Below the pieces are notes generated by a model. It made no database searches, was not told the DNA's origin, and saw nothing but the letters and a program-made list of their open reading frames with translations. From NCBI GenBank assembly GCA_000934665.2, contig KZ539380.1, forward strand, positions 1-64,000: DNA of 64,000 nucleotides, in the 5' to 3' direction. Shown here one piece after another: positions 1-64,000 of the stretch. This DNA is from Catajapyx aquilonaris (taxonomy: Eukaryota). Within the stretch, counting starts at the first letter, position 1, and the number at the start of each line of letters is the position of its first letter. Made by a program: the position numbers and the translations under genes.

Positions 1-463
1 TTCCCTGAGAAGTACCCTTCATGTGCATAATTCATGATTTTCGGTTATGCCACTGTATTCCCCATCCCAAGAAACCTCTAGATCCCAAAAATCTCGCCGA
101 TAGCACTAATGATAGCTTCCTCAGCTTCTTCATAAAGTGGTCCATTCTTGACCTTTTGACCCCTGCATCTCGAAAACGCTTGAGATCGAGGATTTCTCCA
201 GAAGGGTGTTGTCCTTCTAGCTGATAAGGAACCCGAAAAAAAATATTTCACCTTGAACTTCGAGTGACACTTCGAGAGGTTCCCTTGTAAGAGATGGCTT
301 TTAAAAGTACCAGATACAAGGTGTCACTAATGTGCATCCAATGAAGGGGGAAATTGGCAGTAAACATATCTGAGCATGATGAAGTGATAACTTATCATCT
401 TGAGTGAAACATTACTATGATTCATGGATTACAGTGTGTGTCCTGAAATATTTACTAACGTAC

Positions 464-3400
464 AGTGATTTTGGATCCTGGGGTCCCATCCTGCAGAGGC
501 TCTGCACCAGGTCCACAAGACACTTCAGTTTGTCAGCAGGGCTGTTACTGCGTGCCAGGCGTAGGAAGTGCTCACCACACATCTCAGGCATTTGGCATGG
601 TGAGTTTGCCATGAAATCTTCTTTGGACACGCGAAGATTGGCTATTCCTTGCGCCAATTCCACTTCTTCCTTCTTGTTGGCTTCTCTGTCATGTGATGCA
701 GTTGAAAGTGAATAAGACTAGTACACCTTCTCTAAATAAGGTTAGTTGTTTATATAGGCACCTGAACACAGGCAACAGATGGCTCCATAGTGGGCCAAAG
801 TACACCTCCTGCAGTGCTTTCCTGCTGCTACTCTGACCTCTGTGTGAGTCAAGTTGCTGATACGTGGCCACTAGGATGTCCCATAGCAACTTCAGATCTT
901 CCCTTATTCCTAAAATACCACCAGTGTTAGACACAATTGACTCACGTGAAATTGATCTGACCAACCTGCTAAAATATTCCTTAACATCACGATTGCCTTT
1001 GGGTTATCTGGAGTGTCTAGAGTCTCAAGAGAATTGCACTTCCGAACCAGCTGGTCTAGCATCTGACCGAGAAGATTTGCTAGGGGATGATCTTCATGCC
1101 TAAGCACTTGGTGCACCAACTTCTCTGATAAGGCTCCCAGGTCTTCCTGGTGGTTCTCAAGGGAGGCATGAAACTGCTGACACCAGTCAGATGTCTCCTC
1201 ATACTGAAGTACCACAGAGTAAAGCTTCTGCCTGTGTGGAGACTCACTTCCTTTAAACTTTCTGTAAAAAAAATTAACCGTGCAGTATGGGAAGAATATA
1301 CACTACATTAACATTATGATAGAGTCTGCAATTTAGCTGCATCACATTTTTCAGGATTTCAGGCAATAAAACAATGTTACCATTGCCATACACATCATTA
1401 AATCTTAATTTACAGAGATTATTTGTGCAAAAGGTTATTCAAGTTGGCAATTAAAATAGTGTAACCTAGAATTACAAAATCATTTACTTAGCTGACCCAA
1501 AATAAATTATTCTGTCCTTGCTTATTAGCAAATTTTTTGCATAAGTGGCCACAACAGGTGATGGGAATGTGGAGGAATTCAATCAGATTTATTATGACTG
1601 CATTCCCATTGGTTGCAACCATATCTGGCAGCAACAAAAGCACTCCCAGTAAGCACAGCTGTGGAATGCCACCAATGCACAGTCAGGCAGAGTCTTCATT
1701 GTTGAAGTGAGGCTACTCAGGATGTTACACACAGCCACTTTCTCTCACCGGTTTCATACTTGGAATATTTATATCCTCAGTTTGGAGTTACAAAAAAAAA
1801 TATATATATATATATATAAAAAAAAAAGAACATTTATTTTTACATGCATATTTTCTGAAACTCATGTGCTGTTTAAAAAGTACACAAAAATTAAGTTTTA
1901 ATTTTTGGGCCAGTGGTCCTTCACAAATAATACCAAAATTTATATGCTTCTGAGGGGTCAATACTGTCAGTGATGTATGACTGAAGTTGCTAGAACAATG
2001 TCAATTCATTTCCATCTGAATTACTGTGACATGACACAGTCCTATTACACAGGTGCAATACATCCTCACCACACTAGACTTAAAATCACTCTGTAAGTAC
2101 TAATAACGGGTCTTACTTGGCAGCCATTTCCTCACAGACTCGTTTCCTCTCTTGTGACCTCTGAATAAAAGCTTCATGTTTCTCCTTGGCAATAGCGAAA
2201 TTCTCGGCTAACTGCCTCTGGAGTTGAAGACTCAAGTTTTGCTGCTGGGAAGGTGGACAGAGGCGATATCTGCTCTGGTACAGGTTCAGCAAGCGGCGAT
2301 TCTCTTCACGGGCCATTTCAAGAGGACTCGGTGGTGTTGAGAGCAATGTGGATACTGAAATTCATTATGCTCTCATTAGGCAAGGGACGACAACACTCTC
2401 TGGGACGTACCATGCCTTGCAAGGGAGATCAATGCAAGTTAAACATGACACTTGCCTAAGCCAGAAATTGATTGCTTGAAGTCACTGTCAGGACAAACAC
2501 AAGTGAATCAATTTTACCATAGTTCATATATTCCTGTGTCCATGAAGCATATAAAATATGCTTCAGAGGTCATGAGTGGCACAACTTACATAAGAAAAAT
2601 CAAGTCTACCTATAGGCTGTTTTCCTTGCACTATGTAAGGAGTATTATGGGGTTAATGGACACTAGGTCTATGCTCTGCTAATTATAGCTCATCAGTGGT
2701 TCTCACACTTGGGAAAAAACTCAGGCAAGCTATTTATGATTCAGGCATATAACAGTTTAGTAAGAGAGAGAGGATATTCTGCTTTCCTTCCCCTAACACT
2801 TTAACACTCCTTAAGAAGATTACTATGAATCACTAGGTCTTTAGCCTTAACTGTTTCAAGGGTGGATATGTTGTGAGTTTATTCCTCATCTGCCATCCTA
2901 TGGCATCCTTAGAGCATAAATAGTGATATGAAAAAAGTATCACTTATTGTTTGCTATGGGAAAGAACACAAATTCTGCTGGTCCTCTCATAATTCAATCC
3001 AGTATGCTTCCAGACAGAAGTGTTATTAGCTTCCTTTTATGGTGTACACGGACTACCCTTAGTGAATAACCCCTAGTTCCAGAGATCAAGGGCCAGTAAT
3101 TTAATGAATAGCATACGAAGCAATCTGTTAAACTTTCAACAAGAATGCAACCTTGGGTGAGGCTACTGCATGAATAATAGTTACAGCCCATCTGTTAACT
3201 CCATATTCACATAAGTTTTCTTGGGAGTTCTCTCTCCTGCTACTTAGGCCTGCTGCATGAAGGCAAACTGGGGGAAATCTCCAATAACTTATAGGTAGCA
3301 GTATTCACAATGCATAATCGAACATAATCAGAGAGTCTTCTAGGTGTGTTTATACAAATGGCCCTTCAACAACAATAATAATAATCGATTAAAGAACTCC

Positions 3401-4998
3401 CAAAGGACATATTTAAGACTTGCTTAGTTCTTTGCAAGGGACTGTGCAAAATGTAAGGAAAAGAAAACTGTGTCACTTTCCCATTTCCTATTGTCACAGC
3501 AGTTTATTGCAGCACAGTAAGATCCACTGAATACTCTCACATTTCCACACTCATATTAGCTCTCTCGTTAACCTAATTTTACAGTTCTATTTTATTAGCG
3601 CAAATTTCAGCAGCTGACAAAGTGCCTCCTCTAGCACTGGCAAAACATATAGTGACACAGGATCTAGGCACTCTCACCACTTGGAGGGCTAGTTGTCACT
3701 CATCACAGATCAGTTCAGAAGCCACCCTACCCTCATGCTTTATTCTAGCCTGCTTATACAGTATAAATGAAAGGGTCATCCAAATGAAATTGGATCAGCC
3801 AACCTTACTGCATTTACTGTTATTAGAGCATGCTACATATACAACCCATTCACTGTATCAATTAGGAAAGAGTACCAGTGGTTCACTGACCCTTCTAATC
3901 ACTTGCCTGGCTCTAAGATCAGAAATATTAACCAAGCAAAACTTGGGTTCATGGAGTGAATTGTGTAATAACAAATATGCATGCCAGGCAAGTTTTTAAA
4001 AATACCACGAAGGACACTATTTCTGCAAATTTCATTTACACAATATGTTTTCTGGCACAAACATTGAAAAACTGAGTCCTTGATAATAACTCCAGGCCAA
4101 GAGTCCAAGGGTTGCACCTTGGGATCAGGGTCATCAGAGAAAATGAAACCGTCATGGTCACAGAGAACGAAACATACCTCTAAGAATTGCCTCTTCAATG
4201 ACTGGACTTTTGGGCTCCTCTGTATTCTCCAGGTGGGGAACAATGACTTCTGCCTTGGAAACATCACCGTTGATATTATCATCCCCCAAAGTAGCCAACT
4301 CTGCAACAGTATGAGCAACATCTTTAAACTGCATGCAACCAGGATAGCATGACCCACACAATCCCATAGTCATCTCTGTGCCTCTCCCAGCCCCTCTGCC
4401 ACTCACCGTCTTTGTCAACCAAGCACACGATACGGTCGATGCTCTCCCTGGCACAGGTCACTAACTTCCGCCTCTCTGGGGGCAAAAGTGGTGCACTGCC
4501 CCTGACATCGTCCAGCAGGGCACTCATCAGAAAAAGGATCCCCTGGGAGTACTCCATATATGCAGACTGGCAGTGCAGAATGAAAAAAGGCAACTGAATT
4601 GATCTCCAATGAAATTCTCTGAACATTGATCCCTACGAGACTGATAAGCATTGATAGCATGCTAAAGAGCACCGAGTGCCTGACCTTTACACCTGTTACG
4701 CAATCTGCTCTGTCTTGAAACAAATCATTACGGCATGCATTTTAATAGACAGCAGGTTTTCATGCCCTCTGCGTTATTCCAGTGTCTGCACCTAATCTTT
4801 TCTCTTGAGGCCAACTCGGTGCGACCACATACTCAGCATACTGTGATACTGTTATCTCAAGCCAGTCCCCCACTCCGAACGATTTGCACCAGCAGTCGAC
4901 CTCGTGTACATGCATACCTTTCCCTGGCTGCTTTCCTCCAGGTCGATGGCCCGCTTGATGCACCTGAGTCCCCGTTGCTTCGCTGCCTCCTGGCTCAT
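464..4998 (-). CDS. VPS9D1: VPS9 domain-containing protein 1-like (MIT-like N-terminus + VPS9 domain), 3'-partial
   Basis: GCCACCATG at 4998. Exons 4918-4998, 4407-4566, 4178-4321, 2117-2354, 966-1261, 762-909, 464-685, all GT-AG and in phase. Translation MSQEAAKQRGLRCIKRAIDLEESSQGKSAYMEYSQGILFL...LQRQLAENFAIAKEKHE...NSPADKLKCLVDLVQSLC resembles VPS9D1. The GADDLLP exon is not in the window, so the gene continues left of base 1. Confidence 0.8.
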
Positions 4999-5638
4999 GG
5001 TGGCCTGGGCTCGCGGAGGATGGTCCCCCTCACATGTCAGGGGTCAGCCCAGACTTTAATACGCCCACATAAACACACCACAGGAAGGAGAAGCTCGGAT
5101 CCTCTTTCCCCCCCTTCAGATAATTCAACTTCGCATTTCTGCCACTTGGACGCGTAAACACGCCATCTGGCGAGAAACAAGTGCACGGTTCGTGCATGTG
5201 TGCAGATGTGTATAATGTACAGTACATAGAGCTATTTCACGATTAAATTGAATGCTTAAAATAATACCACTCGGCTAAATTATATTCATTCCAGATATTA
5301 TCGCCTAATTATTGTGTACATCCGGTTGACTAATATTAGCTGTTAGGTAGTAGTTATTTATAGCGTAACAAGAATCATTAGCTACATCATCTCCTGGCCA
5401 TTGCATGCCCTGCAGAGTGCAAGGTGCGCCTTTCAGTGGAAATAAATAAACCGTCACCAGAACAATTCAGCACATTAGCACAGTGTATCCTGCAGAAATG
5501 ATCCAGAATTATCGCACACCCGCCTCATAATATATTAATCCACAAAAGTCTATCCCAGAACAACAGCTACGCGATGTAGCTAGGCAAGGTGATTTGGGTC
5601 GGTGCGTCTTCCGGTTGTTCCGGAGAAGTGTGGCCACG
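4999..5638. promoter_or_regulatory. Bidirectional promoter region VPS9D1 / RPL7
   Basis: Divergent start codons only 640 nt apart. ETS-like CTTCCGG/TTCCGG motifs and a short pyrimidine run at about 5607-5623 just upstream of the RPL7 ATG. Confidence 0.6.
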
Positions 5639-8600
5639 ATGGCGGACGTAGAGTGAGTATCTCGTGCCCCTTCCCCGTCGGAATCCCCCTGAATCCCATG
5701 CCCCTCTGGTCCATCCGCCCAGCCGGACCCACCGCTGGGGGAATAGGGAAGGAGACGCGTCCACAGTGGCAGGCGGATCCGGGGTGGCGCAGTGGGCAGG
5801 ACACACCGGCGAGGAAGGCATACCTTTCCGCCTCCCTACCGGCCAACCCTTCCCTCTCCTCTGCCATGGGCCCTGACATGCCCTTCTCTTGTTGCCCCGC
5901 AGGAAGAAGGCAGCCGCACCCGCAGCGTCATCCCCACCTGCGGATGGAGCGCCCAAGAAGAAGAAGTCGGCCAAGAAGCTTCCAGCCGTACCGGAGTCCG
6001 TACTCAAGAGGAGGAGGAAGATCCGGGAGTTTAAGGCCAAGAGGAAGGCCTCGGTCGCCAAGGTACAGTACATCTCACTCCCAGAGGGAGGTATGGCCGT
6101 TTGGGAAGGGGGACCCAAATCAGTTGCTCATCAGCAATTATCTCGATGCTTACCCGTGTCTGGTGGCCTGGCCCCGGGCCGGCTCTTGTTGAGAATTAAT
6201 TTTTTTTAGTGAGGATATTCCTGACCTTTCCTCACCAGGTGCCAAAAGTTAATAATTGGCCTTGGGGCGGAATGCCCCGGAGTGATTTTGCGAGTGGTGA
6301 CCGCGCTTATCCGACCTCCTCTTGTCCGTGTCTGGTGGTCTGGCCCCGGGGCAGGTCGTGTCAAATTTTTCTTGGGAGTGAGGAGGGTTTGTTTGCAATT
6401 TGTAATTAATTTGACAAATTCAAAGCCGAGTATATTTTTTTGTATTAACACCATTTATTTTTAAATTGTATGGGAATACTTTCTTAGAGTTAATAATAAT
6501 AATATAATTATAATAATGGATACCCCGTGATAGGCCCCTTGGGCCTCTTAGGGGATCATCTTTTAATAGACCGACTTTAATCATCTGCCTGTAATGTGAT
6601 GGATTTTGATAGTGGGAGGAAACGGGAGAACCCCGAGAAAACCCACGCGAACATGGAGAGAACCCATCGATGTTTTCACCCAATGATATCGTAATTTCAT
6701 GCTTCATGTGAGAGTCTTAATGATGAGTCTTATGCTGCAAACTGAATCGTGATGTGTACTTATGTACCTTGGAGAACTGAGAGATTCTCACATGTGTGCT
6801 TTCCACATGGCATTGTTTCAAAGTCTACAGTGATGCCACCAAAACATAATGTGAGAACATGCTTATGATACACATAAGTATCCTCCGTCCGACCCGGGGA
6901 TCGAACTCGGGACCTTAGAGGTGGAAGGCTACTCGGCCACCGTGTCGCCCTTACTTTCTTAGAGTTAAGGAGAACTACTGTTGAAAAAAGGATGCATGGA
7001 TTTCCTGTTGTTATTACTCCATTAATATACTCGTACTGTCGACTATCAGAATTTTTGTTGGATTTATGGAACAAAATGGACATTGTTCAGTTAGTTCCAC
7101 TTGCAGCAAATGTCAGGAAGTGACGACATGTACGGACACCTCATATATTTATTACCAAAATGATACATAGGGAGAACATGAATGAACCCCAAACATATTT
7201 GACAAATGGTTCCACTAGTCTCATAAATTACACCCAGGGTCACATTTTAGACTCCCAGCATAACATAACTGTTGCAAAAATAATTATGCAGGTATACATA
7301 TATCGCAAATATTTAGAACCAAGTGACACAGAAAAAATTTAAATATATGAGCAAGCTATACAAACTTACACATAGTCAAAAGGGTGCATCCTCAACAAGA
7401 TCTGCCCTGGGGCCAGACCACCAGATGCGGACAAGAAGAGGTCGGAGAGTAGTGAGAAAATGGCACTCACAAAATCACTCCATGTAGTCTGCCCTGGGGC
7501 CAATTCAATTCAGGGACCTGGTATGGAAAGTTCAGATCCCTGGTCATTCCTTAAAAAATTCCCAACAAGATCTGCCCCGGGGCCAGACCACCAGGCACGA
7601 ACAAAAAGAGGTCGGATAAGCACAGGCACCACCCACAAAATCACTCCAGGGACAGTCCGTCCCAGTGCCAATTAACTTTTGGTACCTGGTGAGGGTAGGG
7701 CAGGAACCTCTTCGCTCCAAAAAAATCTATCTCAACACAATCTTCCCCGGGGCCAGGCCATCAGACGTGGACAAGTGGACCTCATTTTGATGGCAGCCCA
7801 ACTTTTGCTGCTAGAGGAACTGGAAAGGGGTCAATTCCAATTAAACTAACATCATGGCCTAACTTGGGTTGCATGTGTTTGAGTTGGTGTTAATGATTGC
7901 TGGAGGCACGACATTGTAACTCTTGTTACTGTTAGACAAGGTGCGTAGAGGATTAGGTGAGCTCGCATCGCGCTACGGGTGATTGCCTTCCTGTCTGCCG
8001 CAACAAGCTTCTGGGGATGGCCACTATCGATGGAGCTGCCGTCAGCAGACTTTCCATTGGCACGGCTCTTAACGTAAAACAAGGCCTTTGGATACATATG
8101 TCCTTCCTCCAATCCTACAAAACAACAAACCACGGTGTGCAACAAACAAATAAGGCACATCCAGCCCGACACTGCCGCAAAAGCAGCAGGGAGTAGATAG
8201 TCTGCTGATGGCAGCGCCACTGATAGTGGCCATCTCCAGAAGCTATTTGCGGCAGACAGGAAGGCAATCACCCGATAGCATGGAGATCAGGCCAACCGAG
8301 CTCACCTAATCCTTTATACACCTTGCTGTTAGAATAGAATGTGACAGGAAGGGAATTACATCACCCAGAAGCAAAATATACTGGGGGCTCCTGTGTCACA
8401 GGGTGAGGGAGTAAGGGAATAGAACAAGCATAATAAGATGAAATTCGGAAAGGCTTAAGGGGGCGCATTAGTAAAAAAATATGGTAACAATCGGTAACAA
8501 TGCCAGCCCTTGGCGACGACCTAAACAAACTCGCGTTTGCATGGACAGCATATGGGGATTCGACATGTCCACGCTTCGGCGGCCTTACGGCCACAAAAAT

Positions 8601-11600
8601 GGAGCAAAGGACGCAAAAATTACACCAAAAAATAGGACATGATCTGGCGCAGGGCACCTTCGGCGTCATTTTACCATTTTCGGCCTAGAAGTGACCTTTT
8701 CATCGGGTTGAAGTGAAAGAAAAATGGCGTTCCCGAAAAGCCCATTTGAATAACATGGCGGCAGGAACGCGACAAATTCGGGAACGCTTCGGCGTCCGTA
8801 TGCCCACAATTTTAATGCAATTATATCGAGTATGGTACCATAGTAAAGGCCAAACCTTTCCGCAGGGCACCTTCGGCGTGATTTTTCCGATTAACCGTCC
8901 GTTTCGCCACAAAAAATAAAATTCCCTCAAAAATGCGCCTACCGTATTTTTACTCATGCGCCCCCTTAATGGAGCAGCCTTTAATTTTGTTAAGTTCCAA
9001 TTAAAAATTAATATATTGAATTTATGCCAACCTCTCTCCTGTCATCTTCCAGACCAGGAAAGAGAAGTTAAGGAAAAAGCGAATCCTGATCAAGCGTGCA
9101 GAGAAGTATGTGAAGGAGTACCGCCAAAAGGAGCGTGACCAGATCCGCTTGGCACGCATGGCTCGAAACAAGGGCAACTTCTATGTGCCACCAGAACCCA
9201 AGCTCGCCTTTGTGATGCGTATTCGGGGGTAAGGCTACCGGTAATAGTACTTTGCATCTAAGGTGCCTAATGATTCTTCCAATTTCAGTATCAACCAGGT
9301 TCATCCAAAGGTGCGTAAGGTACTGCAGCTGTTCCGCCTGCGACAGATCAACAATGGAGTGTTTATCAAGCTGAACAAGGCAAGTATGCCATGTTTTCAC
9401 CCAATGATATTGTAATTTCATGCTTCATGTGAGAGTCTTAATGATGAGTCTTATGCTGCAAACTGAATCGTGATGTGTACTTATGTACCTTGGAGAACTG
9501 AGAGATTCTCACATGTGTGCTTTCCACACGGCATTGTTTCAAAGTCTACAGTGATGCCACCAAAACATAATGTGAGAACATGCTTATGACATGCAAAGAT
9601 CCAGTTGGTTGGTATCAACAGTTCAAAAAGAATTGTCCCGTCGCGTCGAGTGGGCAGCCACGCGTCAGGATGAAAGGAACCAGTTAACTGGTCTTTTTGA
9701 ACTGTTGATACCACATTGGTGCATCACCATGAGGTAAGAGTGAAAATTTCATTATACAATGAAGTACAAGCAGTTGTATAGGAGGTCTAAATATTATAGT
9801 TTGTGAATCCGTGAAACAGTCATAAAAATTAGTGGGAAATAGAGGGATTTTTGTTTTGTAACAATGGGAGATGGTCCCTATTTTTGGAGCCTTGTATTGT
9901 TCACTGAAACTGGAAGGATATCACACTGAAACCACTGGTGTGCAATTGACGTCATTTACATGAGTTTTGGTGAACAATATGTGACAAAATAGGATGAGAA
10001 GGAGAATGACATCCTTTCTGGTTCATATCATATATTGGAAAATATCTTTTGCAGATTGACAGTATTTTGGTTTCTGCATCTTGTTTGCATAGTAATAAGA
10101 CAGGCTGCAGTGGTCCTAAATGCTGGCCCTTCATCTTAAGTTGCGTCGAAATAGCCAATCCATACTGGATCACCTGCTTGTATGTTCTCTCCCCTTCCCC
10201 ATTGCATGCGACAAGCTAAAAGATATGTGCACCTGTCTGATGGGGGAAGTCATTCCCTGGCTAACTATACAGTATCTTGAGTCATGTTCATTCTACGTTA
10301 TGTTATTTGGGCAAACGCTGATTGCATTCAATGGATTATAATTATAACGTATATTAACTCTGGATATATGTTACAGGCAACAATCAACATGCTGCGCATT
10401 GCCCAGCCGTATGTGACTTGGGGCTATCCTAACCTGAAGAGTGTGAGGGAGCTTATCTACAAGCGTGGGTTTGTCAAGACTGGCCACCGCAGGATTCCAC
10501 TTTCATCCAATGACCTGATATCCAAGAAGCTTGGTAAGAAACGTTTAATTCAGGGGAGAGGGGGTTTTTTAAGGCCCCAAAATTTTAGGTGTCAATTACA
10601 GGGTGAGTTTAATCCTTCAGGAAGTTGAGCTCTGAAAATCAGTGATTAAACATGATTTCAAATATGCAGAAATTATTTGTGAATTTCATGTGGAAGCAAA
10701 TGCCGTTTGGTTTAATTTGGATTAGGATACCTGTAAAGTTAGGCAAGCTTCCTGAATTTTGTTCCTTGTTTTTATCCAACTACAGTATAAAGTAGTAACT
10801 AAGAATTTTTCAATAAAAATCAGGCTTGACTGATGACTTGTGGAGCTCCGTGATGAAATTTTGATATGCACACTGACATGCCTTGATGGCGCACTGCATC
10901 TCGGAGACCTGAGAGCTTCTTAGTACATCAAGCTTCACTTACCTTGACCATGTTGTTTGTTGGAATGTAACGGTTAAATTTTCTGCAGGCAAGTTCGGCC
11001 TCATTTGTGTGGAGGACTTGGTTCATGAGATCTTCACTGTTGGACCCAACTTTAAGTACGCCAGCAACTACCTCTGGCCATTCAAGGTAATTTTCTCTTT
11101 TAAAAAAAATGATAACCCAACAAGTCCATGGAGCTGGCAGAATGTTACGTGCTGACTAACTCCTCCCACTTGTTGGAGAGTAATGTCATTGCGTGAATTC
11201 CTTCCTGCTCTATGTGTCAGGAAGGCCCAAGCGCATTGGCTACACTTGCATTGATTCAGGGGATGACCTGCAGCATAAAATTATTGCACAAGTATTGACA
11301 ACTAGACATCCTAATGCCAAGCCAAATGTTATGGAAGTGTGGCAGAGATCAGTTTCCAAAAATTAAATTTGTGCAACCGCTGCTGCTCTCTCACAGTAGT
11401 GGTCAATGGAATGTTCAGATTTTTACTACTGCTATTATTGCTTAGAAAGGAATCTCGAGTTTGCAACTTTTTCAGTATTCTTGCCTGCTTTTGTTTCACT
11501 TGTTGACTTGTAACATGTTATTAACCCTGGAACCGTGGCGTGGGCTCTTTTCGGGCCCCAAAGGAATTAAAATGCATTAAAATTACTATTACAATGAACT

Positions 11601-12056
11601 GTTTGCCATTTAAAAAAAGTATATAACAGGAATACAGGATACGAGACGGCTAGGCTCAAACTAGTCGTCGCTGGCTACGCCATTTATGGGATTATGCCAT
11701 GATGTTATGTATGTATCTAACAGGAAGTGCATGTTTATTTTGAATTAGCGATCATTTTAGGCATTGTTCAAAGAATGATTGTATAGCCAATACATTGAAA
11801 AGTATTTATATAAAAATTAATAAAAATTAAAATATGGTGCGGGGTCCTAAAAGACCCCACGGCATGGTTCCATGGTTAACAGTTTTTATGCATAAGTTGA
11901 TGCTTGTTGGAATTTGCTCAATTGTAATGCATATTTCATATTCAGCTGAACACTCCAACTGGTGGTTGGCGCAAGAAGACCAACCATTACGTGGAGGGCG
12001 GGGACTTCGGCAACCGTGAAGAATACATCAACAACCTACTCCGCCGCATGGTGTAA
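5639..12056 (+). CDS. RPL7: 60S ribosomal protein L7 (uL30), 268 aa
   Basis: Exons 5639-5652, 5903-6062, 9053-9228, 9289-9379, 10377-10533, 10989-11086, 11946-12056 (807 nt). Motifs [109 protein letters not shown]. Intron 4 is GC-AG. AATAAA at 12090-12095. Confidence 0.97.
6494..6951 (-). mobile_element. tRNA-derived SINE with 17-bp TSD, interrupted by a snoRNA cassette
   Basis: Minus strand: A box TGGCCGAGTAG, B box GAGTTCGATCC, core TCTCCATGTTCGCGTGGGTTTTCTCGGGGTTCTCCCGTTTCCTCCCAC, and an AT-rich (TTA)n-like tail. Direct repeat TACTTTCTTAGAGTTAA at 6477-6493 and 6952-6968. Confidence 0.85.
6705..6794 (+). ncRNA. C/D-box snoRNA, SNORD55/U55-like (duplicate copy inside the SINE)
   Basis: Box C ATGATGA 6720-6726, D' CTGA, C' GTGATGT, guide ACCTTGGAGA, box D CTGA 6777-6780, terminal stem CATGTGAGAGTCT/AGATTCTCACATG. 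The snoRNA body is identical to the intron-4 copy. Confidence 0.8.
7937..8325. mobile_element. hAT-type MITE with long (~110-bp) inverted arms
   Basis: Ends CAAGGTG...CACCTTG. Arms GGATTAGGTGAGCTCG...GCAGACT / AGTCTGC...CGAGCTCACCTAATCC. Perfect 8-bp TSD CTGTTAGA at 7929-7936 and 8326-8333. Confidence 0.85.
8459..8965. mobile_element. TTAA-targeting MITE (Kolobok-like, GG...CC termini)
   Basis: TTAA on both flanks (8455-8458, 8966-8969). TIR GGGGGCGCAT(T/G)AGTAAAAA. Internal ~210-bp direct duplication (CGCAGGGCACCTTCGGCGT near 8649 and 8861). Superfamily inferred from TSD and termini only. Confidence 0.75.
9426..9515 (+). ncRNA. C/D-box snoRNA, SNORD55/U55-like (RPL7 intron 4, probable source copy)
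   Basis: Box C ATGATGA 9441-9447, D', C', box D CTGA 9498-9501, 13-bp terminal stem. Guide ACCTTGGAGA is antisense to the conserved 28S segment GGUCUCCAAGGU. Also carries the ATGCTGCA element recalled from vertebrate U55. Confidence 0.85.
9610..9713. mobile_element. Small MITE-like inverted repeat (22-bp perfect TIR)
   Basis: TGGTATCAACAGTTCAAAAAGA (9610-9631) and its reverse complement (9692-9713). No clear TSD. Confidence 0.6.
10843..10918 (+). ncRNA. C/D-box snoRNA in RPL7 intron 5 (divergent U55-like paralog)
   Basis: Box C GTGATGA 10850-10856, D' CTGA 10873-10876, C' TTGATGG, guide ATCTCGGAGA, box D CTGA 10909-10912, stem GAGCTC/GAGCTT. Ends about 70 nt upstream of the 3' splice site, the usual intronic position. 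Confidence 0.75.
11525..11875. mobile_element. piggyBac-like MITE in RPL7 intron 6
   Basis: TTAA TSD (11521-11524, 11876-11879). About 35-bp imperfect TIR CC(C/A)TGGAACC(G/A)TG(G/C)CGTGGG(C/G)TCTTTT. Confidence 0.8.
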
Positions 12057-12124
12057 TATCTTTGCAGGAGAGCTGGAAGCTAAACAGCCAATAAAACACA
12101 TGTCCCATACTTGATAACATGTTT

Positions 12125-14550
12125 TTAATCCTCCTCTTCACCTTCCCCCTCTTCCTCCTCCTCACTCTCTTCGTCCCGTTCCAGCATGTTATACATGACA
12201 GACTGATCATCATCCACAGAGGCATAAACAACCGTTTTTGCTACAGTACTAGCTAGACGACCATGCCTTGACATTTCAATTGTGCCCAGTGGTTGATGAT
12301 CATCACGGCAGATAATTATGTAGTCAGCATGTCCCAAGCGAGGGTCCTGCTTGTATGCCAAAAAGTCCCCTCCAAACTTGATCCCAGGCGTGAGGTATAA
12401 ATGTTGTTCCCACAAGTCACAGAATACACGGAAACGAAGTCGCTCCCTGGAGGTTGAAGGGAAGGTCCACTCAGGAGGCTCCAATTGGTATGGATTGGCC
12501 CATGGGTACTCTGAAAGAGTAAGGGAATTTTTTGAAGTATTGGGAAGAAGTTCAAACAAGTGAAATTGCACAGGTTGGTGGTTCACAAAACATTTGACTT
12601 TTCATCATGAAAGAATGCTGTTATTACAATGACAAGTTCGACTTTAGACAAGTGGCAGCACATTATTTTGCAGGTGTTTCGAGTCCATTCAACAAAAGAA
12701 CTATTTGAGGTCACGTTCAGTCCTGCCTCCACCCGTCTCTTCCTTCCTCTCGTCCCCAAATCGCTTTGCAAGCATACTACTGCATATGCTTGGAAAACAC
12801 AGCTGGTGTGACATCAGATCGTTCCTTTGTTTAACAGACTACACATGTCTCGGCCCCTACCAACATAATATGTCTGTGATAAAAATTTCAAAATCATTTG
12901 GAATGATAAAACTTGAACATACCCAAGCGAAAATCCACGAATGCATTCTCTCTGATGAGCTGGTCTGTCTTTTTCATCTCTACTTCCAAAATGGAAGTTA
13001 CGTCCAAATCTGCGGCTTCTGAACTTGTTGCTTCATCTTCCTGGGTACCTATTTAGATCAGAAATTATTATCCCACCATCTACTTCCAAGTGTCCCCTGA
13101 GCCAACTGACCTCCCTCCACAATTTTCTTTCTCCTTTTCTTTCTTTTCCCTTCCCTAATTTTTTCCATCATTCCTTGCAGCTGAGTCTTCCTTTTCTCTC
13201 TGTGCATGTCAATCTGTTGCTGAACGTTCCTATCCTGCTCTTCTTTTGCTTTTTGCTGCATTTCTTCTGAGGGTGCCTTCAGTAAGGAAGGTTGATGTAC
13301 CAGGCGAGCTATTCCCTTCAACTTGAGAAGATACGCCTCTTCTGGCATCAGCAGGAGTGGGAGGGCAGCCCTAGAGCTATGTTGGTCATGGACTGGTCCC
13401 ATTGGGCTGCCTATGATGCGATATTTCTTACGGAGAGTGTTTTTGTCTACAAATAAAGGTACGAAATTGACCACTTATCGTGTGAAGAGAAAGCAAAAAA
13501 AACAAAACAACAACAACAACAACAACAACAAATTTCAAAAGAATGCCCCAAAGAGGATGCCTGAATTAAAATAGCATCATCCCTTGGCCTATGCTAAGAA
13601 CAAAATACAGGAAGTCCCTGGGTTAGGAATTACCAGACTTACGGCAACCTGTACTAACGAATGGGCTCCCAAGGCAATATATGATTATCCCTCCACTATC
13701 AATCACTTCTGTGTATGTAGACCAACACCAAATTCTACCTAAATACTGTAATTCGGAAGCTACTTTCTTCTGCACATGTAAACAAACACACATGACTTAA
13801 GACGTAAGTGGTTCTTTGGGGTAGCATCTTTACACTAGCTGTTATTATTATTCTTACCGTATATGAAAAGTTAATCAGGCGTCTGAGTTACATACTAATC
13901 CAACTCACAGACATTCTGAGGAACAACCATGTTCGTGTAGACTGGTACTTCTTGTACATCCATTTTGGCTATGAGGCGTTACATGTGGCAAAAGCAGCAA
14001 ATAAGTTTTAATTATGCAACAATTTGTTGTATAGGGTATATTGGGGTATATCCTGTACTAACTGTAGAATGTACTACTATCTAACATCCCTACTTGACTG
14101 GTGCCAGGCCCTGCAAATATTTCCTATGCCACCAAAGCTAACAGAATCAAAACATAATAATTGCCAAAAAGTGATGCCCGCTCAATTTCAGAAGTTACGT
14201 AGGCCTACTCTGTTTTAGTCTGATACTTTGAACAGGCTGAGAGATCGCCTTGCATGATGCAAATGGGGAGGTACTGGCCACACACACCAATTTAATTCCA
14301 AATATCATTTGGCTGCAATGTGCTTGAACGACTGTTGCAATATGCATGGATGAAATGCATGGCACTGTTTCGGCCCCAAAAAATTCTTGTTGCACAGCAC
14401 AACGCTGCATTAAATAGCGAAAAGAAGACAAGTGTTACCAGTAGCGTTCCAAACCAGCGGCATCCCATGAGAGACATGAACGTCGATCATGTTTCTGGCC
14501 TTGAAAGGCATGCCTTCCCCGAGCTTTGCTGCACTCACAGTAGCCGCCAT
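12125..14550 (-). CDS. TSEN34: tRNA-splicing endonuclease catalytic subunit Sen34, 319 aa
   Basis: Exons 14439-14550, 13111-13446, 12923-13048, 12125-12510 (960 nt, GT-AG). N-terminus ...MIDVHVSHGMPLVWNATDKNTLRKKYRIIG...LPLLLMPEEA. Catalytic region KFGGDFLAY...GHADY...GRLASTVAKT (Tyr/His/Lys triad). In-frame alternative start at 14490. Confidence 0.92.
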
Positions 14551-14800
14551 TTTGACAGCAATGCTACCAATCGTCTCTCACTCTCATGACCTCCGATGGC
14601 AGTGTGTGTTGGCATCCTGCAACTATTCTCCCGCTTCCCGGTTCCCGCTTCCCGCCATTTCAGACCCTACTTGGCCGTCTCTCTCTCTCGTCGGTTGTGT
14701 CCCGTGTCCGCTCCTGATTCCTCGCCCGTGCGTGTCACGAATGCCGGAGCAATATTCCAGGAGTGTGCCGATGCCGTGCCGAGTCAACCGCTCCAGCTCT
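14540..14800. promoter_or_regulatory. CpG-rich TSEN34 promoter with YY1-type motif
   Basis: GCCGCCATTTTG at 14543-14554 overlaps the start codon. Local CpG enrichment and TTCCCGC repeats at about 14628-14657. Confidence 0.5.
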
Positions 14801-15643
14801 TCTCTGGATCAGTGAAGTGCTGGGTGCACGAGGGGTGAATGTGTGGTGATATGGCCTTTATTATGTGGTGGCGAGGGATCAGCTGGTGGTGGTGTTTCCC
14901 AGGGCCAGGATCATGCCTTGTTGTGGATTGGGGAGATTGAGGAGGACCCTTGCAGATCACTGCACAGGAGCTCATCACATTCAGCGAGTCAATGTGGGGC
15001 AGATTTAATCAACTGAGGTCGTGCAACGTTACCTGAGAGGAACTGCAACAATTTTATATCGCTTGTGGTGGCTGACTCCCCAAGGTATTGTTTCAGTTTT
15101 TACAAGTATTTACCTTCATTCTTTCTGCATTATAAAATGGAATGTGTGGGCTAAACCGCCTTCAGGCAGGAGGGCATCTTCTTGAATAAACATTGTTATT
15201 GTGATTAAATTGTCAGCTGGACCAACTTATGCTCCATAATAGCCTTGTAGATAGGAAACTGCAGCAACACCCATCTTGGCAGCAGTAGTCAATATTTTTG
15301 TGATCCCCATTACTGTTTCCATCAGATCACGACACTTCATTGGCAGGAGTGGCATTCAGATAAGGTGGTGGGTGAAAGCTGCCTTTAAACAAAAAATGCA
15401 GCTTATTGCTCACAGGGTAAAATTATGAGTGCTTTTTTAAGGGTGGAGTACAGTAATAATCTTGCTATGTAATACATGCTGCATGAAAATGGTAACAAGA
15501 ATAATCATTAGCATATGATTGCATCCCAATGATATATTTTTCTCCTTTTTACATATTTTGACAACAATTATTTCAACCACACAATGGTCCCTGTCAATTT
15601 GGTACTGGAAACTTTTAAAAGTTATGCATGCCCAAGGACATCT

Positions 15644-18141
15644 TTATACCTTTTCTGTGCCATGAGACCAGTTTGGTTTCCTTTTTTCCACAAAACTTTG
15701 GATTCCTTCCTGCCCATCCTTCAGTTCCAAATTGCCCACCATAACATCTTCTCCACTTCTAGAAAGTGAATAAGAAGTAAGAGGAATCTTGCATCACGAG
15801 AGACCAGTAGCAATCATTGACAAACCTGTATGCAGACACCACATCTTGCTCAATCTGCTGATAGAAGAACTTCTTGCCCAGCTCCACAACAGAGCGACTC
15901 TTTGATTTAATGGCATTCACAGCTTCATCCACTTTCTTATCTGGAACATTAAAAATAATGTCAATTTTATGGATTTTTCAATGTTCGTAATGGAGAATCG
16001 CCTATTTACCTAGCTGGTCTTCTGGCACCACATGGCTGACTAGACCTGCTTGCAAGGCTTCTTGAGCATTGATACTCAGACCAGTCAGAAGCATGTATGA
16101 CGCAACCTTCTGTGGAACTGCTCTGGCTACAGCAATTCCTGGAGTTGAACAAAATAGGCCAAAGCTTGCACTGTAGAAAAATGCACCAGTTTACAAAAAT
16201 ATTTCTATTGAAACTATTGCAAAAGATGTTTTAGCATCTTTTCATGATTTTGGAATACATTAGCTTATAAAAACTGATCCCATGTTGGCAATTTATTTGG
16301 ACTGCCACTTACCCTGGGGTTAAGAACTGGGCATGTTCAGAAGCAATTACAATGTCACAGGTTGCAACCAATTGGCAGCCAGCTGCTGCTGCCATTCCTT
16401 GCACTTTTGCAATTACTGGTATTGGCATCTTCATGATTTGCTGCATCAGAGAGGAGCAAGTAGAAAATATTTGCTTGTGCTGTTCTTTGCCATCTTTGGA
16501 AGTCTGGAAAGAGTTTGCGTTAAACATATTGTGCATTACGGGAAATATGTCAGCCCCATTGTGAGTAATTCACATTATTACCAATTCTTTTAAGTTGTGA
16601 CCTGAAGAAAAAACTGGGCCTTGTGCAGCAAGTATTACACACCTTACGGACTTGTCTTGCTCTGCTTTGAACAATTGTTCCCTTAAGGTTTCCAACATGC
16701 GCAGGGACAGAGCATTTCTGGGAGAAGAGATAGTATTACTGTGCAAGAGTAATAATTGAAGGGTATGGTGCAAGAAGGGGATATATCCACTTTCGGTAAA
16801 ATTCACTTTATGGGGTGCTGCTATTGAAAGAAACTGCTGGATTCTTTGGTACAAGTCAGCTGGCATGCCCTAGTTTACAGGCGGATGACTTATTCAATAA
16901 ATAGGCCCTGCCATGACATGACAAATAATTTTTTCAGTAATGCATTTCAAGGAACACTAATGCTTAATTAGGGCCGGTTGCACCAGTCGCGGTATATGGA
17001 AAACGGCTGGTTTTGACTCCGGTATACCGCGAGAAGTGTTGCGCCACCTACGGTTTTTCTAAAACGGCCCGTTCTCCCTCCCATCTACCGCCGGATCCAT
17101 CTACCCGCCGATCCTGCAGCACAAGTTGCTTATACCGCGGGTTTATGGTGTCGTCATGGTGCTAGGGATTTCGTGTACTGTGTGACACCAGGTGGCAACC
17201 CTGCCGCATGGTTGCCGTAGATACTAGTCGAATAGCCATACTTCCATGACGTCACGGATTGCGTCACGGGTGCTGCGATCCAATCAGCGCTCTCCAAAAT
17301 TTTTGCCCGCTTACGTCTCTCATGGGCCAGCGTACTACCGAAAACCCCCCGTTTATCTGGACCGGTGCAACGCTATGGAATAAACCCGCGGTTTTTCATG
17401 GCATATACCGTGTACCCGCGGTGCAGGGTTCTTCCATATACCGTCCCATATACCGCGACTGGTGCAACCGGCCCTTAATCTACTTAGTTACCGAGTCTTA
17501 ACATCTGCAAGGGTGATTGTTGTCACTTGGTCAATGTTGGCGCATGTAGTCAGGTTCCTCGCCTGCAGAGAGAGATTACCAGATTCAGATATATTTCAAC
17601 AATGACAGTGATAATTATTATTATCATCACAATTATTAACTAAAGCATATTTAGACAGAGAATATCACTGTCTTTGTATCACAAGTCTTATTTCATTGCT
17701 GATATTGCTGACAATAATTGCTCTCCATATCCTGTCGCTGAATACACTTTAGTAGGTGCCTAGGTATTGGGTAGGCTCTTCAAGGCTCTCTAGGTAGGTG
17801 GTGCTGATACAGCAGGCATGATTTATGATTTGGATACCTTGCATACTTCACTTTAACCTTTGCTCATTTATGATATTTTCATTTATTACTTGTTCGAGTG
17901 TACGTATCCTGAGGTTGCAGGCTATTTCCTTCCTTTCTGATTCCTTTTCACAGTAATTTACACCTGAATACATAGCAGTGATTGATAAGCTATGCTACAG
18001 TACAAATGCGACAGATGTTCATGTTGTTACCAAGTTTAGTTTTATTATTATTAGACTTGCCTTCCTCCATCCCTGTGCAGTCGTATGCCTCCCGTTCCTC
18101 AGGATCGACGACGAGAGGTGACTAAGGCTGTGACCCAGCAT
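15644..18141 (-). CDS. ECHDC3: Enoyl-CoA hydratase domain-containing protein 3, mitochondrial, 289 aa
   Basis: Exons 18061-18141, 17492-17562, 16582-16717, 16313-16503, 16010-16170, 15826-15940, 15644-15758 (870 nt). Motifs [73 protein letters not shown]. Ser/Arg-rich acid-free N-terminus. Intron 1 is modelled as GC-AG. Confidence 0.92.
16971..17474. mobile_element. PIF/Harbinger (Tourist-like) MITE in ECHDC3 intron 2
   Basis: 29-bp perfect TIR GGGCCGGTTGCACCAGTCGCGGTATATGG and 3-bp TTA TSD (16968-16970, 17475-17477). Confidence 0.85.
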
Positions 18142-19479
18142 TGCAGGTCTCAAATTTAGAGGTCAAGTGCTGCGCGTGTCTCCTGCTGGGCATCTATCTA
18201 GGAAGGCAAGCAAGCTCGATGAAACAGTTCCGAATAATCCGCCAGTGGCGCTGAAGAGCAAACATCTCTCGTTTGGAGTGCATATTTGAAGCTAGCTATG
18301 GTTCCATCTGGTGAGCAGGTGGCAACTCCCTCCTGGTGGTGGTTCCCAGGGTGGTTCCTTCTGATCATCTTCTGATACAGTACCGAACTGCTGGATTGAT
18401 TTATTTCAATTCATATCTTTCGCGCCATAGTTCGGTTCATTTGGTCTAGAAATTCTACTTTCTCTCAACTGACCTCTCGAAGGTTTTATTCATTTTTTGT
18501 GATGGAGCACTCCCTATTTAGAGAGAGGGGGGCAGTCTAAGGGGAAGGAAAAGGGATAGTGCAGTGGCAGTGTGTGGTAAATTACGAGTACTGTATATGA
18601 ATATTCCCCGTGCGTTTTACTACTGTATTCCTGACCAATGCTTTCGCTCCTGCTATTTTATTGCTATAATTAACCTGGCTATAGTGTATATTCTCATGGC
18701 ATATCATATAGCACTTGTAAGTGTCGATTCTACACTAATTAGAAAATAGGACGAGATTTCTCTGCCACAATCTGGTTGATCCGACATATAATGTGTTTAT
18801 TGCCCCGCCCTGGGCCAGTTTGCCGTATGGGCGGGGGATCCGACATATAGAATTGATGTCAGATTGAATATGTTGCATACATGGCTATTTAACCAATCAA
18901 CATTGTAAGTTACGTTACAGCTCTGATTCCGTGTCAGATATAGCAATTTTTTGAAGTCGTTGCATGATGTCGATATTTTCCTACATATTTTACCATCATC
19001 AGTTACATAATCTGCCCGACTGAAAAGCTCATTTTTCTGACGTGATTTTTTTTTTAAAGTCAGGCAACTTATACAGTGTTGCAATTGAAATGTCAGCTTG
19101 AGTGAGCCATTTTTGGAACTGAATGGCTTATTTTTTGGCAGTTACTCTTGAGTAGTTACTTTTAATGGCTATCAATATTATCAGTAATACTAATACAGTA
19201 GGTGGGAAAGAGGACATTGGCGGGCTTTCTGCAATATTGGTAGTGTTTGGACATGGTTAGTGTTTGACATTACATTTTTCAATAATTGAATAGTGATTTC
19301 ATATAGTGCCTTGATTCCGATATTTAGAGACGCGCGCGAAACGTGTATCGGTAATTATTCTACTGTGAAGATGAGTAGTGCGCCTGAATTATCTTAATTT
19401 TCAGCAAAACCGGTTTGTGTATGTCTGTATGAGATGTACAGTATGTACTACACCAGGTATACTGTGCAAGAGCTGTATA

Positions 19480-19704
19480 CAGGATGTTCCAAATTCGTGG
19501 TCGTTTTTAAATAACTCATATCGCCCGAGAGTAGTTATTTTTTGTATAGCTTGTTGTGCCCCTAACCAGCAGTTCCCTCATTACTCGAATATAGCAGTTG
19601 CTATAAAATGGGGTACGTGGTTAGGGGCACAACAAGCTAGAAAAAATAACTGTAATCGGGCAATATCAGTTATTAAAAACGACCCACGTATTGGGAACAC
19701 CCTG
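19480..19704. mobile_element. Tc1/mariner-type MITE, nearly fully palindromic
   Basis: TA|CAGGATGTTCCAAATTCGTGG ... CCACGTATTGGGAACACCCTG|TA with ~90-bp arms. Same family as 31466-31649. Confidence 0.8.
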
Positions 19705-20858
19705 TATATATGCAGTATATTTATCCCTCTGCTGCCCGTTATTAATGCGAGATTATTTTTCACTAATGCCTCTGTTCGACCAAACATTACCGACACTATT
19801 TTGTTGTAAATCTGAAAGATTATCATAATGGATGTTTTATTTAGACATGCAGGCTAGCATCGGATAATCGCCGAAAAGAGTGGATATTTACAGGGTGGAG
19901 GTAGTCTACTGGGATAACATTGGGCGAATTGGGCTGTGCTGCGTGAGTTATGAAAATATTGCTGCAGTAAAAAAAAAACAACGCAACAGCATATCTGCAC
20001 ACGAGACGAAGGTCGAGTTAAACCTGCGGTTAGCCTGCAGGATGGTGTCTCTTTTAAAAAAGCAATGGTCATATGTTATGTTAACCAAAGAGAATCTCTT
20101 CAAGGGAATATTTGTGTTACTGTAATAGGAGATTGTTGCAAGTTGGCATGTAGTGTGGTGTGATCAAAGATAGCATGTAGACTACTGTACTGTACTACGG
20201 GCATGTTCTTGTGAAAAGAAATAAGGCGGAGATAACATTCTTTAAATGCCTTCATTAGTGTGACGGCGCGGAATGTGCCATAAACTTACAGCCATAAAGT
20301 TAATTCATATTTGGGGAAGCAAATAGCACTGCCGCACACTGTTCATATCTTAGTACGGTACCGGTACCCTATAGACTGGACAGAGGAGGGCACTTGGCCA
20401 TGTGGTAAATAATTGTTTGCTTGTAATATTTTAGATACGTTGCCATGATAGTTGCCTTGAGTTATACCTCATAGATCCTCCTGCACATGGTGCAATACAT
20501 TGGAACCGTTCCCTTTGCGCCGTATATTATTCACTTGTCCCTTTTAAAATTTTCTTCGCAGTGATTTCTTTATTTATAAAATTTCTGTAAATGCCATGTT
20601 GATAGAGTTCACTTACTATTTGACCACGTTCCTAAGGAAGAGGTTTATAACTTGTACCGCTATTTCGATAAAGAGAGTGTATGGTGTAACTGTGTAGGCT
20701 GGGTTCATGGTATCAATGAGTGGATTTCTTTGTTTTTGTGGAGGTCGGTGGAGGTGTTCCATTTTCTATTCACCTTTCACTCTTGAATCAAATTTACACA
20801 TCTTTGCTCTGAGTTTGTCCCTAAAAGAGCGCCATCCTCCAACGGAGTTCCAAGTAAG

Positions 20859-20891
20859 TTAATTAATTAATTAATTAATTAATTAATTAAT
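20859..20891. repeat. (TTAA)n microsatellite
   Basis: About 8 tandem TTAA units. Confidence 0.9.
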
Positions 20892-21145
20892 AGGTAAGTC
20901 ACCGTCGCTGTCCAGACTGTAGGGCCTTTTAAACTGGAAAACGCGTATACCAAACAAATATTTTAGCTCCTTTTCTATAGGTGTGCAATACACACATGAC
21001 AGTGACCATAATTTATTATGTTTGTAACGTTTATTTCTACATGTCGATAGGAAAATAACGTATCCTCTTTTTTCTTAGGGATGGGAGGATGATTTGCGGA
21101 TGAAAGTGTTTGTACACCATGCGTTCTTTTGGCACAAAAGCACTG

Positions 21146-24100
21146 TCACACTTTAGATTCTTCTGCTACTTTCTCTCCGTCTTTGGCATTTTCAACTTTT
21201 TTGACTTCTTCATCTATCAGTTGGAGCGAGCCGGCCTTGTAATAAGTGATAATCTCGAAGACACCCGCTATCATTAGGAAGCACGCCGTCAACAGGTGGA
21301 ACTTGAACCTGCGGAATGGGAAATGAAGAATTGTATTCACAGACTGTTTTGCTGGTCTTTGGCCTGCTGGTGTCCCTCAACACATGTATAGGCATTTAAG
21401 GATTACCTGAAGGAATCGACGTCATAGAGCCAACACGCTCCTCTAGCACCACAAGACTCCTCCCACACGAGACAGGAGGAATCTATGAAGGCTCCGTAGA
21501 TGAGTGGCGCCGGCAAGATGCCAACTCCACTCACGGCAGTTGACAAGAAGCCAAGGGCCACAGCCTTGTCTTCTTCCCTCACGCATCTGCCGGTCATTCA
21601 TTCAACCTCGTTACATAAGAAATGCTGGGACGGAAAGTACAGCTCACCTGAGATCAATGATAATGTTTCCGATGATGGAAGTGGAGACGAGGAACTTGAT
21701 TAACGCGAGTATGCAGCCATAGAGGATCAAGTTGGAGCACCAGCCTCCACAGAAGCCCTTTTTAACGATCTTGTCCAGCTCGGGGGCACAGGTGCAGTTG
21801 GTGTATCCAAGTACCGATGTTGATGAATTATCTCGCAGGCTGACTGTGCATCCGGCATGACACGCGGAGAAGAATGGTTGTGATCCAGTAGGTCCTTCCA
21901 TGCACACCGGCACGAAGGCATCCGTGCCGCAGTCGCAATTTGCATTGCAAGATGAGTTCAGCTGCAGGCTGTGGAAGGACAATAAAGATGTCGGAAGGGG
22001 CGCCTAATTTTTTATTCGCCTGCTTCGCACAACAACACTCGCATGCATCATTGGGAAACAGCAGCAGACAGTAATTTTTCCTCTTGCGCATTTACTTGTA
22101 GAAGTGCCAAATGAGTGAATTGCATGCATACTGAACTGGCTGTCAAAATTCCTACATCGTGCCAATCGGCATTAAAATGAATGATGAATAGAAGATAAAT
22201 CCGGTGTTTTGTGACGCCCCTTCAGTTTTCTCAATTTATCAACCCGGCCGATATACCGACCGGAGAAGAGAGCATTAGGTAACAACATTCATTTGTCATC
22301 ATACATATTGACAAGAGGTGGTACTGTACGTGTTGATAGAGTTTCAATATCCGGTTCGTCAATCTGCAGGCTCCGTAATAAGCAAATGGAATAATTTCCA
22401 ATGCATTTAGCATACCGCGAGCATATACGCAGGCATAACAATGACACTAAAGTGTGCAAGTGAATGATTAATTGCGGGCTAAATAATAGCAGCAGTCCAT
22501 CACCTTCCATCAGTCATCAGTGTTCCCGGCAAGTGCTTATCTTGTTCTTCGCAACTGAGGAACATAAGTCCCAGGAGGCCGGCGGCGTACAGGTACTTGC
22601 AAAGGGCGACGAGGGCGGCCACGGTCCTTGCTCTTGGACGAAACTTGCGCATTAGGATGCCACTCAGCAAAACCCCGACGATCATGGTCACGTTGCCGGC
22701 CAGCCCTGCCGAATACACATACATACATCATTTCAGAGAAATTAACGAGCCGTTGGCGTGACCGGCTGCTATGGCGCTTCATTCCCATGGTACGTCTCAG
22801 ATAATCTATCGCACACAGCAAAGCAGGGAAACAATTACCGCTGCGTGCACTTTGCAAACGGCCCGAGACTGACTGCTGGAGCGGTAATTACCGGCGTACA
22901 AGGAAGCCTGTCCCTTTGTGACGTGGAACTGGTGCTCCAGAAACTTGGGCAACCAGATGAAGTAGCCCGCCAGACCTATCACGCTGAACATGCCGCTGAA
23001 GGCTGAGCACACCAGGATCGGATTTCGCAGGAGTCGCACCAGGGCTTCCCAGAGATCTAGAGGAGTCACGCGTATAAATAATTATGCGGTGCCAGTTAAT
23101 GCCACGTGCCACTCGCTCTCTTCTCCTTACCGTGAAGTTGGAGCGCTTCCACAGCCTTCTTCTTAGTTTGCTCTTCTTTGATGACGGGAAGGTTGGTGCC
23201 ATTCTTGATGTCGGTAAACTTTGGCGAGGGAATTTGAGTGGTCTTGATTGATCCGTTCACCTGTGATTCCTGGGATTTGGTCGGGGCTTGAAGTCTCCTA
23301 GGGAACAGGGCCATGAGCACTGCGCAGATGGTGATGAAGAAACCCATGACTAGGAATCCTAGCCACCAAGCACCTATCCACCGTGGATCCCTCTGGTCTA
23401 TGCCTGAATAAGCATATGCGATCAATGTATAAAAAACGAAACATCTCTTTCACACAGAATATATATGTCAGAAATGCCATAAATTAACCTGGATCGACAG
23501 TTGGATACACGTAGAGGCGTAGGCAGGCAGAACTCAGCATGTAACCTAGCAGGGGGCCTATGATTCGCACCGAAGTACTTATAGCTGAAAAGGGCACGTA
23601 TTGATCAGATGACAAGATTCACATTCCCCCTTCTCCGTATAGCAAGCTAAGAAAAAGTGTTTTGTATGTTATCCAGTCATTTTTAAATACTTACACGTGC
23701 ATGTATATTTTCCTGAGGCGTAATATTGGATCACTTTAATCAAATCACTTTGAACTAATTTGCTTTTATTTTATGAACTTCCAAATCCTAGAGAAGTAAT
23801 TTCCTTTAATATTATTCAAGTCACATGCCGTAGCACATGGTAGGTCGGTGTTTTCAAGTCAAGTCACATGCCTGCCAAGTCAATATTTCCATAATGTTCT
23901 ACTAAGACCAAAATGCGAAAGGGTGGGTGCAGCAGTCTTACCAAAATACATGGGCGAATCTTTTTTCGGAATACTGTCGTCCATGTATGGGGCTCCAATG
24001 GTGTACACTGTAGTGCTTCCGATTCCTGAAAAAGAAAATAATATTAATTCTTTGCGGGCTGAATAATGCAGCGTGTCCGAGCGTGCCAGTCGCCACTTCT

Positions 24101-25192
24101 AGCGTAGGCCATCTGACAGTGCACTCGAGTGTAGGCTATATTACGAGACGGATGCATCAAAGGCAGTGTACGATGTTAGACAGTTTATGTCGAAAGGCTG
24201 GTTGATTCGCAAAGGAACTTAGCAAGCCTTGATTTAAGCTGGTTTTTCGGCATTTAGGTTTGTACATTATTTGAATTAACATGGTGCATCCGGCCATAAG
24301 TTATTACTCAACATCCCGAGGCGCGCAGACCACATAAATGAACTTTGTCTGATAAGCGCAATATTGTTTTAAAACAGTGTTGCAGCCTCGGGCCATCAGA
24401 AACCTGTACAATTTAAAGTTAAATTCAAGGGATACGCTTTTTCAGCTTTATCAACTTCGTCTAAGGACTCTTAGAAGCTCTATACAGTAGTATACAGTAC
24501 CGTACATCATACATGTATGCAGGTTTTAATCAGTGTGCGAAGAGACTATTTTAGTTTGATGAAGTACTTAAAAATGAGTTATTATTGATGATGCTGGGCC
24601 ATGGTAATTTAGTCATGGATGCAACACGCAGTGTACGTATAGCTCGATGTGCTTGTAAATTATGAGAAGAGCTCCAATTAGAAAAGGCGTTTTAAAGTTA
24701 TGTATACATGCATCTCTCTTGGTGGGCGATGCGTAGGCCTGTATTTGTTCAGTTTCTATTGCAGTTAAAAAAGTCGCATTACATGTCAAATAAAGAGGGT
24801 AGTATACTGTTCACTGTTTGGTGTACTGTAGCTCACAAGCCATTATTATTTTCAACTTCCTTATTACCTTCTCTCTCACTCCAATAATATATTTGCTCGT
24901 GTCTTGTCTATAGAAGCGGATTCTTTTGTGATTTGGTGGATTGCTTGTGACTATATCGTGTATCATTTAGGCTTTGAGTTCTTATCAAACTAAATACCCT
25001 CAACACTTGGTTGAGTAGGTTCTTATTAAAGTTGCGTTTACTGCTTCACAATGTGATTACGATGGAAACAAAATCCCTCCACCTGGCTGATAAGATTGGT
25101 ATCCTCTTCAATATCGTGATATACTGGGTTCAACGTTTTGTGATATTATGTGCGAACTGATCCATCAACATGTAATAAGAAGAAGGAAAATT

Positions 25193-25246
<54 letters not shown>

Positions 25247-28200
25247 NATATAGCTTCCCTTTTTGAGGGATATCATAGCCATCGTCGCCGGAAGTCCGAC
25301 AGACACCACCATTAGAAATTAAAGTGGACGGAAATTGTATGTGGAGAAGGAGCATTATTTTTTTCATCATGCACTCCACTGGATTGAGCAACTTGCGACT
25401 CATTCATGTATGAATGAATGAATGAATTACATCTGACCCTGGTGTACAGTTGCCTTACGAGTACTTTTGTGACACTGTGAGCCGCAGAATCATGAAAGAG
25501 TCGCTACCTCAGCATAGACAACGAACGTTGATGTAAATTATTTTAAAATATGTGGGTAACTAACTCTGTTATGTCGCTGATTATTATCTTCGTCATCGGC
25601 CGACTACAGTGTGAAACTTTCACCTCTACTCGATATCAAAGCAATGAAAACTTATGCAAGTGCTCATGAAGGTCATAGTGACCCGAATCAAGAACGGTTC
25701 GTGCCAGCGTCATTCATCATGAGTAGTTTTTTAAACTTCCGGCCCGCATATGCGAAACGTGAATTCGAGACTTTTAAAATAAGGGAAAAAAAGTCGTGCT
25801 TGGTATTACCGCGTTGAATTACGTGCCTTGTTAGTTTCATTAAAAAGAATTTTTTTTAATGAAGAATGTACTGCGCATTGATGGTGCACTGTCCAAGTTC
25901 CCAGTTGAAGGGGAAGAAAGGATGGCCAGGAGTTACGGATTGTTTTCCTGGCAACCAGTGTAAAAAGAAGCAAGACGTTGGAATAAACAATCAGGCTCTC
26001 ATTCAGATGTGATTGCTGCCTCTCTTTAAACTCGTTTCTAGAGTAAACATTTAAACACCTTTTTAAAAACACTTTAATGGTCTTGTGCAGTGCAATACCC
26101 TTGGTATGTCTATCCACACATTTATACTGACGTTACCTTACTTCTCCCTGCACAGTGAGTAGTCAAGCATAATAATTGCCCCTTTCTTCTACCGAATTAA
26201 ACGGATTCCATATAAACCCTCCTAGATGCGGCCTTGAACAAGGCCCCAGAACATTTTAGCTTATTTTTAGATCGTTCGAAGTGGCCAGGGGGATTGCAAG
26301 TATTCGAAAGTTCAGTAATGAGTTTTTACATTAATATTTGGAACCTAATTATTAAAGGCTTACAAAAATGTTGGCTGATTAGTAGCTAATGCATCATTGC
26401 TGTAAATCCAATAGGTCCATTGATATTTGCTGGTAACATTGTTTGAACGCTACAGTGAGACACATTNNNNNNNNNNNNNNNNNNNNNNNNNNNNNNNNNN
26501 NNNNNNNNNNNNNNNNNNNNNNNNNNNNNNNNNNNNNNNNNNNNNNNNNNNNNNNNNNNNNNNNNNNNNNNNNNNNNNNNNNNNNNNNNNNNNNNNNNNN
26601 NNNNNNNNNNNNNNNNNNNNNNNNNNNNNNNNNNNNNNNNNNNNNNNNNNNNNNNNNNNNNNNNNNNNNNNNNNNNNNNNNNNNNNNNNNNNNNNNNNNN
26701 NNNNNNNNNNNNNNNNNNNNNNNNNGGGGGGGGGGGATAATTTACTCGGCATTTGAAGGTATAATTTTTGCGTAAGAATGACTATAGAGATGTGAACAGG
26801 CACGATTAATGGTAGTCAAACTCATTCTTTCTGCCTTCCCATTCCATCTCTCCCTCCACGCCTTTCCATATCTCTCCAATTTATTCCCACAGAGAGTGTG
26901 CCAATAACTTGCAAAATTTGTGTTCAAAAAAGAATGAAACACCGGTGAATTCATCATCACCACCACCATCAGTAGTAGCTCAGTAATACTAGTAAGGTGT
27001 CCCGACCAAAAAGGCCACCATGAAAGTTTAAAAAAAAAAACTTCCCTTTCCATATGGTGAATTGGAAGTTCAAACATTCCCCTTCTAATAGGTAAGCGAA
27101 CATTTCAAATATTCTTGGCTGGAGCTTTTTCTCACTTTCTCTCAAAATAGTAATTTTTAAAACCCGAGGGAAAAACACCTGAGGACCCAAGTGAGGCCCG
27201 ATATAATACTGTATATAGGAAGGTAATTTGGGGACCACTTTTGGTATATTCTTTAGTCAGACCTTGTTTCGCATGATACAAGGTAAGTCAGTACATGTCA
27301 ATTTTCACCGGGAACCATATCATAGTTAAAAAGTTATTGAGGAATGTTTGGGTTTCCATTCCAGAGATTCACCCTGTACAAAACTGAACTGAGCTGTACA
27401 GTTTTATCCTCGACGATTTCGACGATCACTAGTGCACAGGTGCCACTCTTCGCATTGCCACTTTACTAACAAATAAGTGGCCTAAATTGACATTCCATCC
27501 AATGACAATATGACATTCAGAAATAAGGCTTGGGCTTAATCGCACTCTGCAATTCATTGCAATCTAATGGCAAAGCTTAGGTTATAGATTTTTCAGTGCC
27601 ACCTTATTTCGAATTTCATATATTTCTCATGTACTGTAGGCCCTACGTTACTTTGTACAGTACTCTTATTAGGTAGTATATGCACTTGATCGTTTAATCG
27701 TGCTTTGATAACTCACCTGCATTTAGACCAGGACCCGACTGGAGTGACTCGACTCCCACAAATTATTCCAACCGGGATAGGCCATAATTTTATTGTGAGC
27801 CGAAATTTGCACCATCAAGAGGTTAATTACGTAGGTAACCACATCTTACTATAATGCCAGAAGTTCATAGCAGGCAAGAAAAATGCAAATAGCCAAATTA
27901 TGGGCCTGGTCTGATTTGATAGTGCTTAGCAGTATTAAATTCTTTTTGTACTAAATTGAAAATACTGATAAAATTACTGCTCATGTGTTACTCACCTAGT
28001 AAGGAGTACGCGAGGAACCATACTCCAAAAGCCAGGTATGTGGATTCGGTATTTACTGTACATGCTTTGGTGCTGTGATTACCTCCTGAGTATCCATTTT
28101 CGAGAGGCGCCACATTTACAGCCCTGGAAGAAACGACGGGTAGTTTGCATAAGAAATTAGGTAGTTGCGCAAAGTACTCTCTAGAAGAGGCGGAAGCAGG

Positions 28201-30616
28201 ACCCTAGAGAATAGTTTTGCCAGAGTTTTATTCTGGCATTTGTTCAGGATACTACTAACACATCAATGTTTCAAATAAAATATTCGGAAGATTTTCAAAA
28301 ATGTAAGATTGTGCATCTGTTTATGCATTGTGAATTCCTACAGTATAATTATGTGCACATAACCGACTTTTTCCTTAATTTGGTCTGATGTAACCGTCTT
28401 GAAATCTGAAGGTTAGTAATTTTAAGATCTGATTAAATTATATAAGGGCGTAATGCTAATATACTGTAGTAAATCTGCCAGCTACAAGTGATTGGCAATA
28501 GATTTTGTGCAGCAATTGTACGGAAAACACTGAAAACTCATCTAGGCTCGAAATTTAAAGCCGGGTCCTGCAGGGTACGTGTAACACTGTAAGTAGGCCT
28601 ACTTATTGTTCTTTTTTTTCCTATTTTTAAAACAGTGAATTATAAGTACGGTAGGTTTATAGACTACATCATTAGGTATGTTTTTTTCAGCGAAAGAACC
28701 AGAAAGAATTTTGATCAGAAGCCCTTGTCAAGTGCTGAAAGTAGCTTAAAAATACTCTCCACCATACTTGCAGAATTATAAGCTGATGTTATTGAGTTTC
28801 TTCCGTGGGGCAATAATGCTACTGAACGTACTAGGCTATAGCACCACTCTACGTGGCTTGAGCCTCAATTGATGAAAGCGTTTTCTCTCTAATACTGTCA
28901 TCGGTACTAAATTACATTGAATGATAATGAGTAAGCTAACGAGATTTCTCAAATATGCCACTTGGAAAACTGCAATTATTATAACTATTATAGCAGGCTG
29001 GCACTAATGGTGACTGCTTTGTTATACTGTGCTAAAATTTTTGTAATATTCTGGAAGCATCGTAGCATACACCTGTAGGGTATTAAAAGTTCAGATGTTA
29101 CAAATGTGCAACTGGCATCACTTGACTTATACATCCTGACCAGGAAGTCCTCCGGCACCGGCTAACACATTTACAACAAAGTTATGGTTTATGACAGGTG
29201 ACATTAGAGTATACACTATACAGTATAACATCCTATAAGCTTATGCGGCTGTCCTCGTCTCGGCATAGCATGTGACGTGGGAAGAGCTGTATCTCATGAA
29301 TGCGCAATGAATTTTGAATTGTCGCATAATTATTGTGGTTGAACCTGGCTGTTCGAGAGAGGAAATTACAGTACATGTCGAGTACATGTTCCCATACTCA
29401 AGCTACGTGTGCACGTCATTTCTTCGGATCTGCGACTTTGACTACGTCTTTGTCGGATCCTTATTGTTAAGTACCAGCCAGTGTAGGACCTGTCACTCTC
29501 GAAAACTACCTCATCCCATATGACAAGTGACACAGAGACGATGGATTTCCAGTCAGACGTGAAGGATAGTGGCACAGACCGTGACTGAGAGTAGTTGTCG
29601 ATGCGATACAAGAGCCGATCGCTGTTGTACTGAGGGAGGTTGCATAAGGCGTCATTGGTGGTGGCGTTGGCTTGCTGTCCCGATGATGCTGATGCGGAGA
29701 AGGATGGAGGTGGGAAGAGGAGGGAGGTGGAGAAGGAAATGAGACAGGCCATAGTCAGGAGGAAGAGGCCCACGCCCATCCACCTGGGCCGGTTGCCCCT
29801 GCTTCCGTAGAAACTCATGAATATGGCCGTCGCTACTGGGCCAAGCTCGCCCAGGGTAATGAAAAGCCCAGTTTGATTACTGCTCAGCTGGAAGTGACGC
29901 TCCACCGAGGTTGTTATGCCCACCACGTACGTGAACAGCATGCCTGTGCACAAAACAATATCATCAATTTGAAGTTTTGGTTTTGTGTTTTTTTTTCCCC
30001 CTCCCGCGGGTAGCATCAACTTCTATGTCGAAATGTCGTCATCAGGAAAACTACTTATTAGATGAGGTTCCAATTTTAGCTGACTGAAATGGACGTACAG
30101 GTATCGCTTGCGGAGGTTATTATTATTATTTGAATGAAATTACACGTTAAATGCACCGATCAATTATGGGGGATAATTTGAGCATATAAATGGGCTCTTA
30201 TTAGGGGCGATTTTTTTGTCACTAGAGAGATGAACTCAACCAAGTGTTCGGGGGTTCGCCTGCATGTAATTCTGCAGAATTGAAATTGTTTTCAGATACA
30301 TTTTACAAATGCTATATGATTACTCATATCAAACTTCGAATCGAGTGTAAGGTGACAGCGACATTTCTCCAGAGAAGGTGTGCTTCCGTCAAATATGACA
30401 TACGCAAACTTGTGCATAGTAATAACAACAAATACATTATTTACCTTGGATGATGTTTTTGAGACAAAAGAAGGCCAGAAACATCTTTGGAGTGGCGAAT
30501 CTCTGCAGCGAATCCGGGTAGAAATTTAAAAGTCCCATGCCGCACTTAGTCTCCGTTGATCTCCGTTGTTCCTGTTCGTCATCTTCGGAAGGTGGCACTT
30601 TCACACCGTCACTCAT
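21146..30616 (-). CDS. Solute carrier organic anion transporter (SLCO/OATP family), ~715 aa
   Basis: Exons 30445-30616, ~29580-29943 (donor uncertain), 27996-28123, 23942-24025, 23489-23584, 23131-23403, 22892-23056, 22504-22705, 21648-21968, 21407-21586, 21146-21308. OATP signature DPRWIGAWWLGFL, GNRPRW, Kazal-like loop CNANCDC...PVC...FSACHAGC, and PAPLIYGAFIDSSCLVWEESCGARGACWLYD. Confidence 0.92.
25196..25246. repeat. (GA)n microsatellite
   Basis: About 25 GA units ending at an N. Confidence 0.95.
26467..26725. other. Assembly gap (N run) followed by a poly-G
   Basis: 259 Ns inside SLCO intron 3. Confidence 0.99.
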
Positions 30617-31048
30617 TTTGTCTACAAAACGGTATCGGCTTTGCTAAGTACGAGATACAGTCAGAATTGGGCAGACATGACCGTCACATGTCCGACCTAT
30701 TATGCGCTCTAGAGTGTTCGTTGCCTTGGTGGCCTATTGCAATCTTCGCCCATATTGAAGAGCTTGGCCTCACGCCATCATTCATAACCATCTACGCGTC
30801 ACACACTCACACACACATTTAGTTGGTTTGGTGTCGCATTTTCCATATTCGGGGCAGAAAGGTTCAGGACACATTTCATGATGCAACACACAGGCGGAAA
30901 CAGGGATGCGGAAGATGTTATGATACAATAATATTGACATAAACGCATTGTTCTCGCATGCAATTGGGGAATCCTGAAGTCATTATTAGGGCATACTCGA
31001 TTTATGTCACTAATAGAGATGTATAGGCACTGATTTATTCCTTTAAGT

Positions 31049-31349
31049 CAGTGCGTCCCAAACTGTGGGTCGCGACCCCATTTAGGGTCGCGAACTTAAT
31101 ATTTGGGGTCGCGAGGGAGGGTAAAAAGTTATTTTCACAAAATGATTATATCTCTCTTGAAAATTATGCCCATCGAGGTAAGTTACAGAGCAATTCAGAC
31201 ACTCGATAATAGAACTATTTATCAATTTTCACATCACTGTTTACATACGTCTTTTCATGTTGGGGGATCTAATTGCACACATCTGGGGGGTCGCGAATTT
31301 TACGATACGATGTTTTGGGATCGCCAACGAAAAAGATTGGGAACTACTG
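31049..31349. mobile_element. hAT (Charlie-like) MITE
   Basis: CAGTGCGTCCCAAACT ... AGATTGGGAACTACTG termini and repeated subterminal GGGTCGCGA motifs. TSD is degenerate. Confidence 0.65.
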
Positions 31350-31465
31350 CGTGTAAGTGCTCTAAAGTTAGGTATAGGCCCCTACTGTAGTACATCGGAC
31401 AAAAAGATGAGACTCAAAGTAGTCTCAATATTTTTCCGATTTAGTACGTTTACTTGTGTAATATA

Positions 31466-31649
31466 CATGGTGTTCCAAATTCGTGGGTCGTTTTCATATA
31501 ACCGATATCGCCCGATAGCAGTTATTTCTTTGTAACTTGTTGTGCCCCTGACCATGTGCCCAATCTATAGCAACTGCTATATTCGACGCCCAGTGGTGCT
31601 AAATCAGTTAAGTTATATGAAAACGATCCACGAATTTGGAACATCCTGG
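31466..31649. mobile_element. Tc1/mariner-type MITE, internally deleted copy of the 19480 family
   Basis: TGTTCCAAATTCGTGGGTCGTTTT...CTTGTTGTGCCCCT...CCACGAATTTGGAACATCCTG is shared with 19480-19704. Confidence 0.75.
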
Positions 31650-33000
31650 TATAGATAACTTGAAGAAGAAGAAAAAACTTACCAAAGGTGCTGCATAGCA
31701 TTACGTTATTAAGGGTCTTATATTTCATGTAAACATGTCACATTTTTGAGCCAATTTGTGTTAATTAATCTCCGTCTCTTTAATTGACGACTACTCTTTT
31801 TATAAAGAAATGTGAGGTTGCTGCTGACGCAGGAAAAAGTTTATTCCTCTATTGTATCAATCACGAAATTTTTCCTATAGATCAAATAATAGGCGTAAGT
31901 AGTAGTTAAAATCACCCTCATCTATAAGCATTTTCATTATTACCGTTTTGTGATGTAACGAATTTCACACGGCAATACTGTTACAGTGCCATTGTTCGAG
32001 CCATTGATATATGGGCATTTTTGCTCTTCTGAACACCCAATGGGGCGTCGCAAATGTAATATATTTTATAACTGTCCGTCAATTTCCGCAGCAGCAGCAG
32101 CAGTGATTAAAAATTGCATATTTGCTTGTAGCTATTTGAAATTAATAATATTAGCATTTGAAATAAGTGCCGTCAGCGTCATGCTTCAAAATTTTCAAGT
32201 GCGTGTTTCGGATTGAGTGTGCGTATGAAATAAAGAGTAATTATTTTGGCTTCGCAACATGTTGAGAACCTATAATGTACCTGACTGTAACCGAAGTAAT
32301 TGGTGAAAACTGGCTCCAGGTAAAACGTGTTTTAGCCTACTATAACTGGTGTCGAGTGGTCGTATCCACATTAGGAGAAAATAACCAACTTATCACTTTT
32401 GTTGTTTAACGACTTTAACATATTCTTCATGACACTAGCAATTTTATTACCGCCAGCTACCCTGTCAGAGAATAGGCTATGTTGTAAGCTACCATTGTAT
32501 TCAACGTCATATTGTTGCTCGTATGTGTGCAATACTTACTGACTTCAAGTGGTGGTAGAGCCAATTTCTCAAAGCACTAGTATTTTGTGCAGCAGTCAGT
32601 TGAAAACCCATTCCTTATTCCCCTGAACATAAATACAGTCTTGTGTGGCAGACATCGCTGTGCAGTTACAGCGAGTTACAGGGTGCTCAAAGAGCAGGAA
32701 ACTGGTTCAGTAATTACACCTTATATCTACTTTGCACTTTCACTCCTGGCACGTTCTCGCGCCCCAGCGTCTACTCGATTGGGTCCAATGGGACTGCATT
32801 AACTTTTTGCCTCTTGTGGCCTGGAATTCTTCCTTTTTGCAGGTAGCCTATACCTCCCCTAAGAAAAAAGGTCCGTTAGTTCTCCGCTTGAAGGGAGTGT
32901 GCAATCATTGTAACATTTCATTAGCCAAGTATTCTCTCCACCAAGGAATTTATCAAATTGTGAAAATATTATTTGCCGACTTATACTGAGCTCCGGTATA

Positions 33001-33166
33001 CGTGGATTGGAATAGAAGTCATGGCGAGTGTTTTATTCGAACACATTGGCCTGCACAGGTATGAACAGCAGACTTACGTATTCGGTTGACAATATTTTCC
33101 CATTTTGAGCACCATAAACGTATTCGAATAAAAAAATATGCCCCATGGCTTCTGTTCCAACCCACG
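33001..33166. mobile_element. Small TA-flanked MITE
   Basis: TA|CGTGGATTGGAATAGAAGTCATGG ... CCATGGCTTCTGTTCCAACCCACG|TA imperfect TIRs, with inner TTTTATTCGAA/TTCGAATAAAA. Confidence 0.65.
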
Positions 33167-36100
33167 TATTTAAAGGGGCACTAGGTATACACACTATACT
33201 GTAGTTGTCGCTGACTACCCCATTTCTGGGATTGTGCCGTGATGTAATGCATGAATGGAGGAAAGAAAGAAAATAATGATTTTAATTATAAATTTAATTG
33301 AAATAGATGAGATTATCAAAATATCATTCTATAAATTACTACGGATGTTAAAAGATATTTCAATCGGAATTTTTAAAAATAATCAAGTAAACTTATTAAT
33401 GAAAACAATGGGGATGGGTCTGAAGTACAAAATGCCTAACTAATAATACGTAGACAATAGGAGAGGCACCCTTTCAAGTTACGGTATTAACAAACATACA
33501 GTAGTGCAACTGAGGCAATTAGTTATGCTATGAATTTTATCAATTAATCGTCACAATATGAATATTACACCCATTCGCCATGCCCCAAATCCTGCATCCC
33601 ACTTATTAAGAGAAAGATCATATTATGCGCTCTCCGGAAACAGCAACTACTATACTTGTACTAGATCCTGCAAGTTTGACAATAGCTGCCCACAGTAATG
33701 CCAGTTAAGCAGAACTATATGGAGTAAACCGCTTCTCCGCATCATGTTATATTTAACTGGTTAATATATTTTGGACGGAACTGATATATCACGAATATTA
33801 GATTGGCATCTATCCAAAAATCTTTTTCTGTGACACATGAGTGGTATTAATATCGTACAAAGAGACAGGCCGTAATATTATTATCCGCTTACTCATTCGC
33901 ACTCCGAGCTAATGTTAAAAGGTTATTACATCAATGGGTTGTATCGTCCACGCTCCAAGGGCCGAGGTAAAAAAAAAAAAGTATACATGGTGGAAGAAAT
34001 AAATAGATCTGAACTGAATTGTCATATGTACACTTGTTGCCTGACTCGAATGACACTTGTTTCACCCGTGTATACTGTAAATTTTATCAGCAAATAAAGT
34101 ACTAGTTAATGACCAAGAAGATTCGAAATTTTTGAATTAACGAGGCCATATAGCGGAAACATTAAACAGTGATCGGTACATACGATACGGTACCTTATTA
34201 TTTGAGAAAAGTGATGCAGTATGTTGCCTTCTTGTTCTCAGTGTCAGAACTGAATGTAATAAGTGTAGAAATTATCCGAGACAATGACAATGTTTTTTAC
34301 AGCCTATTGTTAGAGGACTATAGTGTTTTGTTAGTGATAGTGAGACTAAGATAAAGGGTTGCAGTGGAACATTTGGTTGATCTGAAGTGCAGGAGCAGCA
34401 GTCGTGGAATGTTATCTTGCAAGCGAGAGGATAAAAGTCCCGAGTCTTGCAGTGGAATGAAGGGCAGACAGAAGAATCTCAGTTATTTGTGCGTTGAATT
34501 GCTGGCATCTCGAATAGGAATTGCCCGTGTTAGTAGAAACAACGTGAATCATGCTTAATGACAATAAATAATTTGTGCAGTTGGCTTTGACAGATCCCCA
34601 GGGTAATGAATTATCAATGAGTGTTTCTCGAAAGACCATGGTAACTAAATATTTAAATTTATCTGAGCTCTGACTCCTTGTAGAGAATCTGAAGGGCTCT
34701 ATTGACACCACAAGCCGCTTTTATTGTTGCGGTTGGATAGCACGTAACGTTGACTATTCCCTAGCCGCTTCTCACTGAGTACAGTGTGAATTTCACTGTG
34801 AGCTGCAGTTAATCATATCACTTAAATATGTCCTTCGCGTGTTTTACGTGGGCAATAATCACATCTGGTTTGTTACTTCATGAAGTTATACAAAAATTTA
34901 GGATATGTCATTTGCTAGACATTATTTCTACTTTCACTGGACCGGTTGTGCACACTCAAAATAAATGTTCAGGTTACATGATGTTACCTCACAAAGACGG
35001 ATGAAATTTCATAGAAATCGAACGGACGGACTCGCATCCAGCGCATGAAATATTGAGTTTGTGACTCACCCATAGTGTGTAGCTTGTCGGGCAGTTATGC
35101 ACCCTGGCTCACCTACACTTGCAAATAATAGGCACAGTTGCAATGGCAAGCTGTACCGCAGAGAAAGGCGGCGGATTAGGCCTTCGGGTATATACAGTAG
35201 GCGTGTGCGTGCCATTTCCATTCCCCCTCTCTGTCCTCCTCCTCCCTTTTCCTCTCTCAAACCCATCCCCTGTAGCATGCATTTTTTCTGCATAGACACA
35301 TTCGCTTCTATTCAGAAATTCTTTCCAATTTGGCAACTGAGTCTACCCATCACAACGTCATGCTCGGACGTAGGAGGTGTTTAATCGAGGAGTATTTGTT
35401 ACCCTTGCCTCATAACTGGATGTTATATAAATGAACTGTATAGGAGTCAGGGTTGCAACGTAATAATTGTAACGTACATCATTTACGTGACTTCCGGTTG
35501 TTTTTTAAAAAGTTTTCCAACAACCTTGATTCCAACGGTTGTGTACTGTGCACGCAAAGTTATGTGGCAACATTGCAAATGATTTTTTTTTCAAGTCATT
35601 GAATCAGGTAGCTTACAACTGGCCATGCGGGGAAAGAGGAATGGGGTCATCAAACTATGGGTAGGAATGTGCGAATAATTGTTACGGGCGATGTAACACA
35701 AATTTTGGTGATTGGGATCGTTTGCTAACCTGCGATGGTCTAGCTATATGCGCCGCAAGAGATGAGGAAACGCTGGGGATAGAAATCGATACTTTCCTTA
35801 CCCTTTCTTGAATTCCTGGAGAATTCGTCTGCCGCCAAGTCATTCCTGTTCCCTTTCACTTATATGCACGGGAAATTTTCCCTGTCTCTTTTCTTGTTTT
35901 TCATAAGAAGCGGTCGAGAAACTGTGTCACGAGACTGAGGCGTATATAAGTGAGTACATACCTTGCGACTCCTGCGGCAACGTCAAGTGCCACTGGCGCG
36001 GTTCTCAATCTGGCTCTAGAGTGGAAGTAAGCGAAGGTTACCATCGCTTTTATTTCTTTCAGACCTACGTATCCATGCAGTTACAGGCACTAGTAATAAC

Positions 36101-39100
36101 TGAAACGGCCAGTTGACCTATAAATCATAACCTACACGGATTTTATTACGATGTCAGCTGCCGGAACAAGGCTCCCTTCCTTGTCCTAGGACTTGGTCAC
36201 GACTTGCGACTGTCCTGCTGACTTGTGCACTATAGTGTTGCGCTATGTTTTATGTTCAACTATGTATAGCATGTGCATGATGCTATTGATTTTTTTTGGA
36301 AACAACTTGAGCCTTAAAATATGTCATAAAACGTCCGATATTAAGCGCTCATGAGCCTGCGGTGGACTTGAAAGTTTAGCATTAAAGAAGCTCAGATATT
36401 CCTTTAAGTTACGGAGCATATTGCATTTTACAACCCAGTGTTCCTTTTTTATGGTTAATTGAGAAGATCCTAAGATCTTATTGTTTCCAAACTCCTGGCA
36501 CAGTACTCGAAAATGCATCCGTGGGATTATTAAAATATTTTCACCATGCAGTATTTCGTGTTTTTGGTTGTTTAAAATGTACAGTATACAGTTACGATCA
36601 TCTGATGGAGAGGAAGCTTTGGCAGCAGTTTGAACAAGTTTAGTGTAAACCAGGTGGTAATGTCACTGCCCCAATGCGAAAATACGCTATTATACGGTAT
36701 AGAGTACATTGGTTATGACTTCCCATACACTGTATATAATCACATATTCACATTGGGGCAAACACATCACCAGATGTACTGTACACTGAACTTGTTGAAG
36801 CTCCTGCCCAAGTCCGACTCCATGCACGCGACTGTTGGTATGCCTACAGTACTGTACCTCTTGTAGGCGCATTCGTATCTTCACAAACTAGCATCAGTGT
36901 CTTTCCACACTTGACTGGCTTCTATTGCATTATCCAAGTTCGCAGTCAATGGCTCTCGTTTTATAATTTCTGAAAATGGAACTCTTTTATTGTATATTGC
37001 ACATTTTTAGCGTACTAATCGTGGGGAAAAATTGCTCATTTAATTACCAAAAATCCGGCGGACTTAATTATGTATTTGTTGCAGATTTTACAAATGAAGA
37101 ACTCCACTCTAAATGGTCCCGATAAAAGGCCCTACAGTACCCGGAAATCTAACTTCATTAACTTAACCTTCCCAAACCTAATCTTATTATGCTAGTAACC
37201 GAACCTATAATCTATTCTACCCGAATTAGACCCAAATTAACCGCTAATTTGCAGTTTATTTGGATCTGAAGGGGGCAGCCGTGGGCTTCACTGTTAGATA
37301 TTTGTAAATTGTAACATTTATTTGTGCCTGTATGTTTTTCCAAAATTAAATCACACGCATGCACCATTTCACACGTACACAAATTTTACAGCCATCTCCC
37401 CCATTTCAGGACGATAAGCGGTACACTTAAATCGGTAACTTATACAAAAAATAATGCAACATACGAGACTTTAAAACTTAAAATAGCGAGAGGTGATGCA
37501 TATTGCCCGTTTTTCCCCAGTCTACAGGGAAGGCTGGACACCCTTATAAGGGGAAATATAACTTGGAATATAGTGTATTGCAGTGAAGTCTGTCTCTATC
37601 TCTATGTGACTCTGGCTGCAGAGAAAACTTTCCGTCATGAAATGTTTATTTTGGTGGCGGGGTAGGATTTTCAGTGTATTCCTGATGCCGCATATAACGC
37701 AAACCTATATTCAGGAGGGAATAATTTGCGGAACCAAGCGATCCCGCCAGACAGCTTGAATTCTAATATTGAAATTTTGGGAAAAAGCGGATGGCCCTAA
37801 TGTAATCTGACAGTTAGTCTACTGCTGGATCGTGAGAAAGAAATGCATCACCAGTATCTGCAGTATAATATTTTTCCTCCCATGGTCACCATTACCGCCC
37901 TTATACAGAAGTTTTCAGTTTCAGGCGAGCAGTGGGCTGAAAACCTACTATAGCTCTTTCCAAATACCGAGCATTATTCCTCATGTGTCCCTTGAGACAT
38001 ATTCATCTTTCTTGTGGCGCGTATGCTTTCTCTTATCCTTATCACTTGGTAACGTTCCGGGGCAAAAATCCATGGAGGTTTGCTCTAAATGACAAATTTG
38101 TGCCTAATGTGTTGATATGTCCGCCGTGAAAGGGGTTAGCCGTACAAAAGAACTTAAGAGACCGCTTTTTACTACTTGTAAAATAAGTTTTTAATGCGCG
38201 CCATTTGAAAGTTAACGCATTACTGGTAATGCTACTAGAACTGTTACTAGCCCTGGTTGAGCTTGAATGTGCCAACCTTTCCTGCATCAGCTATAAGGTG
38301 CTTATTTTAAAGGAGTGGTTATTTTTAGTGGGTATCAAAAATGTTACCTATTCAAGTTCAGAATAGCAATGTATTACCTAATGGGAATAATGGCCCTTTG
38401 GAACCATTGGCATCGAGCGTATATGATTGAATCAAATTTTTGCAGGCCGAACCCTCTTCCTGTTTAGCGGCTAATACTTTTGATAACCACGTTAACTATT
38501 CAAAAGTTACTGCTTAGAAATATTCAGCTTATACAGGTAAAAAAAATAATCACAACCTTACAGGCCTTATCAATGAAAACACCCTGTATAGAATACAAAG
38601 AACAGTCACATCTGAAATATTGGAGACTCTTGTATGGACATATGATTGGCGCAAATAACTCACCTCTGCTAATATTGATAATTTAGCAGTACGCGAAGCC
38701 TTTACGGACGGATTAGGAAACTAATTCTGAGAGAGCAGTCTTATATCTGGATTTGGATGAACAGTACATTTTTAATGTAATTAATAATGAACACTTTTGG
38801 TTAATGGTTAATGGTAAAATTGCGACTCCATCTAAAGCAGTCGTAGCATCCTACCGTGCTTGTCATGGACCGAGAGTTTTTGCAGAGCAGCATATTATAC
38901 TGTAATACTGTATTTTCAAAATTCAAAATTGACATTAACTTATAGCCTTGCTTTAGCATTGTACTTGTACAATCTCATGAAAAGTGCTGGCAGTATTATT
39001 AAGTGTCCGAGGCCAATGCTTAAGCTATATATCAGTTACATTGTTCAACGCACAGCGAACCCCCTGGCTTAGTCATCATAATGACATTATTCAGCAGTCA

Positions 39101-40419
39101 CTTTTTTGACAGAGTTAGAGATAATAATTAATGTACATGAAATCGCTCTTTAGTACTTACAACTTATATAATAAAGGCCTTGTAAAGGTACTCGAGTTAT
39201 AATCGGTAGGCTCCGTATCAGCAGAAAATTGGACATTATAATAATGCGTAATAATGTTAAAAGACAATCCCTCATTGGCGTCATGTCATAATTATGTATA
39301 TCTCTTTGCGTAATTTCTTTCTGTAAAAGTGCATGCTTAGGCTGCATAGTCATAACGACAATCTTGCTCATTCCACATTCCAGTAGTTTCGAGCGATCAT
39401 ATCTCCCATGCAGAGTAATGAAGGGACAGAAACTAACAGCACGCAATGTAAAATAACGAACAGGTTAAATTTAATTGAGTATTTTTTTACTTGGTTACCG
39501 GGATTAAAGCTGTACTAATTGATTGTGCATAAGCTTCAAATCCGAATCGATACAAACACCATTAGGGCAGAACTTAGGCCTACTATACAGTGCATTTTGG
39601 TGGCAATTGAGCATGTATTGATTGGAGCATCAGTCAGTTTGGTAGAGAAAGAGTCTCTCTCCTCTCTCTGCAGACTCTCTTCGATAATTCTCCATTACAC
39701 TGGACAACTGCCGATCCTTAAAGCTCTGAACCTTTTATTCCCTAACATCAGGGCATAGTAGCTTCTTCTTTCGCCTTTTTCCCGTCTGTTGAGCTCAGGA
39801 AGCGTATGAGATAAGTGATCGATGATACTTCTGTGTCAGACTAGCCATTTGTCCGGACTGAAAAGTGATATGTGATTCGTCACTTTTTGGCGTCATTTAT
39901 ACTGAATGAATACTCCATGAAACTTGAGCAGACCTCGGCATCTTCGAGCCATACCATCCTATACAGCTATACTGTAGGCGTGGTCACATCTCAGTTTTAT
40001 TAAAGTATAGTACGTAAGTAGCTTACAGTACGAGTATATGCAGCTGTTCAATGTTTGGTTTAACAATGTAATGTGTGTGTGNCAATTGAGTTTATTTTCA
40101 TATCGATTCCCTGCTGAGTTTGGGGGTGCTCTGATTTGAATATTGCCACAAACGACTCGAAGTGTGACAAGAATTATTTTCATCATTTTATCAGTTGTTG
40201 GGACAATACCACGATAGAGTGGAATTTTTTTTCTATTCGAGTTCATTTGAATTGGAATGTAATACCGGTATGTAAGGATGATTGCGTGCACTTAGGATGG
40301 CTATTTTTTATCGATATACTCGATGTCATGACGAAGCCTAAGCGTGAACAATTCTAAATCTGAAATATTTGTTCTGGGAATGCAGTAATGAAGTGCCGTC
40401 GAATTTGCATATGGAAGGT

Positions 40420-40650
40420 TATTCATACGTTAGTCCTGCTGGGTGACTTGAACTAAAACGGCAATAGGTATGTGGAGGTTCAAGACGAGAATCTTTGTCT
40501 TTGGATCGTGACTACAGTCTGTCTACAGGCAAAATCCAAGATACCTACTTAGCTCCTGATGCTGCTTGACATGAGAACCTGCTCAGATATCATCTTTCGG
40601 AGAACAGGCGAGACTGCTGGCCTATGATCCTGGAAATTAGGCAACCGGTC
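40420..40650 (+). mobile_element. Degenerate AP/EEP endonuclease remnant (LINE- or Helitron-derived)
   Basis: Stop-interrupted frame reads LVLLGDLN ... IPT ... TCSDIIF, resembling the GDFN and TCID motifs. Confidence 0.3.
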
Positions 40651-43600
40651 TGTCATGTGCTACTTATGATGCGCCGCGCCGTCCCAGAAACCCAAGCGCA
40701 ATGATAGATATTCTACAATAGCTACATGTTGTTAGGCGCCTTGTCAATTTACATCTTCAGTTACAGTCATAGTTCTGATTATATATTACCGACAATTATG
40801 ACAGGAGAATAGGAGGTAGATTTTAGGGTGTAGCTACCATTCGCAGTCGAATTCGATTGGTATCTTCGAGTGGAAGAATGAACTTAGAAAAGCACAATTG
40901 GAAACGGTAGTGGCGAGTGATTTGGTTTAATACGATTAGAAGCGAGCGTGGAATTGAGTGCGCACTGTCGAGGTACAGCCCGTATAAGCTGACAGCGGCA
41001 CGGCTTCCACTCCACGTCAAGAGGACTATTAGGTTTTCACCATCAACCGTTTAATCCCGAAGTATTGTCCCTAGTAATATAGTAGTTTTTTCCCCCTTAT
41101 TAATGATAATCACATGGAGTAAGCCAGCCAGGATTGGCTTAATTGGGGATCCGGTCGATTGCACCGCATATTGCAAATACGCCGCGTTTTCGAATTGCGG
41201 TAAGCAGTGCAGGTTTCGGCGTGTGTGGTGCATAGGAACCTGATGCAACGAAGGGAAGCGGGATGTAGGCTAATACATCCGATATTTTTTCCTTTTCCAA
41301 ATTTGAGATGAAAGGGGAGTTAAGTGACTTTTCGTGTTTTACTACTCCTGGGCTCTCCATTACTTTTATAGCTATTTCCATACTTCCATATTAAATGTTC
41401 CTGAGGGGCATTGTTCCCACAGCATGCCGCACTTGTTGAAACAAACTCTTCTCAGTTTGTTCTCTACTTCAACAGCGCATTACTTCAGAGTGTGCTGACA
41501 AAACTTTGCAGTTATTTGTTCTGTTGATGTTCTTAAAATTGACTAGGCTAACACAAATGAAAGCTTTTAAGTGACATCGACATGACAACAGTTTCACGTA
41601 ACAATTGAAAATGCAGTATTCAGACGGTTATCAAGAGGATATGGAGCAGTTGGGAGAACTGCGACAGAGTTTAACTCGACTGTGACTGGCAATCTGGCCT
41701 CATTACTCTGTGTATAAGCATAATGAAAGCGGAATAATTCAATCAGCTTTACGTGGCTGCTCAGGCAACCTCCCTTCTGTGATTTTGTACCTACTTCAAG
41801 CTGCACCCACTTTGTAAAAAAAAGTGTGGTTGTTAAAAGTGGGGTGGGGGGTGGCGGGGATTCTTTTGGCTTTGAACCCCCCGCACGGTCCGGCGTATAA
41901 CGTATACACTACAAGGTAGTTTAGATGATGGAGTGGTGTGGGAGGTTCAGGTGGTTTTATGGATTGTATTATTCAGCTGGTATATGGAGGATAGCGATGT
42001 GGGGCTGAACGCAAGGGCGCTTGTATTCAGTGTATCGACTTTGCTAGCGAGCTGCAAGGGTGTTCCCCTCTAATTATCCCAATATCATCCTGCCCATGTG
42101 ATATTATTTGATATTGACTCACCTGGGGTTGTTAAACGCGAGGAAATACAAGTGCCTATCGGTTTGGAAGGGATCGGGTTTTTCAATTGACTGGCATACT
42201 GTTACAGAATATTTTTTTTATTATACTTCTGGTTTTACTGAGCAATTTTAATAGGGAGTTACACACGGAACATATCAGAACATTTCTGGACAACCCCCTG
42301 ATAATTATGCGACATCACGGCGACTACACCGCCAATTGAAAGTGTATATCCACATAGCCTATTAAGTAGGTTATATTACAGGGCTCTGAGACACGGGAGA
42401 TTCAGTTCGTTGAAGGTTACCCTGCTTGTAATTACAACAAGAGCATTATTCAGGCGAAGGTTTACTATTCGACACTGTATAGGCCTACAAAGTAATTATT
42501 AAAACAGTGGTCCCCAAACTTGTTCGGCAGAGGGCAGTTAGAGTCTCTGCTCCACAGGTAGCGTGCGCTTTCATATGGTACAGAGCATAACAAAATAACA
42601 AAACGATAATAGTGCAAGGCCTGAAAATATCAAGAGCTTAAGAATTAAGTCTAGCCTTTGACATTATGATGTTGAAGAGATTGGAGGTAGGGCCTGTTAT
42701 GCGCTCCCCACCATAGCGTTTATCATATACATAAGTAATCCTGTCACAGTCTTACATCGAGAATTAATTTGCTACGTACAGTACATTTTCTTTCCAACCC
42801 TTGCATTCTCTCTCTACTTGGTCTTCTAGAAGTTGGTCGACTTTAGAATGACCTTATTTTAGGGGAGGAGTTGGTTTTTTTTTTGTTCTTTTCTTTTTTC
42901 GTATCGAACTATTTTGGGGGATCAAGTTAAGAGGAGAGCACAAAATAGTTATACAACTGCAGTATGGGGAAGATTGAATTCGCGGAGTCAGTCCCACACA
43001 GGCCTTGCCAAATGCTACAGCTATGTCACTGTAATTGGGGGCCGGTATGTGAAAGCGAATGAGGGAAAATTTTAAATTTTGTGCACGTATTGACAATACA
43101 CAATTGTAGATTTCCTCCTAAATGTGTTGATACAACGGGCTCTAAATTACAGCAAACTATATAGAGAAGCTTTCACTAAGGATGGTACTTAAAATTAGAA
43201 TTATATCGTGTGTCAAATATTGTGTCCATGTATCTCCCACATCTCAGAACATATATGGTGAAAGCGTTGTAGGCTCCCTTCACATGTTTACAACACAAAC
43301 ATACCAACCATGAGTTGGTATTTTTACATAATGCTAGTATTTCTTTACATTATTTAAATTCATTTTGTCTATGTGTAATCTACTTCTTTGTACAATAGTG
43401 TAAAAATAGAGATGGTCGCTTTTCGATTCTCTTCACACTATTCAGTGATGGCTGTTGGTCGCTGTAGAAGTAGTATACTTGGACAGTCTTCCACATGAGT
43501 TCCGCGCAAACATACGTTTCTTGAACGAGATCCCTCACTACTCTTTCGCCTAGTAATTCTCACAAATCCGCTTTTAACTCCGCCATTAAAAAGTACCGTG

Positions 43601-44602
43601 TCTGACAACGTCCGCAGCATCAGTGCTTCTTAATAGAACTGCAAAATATTACTCCTCGCAGGATTAATTCTTTTGTCATCCCCCCCAAAAAGGTATTAAT
43701 AACGATTATTAAAAGATCTAGCCTTTTTGAAAATGCAGAATTTGAACTTGAATAATTTTTTGTCTAACTTTGTTGCTTTTTGTGAACTACTTACATCCTC
43801 GTATATAACCAAATCAGTTACTTCTCTTCATAAATTTAAACTCGAAATTGGTGACTGCTTGATGAATATATTGTAATTCCTCTGACAATGAGTCGAGTAC
43901 ATTTTCATATGGTGCTGGATTTTATGCACAACTGAGTCCGTGAAAATCACACATCAAATACGTTAAGAGACGAAACAGATGTATAAGGAAATACTGTACG
44001 ACAATAATTTACCTCCTACGATGAGAAATTATGCCACGTTTGAAGCACTGCACAGTTTGAAGTGATACAGGGATAAAAATTCAGATTACGGAACATAGAA
44101 ATTCCCTACATTTAGGAAATGCATGATTTCTTTACAGAAAGTGTATACGAGTATTGTTCAGTGTGAAGCAACATTGTAAATAGACAGCCTCTCAAATTGA
44201 TCCTTGGGTAACTAAATGATCAACATTGGCAACCCATACCATAGTTGTGTATGGTGCATTTTACGTTACCACAGGAAAATGCGCTTCTTTACCACAGTTA
44301 TGTTCCACCATGTCATGGAAGCTCATAGTCTTAAGTCCGCGGGTTGCGAAATATACAATTCTCTGCAGCTGCTTACACGCGTCTTTTTTGCAGTTATCAG
44401 GGAAGTAGCTGTGTGCCTACAATGTTGCTTAATTCTGTACAAGTGGAATGGTTGAACTGAGAGTACGCAGCACTTATTCCCGAGGTGAATAAATAATTAT
44501 AATTATAATAGAACGATGACATCTCCTGTCGGAATTAGACGTAGGTGACGACAACATTATCTGAGTAGAAACCAGCATAAAACGACCAAGTACATTTTCA
44601 TT

Positions 44603-47600
44603 TCACACCGTAGTGAGTCCGCACTCGCGTCCGGAGGCTACCCCGGACGCCTTGACCACTCTCACGTTGTCCCCGTCAGAAATCTTGATCTGTATCGTGT
44701 TGTGGTCCTGTTTGGGGACATCTGCGGCCGACTTCCAGAAGCGAGGTATCCTCAAACAGAACAAGCTGGAGGAGGAGTCCTTGGTCGGACTCTTCCCGGA
44801 TGGTCCCTCTGGAGAGACGCCCTCCTCCTCCGCCTGCTGCTGTTGCTGTTGCTGCTGTGGCCTGAGATCCAGCAAGGTGAGCGTCTCTGGCGGTCCTCCG
44901 GACAGCCTGGTGGTCAGCAGCGACCTGGTGCGGTGCAGCTGACCCGTGGACTGGCTCTGCAGCTGGTGAGGGTGTCGTTGCTGGTGCTGGTGGTTGTTGA
45001 CTCGCGTCCTGGACCGGTCCCCGTACGTGCTGGACCAGTGCCGGGACAGGTTGGTGAGGGACGGGGTGCCGTTGCGGTCGGGAACGGCCAGGTACTTGGA
45101 GGACCGCGGGCTGGAGCTGCTGCGGTGCGTCGAAGCCCGCGACAGGCGACGCATGGAGCCGCCCCAGAGCCTCGGGGAGCTGCCCTGGGTGGTGTCCTCC
45201 AGGCTGCTGCACACTGTGTTGTATTGGCTCAGAGAGTGCAGGGGACTCGGCTGCTTGTACCACCTGCGGATGAGAGATGGGCGACGAAGGAGGAAGATTG
45301 ATCAGTGAAGATTAATTGCCTGACGATGATTAAGACTAGGGGATGATACGACAGCTTCCAACTCTTTTTAATGGGTCGCGGCTGCTTCTTGCGACAAAGT
45401 TTGAAGGTGGGCTGATAAGAGTAATAATGGCCTTCCTGCCTGTTTCCAAGGCGGAAGGTGCTGCGCTTCTCATTGTCGAGTTTTGGCTCAGGTCCAGCTA
45501 GCTGTCTCTTCCCAGCATGCATCACGAGTTCAAGTGAACAGTTTTTTTTTGTTTTTTTTGTTGCTGTCAAACTACTCTCCTCTGTTTCCTACTGCGGAAA
45601 CCATCCCTCGTTAAGCTTGGATCAGTTCTACGAATTGTACTGTACAAAATAATCTGTATTAGGGACGAGTTTGTAGTGAAGATGGAAACAGTGTACTATA
45701 TCGCTCAAAAACATAGAGACGATTTTGCATATAGTACAGTACGTATTGGATGTTTTTTGAAGCATTTCTTACTAATGAACATTGTAGATGTCATTTAAAT
45801 AGAGAACTAGAAAAACCCTCGCTTCGCTCGCTCTTTTCTAGGCCTGCGGCCTGGGGTTGTCGTTAATGATGACCATCCAACAACTATATCCTCATCATAC
45901 TCTCCTCCCTCCCGCCTGCCTGCTCAGTTTGAAAATACGGTTCCTATCTGTGGTTCCAATGATGGCTATGATTGAAGATGGCGAACCGATCCTACCCAAT
46001 GTTACCCATTGTAAAGGCCAAACCTTTGCGCAGGGCACCTTATTCGTGATTTTTCAGATTAACGGCGCATTTCGCGACAATCGCGACAAAAAAATTAAGT
46101 TCCCTTCGAAACGCGCCTATCGTATTTTTGCTGACTGCGCCGCCATAACCATACACGTCCACTACGATTTTAAATTTATAGATTCATGAATACTTTTGGG
46201 ACATTTTCTCGGTTAGTATAATAATTAGAGATAATCATTAGAAAAATTAGGGTGAACACTAAAATGCAGCACGTGTGTACTTGAAAAATGGCTTACTCGT
46301 ACCGTACTGTATACATTTTACAGGTCTAACTAATAGCAACACCAGAGACTTGAAAGAGAACCGCGCTTTGATGTCAGTATCATTTGTGGTGTAACAATGA
46401 GCCAAAAGCACGTACTTTTACAACCGGTATAAGGAAGTTAGCTTTGACAGTGCATGTTTTATGCAGCTCTTTTAATATACGTAAACCATTGATAGACAAA
46501 AAGAAAGACAAAAGGAGTTTTTCTCTTTCTGGCAATGGAAAGCCAGTGGCGTTCTCTTTGAATAGGTGGTAATCCAATATTGGAACGCACTTCGTTTGCA
46601 CTGGCTTGACTCCCTCGTGCTTCCTGCTTTCCCTGGGTGGTGGACGCATAGCTCCCCCTGTCTGGTTCACGCTCACTTAATCTTTTCAAGTGACAAATGA
46701 GTGCCTGTGGGTATGTTTCCTATCGTGCAACCAGATTAGCGCCAGTCTATTTAGCTTCCTGATGAAAGAGCGCGGTCTCGTTCAGCTGCTCTTCCTCGCG
46801 CGCAGCAGGAACTCTGGACACCTCCCACGTTGACAGGTGTCACTAGCGTTCTTGTCAGTGCCAAAGTTATCTAACCTCAGCAGCAGATTGTAAAACAGAA
46901 AGCCTGGTCGTTTATTCAAATTCTTTCAGTCGGTGCATAAGTCAGTGTTCCTTCGGAGCCTGTTTCATTTAGATGGTGACGTGTAGCCTATTTTTAAAAT
47001 TGTAAATTCTAATATAACACACATTTCTGTTGGGTGATCCATGCGGACGAATTGACCTAAGAGAGTTTGCAAGCAACTGAAAGGGGCGATCAATAAGGTT
47101 CATCAGCATAATTTGATTGATTTTATACTGGAGCGGCCTATCGTGCAGCCTCGTGCAAATGTGTAAGCAAGAAATACGTACCAGGGCAGGAAGGTGACGA
47201 GAAAGGTCTTTCGATACTTGTCACTAAAGGCGCAGTAAAGCATGAAATTGCAAGAAGCGTTGATGGCCACCAGGAAGTTGAAGATGTTCCCAAGGCCTCT
47301 AAGCAAAGCAGCGACGTTGGAGTCTCTGGGTGGCTCGTAGAAAGAGGTGTAAATGAGGGTGAAGGCTGTGGGCAGTTGGCAGATCATGAAGAGCATGACC
47401 ACTGCTATTAGCGTGATGGTGATCTTATTCTCTTGGCTCTGCGCATGGTCGCCCTTGGTCTCTCCCTGGGTCATCTTGCATCGGACCTTTCGGCTTTGGC
47501 GCACGGCGTGGATCAAGAAGGAGTTGAATATTGCCAGCAGGAACAGGGGAAGGATCATGAATGTTACTCCCGTGAACCAGTAGTAGATGGTACGGTACGT

Positions 47601-47854
47601 CAGGTTCTGTCCGAAATCACTGAAGTGGGCTTCGATGCAGCAGGTGCCGTTCGTGGCGTCACCAGCTTCGTACCGCTCCACTGCCACCCACTCGAACGGG
47701 GTTGTCACGGTGCACATGAAGCACACCAGGTACACCGCCACGATCACCTTCTTGGCTCGAGACTCGGTGCACAACACCTTTCCCCGCATGGGATGACACA
47801 CGGCGATGTATCTCTCCACCGTGAATGACACCGTCAGCCATACCGACGTATTTG
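44603..47854 (-). CDS. Class A neuropeptide GPCR, proctolin-receptor-like (FMRFamide/proctolin/sex-peptide receptor group), 5'-partial
   Basis: Exon 47182-47854 encodes TM3-TM7 (NTSVWLTVSFTVERYIAVCHPMRGKVLCTESRAKK; ITITLIAVVMLFMICQLP; INASCNFMLYCAFSDKYR). It splices in phase 2 to exon 44603-45263, a long Ser/Gln-rich tail ending GLTTV*. No TM1-TM2 exons were found up to base 64000. Confidence 0.85.
45807..46182 (-). mobile_element. Non-autonomous Helitron-like element (376 bp)
   Basis: Minus strand begins A|TCTATAAATTTAAAA and ends AGGCCGCAGGCCT (hairpin)...GCGAGCGAAGCGAGGGTTTTTCTAG|T: 5'-TC, 3'-CTAG, A|T target, no TSD. Confidence 0.65.
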
Positions 47855-50800
47855 CTGGAATAATAAAAGACACCTGAATGCAGCGTCATACTCTAGGAAG
47901 ATGGAAGTTACTGCTGTATTTTCGGACCACATTCTAAATTATGCATACACATTGGGGATTTTTTTTTGCTTTGCGAGCAGATAAACAAAGTTGCAGATAA
48001 GTGCTGTTATTGCAAGTTCATGGGTGCAGCCAACAACAACAATGTATGTAATGCCCGTCAGCGTGGTTGTTTCCTACCACATGTGCAACCCAAGCAGCTT
48101 TTCATGGCGCCACGTTGCCTGCAGCCAAGGATACTAAAAAGCGGAGGGAGGGGGTTTCATTTCGCCTGCTGCATGGTACTGTACCGTAATACACAACAAC
48201 ACTATGAACACTGCCGCACGCGGTACAGTTACAAACCTCCGGTAGTTTTGCATACAGTATCAAATTGCCCCCTTGTTTGGCCTGCAGTTTGCGGCGGTGT
48301 GCCAAAAACACATGCGGTGCATAGTATTGGTTTTCAAGTGTAATCAGGTTCTTGTATATACATGCGTAGGTATTTGATGAATGGTAATCGCGTAAAGAAT
48401 TTAACATCACAGCCAAACGAGCCGCGGCCTGATTATTTGCACGAGTGCACTTGTATGGCAGGGAGAGCCTGCGAAAGACAAAAACTTGAGGATCGAATGT
48501 CAATGTGTCAATGTGTGCTCAAGGCTGACTTGGCCACGGGATGATCTGGGCTTCCTGTTCTCTAGGGCTTGTTTGGGTACACAACTTGATCTGTTTGCTG
48601 GAAGCGTCAGGGGCTAACGCTCCCAGTTAGTTTGTTGGAGGTGACAGCATGGGAAGGTGGAGAATGGTTGGGAGAGGAGGCAAAAAAGGAAGTGGCTGCT
48701 GCAGGAGCTCGCAGGAAGTTGGGGGTGGTCCTCCATGGATCTTAGAAGCAGCCGCAGACTCCAGATCAATAGGAAGTGGTAGTTGCTGGCTGATGTTTGC
48801 AGTAGGCTGTCATTTGCTTAAAGAGGTGAGCGACGAAATGTGGGAGTGGATTTGAATGGCAAAGCAAGCCGGCTCGCTTTTTGCCTGCAGCGGCCCTAGC
48901 TTCCGTTAGTAAAAGATACCTCGGGAAAGTACAGGAAGGCCTTTGATTTAACCTGGACCAGAAGCGATTCTGCTGCCCAAGGCAAAAGGGGTGGTGGTGG
49001 TGGGTTGGAGTCGGCGCCATCGATCCTCACCATCATCTCAGGAGATCAGAGCATGTGTCTCTGCTTCCCATTCCTCCGCACTCTGGACATTAGGGGATTC
49101 TTTTTATCGCCACAGGACATCTGCTACTTCTCTTTCAGTTTCATCACTTTGAAAGCTTGACGGTTTCATAATAGTTCGGTGAAACTGTGTAGTTTCTCAC
49201 ATCGTGTCAGACCCATCATTGCAAAGCATATTCGCTGCACCATGTTGCTGCTGTTATCTAAACTCGAAAGTTCCTTTTGGAGTACAGTTCTACAATAGTA
49301 ATCCGTAATGCAGAGCAACGGTTTAATTCAGGGGCATATTAACTGCAGCAAAAGTAGCTTAGGTAGTGAAAAATGGAGAGGATGGAATAAGCTGGAAGGA
49401 ATGGTTTGGGTTGTGAGACGGAAAGTGAGATTCCTTTGCTCGGCAGCGAAAAGTGAAAAAGTAGGCTATATCGTAACTGAGGACAGTAGTTATTATTTCA
49501 TATGGGAACCTTTCTATAACTGGATGCAATTAGCAACCATTACGGAAATTTTGTTTGGTTTTTGTGGAACGGAGCTTCGCCGTAGTTTTTTTGTTGATTT
49601 TTAAATGAGCTCGCATATAAGTGAGATTCCTTTATATAGTACACCAGTATAAACTGGGATCCTACGCTTCCCCGCTCGTGAATTTTAGAACGTCCTCTAT
49701 ATGACCAAGAGGTCTAAATATCTGGGATATATTTCACCTCTTGAGGCGAGCAGTAGACTGCTCTTGTGGTATGCCGTGAGACACTCGGAGTTTTTAGAAA
49801 AGAAACGCCGAAACGTGCCACAATAAATAAGGACAGTATTGCGGTGGGTTAGCTGCAGAAGAATGTTCAGCGTCATAGCCAGAACTGCGGTAGTATAGAA
49901 GTCGGACACTTGAAAGGTGGCAGTATTAAAAAGGTAACCGGATAAAACTATTTTGGTCACCAATGTGTATAACTATGTTATCCCTAATTAGCCGTAGCAC
50001 AGATTTTACCCGCACAGATTTGACGAAGTTTGTCAAATTCGGCATGTGGTTAAAACCCTGTACATGGCAGTGCAAATTTTTGAAGCTTAATTGAACCCTT
50101 AATCACATGAACATTACCTCTCCAGGGAAGCAAAATATTACGTTTCGACACATAATGATGAGCTCCCCTGCGCGCGGCGTGAGTAGGCCCTACACTATTA
50201 CCTCCACATAAACATTTCATTTTATTCCTTTCTAGATATTGGCCGACGGACTGTAACACTAAACAGTCTGATTGAAAGGCTCACTAACTGACAAAAATTG
50301 TACACTAGCCATCTCTCTACAACGACAATCCTCTCTGTGGTCCTTACTATAAGTCACTGTGGACCCATATTTTCTCCGTGTCTCGTGCATATACCCGTAC
50401 TTTTACTAGCCTGAAGTCCAGTGTTGGCTCATATGCCCTCATTACATTAATGAATACTGAAATTGTATGAGTACGTGAATACGTTACGTAATTGGCGCAA
50501 TTTGCACACACTAATTATAAACACCGCTCTAAAACCTTGTCCATTTGTGTGGATTGTTACATTTGCACCTGCAGCATCTCCCCTTTCAGCCACAATTCCG
50601 GTCCGCAGACCCGAGTGTTTCGCTAAAAGTCTATGGCATGTATCACTGGCCAAAAACAAAGTCCGTGCAATAATTCATAAGAAGTAAGCAGTATACCTAA
50701 TTATGATACAGTGTGTGCAGATTTTCTATAACAATGAAATCCTGACACATCTGGAAATGGTAGTTAAATAAGCAACATTGAAATGTATAATTTACTCTTC

Positions 50801-53800
50801 ACTTACCTTAATTGTGGTTAGCCACTTATCGAAATGCTGAGCATTTTGCGTGACACTCGTAAATAACGTGATCGAAATATGCCCAGCATTGCTATAGTCA
50901 ACTTGCATTATACCCGATTATGAACCGGTGAACTGAACTAAAATCCATTTTAATTGGCATCGTTATTGACGGCCTTAGCCAGCAGTAAAATTAATCATAA
51001 TTGTTTCAAGCAAATTTTGTCCGATATCGTACCCCCGCCTCGTCAATTTGAATCCCAAGAGCTTTGCATGTATATGTGGAATTAGAGAATTATAGGCTAC
51101 CAATGTGTTTGTAACCAGAAGTTTAATAATAATTGCTGCAGCCCAGGTGTTGGTTAATTATTATTGGAAGCACCAAGTGGGACAACGTCAATTAAATATT
51201 TCCCTTTGGTCGTGCCTATAATTAGCAGAATAGGACTCACGGCAATGTACGGATGATTACTTTAGAACTGGGAACCTTATTATGCATATTAATTTTTTTG
51301 TTGAATTCTTTAATTTTAAATAATGTATATTTATGTGAAAGCCGTAAATTTGGCAATGCACCAACTCGCTTATTGGTTTTGTTGTTGTTGTTCGAACTTA
51401 ACTAAGGTAACCGTCGCCACTGGAAGGCTTGTGCCGTTACGTGACATGAGAACACTTCTATTGAATTATGCCTGCATTCCTTAGAATATGAGATGGACTG
51501 GTAGAGGAACCTCAGAGATCTTTGAAGGGCTTCCACGTTTTATACAGGGTGGTTTAGGAACCAATGGAGGGTCCCTTGCTGGGCAATAAGATCCTGGAGT
51601 GATGGATGAGCACACGGAGCTATCTTGCCTTAGCTTTTATCACCCTCCTTTATATCTCACTTTCCTGTGCTGCTTGCGGCCTCGTTTAGGAAAATAAATA
51701 GGTCATATTAATATTGTCGTCCTCAGAAACGTATATTCTGAGCCTAAATTAAGTTACATATTTTTCCGCGATATCTTCGAAAGAAAAATAGTGTTATATT
51801 GGCGCAACGTCTCCTAAATTTCACTTTCTGCAAAGTTTATCCCGCTCCTAGTTTATGCCTGACACGTTCTGCCAACGCATCGACTTTCAAGAGATAAGGT
51901 TCTAATGACTCTCCAAGTTGATTAAAGACAGTTTTTTTTAAAACTCAGACACTTTTTCGGTAACAAGTTTACAGCAAAACTGACATCAAATTTTACACGC
52001 GAAGTGAAATTAAGCAAGATCAATATAATGTGTGACTTAAGATGCGCGCACATGGCAACTGGTGCACCAATGAAAACACCATTCTCTGCTATATGTTATA
52101 GTGTTCTCCGTCATGGTTAAGAGAGGCAGGTTGGATTGGCAGATAATTGACAACTGGAGTACTGTAATTTCGTGGGAAGAGAATTATTAGGGGTGGCGAT
52201 TGTGATGCAAACGCACCGGAGAGGAAGGGCTTTTGAGGAAAAGCGTGCGGCTTTCCAGATAACCCGTGCTGTTGTTTTAGAATAATTGCCTCGGTTTCCC
52301 TCCTAATCGCTCTATATCATCACTTCATCACTCACCTTGATGGTTCTAAGCTCGGCCGGATGAACTGAATAATCACGCTCTCATTATAAATATGTGTAAT
52401 TATCATAATTAACAACACTTTACTAACACTTATTAACAGATCAGATATTCTTGCTATCAGCGCCTGTTTGCTGATTATGTAGCTATAAGGGCAGGTTGAG
52501 GTATTTTAATCGTCCGATATAATTAACATCGGTGCATACTGCTAAGGAAGTGAAATTCTGGTCAGCATGTGTTATTTATTTTAAAAATTCGCTGATTTTT
52601 ACCGAGAAAAAATAATAATGTAAGTGAAAGGAGGCTGCCTTTTTCGATCCTCACTCCTTTCCGTGGGCTTTTCTCCAACCTCACTCAAACTTCAAACGAA
52701 GCATTCAAACCTCGAGTTGGCGGCAGACTCGGAAGTATATGGGCCAATAACTCCTGCCAACAAGAAGAGCTGGGAACAATGTGCAGCCCAAAGACTGGGG
52801 GAGCCAAAAGAGCTCCCTTCCTCGTCTCTCTGAGTAATAAGCTCTAATCGCGCAATGAAGTCGAGACTCTGGGAACTTGAAACTGCGACACTACGCACGC
52901 TCCAGGCACACTCGTATCTCCAACTGCTCTTTGACGTTTGTCTCTCTAATTATGGTTCACGAGCGTAGTTATAACGACGGAAGAGGTTATAGAATATTTC
53001 GGTTTGGGAGGATTGCCGACGGCTATACAGCGGACCCACTGTTTGCAATAATAACTGGCAGTGTAATGATGCAAGTAAGATTTATATGTTTGGTGTCTAT
53101 AGGTCACTGTAACAATGTAGCCACTTTTATAGACAATTTTAGGTCATAAAAATCAATCACGCGAGTGCTTTAATAGTTGGCTGTAATTTTTGTCATTTCT
53201 TGTTGGCTGCCTGCTTGTGTCCAGGCTGCAGCTTACATCAGAGACGACTGTGTAGTATTGGCTCTGCCTTTCGCCACATAAAAAAAACTGGACTCTACTG
53301 CTATGTCCGGTTCTACTCCTGTGGGAAAGCACAACCCTGTTCCATAGACCAAGCTAGGTTTCACGTTGCGAGAGAAGGGGACGTGCTGGCTATTCACTTG
53401 TATAGTAGGAAGGCGAAAGCTGTATACTGTATAGTTGTGGAAGTTTCCGTGCAACACACGGTAGCGTTATAGGAGGCTCATTAGTAAGCCATAACTTGGC
53501 ATTAGTGTCAAGAGGGTGGTGTTGAACTTGTTTAGCTACCGTCCATAAAGTTGTTGGCCGCTTCCCCATATGGCCACACTACAAAATAATTTAATGGCAC
53601 ACCTCAATTTACAAAATATGGTATATACCTATAATGTGCGACTGTAGCAGGCCAACCAAGTTTTGAACAGTGCTTATGTAGGCTGCAATTGCAAGCACGC
53701 TTAGTTTGGTATGTTAATTACGAATGTACAGTGTAGTTTTTGTTGATAGACATCTACTCCGATGTTGCTCCACTCTACTGCATATACACTGTTTCTATGA

Positions 53801-56800
53801 CGTGATGATTACCGTACTTTCATATGCTGCACAGTCTAGACTTTATCAGTTTAGCATACAGGTTGTGAAGAAATTTAATTACGAAGTTAGTATTATCAAA
53901 TAAATTTTTACGCTACCATATTAGGCCACACTTCCCTCGTGAACTTTAACTTTGAAGATTGGATCTAATGTTGGATAGAAAAATTGAGCATGCAAGGCAG
54001 GTGGAGCAGACCGTTAGAAACTTTAAATGAACTACCGGATGAGCTGTATTTTATCCAGGTGAGGCAACTTTTAAACTTGCCCGGAAAGCTACCAGCGCGC
54101 CTTTATTAAGCAGATTAACCCTTGCTTTGCTAGTGGGGTTTAATGAAATTTGGTACGTCCTTCTCACAAGTAACAAGTAATATCTGAAGCATTGTTTGGC
54201 GAAAAAAAAAAAACATTTTTGCGCTTGAAAGTTTTATTACTACCTTTATTAATTTACGACCACCTTATCTGGAGCGCAATAACCGCAGGGCGTGGTCTCA
54301 TTTTCAGTCTATTCACCTGGATAATGACATGTCATGTGTGTGCGGCCTAACGCCTGAAAACGATTTCCGAATTAGAATCTGGCGTTTAGAAAAGTGGTGA
54401 GCGGAACATCGGACGTGCCGTGCTTTCTCCCAATTTAAACCATAGAGACGTCCGACGTAGCACCTCATTTAGCGGAAAGGTAGTCGGGGCGGTTGTCCAG
54501 GAAACTTATTTTCATTCTGAGAGTGTGGAAATGGGTGAGGGTTGGCACGCGCCAGCCAGTGATACCGAATCACGGAGGGAAAAACTTGGCCTCCATCAGC
54601 TACATACATACCCCCATTCGCAACCACGTCCATGCCATCTCGCTTTTATGCCGCTATTTACTGTCCTGCACCCAGAAGCACCTGGCGCCATGCCAACTTT
54701 ATCATATCTCAGTAGTTGTATGTGGCCGTTGCATGTGTGAGGACTGGCCACTCTCACATATATGCTGACGGGCTGCAGAGTTATTGAGTGGTGAGGGACA
54801 TACGCTGTGTGTGACGGGATCGTAAAATGATACTTGGGTTGGTTCGTTTCAATTAAACGGTGTATATTGTTGCATGATTATCGCTGTTTAGCAGCTCCGG
54901 TGTAATCATCGGGGGCTCACTTAATTAGGTGGAGGTAATGGGGTAGATATTTGTAAAAACTTTATGCACCCATCCTAATAGGTCTCCACTGAATTAAACT
55001 TACAATATTAGCTCCTGATGGTAGCGAATCATCAGCATCCTCCTCGCCTGCACCTTCCTCTCTCAACAGAAAATGATCTCCCTAATTGAACCTGGGAGTG
55101 CAGTTATAAATAGAGTCATCGATTATGTGATGGAAGCTTTTACATCACGGCGGGGTGCACTTCCGATAGAAGTCTAGCTACAAAGGAAACACATTGTTCG
55201 CCTTGTATTATAGGCTTCACTCCAAATGTGGAGGACCTTGCTAAAATAGCTGACTTATAACGTGCACTGCCTAAAGGGAGTTCATACACTGTCCAATTTT
55301 TCAATAGACAGTATAACAGGACTCTACGAATTGAAAACGTAAATGGCGCTTTATAATGCTATATTTCGTGAACATGAACGAAAAATCTATTTTTACTGCC
55401 TCACACATTAACACGCACATTTATCTGGGAAGGTAACTTGGCAACTTTAACTGCAAATCTTTCGTGTTGGTCGGTGGTTAGAACATGAATGCGATGACTA
55501 CAGGAAGCTAAAAGTATGCGCCTCTTATTTGGACGAAATATGCGCTTTTTCTCGGAAAATGTGACGGGTTAGGACTGTAAAAAATGCGGTACGGGTTAGG
55601 GTGGGTTGGGAGTAAGCCAAGGTCGAGGCCTGCGGAAGGAACAAGCGAGCGTCCCGACGCCAAAGCTTCCCGCCAAGAACGTCGTCGCAGAGATTGCATG
55701 TTTGGCAACACCGCCCCAAAAATAAAAGGCGTCACGACACAGTAGTCGCTGATGTCAAAGCTTAAAATTAGACCCATTTGGTGGCCCCCCGAAGCTTCCA
55801 TGCCCTTTTCTCACCTCTGGGAAAAAAAACAAACCTGCAGGGCAACTACTGTACTGTACCAATGTTAGCCAGGGATGCTGGGAGGTCGAGGACCCAATGT
55901 GGAAGGCGCCGAAGACAAGCGGCGCTAATGGAATGGTAAATGCCTCTTGAATCGCTGAAAAGCCAGCGGAGTAAAGCCGTGGTCGCTGGCCACTAAGCCG
56001 ACCGCCCTATTTCTGCCGTTATTTATAAAGCCCCAGGCCGTTGCTGCCGAATTAATTTGGAGCCCAAACTATACTAGCCGGACGTCAAAGGATTTTCAGG
56101 ATGAAATTAAAAACAGTTAAATGAACTATGAACACTAATTAAACAGTGTTGCTCGTGTATTGCCTTGTTGACGAGAAGATTGATACAAATTTTACCAACA
56201 TAATCAGGCCCTAATGCCTCACTGCATGGTATGCGCGCAGTATTGTCAGCGTCGGACAATCCTGTCTCAGTGTGTATCCATATTAACATTCACTTAAACA
56301 CATATACTGCAATTTTTGTAAGCATTATGTATAGGGGATTTCAATAATTTGATTATGAAGAAATTATATTGTGTGATCAGGCGAGGAGGGGGGATCATTT
56401 TTTGCTGAGTTATTTCAGTGTCTCGATTAGTAAAGAACATTAGGCGATTTTTTTTTATCTGTTTGGGATTGAGGATAAGGGAATAGTCTGAGTTATATTC
56501 CCTGTACGTGGTTTCCGACATGGAAATTTGGAACTACCACACAAGTTGGGAAGTAAAACTTCTGTGAGCCTGTGCATGTGTGTGTGGGTACGGCAAAAAC
56601 TCGCCCATTTTCACTCTGAGCCTCGGTTTTCCTGGCGCTTTAAACAAGTTTTTTAAATAGCATTTTCATATGCTCTGTCGAAGTTTTTCGGGAAAAAATG
56701 CTGACCTTCCATTAACTATTTCAGATAAAAATTTATTGAATAGAAATAGATATGTGTGGCTTACTGACTAACCTAAAATAAGTGCCTTCAACTGCAATTA

Positions 56801-59800
56801 ACCTACTATTTGTTCCCTAAATGCTGCATAAGCTGAGTGAAAAAGTTACAGATTGTTTATCCCTTGTAAGCAAATTAAATATAAGCCCGCTGGACACAAC
56901 CATCAGGACCACATTCATACTTGTCGTTTCAACTCCACAAATCGGATATTGGGACTAAACAATCGACAACTTGACCAGGTGTACTTCAGCTAGTAGTCAC
57001 CAGTGCACCCCTATGTGCACATTAGATGTTGCAAGCTGCCAATAAAGTTTTATTCGTCAAAATAAGTAATTAACTATTGAAGCATTTGCCTGTCACCAAG
57101 AGGACAGACTTCATGATGCCAATCTGTCACGCTGTTGCAATATTTTCTGATAGTACGTATTTTAAAAAGAGCGCTTATGTTGCGTTTAAATATTGCATAT
57201 ATGGGCCTTTCCCAGTTTGATCTCCCTTAATCCCTAAAAGCTAACACCCTAGCTGTGTTTATTAATCGGAAGAGTGAAAAATAGCGAAATCTCATTACAC
57301 GTACTTCTATAATGAACTTTTTAATACGCTGCGTCGAAAACCATTGATACAAAATCATGTTACCCTGTGGCTTAGCGGAGCCTGCTTGACGGCTGGTTGA
57401 AAGCGGAACTTCCTCTTGCTCATATTGCATGCATATCTCGATTATACTGTATGAATGAATGTAATAGTGCCAGTAATCTTTCCTGCATTCGACAGCAGGA
57501 AACAGGGTTATGAGGGTCGGGATTGATACCTCCAATGTGTACGCATCACGCAGGGTGCCTGTATACCATCATACACTGTCAAAATTCCACATTCAATGCA
57601 CGGTTCGCGATACGAAGTCACTCGCTTGACAAACGCTGAAAATATTAACATGCATAAATTGCGGTGCAAATGCGGCCAGCAAATGTTGTTCTCTATGCTA
57701 ATTCTGGCACAGGCCTCATAAGCTGACAGCCAATTACTGCATAATATGTGCTCACAGACTAGGAAAAGTTTGCCTTTCTGCAACTACATTTCCAGTGACG
57801 AGGGGTGCCGCACTTTTTTGTGACGTGTGCACAATCTTCCTTGGATGGCGTAACCTCTGGCAATGTTTATCATTAATTTATGTATCGTAATCTTCATTTG
57901 GGACTGGTTGCCATCACTCAGCTAGGCACACATAAAACTTTCCCCGCAGCCAACCAAGTACATCCTCGCAGGCTGAAAACTGCCATAATCCTCCAGTATC
58001 ATCTCCGCTCACGCTTTCTCCAGCCTCAAGCTAGCTCGCCTATACTGATAAGCAAAATTCTTTGTGAACAAGAATTAATCTGATCCACGTCCCATATTGA
58101 CGGCTGGAAGCGTCACTACTTTATTTTGTCTATTTTTTTTAGTTGGTACGGGAACAAAGCAATCCAAATTACTATTTTTGCCAGCCTTGCGTTTGGATCG
58201 GCTTTTTTGATGAATTAAAACCAGCATAGTAACACATAATGTGTGCTCATGGTATGGGCACAAGGAAGCAGGAGAATTCAATTACAGCTAATCAGGCTGC
58301 ATCGTGTTCATGCAAATAGGGGATGGTCATAAAAATTAAAGTATCTGTGGGGAGATGGTTAAACACTGCAATTTCTCTTGCATGCTGATTTTGTCTGATG
58401 TATTACTGTAGTTTCTATTTCTGTTTTCAGGATCTCTTGAGACAAGATATCCTCATGGAGTTCCTGACAGCGTATACAGGTAATGAAGAAACTTCCTTTT
58501 AAATGCATGATGGCAGTATACACATGGTGTAGTAAAACCATCACTACTGATACTCTATTAGTAAAAGTGGTCTCGTGGTAAAATGCTACGCCGCCCTGAC
58601 ACAGTAAATTTTATAGGGTACCGGTATAGCTAGTCGGAAGGACATTTTTCTAATAAGGACCGCAGTGTTGGATGTAGCTGTTACATGAGTGTGTCATGTC
58701 ATGTGTCAGTGTAAGGGTTCTCAAGATTTGCGTACGACACGTTTTCTAGCCGTATTTTGAATCCTAGCAAGAAATATACTGTACCTGTCATCATTGTAAT
58801 CGGAAATGTTTACAGGCACATTACTCCGAAAAGAAAGAGGATATATGGGCTATGCAGCAGATAAGCTTGCGTGCTTATAGTACACCGGCATTACATGAAC
58901 TTGTTTTCGCCACCGTTGGCACGAATAAAGATAAATTCTACATCACGTTACGCTTTGTCCTCTCTCATAGTTTTGCGCCCAATGCTCCTTTGCTGTGCGA
59001 TTGTGTTTATATGTAAATTCAGTCTAGGCGGCACCTAGATGATCAGGCCCATCTGCTAGACGCTGAGGCGTAAGGAGTAGCGGAATCCCTTTACGGGACA
59101 GCTGCCTCTCGCTGTTTTTCGCCCGGGCGCTGCAATCCGTGGCGAGATTACCACCAGAGTACATTCAGAGAGAGGGATGAAAGGGTTACATCCACACTCT
59201 TTGGAAATGTCACGCTTTGGCCCATGTTCTGAACCTAAAGGCGTGAGGCAGAAATCGGGTTGGATTTCGACTGTGCCACTTAATTCTTTATAACTACAGT
59301 AGCGTATTCTGTTGTAGGAAGAAACATTTCTACGTCATTTGCAGGATCAATCTTGGGATAGTCGCTTAGCACATAGATAAGTGTATGCGGAACGAAAGTG
59401 TGCCAAACATGGCACGTAAACCACGCTACAAAAATAGCCTTCCTCCTAGAGTTAAGCTGGCAAAAATGATGACTCCACTTGGTATAAGGGCGATAAAACT
59501 GAATGAAAAAGCGAGACCCAAGACGCCAATAAATGTTGCAAGACATAAAAAAAAGAGGGGGGGCGGACCAGCCAGGCCTAAGAAAGCAACTGAAACAAGC
59601 ACTTTCAGACCAACAACTCACATCGCCTGCCGCCTAACAGATAACAGCTTCTTGTTTCACCCCGCCTGCACTCATTTTCTTCCTCTTTTTTTGTTCATTC
59701 CTATACACTCTTCTGGGAGCGTTTACTATTGGGCGTATATTGCTTCTTGCTGCTCTAAATTGTATTTTGGCCGTCTGTCGATCGGGTAACATTCAAGGGC

Positions 59801-62800
59801 GCATTGCACATGTAACAAGCGCGCTATAAAATGGGCTTTGTGCATTTCGGGTGACACGAGACGGATGGTTGGATTTGCTGTGTGCTCAGCTTCCAGTCTC
59901 CGGTTGACAAACTTTAGTGAAGGCAAACAAACTCGTGCTCAGCATACAAACGAGGAGTACATTTCGCATAGATAGCTAGCAAATATGCCGGAATGTGGTG
60001 CATCCCCAGGGTTTGCCTGCATCGTCGGTGCCCGTCGGTTCAATGCCTTGCGCCACTAAGCGGTTTTACTTGTGGCTGGGTGCCTAATCACATCTGTTAG
60101 TGGTTCCGGCATTGTCGAGTCAGAAAGGCATTGTGTTTTAGAGGTCATCCTGCGGGCTAGGCAATTTCTTGGGAGTCGTGCTGGTTAGTCTGCATCGCAG
60201 GCGCAGTTATTAGAGGTGGCTTTTGAGGATGAACTATGCGCGCATGTAATGTGTACTGTACGTTATTCCAATTAGAGATCTGTGAGTGTCTGTGAGTTAT
60301 AGCTTCGACTGGAATGTAGTACACAGGCGGCACGGTTTTATTCTGACTCTTGTTTATTTGCGGAATTCGCTTGGAATCACGCACGTGCGCGAATGCAAAA
60401 TGCGGTTAACGTGTTTACCAGTTGGCAAAAATGTATGGGTCAGGGGACATGGTTTTGCCACTAGCTTGCTTCTGATTAGTTGTTGAATAGTTTATTAAAA
60501 AATGAACACGAGACCCGCCTCCCATTAGCTTGGTCAATTTTTCATGGTACGTTATATACAGGCCCGTACATGCCGCATAGTACTGTACAGCTGCACTATG
60601 ATCACAACAAAAATATTAATTGAAGAAACTGTGGTTCGTGGCAGGTTCTCCGTCAGCCGTTGAATATGTATGTCAATATGTGTTAGAATAATAGTCTACA
60701 AACTTGAATAAAAGCTTTTCATCTCCCAAAACAAGCGCACTACAAGAACTGTACCTTTTGCAATAATTTTACATAGAGATAACAATCATGAGATCTAGAA
60801 AGGCGTGAAAAAGGCATGCACTAATTACCTACAACACGATAATATACAGAATATATTTAGTTTCGGAGAGATTATACATAGAAATTTGTATTCAAAGTGG
60901 CAGCGTTCATATGCATGTGCTTTTTAAAGATCAACTTAGCCAATATCCCTCAAAGGTCAACGGGCTGCTTGTTTAAAGATGCGTCCAACCACCAGTGTAC
61001 ACATCCTTGCAGGTCGTGTTGAAAGGCATACGAACTTAAGCCGTTATAAAAAGTGGATTGCACATAAATAAAGCCAGATTGTTTTCGGATCATAAATTTG
61101 AAAGACGGAAACAAATTCGACAAGACTTTTGCCGAAGTTATTCCTAGGTTGTTTTACCGTTGCCACCATTTCGAGTGGAAATGTTGTAAAAGTGCTGCCG
61201 TCCCGTTCAGTCAGTGCCACGGTCGTGAACAGGTTTAAATTTAAATCCAATAGGTCCCCAGTGGACCGAAATCGAATTTCCCCGCAGAGATTTGTCAGCT
61301 CCCTATCAGAAAGAATGTTGCACGCGCGTGCTGTGTCTGCGAAGAAGCAAGAGCTGCCTCCATGTTTGGAGTATCGATATGCATGGGCCTTGAATGTCGG
61401 AATGCGGTCAATTTTTTGGCCATCCCTCAAGAGGTTTGCTCACTTGGACATGAGGCCTATATGCGACATTTTCTCCAACGTTGCGTGAATAGCATATTTG
61501 ATTTTTGGTGCGGTGCAATAAAATCTGGACAAAAACTGAATGGCACTCTGCGCAACCCTGTACACGACATGTGTTTTACGTCAATGTCAATTTGTCGCAT
61601 GCACTACTGAACATCCGCCGACTTGGAAATGCAATATCCGGCTTTTTGAAGACCTACGGCCGCGTCTCACAAATGTGGCCGCACTTAACATACGTATTAT
61701 TTCACGGTGCATTACGTGTCGGAACACTTGGAGGTTCACAGTAGAGCGAATTTAAAGAGCCTGTTGCACTAACATGACCACATCACGCAGCGTGTCTTGA
61801 ACCACGATTAACCTGTCCTCTTTTCACCCTTGCTCGCTGTAACCCCCTACGGCGGCATAAAGTGCGGCTAAATTTAAACACGACATTGATTAAAGTGTTT
61901 TGTCGGCGAAACACTCTGGAGGGTTATCAGGTGGGTCCTTTCGGCCCAACATAAATCTGTTCACAAGTCACTATTTGCTTACTTGAGTGAAGTAGAGCTG
62001 GCTGAGGATAAGTAAGATCTGATGCAGAAGGAAACGAGTGGTTCTGTACTCCGTCATATTATATCAGATTGGAGGTTCTATAAGACGAATGGCTTGCTTT
62101 CAATCCTGATCGACTCGGTCAAATCGAAATGACGCTGACGGAGTGAAAGAGAGAAAAAATTTGACAAATGGCTTGTGGGGGGAAAATGTCCACTCACTTG
62201 TGGCTCAGGCCAGATTCTTTTTAAACGTCTTTCCAATGCCCTTGAGATCCATATTTCAACCGTTCGCTAAACTAGTCAACATGAACGAGTCAGCTCTTTT
62301 TAGCGCAGTCGTCTCTTACCATCAAAGAGCTGAAAAGTACCTGCCTGATGTAATAATTTATTATCTTCTATGTTGAGCCAAAAGAAACTATCAAGAAGTT
62401 GGTCCAATTTGTTTTTTGTTTCTTTTTTAGATGGCTAGAAAAAGCTAATGTGCAAGTTATGTAATGTGCAGATACATTGTTTATTTTGGCCTTCCTCTAA
62501 CGTTACGTATATTCATCATGATATGAAATATCCTGTCTTCATATTTGCTTCATAACGAGGGTGGTTGGATATCCTGCAACAGGTGACTGAATCTTTCACT
62601 GATCTAATCAACAAACGTTATGATTTATTACTTTCTGTGACCTGAAGGGCCCATTGCCAATTTCAACGTACACCAATTTAGACATAATGGCTACAAATAG
62701 TGTCACATTAATGCGAAAGTGTACCGAAATGGTGTGCAGTTATTTGTGAAACGGCGACGACAACGAACACCTATTAGGAAAACACGCCAAGAAAAGTTTG

Positions 62801-64000
62801 TTTCTGGTTCTTTTGGGCAAGGACAATACATTCGGAGGTTGACATTTCGGTGTGTTAAATTAGGTTTAGGAAAGGGAGGACAAGTGCTTGGCACAATGCC
62901 GATGTCAACTACCCTAGCTTAAGGAAAATCATCACCAACCTGGCAAAAGGTCCGCAATTATTTTTCTAAAGAGTCAGACCCCGCTGTCAATTTGAAAACA
63001 AGCACATCCTGCAAGCCAAGTGGCCTGCAGTAAACCGGAAAGGTAAAGAACAATTTGGCAATGCAGGAGACGCACCAACACACTGGCCCCGGTTAACGAG
63101 GCAGTGAAATCCTAGCTTGGCTGTCTTCACCGTGGAAGCTTTTAAAGTGGGATCCCGACGTAATAACAGCAAAGAGATTGACGTAAGAAGCGAGTAAAAT
63201 GCTTGCGAGCAGGTGGGGTGTCCCTGTTTCAAAAGTCGGGCCGAGATGGAGGAAATCCATCTTTCCAAGACGGAAATAGGGTTTTTGGCTGGAAACCAGA
63301 GGCCCGAAGGGGTCACTCGACACTCGGGGGTAAACTGAATCCACACAACACGCTGCCCCGGCTTTGAAAAGGATTGCTGACGGCGACTTCTCCATTCGCG
63401 ATGACTGCCGGAATCCCGACGATAGCGGCTACAGTGTATAGGACTGCTGGACTGATGTGCTTCTCTTGCAAAACAATGATTTATATATCGGACGCATCGG
63501 TGACAGCAGTCACGTTGTATGGCCATACTGTAGATAGCAACACGTCGCCAAGGCTCCGGCTGATCATATATTGTGCTCCGGATCGGAGAGAAAAGGAGGT
63601 GTTTCAATTGACGGCTGCTTGGAGTGCCTGCAGGATCAGTTGACCGGGACAGAAACAGGTAGAGAGAGAGAAAAAGAGACGGCTGTCTGTTGAATCCGGG
63701 CTTTGAAATTCATCATTCCGGGCAGAATTCCTGGGATCTCGTTTCTCGAAAAATGCGGTTATCCAGTAGGCCGTGTGCCATTTCCATTGAGGAACTGGAC
63801 GCTAGTGTTGCGGTTGGAAATTCAAAGCTTGCTGGTCTACTTCAATGGATGTTACCCCTCGCGTAATTGGTAGGGAAACCTTTGTTTCTCAGGCAAAGCA
63901 TGTAAGCAAAGGTTTTTCTCGCGGCTGCTGTATTGACTAGTTCAAACAAAAATGTTGCTGCGGTCCTAGTGTGCAAGAGGAACATGATCAACATAATACA

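Follow-up and report, generated by a model that had tools for sequence, protein, structure and literature searches.

The RPL7 gene in the window (the whole 64-kb stretch of DNA that was analysed) contained a 199-nt copy of part of its own intron 4, set into a SINE in intron 2. This cassette is probably an end-joining patch at a break in a resident SINE, copied from RPL7 intron 4, and as such a nascent intragenic (cis) duplication of a snoRNA. The RPL7 gene model comprised seven coding exons with an uninterrupted translation of 268 codons, and exon 3 matched the Pfam family Ribosomal_L30_N with an E-value of 2.4e-18. Intron 2 (6063..9052, plus strand; 2,990 nt, GT-AG) held the SINE and the new snoRNA copy. 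Intron 4 (9380..10376, plus strand; 997 nt, GC-AG) held the parental copy. Both snoRNA copies were thus located on the plus strand in introns of one RPL7 model, which is the arrangement that defines a cis duplication, with the source 2.7 kb downstream of the cassette in the same transcription unit. Based on the gene model and the strand, the original prediction was confirmed in two respects, namely the intron-to-intron duplication inside RPL7, from intron 4 to intron 2, and the orientation of the cassette, which is sense relative to RPL7 but antisense relative to the SINE.

The inserted cassette (6670..6868, plus strand) corresponded to bases 12-210 of intron 4. In a pairwise comparison it formed a direct repeat of 199 nt with the source segment (9391..9589, plus strand), whose first base follows the GC donor at 9380 by 11 nt. 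The identity was 99% (197/199) and dropped to background immediately beyond the edges of cassette and source on both sides. Two differences were present, 6690 C/T and 6808 T/C, and both were located outside the snoRNA (6711-6788) and outside its external stem (6705-6717 / 6782-6794), which leaves the two mature snoRNAs with the same sequence. The near-identical intron copy with two substitutions outside the snoRNA body had been predicted in this form. Selection cannot be read from the positions of the two substitutions, since snoRNA and stem make up about 45% of the cassette and the chance of both falling outside is about 0.3. Cassette and source were the only young duplicate of the window, and the only other pair with at least 90% identity was an 81-nt palindrome arm. 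Judged by two differences in 199 nt, the copy is apparently young.

By its motifs, the cassette carries what appears to be a SNORD39/55-type C/D-box snoRNA in complete form, external stem included. The assignment is based on a sub-threshold match to SNORD39/55 in combination with the boxes and the stem. The snoRNA copy with its 13-bp external stem (6705..6794, plus strand) comprised box C, ATGATGA (6720-6726; RUGAUGA), box D' (6744-6747) and box D, CTGA (6777-6780; CUGA), with 61 nt from box C to box D. The stem, 6705-6717 paired with 6782-6794, joined the box C and box D ends, and the fold reached -28.6 kcal/mol with a z-score of -2.56, equalled by 5 of 200 shuffles. A scan for box C and box D on either strand of positions 5500-12200 yielded only three candidates, the cassette snoRNA among them. 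The parental C/D snoRNA (9432..9509, plus strand) was likewise recognised as SNORD39/55-like by a sub-threshold Rfam match and the box scan.

The Rfam family RF00157, SNORD39/55 (clan CL00057), matched positions 6711-6788 with 25.7 bits and an E-value of 0.025; the gathering threshold of 35 was not reached, and in the whole window no family reached its gathering threshold. The match was carried by the boxes and by both guide elements, which both fitted the SNORD39/55 consensus. The D guide, ACCTTGGAGA, was identical to the consensus of RF00157, RF00358 and RF01506, and the D' guide fitted the consensus of RF00157 only. A metagenome scan for both guides together gave no matches. A looser scan for loci sharing box C, box D and the D guide detected at least 116 of them, showing that the D guide is widespread; among the 116 loci listed, the D' guide was present in none within one mismatch and in three within two mismatches. 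Rfam assigned 7 of 20 sampled loci to snoZ101 or Afu_294 above threshold, and the other 13 to no family above threshold. The predicted intact C/D snoRNA cassette was upheld with respect to boxes, guides and 13-bp stem, but its Rfam score was under the threshold. Human SNORD55 is linked to 28S-Cm2791 in a passage of PMC8677024. Paralogy of the snoRNA in RPL7 intron 5 with the cassette snoRNA was not established, as the two resembled each other only in the boxes, around the D guide and where the stem begins.

The SINE was bounded by a target-site duplication of 17 bp, the left copy at 6477..6493 and the right copy at 6952..6968, identical at 17 of 17 positions. Its 3' part (6494..6669, minus strand) comprised an A/T-rich simple-repeat tail at the low-coordinate end (6494-6519) and the body, and its 5' part (6869..6951, minus strand) was a tRNA-like head with an A-box-like TGGCCGAGTAG and a B-box-like GTTCGATCC. 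Copy number and junctions were judged from contigs of public sequencing runs, X1-X3 and X5. The SINE family was very abundant, with 1,540-1,930 matching contigs per run and summed contig depths of 10^4 to about 5x10^5, compared to about 20-38 on unique flanks. Over the 3' part the summed depth was 10^4-10^5, and in the 5' part the very high family depth covered 6871-6930. Many copies, the target-site duplication and the A/T-rich tail identify the element as a SINE. A second copy elsewhere in the 64-kb window was not present, and a literature search for the body motif, meant to name the superfamily, returned unrelated primer matches only.

ARAGORN with default settings found no tRNA in the SINE, nor did Rfam at E-values up to 10. 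Relaxed ARAGORN (-ps80) alone gave a degenerate tRNA-like call at 6886-6950 on the minus strand. The 5' end of the element, 6931-6951, departed from the family consensus, with loose contig ends at 6930, and the A-box region likewise deviated from it. Of the predicted full-length tRNA-SINE with its 17-bp target-site duplication, the duplication stood; the tRNA label is based on the A- and B-box motifs and was not matched by a default tRNA call, and full length is qualified by the deviating 5' end. In 6537-6667, only two listed differences from the family majority were found (6568 and 6585), suggesting that the SINE copy is also young. On the sense strand of the SINE, a TTTT run was located about 25 nt into the cassette, ahead of the anti-snoRNA part. 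Its role as a Pol III stop was weakened by a further TTTT in the native SINE body at 6641-6638. The proposal of a Pol III-driven chimera, able to produce anti-snoRNA RNA or to make the snoRNA mobile, was not supported, given a single chimera, the early TTTT and the deviating A-box region.

The junctions were compared with canonical copies of the SINE, which read ...CCCATCGA, then AACTCTATC (variants of 6-11 nt), then CACATAAG... across the insertion site. The middle element, with AACTCTATC as its consensus, is a linker that occupies the site of the cassette, between 6670 and 6871. It was defined in X1-X3 from 15 listed joints, 12 listed strings of intervening letters and loose contig ends at 6670 and 6871. 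Because canonical copies carry the linker at this site, about 6-7 nt of the SINE were lost; the count depends on the linker variant of the recipient copy, 6-11 nt among the listed copies. Microhomology at each junction was at most 1 nt, with the first and last A of the cassette assignable equally to the SINE. Contrary to the expectation of a rejoined SINE with 1-2 nt of microhomology, removal of the cassette leaves the element incomplete. Retroposon hallmarks were absent. The 3' end of the cassette, ...GCTTATGA, ran straight into the SINE with no A-rich tail, 6670-6868 was not flanked by a direct repeat, and no duplication was found around the patch. An inverted microhomology at the right junction, CTTATG / CATAAG, was dropped as a candidate, since synthesis primed from it would run the wrong way.

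The two ends of the copied segment are predicted to pair with each other, which is a new observation here. In the MFE and centroid folds, the outer helix of the cassette (6670..6861, plus strand) paired 6670-6679 with 6852-6861 over 10 bp and left a 3' tail of 7 nt (6862-6868). The helix thus began at the first copied base and ended 7 nt short of the last. In the source, the corresponding helix comprised 11 bp (9390-9400 / 9572-9582). Such a helix was present in 172 of 62,824 control segments of the window (0.27%) and in 14 of 4,453 control segments of RPL7 introns, for a statistic that was picked after the fold had been seen. The whole cassette folded no better than shuffled sequences (z -0.79; 46 of 200 equally good). 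The pairing ends hint at an intermediate that was single-stranded and structured, perhaps an intron RNA after trimming. Together with the near-blunt junctions, the helix-bounded ends would be explained by a single-stranded intermediate formed beforehand no less well than by microhomology-primed local DNA copying.

In the preferred explanation, a chromosome break would have hit an antisense SINE copy already resident in RPL7 intron 2, within the variable linker that separates head and body. End joining would have closed the break with a 199-nt patch that represents the first part of RPL7 intron 4. Such a repair would have cost the SINE the missing 6-7 nt, and it would account for the minimal sharing at the junctions and for the lack of A-tail and duplication. 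Every RPL7 pre-mRNA would now contain two snoRNA copies, and the copy in intron 2 would be expected to be processed like the one in intron 4. As the origin of the patch, a structured single-stranded intermediate is slightly favoured over DNA templating. The likeliest intermediate would be the excised intron RNA, which exonucleases would have shortened as far as the foot of the end-pairing helix before its reverse transcription at the break. Hints for RNA are that the segment is wholly intronic, that it starts 11 nt past the donor site and that its ends coincide with the helix foot. These hints do not separate an RNA from a DNA template, as a palindrome past the right end of the source could equally stop a DNA polymerase.

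Local DNA-templated copying is the strongest competitor, a realistic but clearly less probable explanation. From a break or stall in the SINE, a 3' end would have invaded intron 4, copied 199 nt and returned, in the manner of SDSA, MMBIR/FoSTeS or polymerase-theta-type repair, or a displaced ssDNA flap would have been captured. The donor is near, in cis and in direct orientation, and the palindrome, a perfect 22-bp one starting 16-20 nt beyond the right end of the source, could have dislodged the polymerase. However, a single shared nucleotide at each junction offers little microhomology from which to prime 199 nt of synthesis. It would also be a coincidence that the left end lies 11 nt into the intron, and a further one that the helix joining it to the right end begins at this base. 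The orientation of the cassette had been taken to favour a DNA-templated insertion. It was not decisive, because a cDNA or RNA patch at a break can enter either way round; orientation excludes only a template switch during first-strand synthesis of the SINE cDNA.

Improbable, by comparison, is a chimera formed at the insertion of the SINE itself, in which the reverse transcriptase would have switched from the SINE RNA to the RPL7 intron and back, giving SINE and cassette equal ages. The perfect 17-bp target-site duplication would agree with this, as would the youth of the SINE copy, with 6568 and 6585 as the only listed differences in 6537-6667, and an insertion site in the same gene from which the intron RNA originates. 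On the other hand, an RNA antisense to the intron would have to be available for first-strand synthesis, the enzyme would have to switch twice and come back to within about 7 nt of where it had left, and other copies of the chimera were absent.

The extreme repetitiveness of the SINE raises the question of an assembly artefact, in which the cassette would have been mis-joined into the SINE via repeats. The right junction, 6868|6869, was crossed by a 492-nt contig of X3 reaching 32 nt beyond and by a contig of X1 reaching 29 nt beyond, and the contig of X2 ended precisely at 6868, which is what a branch point would produce. None of the contigs listed bridged the left junction, 6669|6670. Since X1-X3 stem from one sample, which may be the source of the assembly, the junction support is not independent. 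In X5, from a second study, only parts of the SINE were detected, in 11 of 30 bins. Against a mis-join, the two copies differed at two sites and both states of position 6808 were present in the sample (T in X1, C in X2 and X3). Depth pointed in the same direction. The cassette was represented by one contig per run with depths of 43.5, 44.8 and 30.1 in X1-X3, and its flanks showed 33.4 and 28.3, 28.4 and 37.8, and 19.7 and 18.2, respectively, which indicates two genomic copies, one of them the parental intron. The nearest run of N was at 25247. With these observations, an artefact is quite improbable.

The same depths answered the question, raised with the original prediction, of whether there is one chimera or a subfamily: the cassette showed about two-copy depth, the SINE halves a summed depth of about 10^5, and there is one chimera and no snoRNA-carrying SINE subfamily. 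A mobile unit, either such a snoRTE-like subfamily or a small DNA transposon with 10/11 terminal inverted repeats and the snoRNA as cargo, is highly improbable, for the imperfect inverted repeat at the cassette ends and the internal promoter motifs of the SINE are outweighed by the two-copy depth, the antisense snoRNA, the early TTTT on the SINE sense strand and the seven bases past the right-hand repeat that were co-copied, so that the unit is not bounded by its repeats. The transposon variant was rejected on the last point and on the presence of two copies only.

Beyond this locus, the break patch raises the tentative and rather doubtful idea that snoRNA genes spread within host genes by an RNA-patch route of their own. 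After splicing, exonucleases would trim the intron to a helix-closed precursor protected by the snoRNP. This stable precursor would stay at the highly transcribed locus, and at a nearby break it would be reverse transcribed and ligated as a patch. If true, the route would explain why paralogues pile up across the introns of one host and arrive with their processing stems, and the cassette would be the first case in which both junctions and both RNA ends are legible. The legible edges also make the general question testable, that is, whether the donor is an RNA processing intermediate and whether such patches are common around highly transcribed snoRNA hosts. The present evidence concerns one event in one sample, and the unusual aspects of the patch are its payload and its landing place.

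Among known systems, the insertions attributed to SD-MMEJ and FoSTeS/MMBIR resemble the cassette in that a repaired break has gained additional sequence from a local template. As a rule they are short or start from evident microhomology, whereas the cassette is 199 nt long and has near-blunt junctions. The platypus snoRTEs, reportedly described by Schmitz and colleagues in 2008, share with the chimera a snoRNA that is physically joined to a retroposon. In them, the snoRNA is said to form the sense 5' module of an element amplified to many copies; in the chimera the snoRNA lies inside the element, antisense and as a single copy.

The snoRTs of types 1-3 (Weber 2006; PMC1687206) start where the mature snoRNA has its 5' end and have an A-rich tail and a 7-19-bp target-site duplication. 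Like them, the cassette brings a snoRNA copy with parental intron sequence into an intron in sense orientation, where it could be processed. Of the three marks given there it showed none, having no A-rich tail, no target-site duplication and a start 50 nt upstream of box C. Closer are class 2 templated insertions, for which the review by Onozawa and Aplan (PMC5110952) lists no target-site duplication, no poly(A), a microdeletion, microhomology or few untemplated bases, and a retained donor. The cassette agrees with these features, with no target-site duplication or poly(A), a microdeletion in the recipient, at most 1 nt of microhomology and a donor that was kept and is intronic. In the human class 2 insertions or TSIPs, donors are distant and the RNA origin was shown experimentally (PMC5110952), whereas the cassette and its donor belong to one transcription unit, 2.7 kb apart, and an RNA origin is hinted at by the segment's position and ends. 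The payload differs as well, being a working-looking snoRNA unit.

For intragenic duplication of intronic snoRNAs, the mechanism was described as 'still enigmatic' (Shao et al.; PMC2653536), because the known paralogues are too old to show junctions. Cis-duplicated snoRNAs are like the present case in that the paralogue keeps its boxes, guides and stem and is found, with unchanged orientation, in a second intron of its host gene. Known cases were deduced from diverged paralogues, while the copy in RPL7 intron 2 is 1% diverged, has legible junctions and forms a non-tandem 199-nt patch in a SINE. With edges that can be read base by base, it provides a fresh, if single, example of the multiplication of a snoRNA gene.

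The + strand of the window encoded a complete RPL7 gene, with seven coding exons and 268 codons in stitched open frames. Exon 3 on its own matched Pfam Ribosomal_L30_N (E 2.4e-18). Five introns were GT-AG, and intron 4 (9380-10376, +) was GC-AG with the donor AAG/GCAAGT. A segment starting 11 nt past this donor site (9391-9589, +) recurred in intron 2 (6063-9052, +) at 6670-6868 (+), the layout and intron numbering given in the original prediction. The two formed a direct repeat of 199 nt, identical at 197/199 bases and differing at 6690 (C/T) and 6808 (T/C). Directly beyond either end, identity fell to background. The repeat was not a piece of a bigger duplication, because self-comparison of the entire 64 kb gave only one other duplicate of ≥90%, an 81-nt palindrome arm. 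Both differences were CpG versus TpG, one each way (6689-6690/9410-9411; 6808-6809/9529-9530), and are consistent with a single CpG-to-TpG change in each copy after the duplication. That both lie outside the snoRNA gives no evidence of selection (chance ~0.3).

The copy, here termed the cassette, was located in a minus-strand tRNA-like SINE (6494-6951) and shared the orientation of RPL7, opposite to that of the SINE. The element was bounded by a perfect 17-bp target site duplication (6477-6493 and 6952-6968). On the minus strand, a head containing motifs similar to A and B boxes was followed by a short linker, then a body and finally an A/T-rich simple-repeat tail. Sequence identity and target site duplication upheld the claim of a young intron 4 copy within a SINE, while corrections were needed elsewhere. 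In the same intron, inverted units of a ~170-bp repeat flanked the SINE (6149-6361 and 7388-7786; arms 76-88% complementary, 1.0-1.4 kb apart), and the stretch between them could be break-prone. A foldback or MITE-like element was present at 7937-8325, with arms of ~80-130 nt and 80-90% complementarity.

Logan contigs from four public sequencing runs were compared with 6380-7080. X1-X3 represent a single sample, possibly that used for the assembly, and X5 belongs to a different study. The SINE halves matched 1,540-1,930 contigs per run with a summed depth of up to ~5x10^5, compared with ~18-38 for the unique flanks. The SINE 5' end with the A-box region (6931-6951, -) was unlike the family consensus given by the loose ends at 6930 and had a depth of only ~2-3x flank. 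It represents a further local scar or else an uncommon variant of the head. The cassette interior was found in one contig per run, at depths of 43.5, 44.8 and 30.1 in X1-X3. This fits two genomic copies, because these contigs also included unique intron 4 flank (261-450 nt). Among the joints listed, the SINE family had ...CCCATCGA, 6-11 letters (consensus AACTCTATC) and CACATAAG... at this site, based on 15 of 39 joints, 12 of 85 strings of intervening letters and loose-end consensuses at 6670 and 6871. Low cassette depth and family copies without the cassette show that it is foreign to the SINE family and that the chimera is unique, which settled the choice between a single chimera and a snoRNA-carrying subfamily. 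Removal of the cassette had been expected to restore the SINE, but ~6-7 nt were missing relative to the family, the exact loss depending on the copy's linker variant. Of the 1-2 nt microhomology described earlier, 1 nt was retained on each side, a single A assignable to either SINE or cassette.

The best reading is that the cassette is a 199-nt patch that sealed a break by end joining. The linker of the SINE in intron 2 would have been broken and then closed with the patch joined in. The opposed orientation had been taken to favour a DNA over an RNA template. It excludes only a template switch in first-strand SINE cDNA synthesis. A patch at a break can go in either way round, so orientation gives DNA no preference over RNA. 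The copied segment could form a helix between its two ends. In the source, 9390-9400 paired with 9572-9582 (11 bp, fold of the intron 4 start), and in the cassette 6670-6679 paired with 6852-6861 (10 bp, shared by the MFE and centroid structures). This outer helix started at the first copied base and stopped 7 nt short of the last. A helix of ≥10 bp was likewise placed in 172 of 62,824 other 199-nt window segments (0.27%) and in 14 of 4,453 RPL7-intron segments; a looser helix definition gave 0.78% of control segments. These controls belong to a test picked after the fold had been seen, and the entire cassette folded no better than shuffles (z -0.79). The end helix thus hints at, without proving, a structured single-stranded intermediate with helix-set ends. 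The most natural candidate would be spliced-out intron 4, trimmed from both ends on its way to the mature snoRNA and then reverse transcribed at the break. Such an intermediate would account for a segment that is wholly intronic and starts 11 nt from the intron 5' end.

DNA-templated copying of the patch is possible and only slightly less probable than an RNA template. The donor is a nearby sequence in cis. A perfect 22-bp palindrome just beyond the right end of the source could have halted a polymerase. This palindrome (9610-9631/9692-9713, within 9606-9715, +/-), which has a 60-nt loop and no second copy in the window, lies ~20 nt past the copied segment in intron 4 and may have fixed the copy's right-hand end. 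On either strand, its Rfam matches of miRNA-precursor type were only weak (27.6 and 26.4 bits, threshold 83).

Placement of the cassette in the SINE by mis-assembly is very unlikely. No contig among those listed bridged the left junction (6669/6670), and X5 contigs covered SINE parts only. However, the right junction (6868/6869) was crossed by a 492-nt X3 contig, which ran 32 nt past it, and by an X1 contig (29 nt past it), and the X2 contig ended precisely at 6868, the behaviour expected of a k-mer graph branch. Moreover, both states of 6808 occurred in the X1-X3 sample, and the closest N was at 25247.

At the gathering threshold, Rfam found no family in the whole window. Under permissive settings, RF00157 (SNORD39/55) matched both copies (25.7 bits, threshold 35, E 0.025), with box C, D' guide, D guide and box D as conserved parts of the alignment. 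A box C-to-box D scan with terminal stem on both strands of 5500-12200 yielded only three candidates: both snoRNA copies and a further one in intron 5. The external stem of the cassette snoRNA comprised 13 bp (6705-6717/6782-6794; fold z -2.56). Its D guide is common to several Rfam families, and a metagenome scan with box C, D guide and box D gave at least 116 loci. At the matched site, seven of 20 sampled loci received an above-threshold call of snoZ101 or Afu_294 and 13 were uncalled. The D' guide was found within one mismatch in none of the 116 metagenome matches listed, and a scan with both guides together gave no match. Across Rfam and these 116 matches, the D' guide matched only the RF00157 consensus. 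The payload was accepted as a probably real C/D snoRNA of the SNORD39/55 type on its boxes, guides, stem and RF00157 match, though its score stayed below the Rfam threshold. Human SNORD55 is linked to 28S-Cm2791 in PMC8677024. On two unrelated eukaryotic metagenome contigs, the D-guide-sharing snoRNA was clustered with snoR14 (L016 and L034) and snoU61 (L016), all above threshold. The intron 5 candidate (10841-10920, +) had a 7-bp terminal stem, with GTGATGA as box C and CTGA as both D' and box D. Its guides were unlike those of the cassette snoRNA, its snoZ101 match was sub-threshold (23.8 bits versus 44) and it ended ~70-80 nt upstream of the intron 5 acceptor (10988).

The idea of a Pol III chimera that mobilises the snoRNA or makes anti-snoRNA RNA found nothing in its support. 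There was one chimera only, and the SINE sense strand had a TTTT run within the cassette, at ~25 nt and ahead of the anti-snoRNA part; the native SINE body also has such a run. The A-box region was off the family consensus with few-fold depth only, and the SINE head gave no tRNA fold at default settings.

External stems have a role in position-independent snoRNA processing. The patch delivered boxes, guides and the full 13-bp stem in sense orientation into an intron of its own highly expressed host gene, and the new snoRNA copy is predicted to have the features needed for processing from RPL7 pre-mRNA. The unusual part is this carriage of a functional-looking snoRNA unit into its own host gene. 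An L1-type snoRNA retroposon was rejected, since the A-rich tail, 7-19-bp duplication and start at the mature 5' end, the hallmarks given by Weber 2006 (PMC1687206), were all missing from the cassette. The cassette shows the defining features of human class 2 templated sequence insertions (PMC5110952), namely no duplication or tail, a recipient microdeletion, microhomology (≤1 nt in the cassette) and a retained donor. With the cassette, an intragenic (cis) duplication of the snoRNA has begun, a process whose mechanism is called 'still enigmatic' in PMC2653536. The cassette follows the known evolutionary pattern of such duplications, to which the RPL7 case adds a young, legible example and a mechanistic hint.
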